Shown: positions 1-42,124 of the stretch, in pieces | How the letters are laid out: each line of letters begins with the position of its first letter | How positions within the stretch are numbered: position 1 is the first letter of the stretch | Source of the DNA: an uncultured Phycisphaera sp. | Lineage (GTDB): Bacteria > Planctomycetota > Phycisphaerae > Phycisphaerales > UBA1924 | Length of the DNA: 42,124 nucleotides | Reading direction: 5' to 3' | NCBI GenBank assembly: GCA_963977205.1 | Contig: CAXBOF010000001.1 | Location: forward strand, 1-42,124 | Made by a program: the position numbers and the translations under genes | Notes under the pieces: model-generated | Seen by the model: the letters and a program-made list of their open reading frames with translations, nothing else | Databases searched by the model: none | Told to the model about the DNA's origin: nothing

Positions 1-31
1 TGTTCCGGTTGGACTGCTGTGCCGGTTGGCC

Positions 32-878
32 ATGGAGGTGGTGTCGGCCTGGGCGACATTTTGCGGAACACGGCCCGACATCCGGGGGCGCTGCGAAGTG
101 GGGTCAACACTCATCATGCTGCTGACGATGCATGCGCTTCCGGCGCACACCCAGAGCCTGATGCTCGCGGCCATCTTTGCATCGGGTGCACTTTTGGCTG
201 CTCCCTCGGCCGAGACGGCCGCCGTGTTCTCCGAGTTTGTGGCTGCGCATGCTCCTGGCCTGTGCGGCGACTGTGCGCTGTTTGGGGCGGTTCGTGCTGT
301 TGCTGCTGGGCGTCCACCGGGTCCGCTGTGCCGGGTCTCCCGAATGTGAATCCGAAAAGTGCGCGGTGAGACCGCCACAACTGGACATGCAGCCCGGCCG
401 ACACGTCGTGGCTCCCAAGCTCCGGGGTCGCGCCCGCCGACTTGCCCGCAAACGACCCCGTGCACCACCCCGGGCGCATCTGATAAAATCAGTGCCTGCA
501 CTGGATACATTTTCTATTGAAGAGCTTGTGGAGCGGGACCGCCGGGGACACACTGTGCTGCATGCGCTGGCGCGCGAGGGACGCCCCCGACTGTTTCTTG
601 CCGTTCTTCAGCGACTTCCGCCGCCTCTGCGTGGCCCCTTTCTGAATGCCCAGACGACTGCAATGGGGCCGGGGTGCGGCCGACGGACTGCGCTCCACAT
701 GGCTGCGCTCTACGGCCGAGTTGGGATGTGCAGGCTGCTGGTGGAGGCGGGCGCCAACCCCAGACTGCGGGACGAAAAGAATCGGACCGCATACGAGATT
801 CTGCGCTGCATCGTAGAGGCGGCAGAGCGGGACTTTAGCGAAGCCGTGAGCCAGCGCCGGATGGCTACGGCCGCATAA
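32..878 (+). CDS. Ankyrin-repeat protein; model join(32..334,393..426,493..878); may be 5'-partial at window edge
   Basis: Exon 493..878 translates to ANK repeats (GHTVLHALAREG...; RTALHMAALYGRVGMCRLLVEAGANPRLRDEKNRTAYE). An upstream high-GC3 hydrophobic ORF from ATG 32 (frame 2) joins frame 0 in phase through GT..AG introns 335..392 and 427..492. The upstream exons are less certain than the ANK exon. Confidence 0.55.
335..392 (+). other. Intron, 58 nt (ankyrin gene)
   Basis: GTCTCC...ATGCAG, phase 0. Removes the frame-2 stop at 347..349 and links to frame 0. Confidence 0.45.
427..492 (+). other. Intron, 66 nt, in-frame and retainable (ankyrin gene)
   Basis: GTCGCG...CTGATaaaatCAG, phase 1. 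Retention would only insert the Arg-rich RARRLARKRPRAPPRAHLIKS. Confidence 0.4.
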
Positions 879-909
879 ATCAGGCCAGGCGGAACTGTTG
901 CAGGGCCGG

Positions 910-1989
910 TTACGTGAAGGCGAGCCCTTTGTCTCCCGCGCTCTCGTCACCCGGCCGGAATGCGCGCCAGCACATCGACAGTGCAAACGGCAGGAAGAAT
1001 GCAAAGAACGTACTGCCGATCGCAATGATTTCGTGCTGGCTTTCGGACCAGCACATGAAGTTCGGTGCAAACTCGTGGCCATTCTTTCCCGCGTCGCCGT
1101 CGGTCCAGAACGTGTGTGTCGTCACAAAGAGCGCAAAGGCTCCGAAAATGACAAACACGAAGCACACCGCTGTGATCACCATGTGGAGGACGCGGACGAC
1201 CTTTTCGAGACCTGTGTCACTCTGCGACTCGTCGTTTCCAGCCCTGGCAAACGCGGAAGTGAATCCGACAGAAAGCATCGCGCCTACAATTACGCCGTAC
1301 ACATTCATCCGCGCGTGATAGATGTCCTCCTGGAGGCCGGCGTCGGTCTGCACCGAGGTGTGAAACACGTCCTTGTTGTCGATCTTCAATCCGATGTTTG
1401 TCACAAGCCCCGCCATCGCCCCCAACAGGAGGACCGCGATGCCGTAAAAGCCCCAGAACCCCCAGAATGCGTTCGGATGGGTATCTTTCTTGATCGGATA
1501 CCCGCCGTGCCACAGGGCGGATATCGTCGCAGCCGCAAAAGTCCACGCGGCCATCGCGTCGAGCCCGGGGTTGCCCGCCGACCCAATCTCCATGATGGCG
1601 GGGCCCTTGAGAATGGTCGTGGTGTCGTAGGCGCATTTCTCCTGGTTCCCATTTGCGTCATTGGGAATTTTGTACGCAGCGTGATCCTGGACCGTCTCAA
1701 CAAACATCCAGAGGACGAACGCCGCAAACCCGAACATTGTTGCCATCATGATCCACCCGCGTGGGTCTTTCAGACGCTCTTTCAGACCCGCCATTCCCTT
1801 CTTTGCGTGCCAACACGCGGCGGACACAAGCATGCCCAAAGCAATCATGATGAGGCCGACCCACGAGAGCCAATGCACCGTGTCATCCGACTTTAGGTGG
1901 GACCGGACGCCAACGCCGCTGGCAAAAAGGATGCCGCCCACGACGGCGCCAGTCCCCGCAAGATCGTACCCATCTAGACTGCTGATCAT
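910..1989 (-). CDS. Multi-pass membrane protein, 359 aa, unknown function
   Basis: Uninterrupted ATG-to-stop ORF with high GC3. Several hydrophobic helices (WLSWVGLIMIALGMLVSAACW, FWGFWGFYGIAVLLLGAMAGLV, VITAVCFVFVIFGAFALFV). TATAAG lies 33 nt upstream of the ATG. Confidence 0.8.
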   Translation of the reverse strand: MISSLDGYDLAGTGAVVGGILFASGVGVRSHLKSDDTVHWLSWVGLIMIALGMLVSAACWHAKKGMAGLKERLKDPRGWIMMATMFGFAAFVLWMFVETVQDHAAYKIPNDANGNQEKCAYDTTTILKGPAIMEIGSAGNPGLDAMAAWTFAAATISALWHGGYPIKKDTHPNAFWGFWGFYGIAVLLLGAMAGLVTNIGLKIDNKDVFHTSVQTDAGLQEDIYHARMNVYGVIVGAMLSVGFTSAFARAGNDESQSDTGLEKVVRVLHMVITAVCFVFVIFGAFALFVTTHTFWTDGDAGKNGHEFAPNFMCWSESQHEIIAIGSTFFAFFLPFALSMCWRAFRPGDESAGDKGLAFT

Positions 1990-2022
1990 GGTCTGCTATA
2001 GTGAGTCGACTGGGTGCCCTTT

Positions 2023-2028
2023 CTTATA
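2023..2028 (-). promoter_or_regulatory. TATA box (TATAAG)
   Basis: 33 nt upstream of minus-strand ATG 1989. Confidence 0.5.
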
Positions 2029-2068
2029 TGCTGCCCAGAGCTAGCTGGGGCGGTGGGGTCCGGGGCAC

Positions 2069-2074
2069 TATAAG
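2069..2074 (+). promoter_or_regulatory. TATA box (TATAAG)
   Basis: 26 nt upstream of ATG 2101. Confidence 0.5.
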
Positions 2075-2100
2075 CGCCGAAATCGGGATTTCAAAAGGAC

Positions 2101-2787
2101 ATGGACCCGAACGATCACGTTTTCGATGCTGGCGGTGCTGCAGATGCGCCGCCCGAGCTGTTTCCGCTGTACACCACGTCTGGGTCTGTGACGGACCGGT
2201 CCGAGAATCTGTCGTGCTCCTCCAGCTCGTCCTTCTGCTACCTGTGCTCGTTTGCGGGCGAGACGGGCATGTCGGTGGACATTCGGGCGCACATCCGGGA
2301 CCTCTCGAAGCGCGGGTTTGAGCTTCCGGCCATTGCGCGGGCCGTGGCCAAAATCTACAAGCGCGACATCCAGCCGCACGTCGAGCATGCCCGAATGGAC
2401 GGCACGGTGCGGTCCCCGATTTGCAGTCTGCCCCCGAGTCTCACCCTGCCCCCAGACGGTCCAGTCGCCCGAGTGGTCGATCGAGGCGATTCACCGCCAC
2501 CTCAGCATGGGCGGCGAGTTTTCCGAGACGGTGTTTCAGGTGCGGTCGGTGCGCTTCCCCGACTCTGGGCGCCGTGCTGACGCTGCCTGCAGGATTCGGT
2601 GGTCAAGAACATCTTCACGCACCTGATTGTGCGACTCAACCAGCGCGTGCTGACTGCAGACGGCCATGTGGACGAGGGCGCACGAAAGGCTCTCCTGGAC
2701 ACCATCGGCGAGCAGACCAAGTGGCGGCGGTCGATGGAGGTTGGGGATTCGGGGCCGGGGGCGGGCACCAAGCGCAAGAAGAAGTAG
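2101..2787 (+). CDS. Hypothetical protein with basic C-terminal tail, 3 exons join(2101..2406,2456..2539,2593..2787), 231 aa
   Basis: The coding signal moves frame 1 -> 2 -> 1 across two GTGCGG..CAG introns, all junctions phase 0. C-terminus GAGTKRKKK is NLS-like. TATAAG lies 26 nt upstream of ATG 2101. Confidence 0.7.
2407..2455 (+). other. Intron, 49 nt
   Basis: GTGCGG...CTCACcctgcccCCAG, phase 0, frame 1 -> 2. Confidence 0.7.
2540..2592 (+). other. Intron, 53 nt
   Basis: GTGCGG...CTGACgctgcctgCAG, phase 0, frame 2 -> 1. Confidence 0.8.
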
Positions 2788-2829
2788 CGAAAGTACCCGA
2801 GTGTTTTGAAACCAAGGGCGCGTGCCGCT

Positions 2830-3117
2830 CTACTCTGCTGGCAGGAACGATTGCACCGGCCCTGCATTGGCGACCAAGAACTGGATGTCGGCCCGCTTGA
2901 CCGTCTTGCCCCGCCGGTGCTCGACCAGCGCCATCAGCTTTGTCACCAGATCCTTCACCTCGGTCTTGTACAGATCCGACACCCGACCCGACACGTTTCG
3001 GGCTGCCCGCCCTTGCCCAGTACGATAGACCATCTTCAGCCCCGCCGCACAGCTCATCTTAACCTCGCCTGGCGTCTTTGCGCGCCGCACCGAATCAGTC
3101 ACTGCCGTTTTCGCCAT
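2830..3117 (-). CDS. Histone-fold protein (H4/H3-like singlet), 95 aa
   Basis: ...NVSGRVSDLYKTEVKDLVTKLMALVEHRRGKTVKRADIQFLV aligns by eye with the histone fold (H4 ...[20 protein letters not shown]; H3 ...HAKRVTIMPKDIQLA, recalled from memory). N-terminal basic tail. TATAAG lies 33 nt upstream. Confidence 0.7.
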   Translation of the reverse strand: MAKTAVTDSVRRAKTPGEVKMSCAAGLKMVYRTGQGRAARNVSGRVSDLYKTEVKDLVTKLMALVEHRRGKTVKRADIQFLVANAGPVQSFLPAE

Positions 3118-3150
3118 CCTTGTCCTGTTTGAGCTTCCTTCGGTGTCCGG

Positions 3151-3156
3151 CTTATA
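3151..3156 (-). promoter_or_regulatory. TATA box (TATAAG) of histone-fold gene
   Basis: 33 nt upstream of minus-strand ATG 3117, inside a 49-nt intergenic spacer. Confidence 0.55.
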
Positions 3157-3166
3157 CGCCAGCCCC

Positions 3167-3796
3167 CTAGATCGGCACCTTCGCCTGCACCGGCTGCACT
3201 GGGACCCCCGAGCGGGTTAGGATGCACCTGCCGTCGATGATCCTGCCCACTTTGACGCCGCAGACGGCCAGGTCCCCTGCCAGCGGCATCCGGCCGGGGT
3301 GGCCGCCTGGTACCAGGTTAAAATTAAATATGGGCACGACGCCCTCCACAATCACTCTGGCGTGGTTGAGGCCAAAGGGTGCCGTGACGGCCACCGGGGG
3401 CTGGTTGGGTGCCACGATGCCCAGGAAGAGCGCCCGGCGGGACGGCAGAAGCGTCCGGGCGACGTGACCCTTGTCGTTGGCCCTCTTGGCCACCTCGATG
3501 GCGGCGACGGCGGTGATTCGGTCTTTGTCGTCCGCCAGCCCCTTGGCCCATTCGAGCAGCTCGTTGTACGTGTGGTTCTCGTGGAGTGCCTTCCGCAACT
3601 GGCCCTCGGCGTCTCCACCCAGCACGTGGTCCTGCCTCTGGTTTACCCTGACGGCGATGGGCCGCCCTGCCACCTCGACCGTCGCCTTTTGCCCCATGAC
3701 GCCCGCGGGGTCATCGTCCACCAACAGCGGTTCGCCTGGACGTGGCACGAGACCCAGAAAGCGGTAGACGCACGTCGCAGAGACGGGCGCTGGCAT
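3167..3796 (-). CDS. Hypothetical protein, 209 aa
   Basis: High-GC3 ORF. I start it at ATG 3796 (MPAPVSATCVYRF...) because a TATATAT element at 3825..3831 lies inside the longer track ORF, 28 nt upstream of this ATG. Confidence 0.65.
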   Translation of the reverse strand: MPAPVSATCVYRFLGLVPRPGEPLLVDDDPAGVMGQKATVEVAGRPIAVRVNQRQDHVLGGDAEGQLRKALHENHTYNELLEWAKGLADDKDRITAVAAIEVAKRANDKGHVARTLLPSRRALFLGIVAPNQPPVAVTAPFGLNHARVIVEGVVPIFNFNLVPGGHPGRMPLAGDLAVCGVKVGRIIDGRCILTRSGVPVQPVQAKVPI

Positions 3797-3824
3797 CTGC
3801 GCGGTTGCACCTCCAATCTCCCCC

Positions 3825-3831
3825 ATATATA
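3825..3831. promoter_or_regulatory. Bidirectional TATA element (ATATATA)
   Basis: 28 nt from minus-strand ATG 3796 and 26 nt from plus-strand ATG 3858. Confidence 0.45.
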
Positions 3832-3857
3832 GCCGCGGTTTCCGCAAAGTATCGTCA

Positions 3858-4130
3858 ATGCGGGGAACGGGGCTTCTGGTCGCCTCCATTCTTGCCTCTT
3901 CAGTTTCACTCACGCACGGCAACCTCTGGTCGGGCGGTGTCTCGCTCGTCTTTGCGGCGCTTGTTCTCGAGCTTGCGCCTGAGCTGTCCCTGTCAGTCTC
4001 GCCTGCCCGACTGTCTGTGCTCCTAGAGGCGGTTGCGTCTGTGGTAGTTGTCGCAGCCGACGTCGACCACTACGCCGTGTTGGGTCTGGTGCTTGCGCTG
4101 GCATGTCTGGGGGGATCGAAGACCAAGTAA
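3858..4130 (+). CDS. Small hydrophobic ORF, 90 aa (possible membrane protein or leader exon of the next gene)
   Basis: ATG lies 26 nt downstream of the bidirectional TATA at 3825..3831. Three hydrophobic stretches, moderate GC3. Overlaps the ATG of the next gene by 28 nt. Confidence 0.3.
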   Translation: MRGTGLLVASILASSVSLTHGNLWSGGVSLVFAALVLELAPELSLSVSPARLSVLLEAVASVVVVAADVDHYAVLGLVLALACLGGSKTK

Positions 4131-5752
4131 AAGTGGTCCTCGGCGCTTTTGTGGAGAGTCCGCAGTATCGCCTTGCCGTCGAATCGTGGCAGCTTTCGAC
4201 GGTCGCGGGTGGCATCGATGTGGCCGACGGCTCGCCGGTTGATGTTCGCGGCGCAGCCGAATTGGTGCGTCACGCCCGATGTGCGGCGCCGGCTGCGTGC
4301 TGACCCTTTCCAGGTGCACTCGATGGTGCGGCAGCTGGTGCTGATGGGCTTTTGTGTGATTCAGGACGGCGTGGTGGACCCGATGGCCGCCATCTCGTGG
4401 GACAAGCAGAAGCGCGAGTGGGTTGCCCCAGTCAAGGACGAGGCTGAACCGCCCACCGTCTGCGTCTTCATGGCGCCGCTTGTGCATTCGAATGGCACTA
4501 CGCTCATGTCGTACGGCAGCGCCGCGCTGCCGGTGTGGTACCACCTGTCGGCCCTCACCGAAAATATGCGGCGGCGGGATGCGTTCAACTCGGCGCACAC
4601 CGTGTTCACCTCGGTCAATCCGAGCATGACGCCCGGCGACTCGCTCACTCCGTCCTTCATTGCGGCGCGGGGGCGGGCCGTCGGGGCCGCCGATCCAGAT
4701 TATACCACGTCTGACCGCCGGCACGAGCTGCTCGGGGACCTGATGCGCCGGTCCAACGGGCTGCGGTCCCATGGCGATGTTTTTATGGCGGGCCAGGGAT
4801 TCCCGGTCGACTCGAGGGCACCCAAGCTCCACTCGGAGCATTTTGTCACCGACGGTAAGCACCAATTTATTTTGGTCCAATCGTGCACACGGCCGGCACC
4901 GAAATCTCGCGCCCCTCGTCTGAACTCCCAAATCATGCACACGGCCCGACACCCCCACCCCTGGTTGCCCGCAATCTTCTGCTCCTGTGTCGACCCCCAA
5001 ATCGTGCACACGCCCCGACACTGGACCCCGTTCGACTCCCAAATCGTGCACACGGCCCGACACCACTGATGGCTCTGCAGGGATGAGTTCGGTGGGCGAG
5101 GCGCGACACCTGCAGGCCCCCGTGTCGGACATGAACCGGCTGGTGAAGCACTACGTGCACTCGTTCTACCAGGCGCTCGGGGTACCGCCTCAAAAGCTCG
5201 GTGCGCCGACTCTTCCTTCCCGCGCCATCGCGCCTCTCACTGACTGTGTCGCCAGGTGAGAACGTCAACTCTGAACGCCTTGCGGGATCCGAGATGATTT
5301 CGAGCGAGGCGCTGTGGACTCACGAGGCTCGAGTGCGCGATGTCCGGGATGTTGTCAACGAAGCGCTTGAGGTTCTCGGCGTCTCGCTGCGGCCGTCGGT
5401 GCGATACCGCGTCCTGGTGCAGCATCCAGAGCTGTTTGATCCGGAGAAGTACACCGACCTGCTGGCGCACTCGCTCGGGGTGCCCACCGAGTACGTGGCC
5501 CAGATCCCGGTCGAGACGGATGAGTCGACCCAGCAGCAGCCACCCACGAACGGCCGTCGGGGTGGCAATGACCACGATGCCGCCATGCAGCAAGGATCGG
5601 GGTCCCACAAACGCTGTCGCGACGGGAAGTTCTGCCAGAACAAACGGGGGGGGCCCGTGAGCGACATCCGCACTATTAGAGAACCCCATGCCAAGTTGGA
5701 TAGGGGCGAGACGCGCGTTCCGGAGGAGAAGAAGGGCCGCAATTCGGAATGA
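4103..5752 (+). CDS. Portal-like protein (tentative), 4 exons join(4103..4264,4314..4854,5081..5200,5256..5752), 439 aa
   Basis: Frames 2 -> 0 -> 1 -> 2 are linked in phase by three GT..AG introns. The spliced peptide ...VKHYVHSFYQALGVPPQKLG|GENVNSERLAGSEM... resembles the conserved ..a.GvPp.llG...sN.. segment of HK97-type phage portal proteins (recalled, not searched). The gene model is more certain than the function. Confidence 0.6.
4265..4313 (+). other. Intron, 49 nt (portal-like gene)
   Basis: GTGCGT...CTGACcctttCCAG, phase 0, frame 2 -> 0. Confidence 0.75.
4855..5080 (+). other. Intron, 226 nt, carrying four copies of a 25-nt motif (portal-like gene)
   Basis: GTAAGC...CACTGATggctctgCAG, phase 1, frame 0 -> 1. 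The only long intron in the window. Confidence 0.75.
4877..5063. repeat. Four dispersed copies of a ~25-nt motif CCCAAATCGTGCACACGGCCCGACAC inside one intron
   Basis: Copies at 4877..4900, 4927..4952, 4996..5021 and 5038..5063, with 1-3 mismatches each. Start-to-start spacings are 50, 69 and 42 nt. Confidence 0.85.
5201..5255 (+). other. Intron, 55 nt (portal-like gene)
   Basis: GTGCGC...CACTGACtgtgtcgCCAG, phase 1, frame 1 -> 2. Splits the GVPPQKLG|GENVNSE motif. Confidence 0.8.
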
Positions 5753-6681
5753 TGGACGAACGGGATGGCACCATCGTGTATGACAATGCGCTCACCGTAG
5801 ACGGCCAGCCAATGTACCACTACGCCGAGAGCGATGCGGACGGGTACATCGATCCGAGCGAATACGAGCAGCCGTTGTCCCGCGAGGCGTTCCACGAGCA
5901 CCATGCCCCCGAGGACCGATCCATTCCGGTGGTGGACGCCTCGCCCGAGACGCCGGAACGGTACCCGGCTCCGCCACGCCGTTTCTCGGCCGTTCCTGAA
6001 TCCTGGAATCCTCGCCCCGATCCTCCGCCCAAGCCTCCGCCAATCGAATCGATGCCACGGCGCCGGTCGGGACGGAGCCCACTCGTCGGCGCTGTGGGCC
6101 TGCTGGGCCTGGTGGGGTTGATCGGCATGGTGCCGTCGGACGACTCTGGTCCGGGCACTTCGGCCTCGACTGGCGCCTCGTGCCTCGTGGGATCGATCGC
6201 GTGGTCTGCTGCCCAGACGGTTCCTGCGGGGTACCGAATCGCCGACGGGTCTGAAATTGTCGAGGAGGACCACCCGGCCCTCTTTGCCGCCGTGGGGTCG
6301 GCAGTGCCCGATTTGGTGGGCCGGTACGCCCGTGGGGGCCTCGAGCCCGGTGCCGTCCTCGCCGCCTCTGTGGATGTCGGCTCGTTCTCGGTGGCCATTG
6401 ACGATCCTGGTCACTCGCACGTTGACGCAGCGGGCTCGACGGTGCTCCGCGACGGCAAGTACGCTCTGGCGCACCTCTACACGTGAGACGGCCCGCCCGG
6501 CATCGCCCCGCCCCCTCTTATGCGTGCATGCAGGTTTACGACGGACGGGGTCAACCTCAAGGACGCCGGGCCATCTGTGGTTCCTGCGCAGACGGGGATT
6601 GCTGCGCGGGTAGAGGGCGGCACCGAGACACGGCCCGCCAGCGTCGTCCTGGTTCCCCTCATCTGCACCGGCGGTCCGTAG
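5749..6681 (+). CDS. Membrane-anchored phage tail-collar domain protein, join(5749..6482,6534..6681), 293 aa
   Basis: LVGSIAWSAAQTVPAGYRIADGSEIVEEDHPALFAAVGSAVPDLVGRYARGG fits the tail-collar pattern (G.I...a....P.Gw..cdG.......yP.Lf..iG...PDLrGrf..G). Exon 2 supplies ...VEGGTETRPASVVLVPLI, the ETRP......I end of that domain. TM segment LVGAVGLLGLVGLIGMV lies upstream. The ATG overlaps the upstream stop (ATGA). Confidence 0.8.
6483..6533 (+). other. Intron, 51 nt (tail-collar gene)
   Basis: GTGAGA...ATGCAG, phase 2. The apparent stop TGA 6484..6486 is part of the donor. Splicing restores the ETRP-containing domain end. Confidence 0.85.
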
Positions 6682-6722
6682 CGGCGGTCCGAGACCAAAA
6701 TGGGAATCCGATCGTGTTTCTG

Positions 6723-6728
6723 TATAAA
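6723..6728 (+). promoter_or_regulatory. TATA box (TATAAA)
   Basis: 30 nt upstream of ATG 6759. Confidence 0.45.
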
Positions 6729-6758
6729 TTGAATGTTTCCGGCACCATAACTCGCGAG

Positions 6759-7307
6759 ATGGGCTCGCTGTTTACAGACTTCCAGGCCGTGCTCCATTTG
6801 GCCGGGGACGCTCCCATCGTGGGCGGAGTTCGCGCGGCCGTCTTGGAGCACGGGCTTGCGTTCCCTAGCACCCCGGGGGTATTCGAACTTTTGGTCACGG
6901 TTGGGGATGATTCCCCCCCAGGGCAACAGCAGCTGTGGACGGCCATACAAGTCTTTGCTATCTTTGGTCCGGGGCTGCGCAAGGGTCCCCCGAACGACAA
7001 CCGCTGGGACGTCCACTCGTGCCGGACACAGAACCTGCCGCCTGGGGTGGTCGCAGTCCCTCCCGAGGACGACTTTGGCCGATCCCTCGAGACGCTGGCC
7101 CCGGAGCGAGTGGGGGGCCCGCCAATGCGGCTCGCGCACGTGCATCGCCTTCTGACGCGCGAGTCGGCGTCTCCCTTTATTCGGATTGTTGTCGGCGGTG
7201 CCCTCACGATCTACGTCAGCCTGACGCCATTCGTGGTCGTTGGGGCCGATGTCGAGTTTACGGTGCCGTCTGTGAAGATGGTGGGGCTCCACTGGTCTGC
7301 TCACTAG
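6759..7307 (+). CDS. Hypothetical protein, 182 aa
   Basis: High-GC3 frame from ATG 6759 (MGSLFTDFQAVL...). TATAAA at 6723..6728, 30 nt upstream. No domain recognised. Confidence 0.6.
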   Translation: MGSLFTDFQAVLHLAGDAPIVGGVRAAVLEHGLAFPSTPGVFELLVTVGDDSPPGQQQLWTAIQVFAIFGPGLRKGPPNDNRWDVHSCRTQNLPPGVVAVPPEDDFGRSLETLAPERVGGPPMRLAHVHRLLTRESASPFIRIVVGGALTIYVSLTPFVVVGADVEFTVPSVKMVGLHWSAH

Positions 7308-7525
7308 GCGCGGGTCTCGAGACGGTCGTCGGCCGTCGACATAAACGTTTCGTATGGCGCCAGTCCCCGCGCTGGCTTTGTAGTCAGCGTCTTGATGCAC
7401 GAGGCGAGCGTCAGCGCCAGCGACAGGCCCATCATGCCGACCATGGCCGCCGAGGGCGATGCGGTGCACGTTCCGTCCATCGGGGGCACATCAAAGCCCG
7501 GATAGTCACCGGACGTGTCGTCCAT
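7304..7525 (-). CDS. Small single-pass membrane protein, 73 aa
   Basis: ATG ORF with high GC3 and one TM helix (AAMVGMMGLSLALTLASCI). Sits between two plus-strand genes. AT-rich CTTATTAG lies about 30 nt upstream on the minus strand. Confidence 0.4.
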   Translation of the reverse strand: MDDTSGDYPGFDVPPMDGTCTASPSAAMVGMMGLSLALTLASCIKTLTTKPARGLAPYETFMSTADDRLETRA

Positions 7526-7603
7526 GCCCGGTTTGGACGTGCGCCGCCCGGGCCTAATAAGTGGCGCGGGATCTGGGCACGGCAGATTCGGATTTCCGAA
7601 ACG

Positions 7604-7609
7604 TATAAG
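7604..7609 (+). promoter_or_regulatory. TATA box (TATAAG) of D5-like gene
   Basis: 51 nt upstream of ATG 7661, the longest spacing in the set. Confidence 0.45.
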
Positions 7610-7660
7610 AGCCGCAGCTTGAGTGAAACACTTTCAAATCGGGCACAACCCGGCCCGCCG

Positions 7661-10600
7661 ATGTCGGCTGCACTCCCCGAGCGGATTTTCGCCCCTTGGC
7701 AAACCAAGTGCGTGCAGGCTGGTGCGACGTTCAAGGGCTCGCACTGCCTTCTCTTTACGCAGCATGTGCCCCGCGAGGCCGAGTTTGCGGATACGCACGG
7801 TGCATGCACTCCTGGCCCCCGGTGGATGGCGTATTTCGCTTTTTGCATGGAGGCGCTCCGGCGGATTCAGTGCCCCGAGACGCAGCACACGACGCTGCTG
7901 GTTGAGCAGGTGGTCGACGAGGAAACGTTTCGGGATGCGCTTGCGCGGGGAACGTGCGAGGTTACGCCGGCCCGGCCCCCACGCGCGTGGCGCTTCTGGG
8001 TCATCTTCAAGACGGTGGATTCCTACGTGCAGTTTGCCACCGCCTTTGAGCAGATGCTGGAGGAGGGGGCAGCCGCGTCAAAGAAGTGGCAGGGCACGCG
8101 GAAGGGCGGTCCGCCCAGGGTGGATCAGGCGTCGTGGGTCTCCATTGCGGGGTCTGATGACCTCATCCACGGTCTGCAGCACACTTGCAACATCCCTGGT
8201 GGCGCCAGCAGCATTGCACTCGACCCGGGAGCCGACATTGGCGCCAAGAACCACATGCTCAACCTCCAGTCGTCCGAGTTGCTGCACGTCAGTGGGGCGT
8301 GCCCCGCACAGACGGGACGATCGTACATCGATCGACCCACCCAGCCCGGCATGTTTGATGCGGGGGATGACGACTCGGGTCCGCGGCTGACCTGGCGGGC
8401 ACCCTACTCAAGGACCACGAACGCGGGCATCAACGCGGGCATCAACCCGTGCGTCGCACGCTTTCCCTTTGCGCCATGGGGCCCGAGGACGGACGATTTC
8501 CGCCGCCTGGCATACCTCGGGACTCCGACGCCCGCCCGCGTGCTAGAGCCGCACCTCCTCAATCGGGCCACTGGACCGGGCCAGGCGGACCTCATCCGCA
8601 AGCACGCGGACAGCAACACTCTCGACGAGTACCTCGCGAACACCCCGGATGTCAACGACCCGCGCGATGCGGGCATTGTCACTGGGGACTCGGACGCGGG
8701 GGGCGCTGCACTGTCCCGCTCGGCTGCCATGGCACCCGAGTTTGCACAGAACGAGGAGTCGGCATCTGCTCGCATGCGGGCCCTCCGAGTCAGCACCGAG
8801 ACCCTGGCGGACCAGGTCGAGACAGAGGCTGATATCAGGCGCTTTGTGGCCAAGATTCAAGGTCCCACTCGCTTTCTGAAGGAGGCCCCCGTCCCCGATT
8901 CCATCCCATCAAGCTACCACGCCCTGGCGACTGCTGCAGCTGCGACAGCGCGGGGTCCTGCCACGGACGCGACCAAGTGGGCCCGTGCATTCTTTGACGA
9001 CTGCCAGAACACGTCCGATCTCATGCGACGACTGTCGGTTGCGCTCGAGCGGTACGCTGGGCTGCACGTGGCTCAGGTGACTGTGTCCAACTGGGTCATC
9101 CTGGCAATCATGGCTCCGCTGCTCGGGCCGGCCCCTCGGGCGCACACTGCACTGGTGGGACAGCCCGCAGCCGGAAAAAGCTGGACGATGGACGTCCTGC
9201 GGAAGATCATGCCAGGGATGTTTTCGTCGGTCGACTACACGTCGCTCAAGGCAACCCTGGTGGACACGCTCGGGAGCCGCAAGGTCCAGGTGACGGACGA
9301 GATTGCCAAATCCGAACGGGTGAGCGGCGAGAAAACGCGGCTTTCGAGTGGCGAGGAGCGCGGCATCAGGGCCGCCGTGGTGACGGATGCCAACGGAAAC
9401 AGCAAGGTCGTCTCGCAAGACTTTACATCCGTGTGGAACCACACGCAACTCGCCTGTGGGAACCAGCCACCTCGCGGCGACACGCCAATCGACACGCTGG
9501 CGCTGCAATCGCGGCAGCAGGTGATTCACTGCGCCAACCCCAAGGGGTTTGCATCCGGGACGCCGAGGCTCCACGACCAAGTCCTGCTGGCCATCCGGAT
9601 GTTCCTGACCGGGGCTCCGATGCAGGTCGGCTACATCTGGGCTGCCGGCTGCCCCGTCGCGTCCTCGGATATGATGGAGGCGAGTCCCATGGCGCGCCGT
9701 CCCCAACCCGCGCCCGCTCATCCCTCTGCAGGTGCTGCAGGCGTACCGCCGGGTCAAGGGCAAGGCGCCAATTCCTGCGCGCGAACTGTCCCGCCTGCGT
9801 GCTGCTGCCATTGGAGCCATGTCGGTTCGGATGGGCATCGAGACACGGGGAATGGAGGGCATGGCCGTCGACGAGTACATTGTCCGCAACGCCTACGTCC
9901 GGACCGAGGACATTGTGATTGCTCTGCAGACCATGGTGCTTCCCACGCAGCCCGAGATGGCCCGCCCAGTCTCACCCGCCACAGGACGCCGTCGCGCAGT
10001 CGCATGCGGGCACCATCGTGTTCAAGGCGCTGAAGAACATGGTCAACGTGAACATTGAGCGCGATGCAGACGGAAACATTACTGGTGCGGCGGTGGAAAC
10101 CGACAACAAGGGCGAGCGGGCCATCCTTACACAGGCGATGACTCAAAAGTGGTTTGACCGTCTTGTCGCGACCGTGTGTGCGATTGCCAAGCGCGACGAC
10201 CGTGAAATGGTCCGCCTCGGCCAGCGCCCAGCCACGCGCCGGCTGCCACTCACTGCGCGCGCAGGTTCCGGCTGACGATGTTCTTCGGCGACAGCTGCAG
10301 GAAGCTACGAGCGGCGCCAGGCCCATCGTTCTCGAGTGCATCAAGAACGAATCGAGACAGGCGCTCGGGATTGACCTGAAGCAGGTTGGACCAGTCTACA
10401 CCAAGACCGAGGCTGCCATGATCAAATTCCTGCACGACATCTGCAAGACGCTTGCGTACACGGCCGTTCGGTACCCGGACGAGAATCACGTCATCTTTGG
10501 GTCGTCCATCGTTGATGACATGCGACAGGCCCATCAAACGTGTCGCAAATGGGGCCCCGGGGCCGAGAAGATGTGGACGCGAGCGACCAAGAACCTCGAT

Positions 10601-11326
10601 GCAACGGACGTCCAGTCCTCCATTGCGCGCCTGATTGCATCGGGGGACATTGTCCTCGACCGCGTGATCGAGTGCAAGTACGTCAAGTCGGCAGAGGGCG
10701 GGCGTCCATCCAAGCTGAAACCGGGATTTGACGTCCTGTCGGCCGAGGTGATCAAGCGGAATCAGGCTGCGGTCGCCCGTCTTCCTGCGTCTGCTTCAGT
10801 GGACAAAGAGTCTCTGACCAAACAATTTGCGGCCGACACGGACCCCAAACTGGACGGCCGCACCTTCCACGGCATGGCACAGATGTACGGCCAGAGTGTT
10901 GCAGAGTCGGCCCGGTCTGGCACCTTTACGGTGAGGCACGATGCATCGAAGCGGGTCCGGCTTCCGGACAGGAACTACATCCCCCCAGATCAGGACGACC
11001 TTCCTACGGCGCCCGGCGGAAGTGCGTCAATTTTTGACGGCAGCAGTCCGCACGTGGATGCGTCAACCGTCAACGAGCGGGCCAGGCAGTGTCATCTCGT
11101 GCGGATCTTTTCCAACATCTCGTTGGCCCCCCTTCCGACCACTGCCGGAACCAAGCGTCGGTCCACCGAGTCCGAGGGGGACGGCCCGCCGGTCGCTCCC
11201 AAGGCCGCGCGCCGCGACGCCGGCCCGGCACAACCCGTTGCGGACCCCGAAAGCGACATCGAGCCCGAACTCGATTGGCAAGAGCGCTTGCCGGTTGGAG
11301 ACGAGGACAGTATGCATGCAGAATAG
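7661..11326 (+). CDS. D5-like SF3 primase-helicase, 4 exons join(7661..9625,9732..9935,9985..10209,10265..11326), about 1151 aa
   Basis: Walker A LVGQPAAGKSWT, Walker B KVQVTDEIA and motif C HTQLACGNQPP form an SF3 helicase pattern of the D5 type. The coding signal moves frame 2 -> 0 -> 1 -> 2 at GT..AG introns. Start is ATG 7661, downstream of TATAAG 7604..7609. The donor of intron 1 is ambiguous (9626 or 9656). Confidence 0.85.
9626..9731 (+). other. Intron, 106 nt (or 76 nt from alternative donor 9656) (D5-like gene)
   Basis: GTCGGC (or GTCGCG)...CTCATccctctgCAG. Both donors are phase 0, frame 2 -> 0. Confidence 0.5.
9936..9984 (+). other. Intron, 49 nt (D5-like gene)
   Basis: GTGCTT...CTCACccgccaCAG, phase 0, frame 0 -> 1. 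Confidence 0.75.
10210..10264 (+). other. Intron, 55 nt (D5-like gene)
   Basis: GTCCGC...CTCACtgcgcgcgCAG, phase 0, frame 1 -> 2. Confidence 0.8.
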
Positions 11327-11330
11327 ACCC

Positions 11331-11336
11331 TATAAC
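11331..11336 (+). promoter_or_regulatory. TATA box (TATAAC)
   Basis: 28 nt upstream of ATG 11365, 5 nt after the D5-like stop codon. Confidence 0.45.
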
Positions 11337-11364
11337 CGCACCCCATTCCCACTTCAGTTGACCC

Positions 11365-11872
11365 ATGGTGCTGGTTCCCTTTGTTGCGACTTTGCTGGCC
11401 TGCGCCGACCACAGCTCCATCCATGTCACGCGCAGGGCGTGTGCATTCGGTGTCTTCCTCTGGCGCCGCTCTGCACGTCGGGTGCTGATGCCGCCGCGCA
11501 GGTTCGTACCAAATGTTCCAGGCCAGTGTAGAGGCCGCCGTGGACGCCCTCGGATGCGGTCCTCAGTGCATGTCGTGCAATGCGGCGAGTGTCGATGACT
11601 GCACACGGTTCGCCATCCTGGCGGCCTACGCGGAAGAGGCGGGCGACCCGGCGATGGACAGGCTGCACCTCGCCCTCGCCACCTGCGTTCTTCCAAACGG
11701 CGCCACCGTTCCAGCGGCCGACATTCTGCGCCAGATCAAAGACGAGCCCGAGATGCCGTGCTCCAACTCGTCCGACGTCTCGGGCGACTCGATGGCCGCG
11801 GCCGTCACGCTCATCGGGTTTTCGCTCTTTGTGCTCATCAACACGGTCCTGTCGCTCGAAGAAAGTCAGTGA
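11365..11872 (+). CDS. Small Cys-rich type I membrane protein, join(11365..11440,11502..11872), 148 aa
   Basis: Exon 1 is a signal peptide (MVLVPFVATLLACA), 28 nt after TATAAC. A 61-nt GTGCAT..CTGAT..CAG intron joins it in phase 1 to the frame with CGPQCMSCNAASVDDC and C-terminal TM AAAVTLIGFSLFVLINTVL. Alternative: unspliced start at ATG 11513. Confidence 0.55.
11441..11501 (+). other. Intron, 61 nt
   Basis: GTGCAT...CTGATgccgccgcgCAG, phase 1. Joins the signal-peptide exon to the Cys-rich exon. Confidence 0.5.
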
Positions 11873-11897
11873 CCACGGGCGCGTTCCGTCGGCCCCG

Positions 11898-11903
11898 TAT
11901 AAT
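11898..11903 (+). promoter_or_regulatory. TATA box (TATAAT)
   Basis: 29 nt upstream of ATG 11933. Confidence 0.4.
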
Positions 11904-11932
11904 GGACTGCAGGCTGTGCAATTTAAACTGAT

Positions 11933-12121
11933 ATGGACCCCCACCCCGCGCAGTACCAGCTGATGGAAGCTGTTGGCCGTGCGCTGGCACCGCGGTGTCT
12001 GTTTCCCGATACTGCTCCTACGACGACGCCAAAGCCCGCGCCCGTCGCCACCGGAGGTGTCAAGCCCCCGCGCCGGTCGACGAGGCCATCACGCCCACCC
12101 CAGCGCTACGTGGCCGTCTGA
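11933..12121 (+). CDS. Small Pro/Arg-rich ORF, 62 aa
   Basis: ATG lies 29 nt downstream of TATAAT 11898..11903. Overlaps the 3' end of the convergent gene by 33 nt. No domain recognised. Confidence 0.35.
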   Translation: MDPHPAQYQLMEAVGRALAPRCLFPDTAPTTTPKPAPVATGGVKPPRRSTRPSRPPQRYVAV

Positions 12122-13543
12122 GGGGTAGACAAAGCCAAAGATGATGCACCACATCTCCAGCGGCAGCCTTGGGAGTTGGCGCAGGGGCGACTCTGCAGCC
12201 TCTATGGCCGCCCTGATGCGAGCCTGCTCTTCTTCGGGAAACAGTCGGTGCGTCGTGTGATTCCACCGCATGGGCGCCACTGCGAGCCGCAAAAGACGCT
12301 TGTGGTCTGGCGCGACGGTGCCGTGGATCCTGTTGAACTCGGTCCGCGAGATGCGATGCCCCGTCGTGATGGCCCCCGCCAGTCGTTCCGGGTCGATCCT
12401 CGCGAGCAGTGCCAGGGCCGACTCTGGTCGGGGCTTCGATACGGCGTCCACAGCCTCGGGCGTCTTTTTCAGGCGGGTGTTGGCCATCGCGTCGGCAACA
12501 GTCTTTTTGCCCTTTGTAAAGGGGTAGCCGTGTGCCAGAAGCGTGCTCACAAGGGGCACCGGGAACGCCCCGGACGCCGCCTGGGCGGTCACGGCCCCGA
12601 GCAGCTTGCGCGTGTCTTTGGCCGCGACCTTCTGCATCGCAACGACCCGATCGGCCGTCATGACGGACAGCACTGCTTCGAATGCCGATTGCTGTGACGG
12701 ATGTTTCCAGCACGCAAGCAGCATCCCCTGGGAGATCTTGTACGCCAGGTACCTTAGGTCGCCCGATGCCATTGCGGCCATCACGGCCTGGGCCCTGATC
12801 GAGTCGTCAAACTGGTTGGCAAGAACGTACTGCAGCACCAGCGGTTTGCTGATTGTTGTAGAGTTTGCGGCGAGCGTCGCCGCAATTCCTGCCTCGCCCA
12901 CTCGGGCCGCCTCGGAACAGTTGAGCCACGGCGTGCGGCCAAGGCCCGGAGCGCCCGGAGCTGCCGCCGCAATCAGTGCGACGTTCCGCTCGTGTGCCAC
13001 TTTGCCGGCAAACAGCCGTGCGTGCTCTGCTCCAGTCGACGCACAGATGCACTGGAGAGACACGGTTGTGACCAGGTTGGCCACCGCCGCCATCTTTGCT
13101 CGGTCAACCCCGTCCCAGTCTGCAAAGATGGCCGTTGCACGCTGATCAATCTGACCCGAATCGGTCCGCTCGACGATGGCCTCGACATCGGCGACACTGA
13201 CGTCGGAGCGGTTGAGCACCGCCCGCAGGACATCGACCGCATTGAGCGCAGGCACGCCGTCGACAAGCTGCAGGATGAGGCTCGCCGGGATGGCCGAAAT
13301 GTCCGCGGCCCGTACCCACTGGGGCACCCATCCGGGGGGACACCCTCCTTTTGCAAACTTCTCGATGTCGCAATCGTGCGAGGCAAGGATGCGGCGGGCT
13401 TGGGCGACAACGTCGTGCCACCCTTCCTGCAGTCCGTCCTTCAGGTACCGACGCAGCTGCGACCTCGGCATCGCAAGCCCCTGCTTAACCAGCTTTCCGA
13501 GGACCGCTTTCTCGGATCCGGGTGTGCGCCCCGATCGGAACAT
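12089..13543 (-). CDS. Hypothetical alpha-helical protein, 484 aa, F-box-like C-terminus
   Basis: Long high-GC3 ORF. The track start at 13555 is GTG, so I use the first ATG, 13543 (MFRSGRTPGS...). C-terminal LPRLPLEMWCIIFGFV resembles an F-box LP..l...Il..L motif (weak). Confidence 0.7.
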   Translation of the reverse strand: MFRSGRTPGSEKAVLGKLVKQGLAMPRSQLRRYLKDGLQEGWHDVVAQARRILASHDCDIEKFAKGGCPPGWVPQWVRAADISAIPASLILQLVDGVPALNAVDVLRAVLNRSDVSVADVEAIVERTDSGQIDQRATAIFADWDGVDRAKMAAVANLVTTVSLQCICASTGAEHARLFAGKVAHERNVALIAAAAPGAPGLGRTPWLNCSEAARVGEAGIAATLAANSTTISKPLVLQYVLANQFDDSIRAQAVMAAMASGDLRYLAYKISQGMLLACWKHPSQQSAFEAVLSVMTADRVVAMQKVAAKDTRKLLGAVTAQAASGAFPVPLVSTLLAHGYPFTKGKKTVADAMANTRLKKTPEAVDAVSKPRPESALALLARIDPERLAGAITTGHRISRTEFNRIHGTVAPDHKRLLRLAVAPMRWNHTTHRLFPEEEQARIRAAIEAAESPLRQLPRLPLEMWCIIFGFVYPSDGHVALGWA

Positions 13544-13596
13544 GATTTCTGTCACAATTCGAGTTCCGATTTGCTCTGCAGAGCGGGTTTTGAAAT

Positions 13597-14289
13597 ATGG
13601 CCGACGGCTCTGCCGAATTTGACGGCTTTGTCGGTCGAGTCCAGGCTGCCCTCTGCCCCACGTCAGGCGCCGAGGGCGAGGTCGACCAGGCGTACATTCG
13701 ACAGGTTCGCGAAGAAAGGGACCGGAATCTCGTTTCGGATGCCCTCTTGGTCATCGGCAACGCCGGAACCCGGCCCCTGGACCTCCCAGGTCACAACATT
13801 TGCACCGCCGACCACAACGCCAGCCAGCTTGAATGGGGCGACCCTGAAAATCCGTCTGGCAGGCGCCCCTGTGTCAATGGCGACGAATGCGTAGTCACCG
13901 GCACTTCGGGCGTTCTTGGCACCAGCATGCCACCCCTGCCCGAATTTCTGAACCCGACGCAAAAGGCGGCACACGATGCGACCGGAGCGCTTCCCGCTTC
14001 GCAGGGCCGGTGTCTCCTGTGCATGCGGAGGGACAATGCCTTGGCAGTCGATCTGCATACTGCCGGCGCGGCGCAGTCGTGCATTGTCGCTCCCGTGACC
14101 AACCCGGTCAACACCATCGGGGGATACAGGCTCGAGTGCACCACGTCCGTCTATGGAAACGCCATCTCGGGCGGGCCCGTGGTGCGCCACTACTCGGGCG
14201 CCGAGAAGATGCTGACACTCGAGGTGAACCAGCAGGGGCGCTGGCGCATCAACGAAGAAAAGCTACTTTGGCATCACCCAAAATGCTAG
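13597..14289 (+). CDS. Hypothetical Cys-containing protein, 230 aa
   Basis: ATG ORF with high GC3. CVNGDECV and CLLCMR cysteine pairs. First gene of a tightly packed plus-strand gene train. Confidence 0.65.
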   Translation: MADGSAEFDGFVGRVQAALCPTSGAEGEVDQAYIRQVREERDRNLVSDALLVIGNAGTRPLDLPGHNICTADHNASQLEWGDPENPSGRRPCVNGDECVVTGTSGVLGTSMPPLPEFLNPTQKAAHDATGALPASQGRCLLCMRRDNALAVDLHTAGAAQSCIVAPVTNPVNTIGGYRLECTTSVYGNAISGGPVVRHYSGAEKMLTLEVNQQGRWRINEEKLLWHHPKC

Positions 14290-15847
14290 CGCAGGCGTTC
14301 CGGTCGGAGCAGCCGCCACATCGCCAACCGTACTCGGTGGCCGTGGCGGCGTCCCGATTAGCCTGCGCTGAACCCACGGAACATCGCGCCATCTACCAGA
14401 CCCCCCTATGGCGCATCGACGACGACATCAACCCCCGGGCCACCCTCTACGACTGTGCCATTCGCCTCCACGCAAGGGCGTCCCATGTGCCCAAATCACT
14501 CCTCCCCGAGCTCAGCCTTCTCATCGACGCCACGCTCGCAACGTGCGTCTGGATCGACTCGGGCTCGGGTCGCAACCGGATCGACGCCATCTACTCTGCA
14601 GGTCCGCTCCGCCCGTCCCCACGCAGCCCAGATCCCACTGACCCGCGCACACAGGTATGGCGCCAGAGCAGGTCGATCCAGCCACGCTCCACGGCTACTT
14701 CTCGGGCACACTGGAGCACACCAGCATCATCGCCGGAGCCATTTCGGGCGTCGGTCCGCCAAAAGGCCTTCGTGAAACGTGGCAGCTCATCCAAAAAGCC
14801 ATGTGCCCAGACACCAAATCAGTCAGGTACGTAGGCGACCTCTGTGCCAAGTCCATCGAGCAGCACGAGCTCATGGGCCGCATCGTGACGACCGTCGTGC
14901 ACGGGGGCCTTCCGGGCTCCGGCCATCTGGCGCATCCGCAGTTCCGCATCGACAACTGGGGGCGGCCGAGCGACATTGCGGCCCTCGTCGTCCGGCGGCT
15001 GACCAAACGCGGCATCCTGCTCGCCGTCTGCGAATTCGTTGCCAACATTCCCTGCCATGTCACCAGGGCCATCGTGCCAGTGACATTCACCGGGAGCGTG
15101 GCGGCCGCCGTTTTTTCCCCGCGGTCGCGGGCTGCAAAGCTGGTCGCCACTCCGCGCGAAGCCCTCCGGATCGACACACCCCTGTCTCTTGGGACTCCCG
15201 TGCCGATCCTGGCAAAGGCAGATCCTCAAGAGGCCGCCGATGCCTTTGTGCGAATGGCCACTCCGTTCAGCACAGCAGCCCCGCGGAACGCCATCGAGAT
15301 GGCCGCCCTCCAACTCGCCGCCGCTCGCTCCAGGAGCATGAGGATCTGGACCGCGCACTCGTCGGTCCGGAAGTACCAGATGGATCGATTCGGCGAAATT
15401 CTCGTTCCGCTCTGTCTGGCGTGTCGCACCCTCCTGGTGCCGACGGGCAGCCGCAGCAAGACGCGCCGAGTGGCTCCCATCATGGTTGGAGGAGGCTCCC
15501 TCGTTTGCTCGGGGTGCAACTCGCGCTCCATCGCCAGAATCAACATGGCGGGCCTCGTGGCGCGCATCGACCGCGGTGGCAAAGAGGACGTCCTGTGCCC
15601 GTGCAGCGAGTGCGGCGTCCTTGGACCCATCGGAGGCGTCAGGGGACTGCTGCCGTACTGCGCCCGCCATGCGGCCGTCGAGGACATTGAACCCCAGGCG
15701 CACTGTGCCATTTGCCGCAGTCGCATACATGGGGACGGCGTCAAGTACGTCGAAGTCGCCTCAAAGCGGTACGAGTGCATCTGCTCGGCATGCCAAACAG
15801 TGTTTCCGGCGCGTGCTGCCCCGTCCCGCCCGATGCGCATCCACTGA
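14283..15847 (+). CDS. Hypothetical zinc-ribbon-rich protein, join(14283..14601,14655..15847), 503 aa
   Basis: ATG 14283 overlaps the upstream stop. A 53-nt GTCCGC..ACTGAC..CAG intron (phase 1) joins frame 0 to frame 2. The C-terminal third has CxxC pairs (CLAC, CSGC, CPCSEC, CAIC, CSAC). Confidence 0.7.
14602..14654 (+). other. Intron, 53 nt
   Basis: GTCCGC...ACTGACccgcgcacaCAG, phase 1, frame 0 -> 2. Confidence 0.75.
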
Positions 15848-15867
15848 CCGTCTGCACAGGCGATGAG

Positions 15868-16353
15868 ATGGACGGAGGCCGAATTCAGAGCGCTTCGTCG
15901 GTAGAGGAGCAGAGCGCGTCCCTCCGCACCTACGTCAAGGACGTTTGGACGTGCAAGGGCGTGGCCATCCAGGCGACCGGCCGTCGCTGCTTCACGGTGC
16001 GTCCCCCGCATCGCACCCCGCCCGCCCCGGCTGACTGTGGCAACAGGTGGCGCTGCCCCAGGTGACTTTAATCCGGAACCCGGCCCGACACCAGGCACCA
16101 CTGACCCGCGCCGCAGGAGATGCAGAACTTTGACGAGTTCGTGGCCGGGATCCGCATCCGGGGCGGTGCCGTGGACCTGGCGCTCTCCACCGACAGCATG
16201 CGCTGCACCATCTGGTGCGCCAACGCCATGCCCAAGCGCGAGGGGCCCGCCGAGCCAGCCCCTGCCCCAGCAACCGGGACGCCCCTGATGGCCGTGGCCG
16301 CCGTCGGACTGGCCGGCGTAGCATTTGCGGCGGCACAGCTGCTGCACGTATAA
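15868..16353 (+). CDS. Small tail-anchored protein, join(15868..15996,16047..16061,16117..16353), 126 aa
   Basis: Three exons, all phase 0, including a 15-nt micro-exon (VALPQ). Both introns have a GTG donor, a CTGAC branch motif and a CAG acceptor. C-terminal TM LMAVAAVGLAGVAFAAAQLL. Confidence 0.6.
15997..16046 (+). other. Intron, 50 nt
   Basis: GTGCGT...CTGACtgtggcaaCAG, phase 0. Confidence 0.7.
16062..16116 (+). other. Intron, 55 nt (follows a 15-nt micro-exon)
   Basis: GTGACT...ACTGACccgcgccgCAG, phase 0. Confidence 0.7.
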
Positions 16354-16354
16354 C
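16349..16354 (+). promoter_or_regulatory. TATA box (TATAAC) overlapping the upstream stop codon
   Basis: 28 nt upstream of ATG 16383. Contains the TAA stop (16351..16353) of the preceding gene. Confidence 0.4.
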
Positions 16355-16382
16355 CGAGCGGTTCCACTCATTACACCAGACC

Positions 16383-16754
16383 ATGCGTTTTGCAGACGCG
16401 TCCCTGTGGGCGCTGGCCACCCTGGTGGTTGCCATCTTTTCCCTCTTTGATGCAGTCCGGACCCGCAGCTACGCAGACGCCTCGTTCGTCATGACGGCCT
16501 CGCTGCTGTACTTCAACGCCGTCTGGATCGGCACGACGTACCTCGGCATCGGGGCGACCTCCTCCGGGGGAATCCGAAACCTGAGATCCCTCCTCTTTGT
16601 TTCCATTTTTATTGGGCTCGTCTCGTGGTACAAAACCGATATCCGGCTGGCCATAACCTCTGTGGCCGGCCTCGTCCTTTCGTGGGCGTTTGGCGCGCGC
16701 TCGCCCCCAGTCCTCCTCATCGTGAGCCAGTCGGTCGGCGCTCTCGTTCGATGA
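16383..16754 (+). CDS. Four-helix membrane protein, 123 aa
   Basis: ATG lies 28 nt after TATAAC 16349..16354. Hydrophobic helices (LWALATLVVAIFSLF, FVMTASLLYFNAVWIG, LLFVSIFIGLVSW, ITSVAGLVLSWAF). The stop overlaps the next ATG (ATGA). Confidence 0.7.
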   Translation: MRFADASLWALATLVVAIFSLFDAVRTRSYADASFVMTASLLYFNAVWIGTTYLGIGATSSGGIRNLRSLLFVSIFIGLVSWYKTDIRLAITSVAGLVLSWAFGARSPPVLLIVSQSVGALVR

Positions 16755-18265
16755 CACACCGCCTCAAGGGCACCCGCTTCATCGGCCCGGGCGGTGTGGA
16801 CGCCGGCCCAGTCACGCCACTCGACCCCAAGCTCCGGGTACAGTACCACGTGCTCTACGAAAATTTGGGATCGTTCTGGGAAGTCAGCAAGGTCGAGTTC
16901 CATAAGGTGCTGTGGGCGGTCCGGGTCGATCGTCGCGGGGCCATCACGCACGTCGGGCCGTTTGTCTACGTCGACCGGCTGCAGAAGCGCGGACTCGCTC
17001 CCAAGTTCCCGGTGGCAATGTCCAGAGCGCTGGCATCCCCGATTCCAGCCAAGACCAAACGATCCGCATCGGGCAATCCGGGGTCCCAGGCGAAGCGCGC
17101 TCGGACCAGTGCTATCGACTGCTCCCACGGGGATCCAGGGGACCCCCCATGCGCCGCCTGCGAGAGTCGGCACTTTGGATTCCGGCCCGTCTCGGAAGTG
17201 CGCAGGTGGAGCGAGGCCGGGCGCATCTGCATCCAAGACCTCGACCGCGGCGTCCTGAACATCATTGGGTTCTTCAGGCTCGAGGCACTCGGACTCCCCA
17301 CCGCCGGGCCGGGTGTCAGCCTCCGGGCATCGGCATTTCAGCTGCTGTCGCCAACTCAGCTCGCCCTCTCCGGAATCGATTCGGCCACGATAGCACACAT
17401 CTCCGTCGCTTTTTGGACTTCCCGAAACAGCACCAACTTCAACCACCTTCAACAGGCGCTCCTCTGTCTCGGTCGCGTGCTGTCCGCCGAAACATGGAGG
17501 ACGCTCATCACCACTGGGGTCGCAGAGGTGGCCCCAAGAGTGCTCCGCAACTTTCCAAAGGGCGTCTCGCTCGCGCCGCCCCAGGGCGCATCCCGCTTCA
17601 GCCTGGTGGGCATCGACACAGACCCCGAGCTCGGACCCTGCCCCCACGTGACCATCGTACTCCCAGACGTGCTCGCCACCATTAGGGCCCTCTCAAAGAC
17701 GGTCGGCCGTGTCTTTGTGTCCATCGTCGAAAACGGTCACCAGGCGGTCATCTCCGGGCGCCCCCGCATCGCCTTTCCAAGCACGTACGTCCCAAAGCCC
17801 GATGCGCCAGACGACACCGACACTGTCATCGTCGGCGCCGAAACGCTCTCGTGGTCAACCCTGGCGCAGGTGCTCACAACGGCGCCCCCCGATGGCCGCA
17901 TCGTCTTTGAGGGGTGCTACGTCGTTCCAGAGGCGCTCCGCAGCGGCCAGGTGCCCTTTCTCTATCTGCTCGCGTTTCTAGTCCGGCTCGACTGCAAATG
18001 CGCAGAGCCCGGAACACGGCACGCCATCTACGCCGGCCAGCCGCTGCGACCACCCGGAATCGAGCCGAAGCGGGCAGCCAGCCTGTTCAAACGCATCCGC
18101 AAGCTCAGACCAGACTTTGAAAGGGGTCTTCTGCAGGAGATTGATGGGCACCTGGCGGCGCTGAAGGCCGCGATGCCTCTTCTGAAGCGTGCAGTGGTTT
18201 CCGCATTTCCAGCAGCTCCGCCGTCGCAATCGGAGCCGGAAGTGTCCGAACCCCCGCCCGGGTGA
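16751..18265 (+). CDS. Hypothetical protein, 504 aa (candidate virion or structural protein)
   Basis: Uninterrupted high-GC3 ORF from ATG 16751 (MTHRLKGTRF...). It sits immediately upstream of the protease-scaffold candidate. No motif recognised. Confidence 0.7.
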   Translation: MTHRLKGTRFIGPGGVDAGPVTPLDPKLRVQYHVLYENLGSFWEVSKVEFHKVLWAVRVDRRGAITHVGPFVYVDRLQKRGLAPKFPVAMSRALASPIPAKTKRSASGNPGSQAKRARTSAIDCSHGDPGDPPCAACESRHFGFRPVSEVRRWSEAGRICIQDLDRGVLNIIGFFRLEALGLPTAGPGVSLRASAFQLLSPTQLALSGIDSATIAHISVAFWTSRNSTNFNHLQQALLCLGRVLSAETWRTLITTGVAEVAPRVLRNFPKGVSLAPPQGASRFSLVGIDTDPELGPCPHVTIVLPDVLATIRALSKTVGRVFVSIVENGHQAVISGRPRIAFPSTYVPKPDAPDDTDTVIVGAETLSWSTLAQVLTTAPPDGRIVFEGCYVVPEALRSGQVPFLYLLAFLVRLDCKCAEPGTRHAIYAGQPLRPPGIEPKRAASLFKRIRKLRPDFERGLLQEIDGHLAALKAAMPLLKRAVVSAFPAAPPSQSEPEVSEPPPG

Positions 18266-18641
18266 CGGCAATGGCGACCGCAGCGCCCGCAGCCAAATAG
18301 ATTTGCGCATCGCCCGTACTCGGATTTCCCACCACCGTCGTCGCCAGCAGCACAATGGTGGCCACCTGCGCGCGTCAGTCGGGTGGCGGGCCGTGTTCCG
18401 GGAATGCACCGACCATCGCAACGTCCAGCAGAATGTCGCGAGCACAGTCGGACGCGGACGAGGGCAGCCGGCCCTGACAGAATTCCGTCGCCACCGGCGC
18501 CAGCGCCAGCAGCAGGCACAGCTCGGCAGTCACCATCGCCGCCAGGCTCCACCCCACATCCCCCACGGCCGCCCAGCCCAGCAGAAGGAGCATCGCCAGA
18601 GCCCACGCCCCCAGCACGACCCATCCGCTGACCGTGGCCAT
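18105..18641 (-). CDS. Small membrane protein, complement(join(18105..18365,18414..18641)), 162 aa
   Basis: ATG 18641 lies 31 nt after a minus-strand TATATC. Hydrophobic MATVSGWVVLGAWALAMLLLLGWAAV... A 48-nt GTCGGT..CTGAC..CAG intron (phase 0) joins to VATIVLLATTVVG... The last ~160 nt overlap the 3' end of the convergent 16751..18265 gene, so the 3' end is uncertain. Confidence 0.5.
18366..18413 (-). other. Intron, 48 nt (minus strand)
   Basis: Minus-strand GTCGGT...GACTGACgcgcgCAG, phase 0. Removes an in-frame stop. Confidence 0.6.
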
Positions 18642-18672
18642 TGCACCACCATAAGAGGCTATGTCTTCCGTC

Positions 18673-18678
18673 GATATA
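18673..18678 (-). promoter_or_regulatory. TATA box (TATATC on minus strand)
   Basis: 31 nt upstream of minus-strand ATG 18641. Confidence 0.4.
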
Positions 18679-18691
18679 GGCACCCCTGCCG

Positions 18692-19835
18692 ATGCACATT
18701 TCGGGCCGGTGGTGCAACCCAGGCTCTCCCGGATTCGGCCTCGATGCCAAAGACGTCAATGGAGTCGCCTCTCGGCTCGTCGGTTCGTGTCCGCTTCCGC
18801 AATGGCCGCGCCGACCGCACTCACCGCGCCGACCGCAGGCAGGCCGCTCACCTACGAGCACACGGGCATCATCGAGGCCGCAGAGAATGCCCTCACCGCC
18901 ACAGGGGACATCAGGGCGGCCGACGTCGAGGCCCGGCTCGCAGCCAACACGGGCGCAGCGGCGCCCATCGGAAAGGTGGTGGCGGCCGATCGGCACGGGC
19001 GGTATCCGCTCCCCGCACACGCACGCCCGTTAGAGCCCGTTCTGATCCCGCCCGGAAGGTTTGTGGCCGCAATCGACGAGGGACTGCCCATGACGGCCGA
19101 GGCGGTTCGACAGCGGTACTTCGCCGTCAGCCTCACTCATGTGGGCGCCTCGAAGGAGCCGCTCGAGCTCAGCCTCACGACAGACCCCGCACGGCGGGAC
19201 GCATGGATCAAGGCGCACTATAAGGGCCAGTCGACGCGGCTGTCACAGCTCCAACAGCTCCTTAAGATGGCCGACGAATCCGCCCCTGCCCCCAGCCCCC
19301 TCGAGGCTGCGCTCGCCTCGATCACCGACCCCGAGCAGCGTGCTGCCATCGAGGCACAGCTTCGGGCGTACGAGAGCAAGTTTACGTCGCACGAGGACAA
19401 GATTGCCGAGCTGTCGAAGCACGCGAGTACGGACGAGGAGATTGTGAGGCAGCTTGCCGCCGGGCTCGTCGCGCAGTTCCAGGACCAGGCCGCCCCCCTC
19501 GGGCACGCCGACCCGGACCAGGTTGCCCCCCGCCCGCCTCGCATCCCCGACCCGGTTTAATGTGCCCGCAAATCCAGGTGATGAAGAGCCCTTTTGCGAT
19601 GCGCCAGCTTCTCGAGGTGTGCAGCCGGGGCTTTGCCGACCGCCGGGCCGCCGCATCCGGCGCTGGGGCCGCCATGGAGGTGTCGACGCCCGCACCGGTC
19701 GCAGTGCCCGAGGTGCCCGCCATTGCCGAGTCGTCGACGTCCGCCGAGGAGCCCCCGACTAAACGGGCCCGCGGTCGCAATGGTGTCAGCTCGGAGGACG
19801 CCCTGCTCCGCGCCTTTCAGCGCCGCTTCGATTAA
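18692..19835 (+). CDS. Assemblin-like maturation protease fused to scaffold (tentative), join(18692..18782,18839..19521,19578..19835), 343 aa
   Basis: The spliced N-terminus gives ...ASRLVGRPLTYEHTG (cf herpesvirus assemblin PLNINHD, catalytic His). RYFAVSLTHVGASKEP matches YLPSVSLATKRLGGEA (catalytic Ser). LELSLTTDPARR matches FAHVALCAIGRR. The C-terminal half is coiled-coil-like, and the proposed last exon ends in the amphipathic SSEDALLRAFQRRFD. All comparisons are from memory. Unspliced alternative end: 19560. Confidence 0.5.
18783..18838 (+). other. Intron, 56 nt (protease-scaffold gene)
   Basis: GTTCGT...CTCACcgcgccgaccgCAG, phase 1, frame 2 -> 1. Creates the RPLTYEH context. Confidence 0.5.
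19522..19577 (+). other. Intron, 56 nt (protease-scaffold gene, tentative)
   Basis: GTTGCC...TTAATgtgcccgcaaatcCAG, phase 0. Bypasses stop 19558..19560 and appends an 85-aa C-terminal exon. Confidence 0.4.
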
Positions 19836-19904
19836 CTTCACCACCACCACCGCCACACCCCCCCAAAGTAGCACAACGCCCCTCGTCGTGTAAATGAACT
19901 CTCA

Positions 19905-21425
19905 CTACATCGCCGCTTGGGGAAAGAACTCGTCCAGCTCAGTACCCGTTGGTTTGGCGCCCTCCGGGAATGTAGCCAGTGCCGCGACAGCACCACCGTC
20001 GTTTTGCCTGTCAGCCTTGTTCTTGTTCGCATATTTGCTCAAGGCACTTTTGGTGTTTGCGATCCACCCCGCGTCGAATAATTCCTTGGCAGAATCACTG
20101 TTCAGGATCGTTTTGTACTCTTCAGTCTTCGGCTTCGCCACATCCTTGGTGAGATCTTTCATCGATTCCATAAGGAACAGAGGAATCCTGAACGCAAGCC
20201 TGCCCGCGGCCGAAGCTGTTGCCGTGCCCGCCGTGCTCTGATACACAACCTCTGGAGCCCTAGGGAAGAGAGAGGCAACCCCGCTTCGTTCTGCCCTTTC
20301 GCGGATCGCCTTCACGGATTCACCAAGTGCAACAGCTTCCGCATAACCAGCACTAAAGCTGGGCTCGGACCCAAGGGCCTCGAAGCGGGTAAGTTGCCTG
20401 CCGAGGAGTGTGGACATGGCTAAAAGCCTTGGCAAGTTCGTGACTTCAGCGTCCAGGATCAAACCTATCAGAGCCACCGTTCGGTTAAGCTCCTCTGCCA
20501 GTGGGAGTGCGTGTTTCGCAGCCATAATCTTTGCTCTCAGTTCGCCGAGGAGGGTGTTGGTTGCGTCAGTATCACTGTTCGTTGGATCGTTTGCTGCTTC
20601 GAACGCACTTGCAACTGGTGCCCCAAACCGCGCCGCGAGAGCAGCGTCCGGGCTCTCCTGGAGTTCCTTGATCAGACCCAAAACTTCGAGTGCAAGATCT
20701 CCACGGCCGGTCTGATATTTGGCCAGGGGGCCTTCGTCGGAAATCATTGTTGTCAGTACGCTGTCGAGGTCGGGATAAATACTCTTGAAATCCACATCGT
20801 TTTGTATAGTCGTTATTTCCGTTTTCCAACTGCCCGGGGCCGCACCCAGAGTCGCAGCAGCCGGAGTCGAAGGAACCGCAGTCTTAGGCGCCGCACCCCC
20901 ACCCGCAGTCGCAGCAGCCGGAGTCGAAGGAACCGCAGTCGCCGCTTTCTGGACAGCAGCAGCAGCAGTCGCAGCCGCCACGTTCACAATGTGGTCGAGT
21001 TCGACCCTCGCGCCCGGGTAAAAGTAATCGGGTTCAGTTTCGTGCTTCTTGAGGCAGAGGGCGTACGGGTGGCGCGGGTTGGTCGTTTCGACCGGGGTCA
21101 CCTTTTCGAATGGAAATGGGCGGCCGGACGGGCCATACGAGACGTCGGCGTTGGGGTCGCAGCGGTCGATGAACGAGTTGAGGGCGACGGGCGTGTACTC
21201 GTCCCGCTGGATAGTCACGACGCCCCGGGAGGCAATGACGCGGAAGATTCCATCCCCGTCAGGCGGAACGGCGGATTTATTCACCAGTTGCAGGTAGCTC
21301 TTGTTGCGTTCGTCGTATGGGCCAGCCTCCGGGACGGGCTCAAAGGTGTAGATGCAGCCCGGGTGGAGCGGCACTTTGGCCTGGAGGCCGTTGGCGACCT
21401 TGACGAAAAAAGTCTGGGACAACAT
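19905..21425 (-). CDS. Hypothetical protein, 506 aa: beta-rich N-domain, Ala/Thr/Pro linker with 19-aa repeat, helical C-domain
   Basis: Start at ATG 21425 (MLSQTFFVKV...), 36 nt from the shared TATATAT. The longer track ORF upstream is a shadow of the plus-strand gene. The C-terminal two thirds have visibly lower GC than the neighbours. Confidence 0.75.
   Translation of the reverse strand: MLSQTFFVKVANGLQAKVPLHPGCIYTFEPVPEAGPYDERNKSYLQLVNKSAVPPDGDGIFRVIASRGVVTIQRDEYTPVALNSFIDRCDPNADVSYGPSGRPFPFEKVTPVETTNPRHPYALCLKKHETEPDYFYPGARVELDHIVNVAAATAAAAVQKAATAVPSTPAAATAGGGAAPKTAVPSTPAAATLGAAPGSWKTEITTIQNDVDFKSIYPDLDSVLTTMISDEGPLAKYQTGRGDLALEVLGLIKELQESPDAALAARFGAPVASAFEAANDPTNSDTDATNTLLGELRAKIMAAKHALPLAEELNRTVALIGLILDAEVTNLPRLLAMSTLLGRQLTRFEALGSEPSFSAGYAEAVALGESVKAIRERAERSGVASLFPRAPEVVYQSTAGTATASAAGRLAFRIPLFLMESMKDLTKDVAKPKTEEYKTILNSDSAKELFDAGWIANTKSALSKYANKNKADRQNDGGAVAALATFPEGAKPTGTELDEFFPQAAM
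20851..20940. repeat. Coding tandem repeat: identical 33-nt core repeated at 57-nt period
   Basis: GTCGCAGCAGCCGGAGTCGAAGGAACCGCAGTC at 20851..20883 and 20908..20940. Encodes TAVPSTPAAAT twice in the linker of the minus-strand gene. Confidence 0.85.
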
Positions 21426-21461
21426 GGCCGTGTCCGTTTGTGCATTCCCCCTGGCAAAGTG

Positions 21462-21468
21462 TATATAT
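21462..21468. promoter_or_regulatory. Bidirectional TATA element (TATATAT)
   Basis: The only AT-rich element in the 69-nt divergent spacer. 26 nt from plus-strand ATG 21495 and 36 nt from minus-strand ATG 21425. Confidence 0.55.
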
Positions 21469-21494
21469 GCCGCGATATCTAGAGGCACTCGGGC

Positions 21495-24400
21495 ATGGCA
21501 GCCATCCTTGCGGCCGCGGCCGTTGCGGTCGACACTCAGCCGGGGCAGGCGTTGTACCTCGGACCCATGGTCAACCTCACTCTGAATGACGAAACGTGTC
21601 CTCCGATCGGCGACGGCGACGTCCTGATGCTGGACGAGGGCCTCATCGAGGAACAGCCGCGCGGCGACTATCTCGTCATCCCAAACGAGTGCGACACGAG
21701 CGGCTACTTCAGCGATCACTATCTCGACGCCAATATTGATTCGTGGCGGTGGCAGACGCAGGCGCTTGATCGGATTGCGTGCAACTGTCGGAACGATTAC
21801 CCGGCGTGGCTGACGCTGCGGGGTCCCGATGTTTCCAATCAGGGCATCTGCGACTCGTACGAGACGGCGTACGGATGGCTGTACGGCGAACCCTCCGAGA
21901 CGATCAAGTGGATGACGGTCCCGCCGCAGTACAACATCTCCATTCCCAACGGCTACAGCGGCCAGCAGTTTCAGAACCCCGACCCAAACTCCAAACGCAA
22001 AACGCTCATCTGCAACTCGACCAACATCATTCAAAAGGCCAACCAGTGCGTCCCGCGCCGCCGTGGTTCTCCTGACACGCCGCTGACTCTGCCGCAGATG
22101 CTTCCACAACAGCGAGTACGAGGAAATGCTGATCCCGATCAACCAGGGCATCCTGAACGAGACCGAGGCGCAGTGCCGGAACGAGTCCGAAGCCAACTAC
22201 GACTTTCAGATCGACTGCTGCGTCAACGCCACCATCGAGGGCGAAGATCCCGCCTGGTTTGTCAGACGGGACATTTTCTTTGCGGTGCCACCCTCTTTAT
22301 TTTTTGTGAACCCGGCCCAGCCTTTTCTGACTGCCGCTTTTAGGCGGGATGCGAGTCGACGACGCGGGCGCTGAACAATGGGGATGGGCGGTGAGTGTGT
22401 CGGGCCGTGTTCCTCTGCCGGCAGCCTGACGGCCCGCAGGTTCCACACGGGCGCCGAGCAGGGCTGGACCCGCGGCATGTTTTCCAAACTGGGCACCACG
22501 TCGACGCTCAACATTACCGAAACCATCAAGGCCCTCGTGGTGCCGAAGGCCTATGCCCCAGACAGTACACGGTCATCCGAAGACGGCCCGGGCTTCAATG
22601 GAGTCTGCATCCCCGACGACGCCGATCTGCCTTCCTCGCTGAACTACGAGCCGTATTCCCAGAAGACGGCGACGCCGGGCAGCAATACGGGTACCGAGCT
22701 CCACACCACGAGCATGGTGCCGCGCCGTCTGCGCACCTTTGGCGCCGGTTCCGCGCCGAACCCGCTGCACGGAAGTCCAAAGGCCGTCAAGCGATGGGCG
22801 CTGCATTTTCTCATCGGGTTCAACGAGACGCTGGCCGACACGCCTCCTCTGGGGACCTACTTCAATCCCGTTCACTATGCGCGCCAGTTTATTCAGGTGC
22901 GTGTGCGTCCCTGCGCCACCGTCCGCCGCCGTCTCATTCGCCTCAGGTCAACCCCGACGGACGCGTGTACGAGAGCGGCACCCACAATCTCACCGACAAC
23001 CTGCACATGCTGCCGTGGGTTCGGAACTATGCCTCCAGCCGCCGCGGCGTCAGTCCGGGCATTCTGTACAACGTGACCAAGGGGGCGTACATCGTCTCTG
23101 AGGGCCCTCCGGCATACAAGCTCGACGACTACTTCCGCATCTGTCCCAAGGCGAGCCGCCGCGCCACGGTCGCTGTGCCCCGCCATCTGACGGCACCGCA
23201 GGATTACTCTGAGGGCGCTGGGCACCCGCTGGTACAATCCTACCGCGCCGCCGTTCCGCCTGCAGTGGTCTGAGCCCGCCCGCAGGCATCGTACCAGTTT
23301 TTCGTGCAGCCGGGCACCGACGACTACTACTGGGAGCGGAATGACGAGGACGTGCTGGGGGACAAGGGGTTTGTGAAAAAGCTTTACCCGAAGGGCCCTT
23401 CGGACGCCAAGAACCAGTTTGCCCCCGACACTTCGACGCAGTACAACTGCGCCATCGAGGCGATTGACGGGCTTCCCTCGGGGTCGCCCTTTTGGAAGGC
23501 GCCGCCGCTCGAGACCAAAGGATGGGGATCGTTTGGCAAGGACCTCAACTTTCTGATCAACTGCACGTCGCTCACAGGAGGTGCGCCGCCGAATGACATG
23601 GTCGACTGGCCAAGCATCATCAAGGAGCTGGGCGGGTACAACAATGTGCCGACGGCCGGGAAGGTTGGCACCGAATCCGTGGCGGGCCGTGTGCCGATTC
23701 CACGCCAATCTCACGCGCCCGCAGGTGACGCCGCAGGTCCTCATCAACCAGAACAATACACTGACGGCCAACAATGTTTTCGAAGTCGTAACCAACGGAA
23801 GTGCTGCCGTGTTCTTTGTCACCTTTGGGGACGAGTCGACATCGAGCGAACAGAGCCCGCCGCCGATGACGAGGGCGACGTATACAAAGTGCTCCAACGC
23901 CGGTGCGTCGCAGGGCCCTCGGTCCCGAGGCTTTCTGATTCCCATCGAGACGCTCTTTGCGACGACTCTGACCAAGGGAGGGGGCCCCGAAATCAAACTG
24001 GCGCTTGCGTCCGGGCAGGGCGCTCGATCGGACGCCGCCGGCAGCATTGTGGCCGCCGTTGCTGCCGAGTATGGGTTTGTCGGGTCTGTGCACCCGGACC
24101 AGATGTACGGGGCTGCCTATGCCGTTCTGGGCATTGACGATTTTGTGGCGCACAACCACGCGGGCGCCGGCACCCTTTTCCCCGATCAGGCCGTGCTGGG
24201 CTCGCGACCGCGCATCGACGACCTTGTGGGCAACATGGACACGGAGGACACGGACATCCGAAAGTCGATGACGGGGTCATGCGGGCAGATCAACGACATG
24301 CCGGCGCCCGGCACCAGAACGGGGTTTCTGGCAGAAGGCGGAAAGGCGAGCAACCGCCGTGTTCAGCGGCACGGCGTGTGGAGACCCCAGTTTTGCTGCC

Positions 24401-27400
24401 GACGGGTCGTTCGGGAAGGATCAGTGGAACCATCTGGACTCTGTATTCTACCACCAGTTTGTGAATCAGTACAACCTCCCAGGCTTCCAGATGAGCCTGG
24501 CTGGCGGCGACGACGATATCAGCACGAAGATTCCGCGCCCGCCAAACGCCGTTCCCGAGCCGACCGCCTACAATTCGCAACTTAACGCCGAGAACGACTG
24601 CTGGGCCCACCTGAGCGTCGGGGGCTGCGGAAACAACGGCGCGTGGAGCGCCCTCCCCGACTGCGCCCGTGACTCATTTGGGTCTCCAGGGGGCGATTTC
24701 CACTGCTTTGGGGGCGCAGACGGCGGCAACTACGTCGCCGACAACCCGGCGTGTGATCCGCGACAGTACGGAATAGACCTAAATGGAGGCCAGAAGGGGT
24801 GCACCAATGCGCGGGCGCGCTTCAAGGCATCTTCGGACTACTCGGTGAGCCCTTCGTCTGGGTCTGCGGATGGCGGTGCTGACTGCAGCGGCGCAGGTGT
24901 GGCCCTTTGTGGGCACTGGAGACGTCAACTACTCAATCTCTGGGACTGCGTATGGAACGGCAGTGCCAACCGGGCTCTTTGTGAGCAACAGGTTCAACGT
25001 GGAGTACCTGCAAAGGGAGGACAGGTTCGCGGAATCTACCGACAATGATGCCACCGGTTCGGAGCCAATACCGACGCTGAATGAATTCCTGGCTGTGGCC
25101 GCAAAGCGGGGCGCGTCCAACCCGTACGCCGTCATCAAACAGCTGTACCCCCACATGGTCTTTCCAAACGACGATGGCAAGTACGCCACCAACCTGTCGT
25201 CCATGAACGCCTTTGAGAGCTGCCAGTGCTTTGCGGGCCCCCTCAACAGCGACGGGCTGCCAAACTATCAGGCGTACAGCGACTACAGTGGCGGCGATGC
25301 GTTGGCGAAGAGCGATGGGGATCGCGTCACCTGGGGATGCACTGCTCAGGGCCCCGGGGGTTCGGCGGTCATGGGGAACGCCCCAGACCACGAACGGTGT
25401 GCCCCGAAGCGCCAGGGCGGCCATACGACGTTATGGCGGTGCTCTGGGCGAAAGGGCGGTGGCCACAGCTGCTACACGACCCGTCGCCCACAGACTCCCG
25501 GGCCCTTTCCGCGGAACGCAAACTGGGCCGATGCAGACATTCTGCGGCAGGGAACCTCAACGCCACCGAGCATTTCCGACGACGACATTGTTGCCAAGTT
25601 CGGCGGGAGTGGTGTCAAGCCCCGATGGTGGACAAAGGCGCTCGACGGTCTCCCCGCCGTCCGGGCCGGCGTCCTGGCGCTCATTGACGAATCCATCTGG
25701 AAGAACCCGGAGAAATGGCTGTCGACCAAAACGGCGTTCAAGAAGCGCCTGTACCGTGTGTCCAACCCGGACATGACTGAATTCGGGTACGCGGATCTCG
25801 AGGCGTTTCTGGATGTCGGCATCCTGGACATTGGCGATGCCGAGGATACCATGTTCGTCGTCCCCAATCGCGCGGACGAGCAAGCCCTGTACGTGAGGAC
25901 CGAAACCCGAGACCTCTGCAACGATTTCGGCCGCACGGGCGATAACAACACGGACTGGGCGGCGCACACGCTGACGGACGACCTCTTCAGGGCCGTGACG
26001 ACCGGAACGCCCGTCGAGTACGCAACCGAGGACCCTGCGGCCTACTGGAACATGACGGGCGATGTCGCAGTCTGCGCTGGAAATCTGCACGGCATGCCCA
26101 GCAACATGCCCGGTGCGCGCCAAAGCCCAGCCCCCTCTGCGTCCCGTTCGCTGACGGCTCCGCAGGCGTGTGCGGCCCCATTCCTGCACTCGAGGCGGCG
26201 TCGGCTGCGAGCCGGAATCTCAACGATGTGCCGTGTTCCCGCACCGGCATCGAGCTCCCCGTGTGCGGCAATCCCAGTTTCAATACGCACGATAGGACGA
26301 TGCGGCCCATCCTGGAGGGGTCCCAGTACGCGCACTACTGCAGTCCCACGTCAGGGATCGAGGGGTACGTCAATAGGAGCGTCGGCACCAGTCCCACGCT
26401 GCTGCAGTGTTTTGACGACGTTCTGGTACGCGGGTCTCGCAGCGTCCGCGCGGCGCCTTCTGACCCCATTGCCGCAGACGCCCTCGGACCGCGCGCAGTT
26501 TTGCTTTGGCGGTGGGTACGCCGGACTTAGGGGACTCCAGATGCCAAAGACGCGCCCTGCATCCCGCGTGTGCGACTCGACCACCGTCAACGCCGAGGGC
26601 AGCAGCGGCACCAGCACGTGCCTCGCGTTTGCGGGAGACCCCATTTGGACGGTGCAAAAGGTGCTCGATCAGGGCGATTTGACCTTTCCGGACGCCAGCG
26701 GGTACGGCGTGATTGTCGTTCCGGTGCGGCACACGCAGCGCGCCTTAACATGCCGGGCACTGACGGCGCGCCCAGGTCAATTACAGCATTGTGCGCCGGC
26801 TGCCCATGACGCTGGCGTACGAGGACGTGACGGTCGCCAATCGGTTTCAGGGCTCCCAGGCGTCCGAGGTGCACGTCACGCGGCTCCCGGATGGGTTTCC
26901 GTTCAAGACTGTGCCGACAAAGCTTGTGAACCAAAAGTCCGTCCTCAAGACCGCCATGTGCGGCGCCGACTTTAAGAACATGAACGCCCCCCAATCGTCG
27001 GATCCCCTGGAACGGCTTGCCAAGGTGATTGAGGCGCTGTTGGCCACGGACGGGTTCTGCACCGTCAGTCCCACCGAGAGCGTGCCGTGCCGCGGGGGGT
27101 ACTGTGTGCCCTTTCTCGAGTCGCAGGGGTCGGTGGTCCACACCTCGTGCGTGACCGAGGCTGAGATGTTTCCCCCGATTGCGGATACGGCGATCGAGGT
27201 GAAGCGGGGCAACGTGACGCTCAATCCATCGACGGCGTTTCAGAGGCCACTGTACTTTGGGGGCGTCGGGGGCAACACTCCGACATCGTGCGTCCGGGTC
27301 ACGGTGGGCGGTGCCGCGTTCAGAATGAGCGACGTTGTCTTTGATCAGACGGGGTGCGAGAGCCTGGCCGTGGCCGACCGCATCCCGGTTCTGTACGGCG

Positions 27401-28869
27401 GCAACAGCGCGGCGGGATCGTACATCTCGGGCATCTCGGTCCTCGGAAAGCCCGCTCCGGCCGTGACGTACCTCGGCAATGCGGCCGATGGCGATGCTCC
27501 GTACCTGGTCATGTCCGAACCCGACACCGCCAGCGCATACCTCGGCGACGTGGGGTTTGTGTTTAAGGTGCCGGACGATCCCTCCGAGCCCATTGGACTG
27601 GTTGCATCGATGGCCCGCACCATCGGAACGCAGCGGATTGAGCAGTGCGCCCGGAGCGACTGTTCCACCATCCGAACCCGGTCAGCGTCCGATCGGTGCG
27701 CCGAAGCGGCAGTGTGCTCCCAGCGGGGCTGTCCGTGGGACCTCAAGGGCCCGGGGTGCACGGACGACCCCGACGGGCCGTGTTTTCCCTTTTGCACCGT
27801 GGTGCTGACCAAGTGGGGAATCGGGTGTGCCAGGGGGTTCTCAAACGCAACCTTCCGGTACGCCATTGCGGCCGATACCGAGACGCAGCACGTGCCACAG
27901 ACCGGCGCCACGTACTCGGGCATTTCGATAGTGTCCGTGGCCGTGACGCCCGACACCCAGAGCTGCATCCTCAGCCGACCGCCGCTGCGCAACGAGACGT
28001 GCGCCCCCGACGATCCAAATCAGCAGTGGCTCATTGACGAGTCTTCCGGCGTTTCCCGGCTGCATCCAGTCCATCGGCCCTTTACGTGCATGATGATGTG
28101 GGGCGACCCCGACATTACCATCTCGGACGAATACGACAACGCCACCATCGGGTTCTTTCCGTGTCCGCCGTGCGACGTGGGCGTCGAAGAGACGGTCGAT
28201 GTGTGCGACGGGACTGCCCCCACGTACGAAGAGGCCGTGTGGTACGATACGCCCCCATACGAGACGCTGCCGATTCCAGTCTCGTACGACGACCACATCG
28301 TCGTGGCCGCCTTCCCCAACGGCAGCTGCCTGCTTCATTCGGGAGACGTGTGGGCCGACTGCCGCACCGAGTGCATCCGGGACGTTCCGGCCGAGATGTG
28401 CAACGGGACGGACGTGAAACCGGCCGGGGGACTGCTGCAGGCGTGCCGGCACGACGGATCTGTGGCCGCCATTGTCCGCCGGCAGTGCACCACGGGCGGC
28501 CCGATTGTACAGCCGCCGTCCGGATCGGGCGCCAGCGCCTCGTGCTTCCAGGGCTACTATCACATCTCGGCACACGGCCGCGGATACGTGTCGGGCGCGG
28601 CGACCATCAACGGCGTTTCCGTCACCATCTTCACATCGCAGGCCGTCATACAGCCCTACGACGAGTCTGCGGCCGTTGTGGGCGTCGGCGTGGACGTCTT
28701 TAACATTTCGGCAGTCACGGCCCTCTTTGGGCAAGCGTTCGAGCGCAATCTGTATCCGAGCAACAAGAGCACCGCCATCTACCTGGTGGCCGCCGTGGTG
28801 GCCTTTGCCCTCGGCATCATCATGCTCGTGATGGCCATGGTCAAACTCGCAAAGTCAAAGCAGGACTAG
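21495..28869 (+). CDS. Giant Cys-rich type I membrane glycoprotein, 13 exons, about 2248 aa: join(21495..22045,22098..22284,22344..22390,22440..22896,22947..23150,23202..23231,23286..23663,23725..24323,24367..24844,24897..26112,26166..26425,26478..26723,26776..28869)
   Basis: The coding signal hops between all three frames at 12 GT(GC)..AG introns, and every junction is phase-consistent. N-terminal signal-like MAAILAAAAVAV. About 27 N-x-S/T sequons counted by eye, many Cys. C-terminal TM IYLVAAVVAFALGIIMLVMAMV followed by KLAKSKQD. The junction near 24324..24390 and the GC-AG intron 23151..23201 are unresolved. Confidence 0.8.
22046..22097 (+). other. Intron 1 of giant glycoprotein gene, 52 nt
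   Basis: GTGCGT...CTGACtctgccgCAG, phase 2, frame 0 -> 1. Confidence 0.8.
22285..22343 (+). other. Intron 2, 59 nt
   Basis: GTGCCA...CTGACtgccgcttTTAG, phase 0. Followed by a 47-nt exon. Confidence 0.6.
22391..22439 (+). other. Intron 3, 49 nt
   Basis: GTGAGT...CCTGACggcccgCAG, phase 2. Confidence 0.7.
22897..22946 (+). other. Intron 4, 50 nt
   Basis: GTGCGT...CTCATtcgcctCAG, phase 0, frame 1 -> 0. Confidence 0.8.
23151..23201 (+). other. Possible GC-AG intron 5, 51 nt, in-frame and retainable
   Basis: AAG|GCGAGC...CTGACggcaccgCAG. Retention would insert ASRRATVAVPRHLTAPQ. No GT donor fits the phase. Confidence 0.35.
23232..23285 (+). other. Intron 6, 54 nt (follows a 30-nt exon)
   Basis: GTACAA...CTGAGcccgcccgCAG, phase 0. 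Contains the in-frame stop 23271..23273, so it must be removed. Confidence 0.7.
23664..23724 (+). other. Intron 7, 61 nt
   Basis: AAG|GTTGGC...CTCACgcgcccgCAG, phase 0, frame 0 -> 1. Confidence 0.6.
24324..24390 (+). other. Intron 8, boundaries unresolved (43 nt to acceptor 24366, or 67 nt to 24390)
   Basis: A frame 1 -> 2 switch is required somewhere in 24272..24390. Only donor GTTTCT at 24324 is phase-compatible with either CAG. No CTGAC motif is present. Confidence 0.3.
24845..24896 (+). other. Intron 9, 52 nt
   Basis: GTGAGC...CTGACtgcagcggcgCAG, phase 0, frame 2 -> 0. Confidence 0.85.
26113..26165 (+). other. Intron 10, 53 nt
   Basis: GTGCGC...CTGACggctccgCAG, phase 1, frame 0 -> 2. 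Confidence 0.85.
26426..26477 (+). other. Intron 11, 52 nt
   Basis: GTACGC...CTGACcccattgccgCAG, phase 0, frame 2 -> 0. Confidence 0.85.
26724..26775 (+). other. Intron 12, 52 nt
   Basis: GTGCGG...CTGACggcgcgccCAG, phase 0, frame 0 -> 1. Confidence 0.85.
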
Positions 28870-28912
28870 TGCCAATGCAATCCCGCTACATTACCGGCGC
28901 TCGAGGCACCGC

Positions 28913-29801
28913 CTACCCAAAGAGGAACCACGCCAGTGCGAGTACTCCGGCCGAGACTGCGAAAAACTCGAATGCCGTGTACATGAGGTCCTTGGAGGCT
29001 CCGGTGTCGGTGACGCCCTCGTAAAAGCGCGTCTCGTACGCCCGGCCAAAGAGCCCGCCCGTGTACCGGTCCACGGAAAACACGGTGCCCGCATCGCCCG
29101 TTGGGGCCTTGGCGTCCTGGTACACGGCAATGGTTTCCGACCCATTGGCCACCCACTCGTCCTCGCAGGCGGCGACTGCAACAAGCGAGTTTACGGCACT
29201 CAGGCCGGCGCACCGCACGCTGAGCCGATCCACGGGGGGGATGATGACGGCGTACGCGCCCCGGACGTTGACGAGCTCGAGGCCGACGCCCACCAGTGGT
29301 CCGAATTCACCGACGCGCACGTTCTCGATGTGCACATTGGGCCCCGTCACCTGCGGTGGATCAGTACCGCGGCTGTACGGGTGCGGCGTGTGCGCGGAAC
29401 TGCCGTCATGTTCTGCACGGTACACTTGTTCGTTCCGATGAGCCACGAGCCCGTCGCCAGCGTCACGTTCACCATGGCTCCGTCGCACCAGTACTCTTTT
29501 GACCCAAGCGTATCCGTGACCGAATCTCCGTCGCCTGTGGGCCCGTCGGTCAGCACGAGGCGCACAGTCCCGAGTCCGCGTGCCCACCGTATGTGATGCC
29601 GGTCGATGCGTTTGCGACCGTTATGGCCACAAAGCTGTCGGGTGCCACGGCCACAATGTCGGTCGTGTCGACGCATCCGCGCCCCCCGGGGACTGCAGGC
29701 GGCCTGCACGTTCCATCCCAGAAGCAGACGCTGGTGGCAAGGCTGACGACGATTGTACCGACCCCCGGACTCACCGAAGTTGTGCATTCGGGAAACCGCA
29801 T
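28913..29801 (-). CDS. Type I membrane glycoprotein, complement(join(28913..29350,29401..29534,29588..29801)), 261 aa
   Basis: Three minus-strand frames are joined in phase by 53-nt (GTGGGC..CTGAC..CAG) and 50-nt (GTTCCG..CTGAT..CAG) introns. Sequons NAS, NVT, NMT, NGS. C-terminal TM FFAVSAGVLALAWFLF. ATG lies 28 nt from the shared TATA at 29830..29836. Confidence 0.7.
29351..29400 (-). other. Intron, 50 nt (minus strand)
   Basis: Minus-strand GTTCCG...CTGATccaccgCAG, phase 0. Confidence 0.75.
29535..29587 (-). other. Intron, 53 nt (minus strand)
   Basis: Minus-strand GTGGGC...CTGACcgacgggcccaCAG, phase 1. Confidence 0.75.
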
Positions 29802-29829
29802 GTTCCTGCATTCCTAGTAGAATCGACGC

Positions 29830-29836
29830 ATATATC
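29830..29836. promoter_or_regulatory. Bidirectional TATA element (ATATATC)
   Basis: 28 nt from minus-strand ATG 29801 and 18 nt from plus-strand ATG 29855 (kinase). Confidence 0.5.
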
Positions 29837-29854
29837 ATCACAACCTGTCTGCCG

Positions 29855-30937
29855 ATGGACTCGGGCACAGACTCGGACAGTTCGGCCGGGATGGTCGCGC
29901 CGTCTGGATGGCAGGATCTTGTCCAGATCGCGCCCGGGGTACACGCGGCCACCGGGCGGGACGGCAGAAGGGTGGTCATCAAGGCGTTTTTGCCCGATCA
30001 CGACTACCGAGATGCAAACCTGGCGGCCGCGGGCATTGGGGCGCTACTCTTGCCGGACCAGGGCAAATTCGATCCGAACACAGTTGTGCCAAATCTAGTC
30101 TTTACGGGCAGGGAACCTCGCCAGTACCCTCCCTGCAAAAGGCTCGGCACCAGCGGACTCGTGTACTGCGATGCCGAGCTGACTGACGAAGGAGTTGCAC
30201 TTCCAAACACTCGGAGGCGATCCGTCGTCGACGACGATACTGGCACGGAGTACGTCCCCAAAGCAATTCGCGTGCTCCCACTGCACACCCGTGACATTTC
30301 AGTCATCTCAGAGTGCCTGGAACAGTGCCGACTGCTCAAGCCGGGGAGCGAGGATGTCACGATTGTTTTTGAGTGGCTGTGCGACCTGGCCGAGACGCTC
30401 TCCGATTATGGGGTGCATCTGACCGACCTCAAGGCGGACAACATGGTCTGCACTCGGCCGGCGGGGAAGCTGCAGCCAAAGCTGATTGACTGGGATCAGG
30501 TTGTGCACTATGGCATTGGCGGGGACTACAGGCGCGAGGAGCCGCGTTCGTGCACCACCTTCTTCAACTACGTGCACCTGATGCTGGCGAATGACCCCGA
30601 CCGGCTCCACACGCTGCTAGAGTGCGGGGCGGCGCGGACGGTGTACGAGGCGGGACTCGCGACGCTCAAGTTAGTATTCGACCCATCGGGCCGCGCCTCT
30701 CCGGAACACCCGCCGGTGGCCAAGGCATACCTGCCCCTCGAGGCGCTGACGACTGCCAACATTGCCATGTGCGACCCTCGGCCGCCCACCGTCCGGCCTG
30801 CGCTGACCGCCGACCGCAGGTACGCGATACAGTACGGATGGAACCTGCCGCCCGAATTTGGAAACCTCGACATGGAGTACACGTGGGCGTGGGTCGCAGT
30901 AGATCCGACGTTTGCAGCTGCACCCATGGCGCTATAA
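29855..30937 (+). CDS. Protein kinase-like protein, 360 aa
   Basis: RVVIKAF (VAIK-like Lys), VHLTDLKADNMV (HxDxKxxN catalytic loop), KLIDWDQ (DFG-position). Start moved to ATG 29855, downstream of the TATA at 29830..29836. Confidence 0.75.
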   Translation: MDSGTDSDSSAGMVAPSGWQDLVQIAPGVHAATGRDGRRVVIKAFLPDHDYRDANLAAAGIGALLLPDQGKFDPNTVVPNLVFTGREPRQYPPCKRLGTSGLVYCDAELTDEGVALPNTRRRSVVDDDTGTEYVPKAIRVLPLHTRDISVISECLEQCRLLKPGSEDVTIVFEWLCDLAETLSDYGVHLTDLKADNMVCTRPAGKLQPKLIDWDQVVHYGIGGDYRREEPRSCTTFFNYVHLMLANDPDRLHTLLECGAARTVYEAGLATLKLVFDPSGRASPEHPPVAKAYLPLEALTTANIAMCDPRPPTVRPALTADRRYAIQYGWNLPPEFGNLDMEYTWAWVAVDPTFAAAPMAL

Positions 30938-31109
30938 GGATTAGACACGCCAGTGCCAACCGCGCGCCCTCTATGGATGATGCAACAGAGTGCAATCTGC
31001 TGTGCAGAGCGCTTGCGCGATGGGCGTGGGTCACAGTAGATCCGACGTTTGCAGCTGCACCCATGGCGCTATAAGGATTAGACACGCCAGTGCCAACCGC
31101 GCACCCTCT
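30884..31109. repeat. 89-bp direct duplication of the kinase gene 3' end plus downstream sequence
   Basis: 30884..30972 and 31021..31109 differ at 2 positions. The spacer is 48 nt. Confidence 0.9.
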
Positions 31110-31141
31110 GTGAAACAGGGCAGAAGCATCCCCGCTTTCAG

Positions 31142-32448
31142 ATGGAAAAGAAGACGTACATCATCTCATGGAACGCCATCGCGGCGGCGATCCACTTTGG
31201 CGTCGCAGGATTCGTAATCTCGGAGGTCGCCGGCGGCGCTTTCCGGGTGCCAGTGCATCCGCTGACGCTCGCTCCAGGTGTACCAGCATCCGTGGGAGGC
31301 CCCCTTTGTCGTCCAGTATTCCCAGTGGAATCAGACGGGCGATGAGCGGTGCTCGGCCGAATCCCAGTGCCTCATCGCGCAAGCCTCGGTGCGCAAAACG
31401 CGTCTGCCAGGGCGCGCCCGTCCTGACTGGACCACTTCCGCAGATTGACTGGGGCACGGCCAATGTCGGCATGATCGTGGGTCGGATGCCCTGCCGCCAG
31501 CCCGCCCGCCCTGACGCGCTGCAGGTGCCATTCTTCAGCGTCATCTCCGGGGCCCATCATGCCGCCGTCGCCGTGTGGGTCGGTTGGGAGGGGGTCGATG
31601 CCTACCTCAAAATGGCCAAACGGGGCAACTGGCTGCGGGCAGTTGACTATGCACTCTCGTCGTCCCTGATGCTCGTCGTCACATCCATCCTGTTTCGGTC
31701 GCCGCCCGACGTGCCAACCCTGATGCTCGTGGCTGCAGTCCAGAGCGCCATCATCCTCATCGGGTACCTCCTCGAACGACTCCAGTACCGCCAGACCACT
31801 ACGGAGGAAAGGCAACCGCTTTTATCGGGCCAGGGAGACGACATCTCTACAGTGGACACTGCTGCGATTCAAGGCGATTTGACCGCGGATACGACGTCCG
31901 GGAAGCAGGCCTTTGGCGTGTGGATCCCGTTTGCGGCGTCGATGCTGATTTACGCTTTGGTGTGGACCAGCCTCCTGATCCCTTTTCACTACGCGGTGGA
32001 AGATGCGCCGACGGCGGTGGTGATTTTCATTGCGAGTCTTGCGGCACCCGGTGCGCGGCGAGGTCTGACTGTGGCCGCTGCAGGTCTACCTGGTGGCGAC
32101 GTTCACGCTCTTCCCGATCGTGTTTGTGTTTGGGGCGCCGGGACTGGGTCGCGAGACGGGCTTTCTGATTCTGAGCATGCTTGCCAAGGTGGGCAGTCCT
32201 GTGGCGGCACTGCGGCGACATTGCACGCTGACCGCGGCGCCCAGGTTCCGCTTCTGATGCTCTTTTACTTTGGGATTGTGGCGCGGTCGGGGACGGTTGT
32301 GTTCGAACGGCTGGAGGGTGCATTCAACACGACCGGCTCGTCCTCGTCCGCCAGCGACACCGAACTGTACATCGCGTTCGGCGCCTCTATTGCCGTCGTG
32401 ACCATCGTGGCCATCCTGATGTGGGGGACCAGGCCGAACCGAAAGTAG
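31142..32448 (+). CDS. Heliorhodopsin, 6 exons join(31142..31225,31278..31388,31444..31476,31525..32040,32084..32188,32245..32448), about 350 aa
   Basis: The spliced product aligns by eye with heliorhodopsin 48C12 (recalled from memory). AIHFGVAG matches GVFHLLQ. SGAHHAAV matches SALFHFIV. NWLRAVDYALSSSLMLVV matches NIFRWVEYSLSSSVMIVL, with Asp at the counterion position. RETGFLILSMLAK matches GERAYIVLSLVAK, the Schiff-base Lys (codon 32186..32188). That lysine exon is in a different frame from the long track ORF. The junction at 32017..32083 is unresolved. Confidence 0.85.
31226..31277 (+). other. Heliorhodopsin intron 1, 52 nt
   Basis: GTCGCC...CTGACgctcgctcCAG, phase 0, frame 2 -> 0. Confidence 0.7.
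31389..31443 (+). other. Heliorhodopsin intron 2, 55 nt
   Basis: GTGCGC...CTGACtggaccacttccgCAG, phase 0, frame 0 -> 1. Confidence 0.75.
31477..31524 (+). other. Heliorhodopsin intron 3, 48 nt, in-frame and retainable
   Basis: GTGGGT...CTGACgcgctgCAG, phase 0. Removal deletes VGRMPCRQPARPDALQ and gives VGMIVPFFSVISGAHH, which aligns with the heliorhodopsin TM2 region. Confidence 0.65.
32041..32083 (+). other. Heliorhodopsin intron 4, donor unresolved (GC-AG 43 nt shown; GT donors at 32017 or 32020 are alternatives)
   Basis: Acceptor CTGACtgtggccgctgCAG at 32083 is required to enter the frame encoding the lysine exon. Only phase-0 donors work. The consensus-looking GTGCGC at 32051 is out of phase. 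Confidence 0.3.
32189..32244 (+). other. Heliorhodopsin intron 5, 56 nt
   Basis: AAG|GTGGGC...CTGACcgcggcgccCAG, phase 0, immediately after the Schiff-base Lys codon. Returns to frame 1. Confidence 0.85.
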
Positions 32449-32587
32449 CCAACGACACCCTAACCACGACACTGGTTGCGCACGATGTTCGCATTGCCAC
32501 GACCGCCGAGTCGAGGGCAGAGGCGCGCTCGTTTGGGCGGCGTAGCAGTAAAGGTACATCCACGGCCGGTGGCGCCCTGTGCCGACT

Positions 32588-33532
32588 CTACCGCACCAGC
32601 ACTCCTGCGTCCTCGAGCATCCGCTGAAACTCGTGCGGGTACGGGATCTGCGTCATGCCCTGGAGTTCGTCGACCAGACGGCACGCGGGGGCCACTCGGC
32701 GGATCACCTCTGCACAGTCGGCTCCCAAGGGATACGGCCCAAGGCTGTACGAGCACGGCTTTGCGCTGCCGCACGCCACGCAGATTGCCTTGCACGCGTA
32801 GGGCGCCTGCTCGACAGTGTACTCTGCAACCATGCGCCGCAGCTCCTCGACTTGTTCCGGAGTCTTGGGCGGACCTCGGTGCAGCGGACCGTCCAACTGC
32901 GCCCGGCATACGGCGGGCACCGCTTCGGCAATGCCGTGTTCTCGCACGGCCTCAAGGTACTCGGCCCAGTGCGGGCTCAATCTCAGCACCGTGAGCGACG
33001 AACTACCGTCGACCATAGTCTCCCAGTTCAGCCCCACAATCATCCGCCAGAGCAGCGCTGCGGCGCGACGGTCCAACGCAGTCGCCGTTTCCAGCGAGAC
33101 GTGCGTGTTGGTGACCAAAAAGCCGTTCCTCCGCTCGTCCGGCCGGCCCGCGGTGGGCTCGAGGAGCAGGCCCGCCCCAGGGGACAACCCAGACGGCTCC
33201 CTGATGACCAGCGCAAAGCTCGCCGAGATCTTGCCCGCGTCGCCATCCTGCACGGGCACGCACACCATGTGCCCAGCCTTGGTATCCTCAAACTCGGGAG
33301 CGTCCGCTTCGCCCCCAGGCTCGGTCCTGGCCATCGTCTCGGCGCTGCACACTGACGAACCCGTGTCGGTGTCGGTCGAAACGCCGCCCTCGTCCTCGGA
33401 GCTGGACGTCTCCGATTCAGACTCTGACGATTCAGGCTCTGACGAGTCGCACCGCTTGAACTTCCGGCGTCCATCGCCGCTCTTGGCCTTCCTCTTGAGC
33501 GTCCGGCGGCGCTGTTCACAGAGTGGCGGCAT
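32588..33532 (-). CDS. Hypothetical nuclear protein, 314 aa
   Basis: Start at ATG 33532 (MPPLCEQRRRTLKRKAKSGDGRRKFKR, NLS-like), followed by an acidic Ser-rich tract (SSEPESSESESETSSSEDE) and a globular C-terminal region. The rest of the 561-aa track ORF is antisense to the RING gene. Confidence 0.65.
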   Translation of the reverse strand: MPPLCEQRRRTLKRKAKSGDGRRKFKRCDSSEPESSESESETSSSEDEGGVSTDTDTGSSVCSAETMARTEPGGEADAPEFEDTKAGHMVCVPVQDGDAGKISASFALVIREPSGLSPGAGLLLEPTAGRPDERRNGFLVTNTHVSLETATALDRRAAALLWRMIVGLNWETMVDGSSSLTVLRLSPHWAEYLEAVREHGIAEAVPAVCRAQLDGPLHRGPPKTPEQVEELRRMVAEYTVEQAPYACKAICVACGSAKPCSYSLGPYPLGADCAEVIRRVAPACRLVDELQGMTQIPYPHEFQRMLEDAGVLVR

Positions 33533-33712
33533 GCAGAATTGTGACCCGGTTCGATTTCTGGGTTCACGATGCGGATTCGCGGTCTTCTGCAAACCGGGCA
33601 CAGCAGCCCGATCGTCCGGTCCCGCCCTAAGGTCGGCGCAATCCTGGCGAATGTCCAAAACCGGCCCAGATGTCAAATCTGGAATTCGAACCCGCCACAA
33701 TTTCAGTCTGCC

Positions 33713-34438
33713 ATGGAAGTAACCCCGCAGATGCTGTTCGAGGAGTCTGGCCTTGACGAGGGACAGCACGGCCCCCTGCTGCCGGCGCGGTGCAAGAGGA
33801 GCGCTTCCGAGTTCGATGCCGAGGCCGAACCCGAAGGGGGTGCTGCTGCCGAGGTCGGGACCGACGTGTACACGAACCGGGTCATCGCCGAGGTCGAGAC
33901 GGACTCTCCAGAGACGACGCTTGACCGGCGAATGGAGCAGCTTGCCGCTGCCGACGCGCAGCACGCAGCAGAGGCACACAAGAATCTTGACGAAGAGCAC
34001 ACGGAGCGGAGGAGGGCCGCTCATAAGGGACTGGACAAGGACCTGCTGGTGATTGCGCAGAGTCCTGGGCCGGAGATGAGCGGCAGGCTGCAGAAGCGGA
34101 TCCGGGAGGCTGACGAAGAGGAGCGAGAGGACGATCGGAAGCTGGCCATCGGAAAGGCCGCCATTGCCCATGCGCAGGGACGGATGCCGGATTGGCCCAC
34201 CGTGGCGAACCTTTTGCGCTGCCCCGTGCTCATGCAGAACACGGCGGATCCGGTCAGGCTCACATGCGGGCATACGGTGGACAGGGGCGTCGCTCGAGAG
34301 CTGTACGCCGCGTCGGAGGGGGTCTTTCCGTGCCCCGTCTGCAGGACGCCGAACAAAAGGCCAATCGCAAAGACGGGCGCCCGGAGGGATCCGCTGCTCG
34401 CGAGGCTGGTACGGGCGCTGGTGGGGAATGCGGTGTAG
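33713..34438 (+). CDS. U-box/RING-like E3 ligase-type protein, 241 aa
   Basis: C-terminal LLRCPVLMQNTADPVRLTCGHTVDRGVARELYAASEGVFPCPVCRTP carries the CP..M.DPV...CGHT U-box/SP-RING-type signature ending in CPxC. The N-terminal half is acidic and coiled-coil-like. Confidence 0.7.
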   Translation: MEVTPQMLFEESGLDEGQHGPLLPARCKRSASEFDAEAEPEGGAAAEVGTDVYTNRVIAEVETDSPETTLDRRMEQLAAADAQHAAEAHKNLDEEHTERRRAAHKGLDKDLLVIAQSPGPEMSGRLQKRIREADEEEREDDRKLAIGKAAIAHAQGRMPDWPTVANLLRCPVLMQNTADPVRLTCGHTVDRGVARELYAASEGVFPCPVCRTPNKRPIAKTGARRDPLLARLVRALVGNAV

Positions 34439-34479
34439 ACGCGCAGTGTAAAGGTTTGCTCGGGCGCCGCCGGGCAGGG

Positions 34480-34559
34480 TTCGTCGGCAGATGGCTCGAC
34501 ACTGGCACCAAGAATTATTTTATTCGATTCGTTGGCAGATGGCTCGACACTTGCACCAA
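34480..34559. repeat. Two 32-nt direct repeats flanking an AT-rich core in a convergent intergenic region
   Basis: TTCGTCGGCAGATGGCTCGACACTGGCACCAA at 34480..34511 and TTCGTTGGCAGATGGCTCGACACTTGCACCAA at 34528..34559. Between them lies GAATTATTTTATTCGA. Confidence 0.85.
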
Positions 34560-34581
34560 TCGGGCTGGCGCCACGGTATAA

Positions 34582-35940
34582 TCAGTCCGTCTCTACGACG
34601 GCGGTGATGCCGGGCCCGACTGTAAAGAGCTCGCGCCTGGTGGCACGCTGGGCGGCGACGAGGAAGTGCGTCTTCCGGATGCTTCCGTTTCCGACGACGT
34701 GAACGCCTGCTGGGGCCGTCATGCCCTGAGCCATGTCGATGGTGAAGCCGCCTGTGGGAGTTTAGCGGGCGCGCGCCCACATCCGCGCGGGCCTGGAAAT
34801 ACCGTGCCGGATGGGAACCACAAAGTGGCCTTCGAGCTCGAGGGGCTGCAGCGACACCTCTTCGCCAGTGCTGAGGATCGTGACGACGACGATGGCGTTT
34901 TCACCCATGACGACCGAGTCGGCCTCGATCTCTTCGCCGTCCTCGGAGATGACGCGCTCAAATCGGATGTCAGTCCCGTTGGTGAGCAGCGTCCCCCTTT
35001 CGGTGGCCCTGGCCTTGGTGTCAATGTCGACGCAGCCGTAGACGAGCCAGCCCTTGGTGTGGCCGCCCACAAAGCGCCCATCTTCGGCGTCCTTGCCGCG
35101 CTCCTTGGGGATGGTTTCGGGGTCGCTGGGGAGCAGCAGGATGCCCTCTCTGTCATTCTCGCGGAACTGCCGCACTGCTTCCCGCACATCCTCCCTGATC
35201 TGCCCGAGGATCAGAGCCCCCTCTGGCGGAACGGCAGCCCGACGCTGCCGGACAAGCTGATCCGCCAGCCCGCCCGGGATTTGCCATTCCTGGAGCTCGC
35301 TGAGGACGCGCTTCCAGTCGGGGTCCGTGTACCGCCGCGACTCTTTCAGCTCGATCGGGGGCGCCCTGCGCAGCAGAGGATGCGTGGATGCGGGCTTTCC
35401 ACCCCTCGGCTTGATCTGGCCCTCGTCGCCCACAAACAGGACGCGGACGCCGCCAAACGGCATCGACCTCGCCCGAAAGGTGCACCTCAGGATGGCATCC
35501 AGCTTGGCAATCTCGGCCGATGTCCACAGGCCAAACTCTTCGACGACAAGGATCTTTGGCGTCCCGGCGGGCGTATTGTACCACGGCTTTGATTTGGCAG
35601 TGCCGAGGGGAACCTTTGCCCACCATTTGGCGTCGATGGCGATCTTGGCCCACACGACGGCTTCTGGTGGGTAGCTGCCCCGCGGAACGGCGAGCCCGGC
35701 AATCGTCTGCCGGTGCTGCCCCAGCGACTTGTGGCTGATGGCAGTCACCATCACGCGGCAGCCGGCGTTTACCCAGCATCTGAGGACGTCTGCCACGACG
35801 ACGGACTTGCCAGTTCCGGCTTTCCCTATGAGCAGCACAACGCGGTGCGCCTCGAATAAGTCGCCGATCTGATCCGCTGCGGCCCTTTGCTCGCCCGACA
35901 GCACGGGGGGAGCCTGCGGAGTGGATTCGCGCCCGTCCAT
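34582..35940 (-). CDS. Pif1/RecD-like SF1 helicase, complement(join(34582..34751,34803..35940)), 435 aa
   Basis: Walker A LLIGKAGTGKSVV, motif II KILVVEEFG, MPFGGVRVLFVGDEGQIKP. Removing a 51-nt GTATTT..CTAAAC..CAG intron (phase 1) adds GFTIDMAQGMT...HFLVAAQRATRRELFTV, the C-terminal conserved motifs of this helicase type. Confidence 0.85.
34752..34802 (-). other. Intron, 51 nt (SF1 helicase gene, minus strand)
   Basis: Minus-strand GTATTT...CTAAACtcccaCAG, phase 1. Removes stop 34762..34764 and restores the helicase C-terminal motifs. Confidence 0.85.
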
Positions 35941-36093
35941 GTGCTCTGGCGGGGGAGACGCTTCAGCCGACGCGGGAAATTCTGGGCCCTCTGGATGTGA
36001 AAACTGCCAGGTAGCAGGCTTTTGATTTCAGAAACTGTGCATACATGCGGGCCTGCAAAAGTGTCAGAACTGCAGAGGCGCCGCGGCCGTCGT

Positions 36094-36447
36094 TTAGGGC
36101 ACCTGCGCTGCCCCCGTCTTTGGAGTGTCCTTCTTGACCTCGACGACGACCGAGTGCCCGGGCACGGCGATTAGCAGGTCTGCCCGCCCGGTTCCACAAT
36201 GGACGGGTCCATCAGCGCCGATCGGGGTGTACATGATGGGACAGGGCGCCTCGCGGGTCACCGAGACTCCGGGGAGCATGTGGCGGACCTCGGCGGCAAG
36301 GGCGGTGGAGATCCACTCTTCCCGGCAGGGGTAATCCTTGAAGGCGCGGGCGACGCGCCAGGCGCTGGCCTTGACGGCCCACTCGACGCGGGCAATCCAC
36401 GCATCAGTTCCTTCGTGCCCGCCCCGACCGAGTCCTGCCGCCGCCAT
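36094..36447 (-). CDS. PD-(D/E)XK (VRR-NUC-like) nuclease, 117 aa
   Basis: ...GTGRADLLIAVPGHSVVVEVKKD is a D..(n)..E.K nuclease-core pattern. I start at ATG 36447 (MAAAGLG...), 36 nt downstream of a TATAAT. The upstream part of the 420-aa track ORF is Arg-rich shadow sequence. Confidence 0.5.
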   Translation of the reverse strand: MAAAGLGRGGHEGTDAWIARVEWAVKASAWRVARAFKDYPCREEWISTALAAEVRHMLPGVSVTREAPCPIMYTPIGADGPVHCGTGRADLLIAVPGHSVVVEVKKDTPKTGAAQVP

Positions 36448-36483
36448 GGTCGCTTCGTCGTGCAGGAGGAACCCCCGGGTCAT

Positions 36484-36489
36484 TATAAT
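36484..36489. promoter_or_regulatory. TATA element (TATAAT, near-palindromic TTATAA)
   Basis: 36 nt from minus-strand ATG 36447 and 87 nt from plus-strand ATG 36577. Confidence 0.4.
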
Positions 36490-36576
36490 GTCGACGACGG
36501 GGTTGGCGCCCCAAACAACGACGCCGAGAGCCGCCCGACCAGTCCGTTGGATGCGCCGTTTCTGGGCCAAATCGAA

Positions 36577-37224
36577 ATGGCGATTGTCGACCGTGTCACC
36601 AAACTCTCGGGCGATCCAATGGCCGATCTGTTCGCGGAGAAATCGGTGGCGGCATCGGTCCAGTCGGTCGTCCGGCAGTCGACTACGGCCGCAGGCACGC
36701 TGCGGAGGAACCCAAACATCACGTACGGGCAGGGCACCCTGACCAGGCTTTGCCACGGCGTCCCGATGGTGACGGTGGGCGTCGAGGCAGTGGCGTCTGG
36801 GCACAAGTATGGCGGTCCGACGGTCGTCGTCCAGTGCAACGCCGACGGCATGAAATCGGGCGTGACGGCTGCCCGGATTGTCGAGTCGGCAGGAATCAAC
36901 TTTGGTGGCTGGGTGTGCGTCGTGTGGTGTCCGCCGCATCGCCGTGCAGCAGTCCTCGCTGCGCCGGTGGGGTCGGGGGACGAGCTCTACTACCTCGTGT
37001 GCCTCTGCAACATGGCCGCCAACGGAGCCATCTCGGTCGGCGCCAACGTCGAGGCCGCCATGACATCGGTCGCAGGCCACGGGGGGCCCACCGGCATTCA
37101 TCCCGTCTACGGAAGGCAGGATTCCCCATTCTACAAGTGGTACCGGACGCTGACTCCGCGCCCCAATGGCTGGAGGACGTCGGCCGGCGCCCGCATCACC
37201 GTCGTCGGAGGATCTCCCGAGTAA
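36577..37224 (+). CDS. Hypothetical protein, 215 aa
   Basis: High-GC3 frame from ATG 36577 ([19 protein letters not shown]...). No motif recognised. The N-terminus could be extended by an unrecognised exon. Confidence 0.55.
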
Positions 37225-37417
37225 CTGCGCCCAACCAGGTCGCCAATGGGCAGCCGCGCGAGTAACAGAAAGCATGGAAAGCACCTTCGGGGAACGCAGA
37301 CGGAGAGCTGTTCTGCTTCCATGGAAAGCTGCGGAAAGCAGCCCTCGGCCAGCCATGGCGAATAAAACTGTGGCCTGCGAGAATGTACAGTGTGCGCACT
37401 AGGCTCTCTGGGGTCCG

Positions 37418-37873
37418 CTAGATGTTGATGCGCCAGCGGGCCCTCTTCCGGAACATGCGGTACCTGGCCGACACCCGCATGAGGTACCGCTGGCCGGGCG
37501 TGACGTCCTCGGGCTCTGAGAAGCGAACGTCGCCAGTCCAGTGGGGCGGAATGGCTGCGGCGGATGCACGGATATCGGCGTCGTATGATGCGGCGCGAAT
37601 CTCAAAGATGACGAGCCCGCCCGCCGGCGTCGCATTGCAGTACGGCTGCGCCAGGTGCCAGTGGCCCGCCTGCACCACACACGGAGTCGGTCCCATTGCC
37701 GTTGTCCCCCGCCACGCCGCCCGAAATACCCGCCCGACCCAGGGAACCCGTTTCAGTTGCTCCAGCCAAAGGTGCCGCCGCAGGCCCCGGCCGTGGGCGA
37801 CATTCGGGAGGCGGAATAAGTCGGAGTTAATCCGTCCAACACGAAAAAGTAACGCCCGATCCGCCGACCGCAT
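37418..37873 (-). CDS. Hypothetical protein, 151 aa, basic C-terminus
   Basis: ATG ORF with good GC3 (…GPTPCVVQAGHWHLAQPYCNATPAGGLVIFEIRAASYD…RMFRKRARWRINI). No domain recognised. Confidence 0.55.
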   Translation of the reverse strand: MRSADRALLFRVGRINSDLFRLPNVAHGRGLRRHLWLEQLKRVPWVGRVFRAAWRGTTAMGPTPCVVQAGHWHLAQPYCNATPAGGLVIFEIRAASYDADIRASAAAIPPHWTGDVRFSEPEDVTPGQRYLMRVSARYRMFRKRARWRINI

Positions 37874-38073
37874 GGCGGGATTTGCGCGGACTGATCCCGA
37901 GTCTGTCCGTCCGATGTCTGCATTGGGCCCCCTTTGACCGCGGCAGACAGACTAAATTCCGTTGGACGGACGGATTGCGACTCTGTCTGCGGCGCACTGG
38001 GGTTTGGACCTTGGGGTGGCGAGCTGGCGAGTTTGCAAAGTGGCTTTTGGATGAACACGGCCCGACACGCTTT

Positions 38074-39787
38074 CTACCCAATGCTGTTTGGAAAGAGTTC
38101 CTTGAACGCCTGAAGAAAGTTGGCGGGCGGGGACCCCGCAGGCGGAACCTCGGGCGACTTCCATCGTGCCCACAGCTCTACGGCCACGCCGTGCGCCTCT
38201 TCGGCCGTCGTCTCCACAAACCGGTCCACAGAGGCCACGGCCGCCTCGGGCGCCTGCGCGTCAAACGCACGCAGAAAGTGATCCAGCTCTGCCGCCCCAA
38301 AAGCCTTTGGATTCTCTGCAAACCGCGCCAGAAACCCATCCATGTCCTCGGGCCGGGCGGCGCCGTAAATTTCCGCTGCGGCGTCCTCGCCACTCGAAAA
38401 GTCGGGGCAGTCCGCATCGAGGCGAACGAGGGTGCTCGAATCGACTGTGGCCTCGGAACCAGCGTCCTCTGCCTCCGCCTCGGGCTCTTCGGGCGCCTCG
38501 TTCCCAGAGGCAACGTCGGACCAGGCGTCCGGCGGGCCGGGGTGGGTCATCGTCTCGTCGACGTGCTCGACACAATCGTCGCCGTCGCCACCGAGATGGC
38601 CGTCCCGACTGCCATCGTCCACCGTCGGCGCTGCGTCTCCATCGCATCCACCACCTGCAGTTGGGGTGAGCCATGCGTCGGCACGGAAACGGACAGGCCG
38701 CACCGAGGGGGTCAGGAGCATCGGACTCAGCCATAGGATCACTGCGAGCCGGAAGAGCGTCTCTACTGTTTCCCTGGTTGACATGACGTTTATAATGGGC
38801 GACTCTCGGGTGACAATGGCCGACGAGGCGAGTCCCGCCATCATCTGCACCAGAATGCCTGCGGGCGGCGTCGGCGGGTGGCGGGGGCGGCAGGGCGGGC
38901 ACCGAACCCAGACGGCCCACAAAGGGCACCTGAAGGGCGACTACGATGGCGGGCTCGATCAGACGGCGCTCCCACTCTTCGATGGGGCCGCGCTCGGCCT
39001 GCAGGAACCGGAGCACGACCACGATGGCCGCCCCGGCGCCACAGATGCCCACGAAAGAGGCGTACCGCAGATATCGCCAGGCGGTGCTCGTCTCGAAGGT
39101 TTCGGCCGCGCCCACGATGGCGCCGAGAGCCGCAAGGGGACCGTCCACAATCAGCAGGAGCCACTTGGTCGAGTCTGCATCGGCGTCGGTGTCGTGCCGT
39201 GTTCCGGCGACGAGGGCCAGATAGATGCCGAGGAGGACTGTGGACATGATGGCCGCCGCGTCGTACAGGCTGCCCGTGGGGTGCGGCAGGATGATCCGAG
39301 TGGCGCCGTCGGTGCCGACCGTCAGGTACGCCCCGAGCGCCGTGGCGGACAGTGTGACGGTTCCGGGGACGCCCGACTCGGACGGGGTCAGATCGGCCGC
39401 CCAGACAGGATCGGTGCCGCGAAAGAGGGCGACGGTGGCCTCGACGCCGTTTGGGAACTGGTGGGCGGGCGCCGAAAAATCAAAGACGACCGGTCGCTGC
39501 ACGGTGACTGCATCGGACGAGAGGGTGCACTTCAGGCCGGTGGGATGCCCCAGGTCGGTTCCGACGGGCCCGATGGGCGGCAGCGTGTGCAGCCGGCCAC
39601 CGTGGATCCACAGGGGACTGCCGACTGCGGCCGCGACGTCCGAGAGGGCGATTGGGACCTCTGTGATGGTGACGTGGTGGTGGTCGACCTCGATGACGGT
39701 GGGGGATACGGCGACGGCGGCGGGGTCGGGGACGAGGCCAAAGTCCATCAGGGCGAACCCCGCGGCCGTGAGGGCGTACAGCTGCAT
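38074..39787 (-). CDS. Multi-pass membrane glycoprotein with acidic C-terminal domain, complement(join(38074..38858,38908..39787)), 554 aa
   Basis: ATG 39787 (MQLYALTAAGFALMDFG, signal-like) lies 31 nt after a minus-strand TATAAG. The order is ectodomain, hydrophobic helices, a 49-nt GTTCGG..CAG intron (phase 1), more TM sequence, then an Asp/Glu-rich tail. This joins two track ORFs (38261..39862 and 38074..38922). Confidence 0.8.
38859..38907 (-). other. Intron, 49 nt (minus strand)
   Basis: Minus-strand GTTCGG...cgcccgCAG, phase 1. Joins two overlapping track ORFs into one membrane protein. Confidence 0.8.
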
Positions 39788-39797
39788 GGTGCCCAGT

Positions 39798-40079
39798 TTA
39801 ATTTGAGCGCCCCCCGGGCTTATAGCCAACCACCTCAGAGGCTGCCCGGTGCCCGGAAGCAATGTGCCGGTTCAGGGTGCCCTTGCGGAAAAAGAGTCGA
39901 CCGCAGATGTGGCACTGGAACTGCGGCGGATGGTGGTACACGACGTGCCCGTCGGACGTGGGGTTGTGGCAGATGGAGCACAGGGGGCCCTCAACGGGTG
40001 TATCGAACTCCAACAAGGAGCGCCAGCTGGGTGAGGAGCGCACCGGCAAACAGCGTGGGTGCTGCACACCGTCCGACAT
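39798..40079 (-). CDS. C2H2 zinc-finger ORF, 93 aa (separate small gene or alternative 3' exon of the upstream gene)
   Basis: FQCHICGRLFFRKGTLNRHIASGH is a canonical C2H2 finger, preceded by CSICHNPTSDGH. The ATG at 40079 overlaps the 3' end of the 39991..40524 gene in another frame. The stop lies 10 nt before the next ATG. Confidence 0.4.
   Translation of the reverse strand: MSDGVQHPRCLPVRSSPSWRSLLEFDTPVEGPLCSICHNPTSDGHVVYHHPPQFQCHICGRLFFRKGTLNRHIASGHRAASEVVGYKPGGRSN
39819..39824 (-). promoter_or_regulatory. TATA box (TATAAG) inside the upstream zinc-finger ORF
   Basis: 31 nt upstream of minus-strand ATG 39787. Confidence 0.5.
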
Positions 40080-40524
40080 CCACCTGCGAAGCGGAAAGGG
40101 TGTTTTCGTTGGCGAATCCCTGCAGCCGGAGCGCATATACCACCGAGACGACAACGCCCGCCGATGCAGACACTGCCGCAGCCGTGCGTGCCTCAGTTCG
40201 AAAGGCGTCAAACGCCGAGATGCACACGGCGACGGGCACGAGGGCCGTTGTGCCAATGGCGGCGACTGCGTACGCCTGCAGCCACGGCTCCCAGTCCGAG
40301 ACGGCCACCAGGCACGTGCCAGCCCCGCCTGTGGCTTCCAGCTGCTCTGCGATAAAGGAGTTGTATCCCTTTCCCATTGGGACGTCCACCGAGCGCGCGC
40401 CCGTGCACACCACCGTGAGGGCGGGGCAGTGATCGTCCAGCGTCACCCATGCTGGGATTCCGGCAGCCAAAAGCCCAAGTGCCAACAGCCCCACCGACGT
40501 CCGTGTATCACGGTGTAAACCCAT
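39991..40524 (-). CDS. Four-helix membrane protein, 177 aa
   Basis: ATG ORF. Hydrophobic helices SVGLLALGLLAAGIPAWV, AYAVAAIGTTALVPVAVCISAF, AAAVSASAGVVVSVVYAL, APTLFAGALLTQLALLVGV. The 5' end overlaps the divergent 40449 gene by 76 nt. Confidence 0.65.
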   Translation of the reverse strand: MGLHRDTRTSVGLLALGLLAAGIPAWVTLDDHCPALTVVCTGARSVDVPMGKGYNSFIAEQLEATGGAGTCLVAVSDWEPWLQAYAVAAIGTTALVPVAVCISAFDAFRTEARTAAAVSASAGVVVSVVYALRLQGFANENTLSASQVDVGRCAAPTLFAGALLTQLALLVGVRYTR

Positions 40525-41273
40525 GGGGCGTGCTGACTGTAGAGGCGCTGGACGCGAATCTGCCGTATCCGTGGCGCGTGGCGGTGTCCGGGGGGCCCTC
40601 GCCGCTTAAAGTGCACGGGCGCGGGCTTTATACCGACGACGCCGAGCTCCAGCGGTGGATCGAGACGCGGGCGATTCCGGCGATTGCGCACATCAACCGG
40701 GCTTTCGATGGCACGGATGCCAGTCCGCGTCGCGAGGCGATGGCCGAGGAGATTGTGGGGGCCCTGGGGTTTCTGGACCCGACCGAGGTTCCTGCGGCGG
40801 CCGTGGAGCACGTGGCGGTGGCGACGCCCGAGTACCGAGAGCGGCTGGTGGGGGCGCTGTACTTTATCTTTGCGTACAACGTGCCCGAAGAGTTTGTGGA
40901 GCACCGGGCGGGGGCGCTGGCGGCTGCACTGGAGCGTCCGCCGTTTGACGGTCCCCGGGATGACCACAGTCCGGTGTTCCAGGCGGCGTCGGCGATGGCC
41001 GTCCAGTACGCGCGGCGGCACCACCGGATGCCGTGGACTGTGCCGACCGACGGGAGCCGATGCACGGACCGGGTCGAGGCGATGGCGATGTGTATCCGAC
41101 TGGCGCGACTGTGCGCGTGGGCCGATGTGGCCACCGAGCTGGAGACGGAGGCGGCGCCGTGGGAGGAGGAGATGGCCGCGCGACCCGCCATCACGGACAG
41201 CCGGGCCAAGAGCGCCATCGCGCAGTGGCTCTCCGAGTGCAAACGTAGCCACCCCCCAGCCCTCAACATCTAA
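40449..41273 (+). CDS. Hypothetical protein, 274 aa
   Basis: High-GC3 ORF (…LQRWIETRAIPAIAHINRAFDG…LVGALYFIFAYNVPEEFVEH…). The start is uncertain: ATG 40449 is the only in-frame ATG near the 5' end and overlaps the divergent gene. Confidence 0.6.
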   Translation: MLGFRQPKAQVPTAPPTSVYHGVNPWGVLTVEALDANLPYPWRVAVSGGPSPLKVHGRGLYTDDAELQRWIETRAIPAIAHINRAFDGTDASPRREAMAEEIVGALGFLDPTEVPAAAVEHVAVATPEYRERLVGALYFIFAYNVPEEFVEHRAGALAAALERPPFDGPRDDHSPVFQAASAMAVQYARRHHRMPWTVPTDGSRCTDRVEAMAMCIRLARLCAWADVATELETEAAPWEEEMAARPAITDSRAKSAIAQWLSECKRSHPPALNI

Positions 41274-41298
41274 ACGCCGGCCCCAACCACCAGCCCCG

Positions 41299-41304
41299 TA
41301 TATG
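41299..41304 (+). promoter_or_regulatory. TATA box (TATATG)
   Basis: 35 nt upstream of ATG 41340. Confidence 0.45.
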
Positions 41305-41339
41305 CACCAAGCACACCACAAGACACCACCCAGACACAG

Positions 41340-42124
41340 ATGTCTGCCAGCCGAGACCCCCGATACGAATTGGATGAGTTAACAGCTCGTCTGGAAGCTT
41401 TAGATCAAGAACTCTCGGAGAGGGTGAAAGAAAGCGGTCGGCTCGAAGCTAGCAATTTTCAGTTGACGCAAAGGCTCGAGCGTGCAAAGGAAGAACTCGC
41501 ACGCAGTAGCCCAGGTCAGGCTGCAGCCCTTCAAGAGGTTCTAGACGATGAAGTCAAAAAACAAGCCGATCTCAGAGACAAGAACGATCGCCTTGCAGCG
41601 AAACTTGCAGAGCTCACAGAGGGTACAAAAACTCTCGCGGCTGAGCTGGAAGCGGCACAGGCCGAGGTAAAGCAGAAAAGTGAGGAAGCGGGAAGATTGG
41701 AAGCCGAATTGGAGCAAACTCGAGCCGCTCTCACTGCCCAACAGACCCTGAGCAAAGAACAAGCCACGCGCATCCAAGAGGTTGCAGCCGAAGCCGAGGC
41801 GGCACGGGCCCTGACAAATGAGAAAAGTGAGGCCGCGGGAACACTCCAGGCCCGTCTAGACGAGGCTCAAGCCGCTCTCACTGCCCAACAGAACCTGAAC
41901 GAAACACAAGCCAGAGGCATCCGAGACCTCGAAGAGAGCCTCGGGGAGGCTACAGCCGGAGCCGAGGCGGCACAGGCCGTGGCAAATGAGAAAAGTGAGG
42001 CCGCGGGAACGCTCCAAGCCCGTCTAGACGAGGCTCAAGTCGCTCTCACTGACCAACAGAACCTGAACGAAACACAAGCCAGGGGCATCCGAGACCTCGA
42101 AGATAGCCTCGGGGAGGCTACAGC
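41340..42124 (+). CDS. Coiled-coil protein with 56-aa tandem repeats, 3'-partial (runs off window)
   Basis: ATG lies 35 nt after TATATG 41299..41304, and the frame is open to the window end (absent from the ORF track because there is no stop). The sequence is heptad-like and Glu/Ala/Gln/Leu-rich. Codons are noticeably more A/T-ending than in the rest of the window. Confidence 0.8.
   Translation, partial: MSASRDPRYELDELTARLEALDQELSERVKESGRLEASNFQLTQRLERAKEELARSSPGQAAALQEVLDDEVKKQADLRDKNDRLAAKLAELTEGTKTLAAELEAAQAEVKQKSEEAGRLEAELEQTRAALTAQQTLSKEQATRIQEVAAEAEAARALTNEKSEAAGTLQARLDEAQAALTAQQNLNETQARGIRDLEESLGEATAGAEAAQAVANEKSEAAGTLQARLDEAQVALTDQQNLNETQARGIRDLEDSLGEAT
41625..42124 (+). repeat. 168-nt (56-aa) tandem coding repeat, about 3 units
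   Basis: Units starting at 41793 and 41961 are near-identical (...NEKSEAAGTLQARLDEAQ.ALT.QQNLNETQARGIRDLE.SLGEATA). The preceding unit from about 41625 is diverged. The third unit is cut by the window end. Confidence 0.85.

What the first reader, a model, noticed from the sequence alone, without database searches (positions are those of the whole stretch)
31142..32448. Heliorhodopsin gene split into six exons, with its Schiff-base lysine exon hidden in an alternative frame
The long frame-1 track ORF (31168..32448) reads straight through, yet the retinal-binding segment RETGFLILSMLAK is encoded in frame 2 (32084..32188). It is bracketed by a CTGAC..CAG acceptor and an AAG|GTGGGC donor. Only the spliced product has seven helices with the two conserved His residues, an acidic residue (Asp, in ...RAVDYALSSS...) at the counterion position and the TM7 Lys. 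An automatic ORF caller would therefore annotate a rhodopsin without its lysine. The entry into the lysine exon cannot be made with the consensus-looking GTGCGC donor at 32051, which is out of phase. It needs either a GC-AG 43-nt intron (32041..32083) or GT donors at 32017 or 32020, which shorten TM6.
Basis: partly seen in the sequence, partly recalled or inferred. Interest (0 to 1): 0.8.

Follow-up and report, generated by a model that had tools for sequence, protein, structure and literature searches.

The report
Intron-split heliorhodopsin gene, probably viral
This is a real light-sensor (heliorhodopsin) gene cut into six pieces by five tiny introns, so ordinary gene callers predict a protein without its retinal-binding lysine; it most likely belongs to the recently described intron-rich marine mirusviruses, which makes it a well-documented example rather than a new kind of thing.

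Summary
Window 31142..32448 (+) encodes a heliorhodopsin (HeR) in six exons separated by five phase-0 introns of 48-56 nt, each with a CTGAC branch site and a CAG acceptor. The Schiff-base lysine exon (32084..32188) lies in a different frame from the 426-aa read-through ORF.

A spliced contig from a close relative (L007) lacks exactly these five introns. An intronless homologue (P0006) is collinear across every junction. GC3 is 0.75-0.82 in the proposed frame of each exon.

The 347-aa product scores 57.8 bits on Pfam PF18761. Its model has pLDDT 87, and the ten best PDB fold matches are all heliorhodopsins.

Two boundaries differ from simpler readings:
- Intron 4 is a 52-nt GC-AG intron (32032..32083, att|GCGAGT). 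It is not 32041, 32017 or 32020.
- Intron 1 is 31226..31277.

Public protein collections hold only lysine-less read-through ORFs for this gene.

The surroundings are marine, 64% G+C and almost all ORFans, with similar introns in neighbouring genes. This fits the intron-rich mirusviruses published in 2025, in which HeR is a core gene. No capsid hallmark gene was found, so that assignment is inferred.

The protein has an extra eighth helix and lacks the Glu/Trp hallmark of proton-transporting viral HeRs. Verdict: a new member of a known kind, of moderate interest.

The parts
31142..31225 (+). Exon 1 (28 aa, MEKKTYIISWNAIAAAIHFGVAGFVISE). Holds the start codon and TM1 with His18 (codon 31193-31195), the equivalent of H23 in HeR 48C12.
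   Evidence: The ATG is conserved in relatives L014-L017, and a 1-nt indel just upstream marks non-coding sequence. The exon end is set by spliced contig L007. GC3 is 0.79.
31226..31277 (+). Intron 1: 52 nt, phase 0, GTCGCC...CTGAC...CTCCAG.
   Evidence: Absent from L007 and present in genomic relatives L014-L017. The branch A lies 12 nt from the 3' end.
31278..31388 (+). Exon 2 (37 aa). Extracellular beta-hairpin with sequon N46-Q-T and the Cys53/Cys59 pair.
31389..31443 (+). Intron 2: 55 nt, phase 0, GTGCGC...CTGAC...CCGCAG.
   Evidence: Absent from L007 and present in L013-L017.
31444..31476 (+). Exon 3 (11 aa, IDWGTANVGMI).
   Evidence: Collinear with the intronless P0006.
31477..31524 (+). 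Intron 3: 48 nt, phase 0, GTGGGT...CTGAC...CTGCAG. It is in frame and has no stop codon, which is why the long ORF reads through it.
31525..32031 (+). Exon 4 (169 aa). TM2-TM5 and the start of TM6. Contains Ser84, His88 (31558-31560), Asn111, Arg114, the counterion Asp117 (31645-31647), and a variable disordered TM4-TM5 loop.
   Evidence: Alignment to 48C12 matches H88 to H80, N111 to N101 and D117 to E107. Pfam. Loop indels among strains. Low pLDDT over residues 173-204.
32032..32083 (+). Intron 4: 52 nt, phase 0, GC-AG (att|GCGAGT...CTGAC...GCTGCAG|gtc).
   Evidence: L007 reads ...GATTTTCATT|GTCTACCTGG.... The GC donor is identical in all five genomic strains (window, L013-L016). The intronless P0006 has VVVFI|VYMV.
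32084..32188 (+). Exon 5 (35 aa). The rest of TM6, then TM7 up to the Schiff-base lysine: Glu269, Ser276, Lys280 (AAG 32186-32188).
   Evidence: Frame differs from the read-through ORF. GC3 is 0.80 and T at codon position 2 is 0.51 in this frame only. The E..S...K motif is nearly invariant in the family.
32189..32244 (+). Intron 5: 56 nt, phase 0, GTGGGC...CTGAC...GCCCAG.
32245..32448 (+). Exon 6 (67 aa plus stop). End of TM7, a linker with sequon N308-T-T, an extra C-terminal helix TM8 (residues 318-341, nt 32356-32427) and a basic tail.
   Evidence: AlphaFold2 gives helix 318-341 with block-mean pLDDT about 76-96, lowest at its start. The helix is conserved in P0006 and in 81 of 118 family representatives.
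31168..32448 (+). Read-through ORF (426 aa; annotated from Met at 31342 as the 368-aa P0002). This is the product that ORF callers report, and it lacks the lysine.
30884..31112 (+). Two 92-nt direct repeats (30884-30975 and 31021-31112, 97% identical). They span the 3' end of the upstream gene and the region just 5' of the HeR start codon.
   Evidence: Role not tested.

Best explanation
Window 31142..32448 is a functional heliorhodopsin gene interrupted by five short spliceosomal introns of 52, 55, 48, 52 and 56 nt, all phase 0. Four are GT-AG and one (intron 4) is GC-AG. Each carries a CTGAC branch site 10-17 nt from a CAG acceptor.

A eukaryotic nuclear spliceosome joins six exons into a 1,044-nt coding sequence. 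The 347-aa product has the heliorhodopsin fold, with His18, His88, counterion Asp117 and the SxxxK lysine Lys280. It also has an eighth C-terminal transmembrane helix.

Introns 4 and 5 together remove 108 nt, and stop codons are rare in 64% G+C DNA. The unspliced sequence therefore stays open as one long ORF, which gene callers report as a rhodopsin without its lysine.

Inferred, not shown: the gene sits in the genome of an intron-rich, nucleus-replicating marine virus of the mirusvirus type, or in an integrated copy of one. It is transcribed and spliced in the host nucleus and inserted through the ER. Two sequons and a Cys pair face the lumenal or extracellular side.

TM6 has no Glu or Trp, so I expect a slow-photocycle sensory or regulatory heliorhodopsin rather than a V2HeR3-type proton transporter.
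For: Splicing:
- Contig L007 (89% identical protein P0001) lacks exactly the five introns. Five independent genomic assemblies keep them.
- The intronless homologue P0006 is collinear across all five junctions with no gaps.
- Intron lengths and signals are uniform.
- GC3 is 0.75-0.82 in the proposed frame of every exon. Introns are 73% G+C and exons 60%.

Family:
- Pfam PF18761 scores 57.8 bits for the spliced product and 40.7 for the read-through P0002. The intronless P0006 matches profile positions 2-241 of 242.
- Alignment to 48C12 places the His, Asp and Lys residues at the expected positions.
- The AlphaFold2 model has pLDDT 87.2 and pTM 0.85.
- The ten best PDB fold matches are all heliorhodopsins, with TM-score up to 0.78.

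Context:
- Identical contigs occur in Tara Oceans and other marine metagenomes.
- Across 113 ORFs, the only Pfam families found are HeR, PIF1/AAA_30, ankyrin, zinc fingers (C2H2 and RING) and a tail-collar domain, apart from one probably spurious hit.
- Intron motifs are about four times enriched in the window.
- A second gene, 24870..26975, has two such introns whose middle exon is 77% conserved in its own frame in relative L020.
- Medvedeva et al. 2025 (PMC12768974) report intron-rich mirusvirus orders with CTGAC/CYSAC branch sites, 13-14% Pfam-annotated genes, 25-72% G+C, and HeR as a core function.

Function:
- TM6 (residues 239-261) has no D, E or W. E191 and W195 are the hallmark of proton-transporting viral HeRs (PMC9448325).
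Against: - I could not verify the sample type of L007 (JGI 3300039353). That it is RNA-derived is inferred from its structure.
- No read-level RNA data for the window's own strain were available.
- No mirusvirus hallmark gene (HK97-fold capsid protein, portal, terminase, triplex) was found in the window, in its roughly 8.4-kb extension through L009, or in the related loci. The lineage is absent from the IMG/VR scan. The viral assignment is therefore circumstantial.
- The mirusvirus paper reports a peak intron length near 80 bp and overwhelmingly GT-AG introns. Here the introns are about 52 nt and one is GC-AG.
- Retinal binding, topology and function are predictions.
Confidence: 0.8

Rival explanations
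1. The gene is cellular. It would be a nuclear gene of a GC-rich marine protist, or part of a decaying endogenous viral element in such a genome, rather than part of an actively replicating virus.
For: - Spliceosomal introns are first of all a eukaryotic feature.
- No virion hallmark gene was seen.
- A relative lies on a 145-kb long-read contig.
- The lineage is not in IMG/VR.
- Gaia et al. 2023 note HeR exchange between mirusviruses and Micromonas.
Against: - In about 50 kb only a handful of ORFs hit any Pfam family, and none is a housekeeping gene.
- The conserved neighbours have only 3-9 homologues among 5.8 billion proteins, all within this lineage.
- Gene packing is dense and gene order is collinear across relatives at 40-78% identity, with strain-level microdiversity across many metagenomes.
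- No Rfam family matched.
Confidence: 0.22
2. The unspliced 368/426-aa read-through protein is the real product, giving a lysine-less rhodopsin-like protein. Alternatively, the locus is a pseudogene or an assembly or frameshift artefact.
For: The ORF is open over 1,281 nt, and this is what public collections annotate.
Against: - The read-through segments (e.g. GLPGGDVHALPDRVCVWGAGTGSRDGLSDSEHACQGG) are not membrane-like and replace TM6-TM7.
- GC3 and T2 periodicity pick the other frame for exon 5.
- A spliced sequence exists (L007).
- The intronless homologue matches only the spliced product.
- Five independent assemblies agree base for base at the splice sites.
- Long open frames are expected by chance at 64% G+C. 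There are 68 ORFs of 200 aa or more in 42 kb, on both strands.
Confidence: 0.03
3. Entry into the lysine exon uses one of the first reader's donors (GC at 32041, or GT at 32017 or 32020) as the main splice site.
For: All three are in phase. Position 32017 is homologous to the GT donor actually used by intron 4 in the divergent relative L019.
Against: - L007 joins ...ATTTTCATT to GTCTACCTG..., which places the donor at 32032, in a strain whose genomic sequence there is the same.
- P0006 has VVVFI|VYMV with neither an ASL insertion nor a VVIFI deletion.
- GCGAGT at 32032 matches the donor consensus better than GCGGCA at 32041.
- A 52-nt intron fits the 48-56 nt length class.
Confidence: 0.05
4. 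The protein works as a light-activated proton transporter that depolarises the host membrane, like V2HeR3 of Emiliania huxleyi virus 202.
For: - Viral HeRs of one clade transport protons (PMC9448325).
- The best BFVD structural match is a 288-aa viral protein, G8DFM6, with TM-score 0.72.
- Glu269, equivalent to V2HeR3 E215, is conserved.
Against: E191 is described as essential for transport and W195 as part of the gate. TM6 here has no acidic residue and no Trp. The alignment to 48C12 places Leu248 and Phe252 at those positions, but that stretch of the alignment scores poorly.
Confidence: 0.12

Closest known systems
Heliorhodopsins with solved structures: 48C12 (6su3, 6uh3) and Thermoplasmatales TaHeR (6is6)
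   Same: - Same fold (Foldseek E 1.6e-7 to 4.5e-6, TM-score 0.63-0.78).
- Same Pfam family.
- Same long beta-hairpin in the first extracellular loop.
- Same key residues: both His, Ser84 (equivalent to S76), Asn111, Arg114, Glu269 and the SxxxK lysine.
   Different: - Only 15-21% identity.
- The counterion is Asp rather than Glu. Asp is typical of this clade, and the TaHeR E108D mutant exists as 7clj.
- A disulfide-capable Cys pair and an N-glycosylation sequon lie in the hairpin.
- There is a 32-residue disordered TM4-TM5 loop.
- There is an eighth C-terminal transmembrane helix.
- The gene is interrupted by introns.
Heliorhodopsins of Mirusviricota, a core function of these viruses (Gaia et al. 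2023, PMC10132985; Medvedeva et al. 2025, PMC12768974)
   Same: - Marine plankton metagenome source.
- HeR lies in an ORFan-rich genome.
- Neighbouring genes also carry spliceosomal introns.
- The CTGAC branch site matches that reported for Styxvirales and fits the CYSAC of Okeanovirales.
- The same mOTUs-style contig names appear as in that study.
   Different: - No capsid, portal or terminase gene was found on the DNA I could read.
- Introns are about 52 nt, against the reported mode of about 80 bp.
- One intron here is GC-AG, as is one in relative L019. The paper mentions only GT-AG and rare AT-AC.
- The papers do not describe HeR gene structures (three mentions in the main text, none about introns).
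V2HeR3, the proton-transporting heliorhodopsin of Emiliania huxleyi virus 202 (Hososhima et al. 2022, PMC9448325)
   Same: A virus-associated eukaryotic-type HeR with a conserved counterion and conserved Glu269 (equivalent to E215). The best BFVD match is a viral protein.
   Different: - It lacks the E191/W195 gate residues.
- It has an extra TM8.
- Coccolithovirus genes are not intron-split.
Spliceosomal introns in other large DNA viruses (pandoraviruses, some chloroviruses), as cited in PMC12768974
   Same: Viral genes that depend on the host nuclear spliceosome.
   Different: Here one 1.3-kb gene carries five introns and its neighbours carry more. That density is reported only for the intron-rich mirusvirus orders.

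Membership tests
Heliorhodopsin (Pfam PF18761) | Sequence matches the family profile above the curated threshold | tested here: met
   The spliced product scores 57.8 bits against a cutoff of 26.7. Its intronless homologue P0006 scores 69.8 bits over profile positions 2-241 of 242.
Heliorhodopsin (Pfam PF18761) | Seven-helix rhodopsin fold that is closest to solved heliorhodopsins, including the long ECL1 beta-hairpin | tested here: met
   The model has pLDDT 87.2 and strands at 35-47 and 59-72. The ten best PDB matches are all HeRs, and type-1 rhodopsins follow only at E of 0.03 or worse.
Heliorhodopsin (Pfam PF18761) | SxxxK motif with the Schiff-base lysine in TM7 | tested here: met
   S276-M-L-A-K280 is encoded only in the spliced frame. 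It aligns to S237..K241 of 48C12 and is nearly invariant in the family.
Heliorhodopsin (Pfam PF18761) | A single acidic counterion in TM3 (E107 in 48C12) plus the two conserved histidines (H23, H80) | tested here: met
   D117 and H88 align to E107 and H80. H18 is invariant in the family alignment, and its equivalence to H23 rests on the conserved TM1 WN...H context. The counterion is Asp rather than Glu, as in most members of this clade.
Heliorhodopsin (Pfam PF18761) | Inverted membrane topology (N-terminus cytoplasmic) | tested here: inconclusive
   The loop K+R count is 7 inside against 4 outside. Both N-x-S/T sequons and both Cys fall in loops predicted to be outside. This is consistent but weak, and no experiment is available.
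Heliorhodopsin (Pfam PF18761) | Binds all-trans retinal and shows a photocycle | not testable with these tools
   Needs expression of the 347-aa cDNA.
Spliceosomal (U2-type) introns | GT-AG or GC-AG boundaries with a branch site upstream of the acceptor | tested here: met
   Four introns are GT-AG and one is GC-AG. CTGAC lies 10-17 nt from the 3' end in all five.
Spliceosomal (U2-type) introns | Precise removal from the mature RNA | tested here: met
   Contig L007 lacks exactly the five introns, while five genomic assemblies retain them. Caveat: L007 comes from a closely related strain, and I could not check whether its sample is RNA.
Mirusviricota (intron-rich orders Okeanovirales / Styxvirales) | Virion module: HK97-fold major capsid protein, portal, terminase, triplex proteins, protease | tested here: inconclusive
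   No hit in the window, in its roughly 8.4-kb extension through L009, or in relatives, using Pfam and PHROGs and the precomputed Pfam listings of the related contigs. These genes have weak or no Pfam models and may lie elsewhere in a genome of more than 200 kb. A model of the 692-aa conserved protein was unusable (pLDDT 28).
Mirusviricota (intron-rich orders Okeanovirales / Styxvirales) | Many spliceosomal introns with a CTGAC/CYSAC branch site; few annotated genes; no replication or transcription genes; heliorhodopsin and RING finger among the core functions | tested here: met
   The intron motif is enriched (19 against 4.4). A second intron-split gene was found. Apart from one probably spurious hit, the Pfam families found are HeR, PIF1/AAA_30 helicase, ankyrin, C2H2 and RING zinc fingers, and a tail-collar domain.
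Proton-transporting viral heliorhodopsins (V2HeR3 group) | Glu in TM6 (E191) with Trp four residues later (W195) | tested here: not met
   TM6 is TAVVIFIVYLVATFTLFPIVFVF, with no D, E or W. The criterion comes from PMC9448325.

The most novel reading that the evidence does not exclude
Two linked readings remain open.

First, the locus may belong to a lineage of intron-bearing nuclear viruses or elements that is not yet catalogued. It could be a cryptic mirusvirus clade or something outside Mirusviricota. Its neighbour proteins have only 3-9 relatives among 5.8 billion sequences.

Second, its heliorhodopsin may represent an undescribed eukaryote/virus subfamily. That subfamily would have eight transmembrane helices, so both termini are cytoplasmic. 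It would also have an Asp counterion and a glycosylated, disulfide-bonded hairpin. Surveys that required exactly seven helices would have missed it.

In this lineage the spliceosome routinely accepts GC donors, and intron 4 has moved by 15 nt between relatives.
Probability: 0.25. Interest if true: 0.55.

Novelty: new member of a known kind. Interest (0 to 1): 0.35.

Why it matters
- Annotation. Every public protein entry I found for this gene and its genomic relatives (NCBI, ENA, JGI, Logan, Tara) is a read-through ORF without the retinal lysine. Only one transcript-like contig gives the true protein. Rhodopsin surveys that require the SxxxK lysine or exactly seven helices will therefore discard or misjudge these genes. 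They will undercount light sensors in nucleus-replicating plankton viruses.
- Experiment. The exact 1,044-nt coding sequence given here can be synthesised and tested directly.
- Host. The intron signature is a fingerprint of the unknown host's spliceosome and could help identify that host. It consists of a length near 52 nt, GTGSGC or GYGAGT donors, a CTGAC branch site, a CAG acceptor and tolerance of GC donors.
- Scale. None of this changes the current picture. It fills in one gene of a picture published in 2023-2025.

Tried and rejected
1. I replaced it after seeing L007 and the multi-strain alignment.
2. Pfam on the ten longest ORFs gave nothing. Pfam and PHROGs on all 113 ORFs of 170 aa or more gave no virion or replication hallmark.
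3. The IMG/VR scan with the HeR alignment found no relatives. An exact-match scan of GTDB genomes found none, so the contig is not in a prokaryotic species-representative genome.
4. Searching the supplements of PMC12768974 for the Tara sample and contig names gave no hit in the stored, truncated files.
5. I tried to identify the conserved 692-aa neighbour (26791..28866) as a hallmark protein. The PDB sequence search found nothing and Pfam nothing above its threshold. Only 3 homologues exist, and the AlphaFold2 model had pLDDT 28, so no fold search was run.
6. The homology search with the PIF1-like helicase returned 9 unnamed hits, all from the same lineage.
7. A look-up of window ORF 910..1989(-) found no record.
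8. tRNA and Rfam scans gave one doubtful ARAGORN tRNA-Ala and no Rfam match.
9. Literature searches for eight-helix heliorhodopsins found no description.
10. 'Ariadnavirales' (HeR-encoding nuclear nucleocytoviruses) were considered and rejected, because they are reported to have no introns.
Full report
**1. What is in the sequence**

The window is 64% G+C throughout. Between 31142 and 32448 on the + strand the three forward frames each carry pieces of one membrane protein.
- An ATG at 31142 opens MEKKTYIISWNAIAAAIHFG....
- A 426-aa ORF (31168..32448) runs through the whole region in another frame.
- The peptide VYLVATFTLFPIVFVFGAPGLGRETGFLILSMLAK sits at 32084..32188 in the third frame.

The read-through ORF already matches Pfam Heliorhodopsin (PF18761, E 3.5e-10), but only over the middle of the profile.

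**2. The exon-intron structure**

A search of 5.8 billion predicted proteins with a provisional spliced product returned nine relatives.
- Four of them (P0002-P0005) are read-through ORFs that lack the lysine segment. P0002 is the protein annotated for the window itself.
- P0001, from a 981-nt JGI contig (L007), is 89% identical. It runs straight from ...AVVIFI into VYLVATF...SMLAK and on into VPLLMLFYF.
- P0006 (42% identical) is encoded without interruption on a 6.6-kb genomic contig of 49% G+C.

I aligned the window, four genomic relatives from other metagenomes (L013-L016) and L007. L007 lacks exactly five segments that every genomic copy retains. This fixes the model as follows:

| Feature | Coordinates | Length / note |
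|---|---|---|
| Exon 1 | 31142-31225 | |
| Intron 1 | 31226-31277 | 52 nt |
| Exon 2 | 31278-31388 | |
| Intron 2 | 31389-31443 | 55 nt |
| Exon 3 | 31444-31476 | |
| Intron 3 | 31477-31524 | 48 nt |
| Exon 4 | 31525-32031 | |
| Intron 4 | 32032-32083 | 52 nt |
| Exon 5 | 32084-32188 | lysine exon |
| Intron 5 | 32189-32244 | 56 nt |
| Exon 6 | 32245-32448 | |

All introns are in phase 0. Each has CTGAC with its branch A 10-17 nt from a CAG acceptor. Four begin with GT. Intron 4 begins with GC (att|GCGAGT), and this GC is identical in all five genomic strains.

The true donor, however, is 9 nt upstream of the proposed 32041, and the GT donors at 32017 and 32020 are not used in L007.

Four independent lines support the model.
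- The intronless P0006 aligns across all five junctions without a gap.
- GC3 is 0.75-0.82 in the proposed frame of every exon, and 0.80 for exon 5 in its own frame.
- T at codon position 2 in exon 5 is 0.51 in the proposed frame and 0.18 in the other two.
- Introns are 73% G+C and exons 60%.

The full donor + CTGAC + CAG motif occurs 19 times in the window, against 4.4 +/- 2.4 expected.

The long read-through ORF is not evidence for an unspliced product. Introns 4 and 5 together remove 108 nt, so the frame is restored. Intron 3 is 48 nt, in frame and without stops. At 64% G+C the window has 68 ORFs of 200 aa or more on both strands.

**3. The protein**

The 347-aa product scores 57.8 bits on PF18761, against 40.7 bits for the read-through P0002. 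Alignment to heliorhodopsin 48C12 gives these equivalences:

| This protein | 48C12 |
|---|---|
| Ser84 | S76 |
| His88 | H80 |
| Asn111 | N101 |
| Arg114 | R104 |
| Asp117 | E107 (counterion) |
| Glu269 | E230 |
| Ser276 | S237 |
| Lys280 | K241 |

His18, which I equate with H23 of 48C12, is invariant in the family alignment. The TM6-TM7 rows of the table come from a second, poorly scoring stretch of that alignment. They are backed by near-invariance of E269, S276 and K280 in the family.

A profile search of 1.84 billion cluster representatives found 319 relatives at E of 0.001 or better. In an alignment of 42 of them, His18 is invariant, and His88, Glu269, Ser276 and Lys280 are nearly invariant. 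The counterion is mostly Asp.

AlphaFold2 with that alignment gave pLDDT 87.2 and pTM 0.85. The model shows seven helices, the long beta-hairpin typical of heliorhodopsins, a disordered TM4-TM5 loop and an eighth helix at residues 318-341. The ten best PDB fold matches are all heliorhodopsins, and type-1 rhodopsins follow with E-values four orders of magnitude worse.

The extra C-terminal hydrophobic segment is present in 81 of 118 family representatives in which the TM7 motif could be located. I found no description of it in the paper library. One large survey kept only sequences with exactly seven helices.

The only two N-x-S/T sequons (N46, N308) and the conserved Cys53/Cys59 pair all lie in loops predicted to face outward. 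This fits passage through a eukaryotic secretory pathway and a topology with both termini inside. It remains inference.

**4. Likely function**

Proton-transporting viral heliorhodopsins need a Glu in TM6 (E191) and have a Trp four residues later (PMC9448325). TM6 here contains no acidic residue and no Trp. I therefore expect a non-transporting, slow-photocycle sensory or regulatory heliorhodopsin, and I give about 12% to a proton transporter. This is inference from sequence, and nothing here measures function.

**5. Where the gene lives**

Contigs carrying exactly the window's annotated read-through protein P0002 occur in Tara Oceans and other marine assemblies. The exact read-through protein is held by NCBI, ENA and Logan.

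Of 113 ORFs of 170 aa or more in the window, Pfam recognises only a few families. These are HeR, a PIF1/AAA_30 helicase, ankyrin repeats, C2H2 and RING fingers, a tail-collar domain and one probably spurious hit. Called genes for about 8.4 kb beyond the window's end have no recorded Pfam hits.

Divergent relatives (L018-L022, 40-78% protein identity) keep the HeR-PIF1 neighbourhood. L020 keeps a collinear gene order over 20 kb. Two conserved neighbours have only 3 and 9 homologues in the whole collection, all from this lineage.

A second gene (24870..26975) carries two introns of 53 and 52 nt. Its middle exon is 77% conserved in its own frame in L020. Introns with hidden-frame exons are therefore a property of the genome, not of this gene alone.

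This profile matches the intron-rich mirusvirus orders described by Medvedeva et al. 2025. That description includes:
- marine source and the same mOTUs-style contig names;
- 25-72% G+C;
- 13-14% of genes with a Pfam annotation;
- no replication or transcription genes;
- spliceosomal introns with a CTGAC (Styxvirales) or CYSAC (Okeanovirales) branch site;
- heliorhodopsin and RING fingers among the few core functions.

Gaia et al. 2023 report high expression of mirusvirus heliorhodopsins. HeR-encoding 'Ariadnavirales' have no introns and are excluded.

I did not find a capsid, portal or terminase gene. The lineage is absent from the IMG/VR scan. An attempt to fold a conserved 692-aa neighbour failed. 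I put the viral, mirusvirus-type assignment at roughly 0.65-0.7 and a cellular or endogenous origin at about 0.2-0.25.

**6. Intron dynamics**

In relative L019 the HeR gene has six introns.
- Introns 1, 2, 3 and 5 are at the same codons as in the window.
- Intron 4 is GT-AG (GTGAGT) and lies 15 nt upstream, giving A|VVIFIS... instead of VVIFI|VY....
- An additional 56-nt GC-AG intron (GCATGT, phase 1) splits ARSG|TVV.

P0006's gene has no introns. GC donors therefore recur in this lineage and intron positions shift. This agrees with the dynamic gain and loss reported for mirusvirus genes. GC-AG introns are not mentioned in that paper.

**7. Verdict**

One boundary is corrected: the intron 4 donor is at 32032.

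The thing itself is a new, cleanly resolved member of a known kind. It is a heliorhodopsin gene of an intron-rich, most likely mirusvirus-type, genome. Its practical value is the corrected coding sequence and the demonstration that public annotations of this gene family lack the lysine. The eighth helix, the GC-AG introns and the shifted intron are modest new details.

Interest 0.35.

Noticed in passing
window 24870..26975 (+); introns 26113-26165 and 26426-26477: A second gene shows the same hidden-frame-exon effect. Two introns of 53 and 52 nt (GTGCGC/GTACGC...CTGAC...CGCAG) bracket an exon at 26166-26425. That exon is 77% identical, in its own frame, to relative L020, where the three parts also lie in three different frames.
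   Followed up: partly
window 32356..32427 (HeR residues 318-341): There is an eighth, C-terminal transmembrane helix after TM7. It is preceded by a conserved N-T-T sequon and acidic residues. A hydrophobic segment after TM7 is present in 81 of 118 related representatives. I found no description of it in the paper library, and one large heliorhodopsin survey kept only seven-helix sequences.
   Followed up: partly
L019:2491-2539 and L019:2753-2808, compared with window 32032-32083: In a relative that is 42% identical, intron 4 sits 15 nt (5 codons) upstream and is GT-AG. A further GC-AG intron (GCATGT, phase 1) splits ARSG|TVV. This shows a shifted intron position and recurrent GC donors within one lineage.
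   Followed up: partly
window 30884-30975 and 31021-31112: A 92-nt direct repeat (97% identical, 137-nt spacing) covers the last codons of the upstream gene and the region immediately 5' of the HeR start. It could be a duplicated 3'-end or promoter element.
   Followed up: no
window 26791..28866 (+): A 692-aa protein that is Cys-rich, carries many N-x-S/T sequons and has a single C-terminal membrane anchor with a short basic tail. It resembles a type I envelope glycoprotein. GC3 of the enclosing open frame is 0.82, the highest in the window. Only 3 homologues exist among 5.8 billion proteins. The AlphaFold2 model was unusable (pLDDT 28).
   Followed up: partly
window 29753..30937 (+), with a candidate intron at 30769-30819: The gene upstream of HeR contains a kinase-like catalytic-loop motif (HLTDLKADNMV), judged by eye, but has no Pfam hit at E of 0.01 or better. 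It also contains a 51-nt intron-like element whose 3' end resembles that of HeR intron 5. In relative L022 an APH-like kinase ORF also lies near HeR.
   Followed up: no
window 34762..35940 (-); L018, L019, L020, L022: A PIF1/AAA_30 helicase gene lies next to HeR in the divergent relatives examined (L018-L022). In the window the two are separated by one 561-aa ORF on the minus strand. The window from about 22 to 42 kb is collinear with L020.
   Followed up: partly
window 36292..36388 (-): ARAGORN calls a 97-nt tRNA-Ala(CGC). It lies within the span of a 420-aa ORF on the same strand. Rfam finds no tRNA at its gathering threshold, so this is probably a false positive in GC-rich DNA.
   Followed up: partly
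L009:12801-15398 and L009:15464-18163 (just beyond the window's right end): Two adjacent large proteins (865 and 899 aa) have hydrophobic N-terminal halves and Cys-rich C-terminal motifs. By eye they look like paralogues. Neither has a Pfam hit.
   Followed up: no
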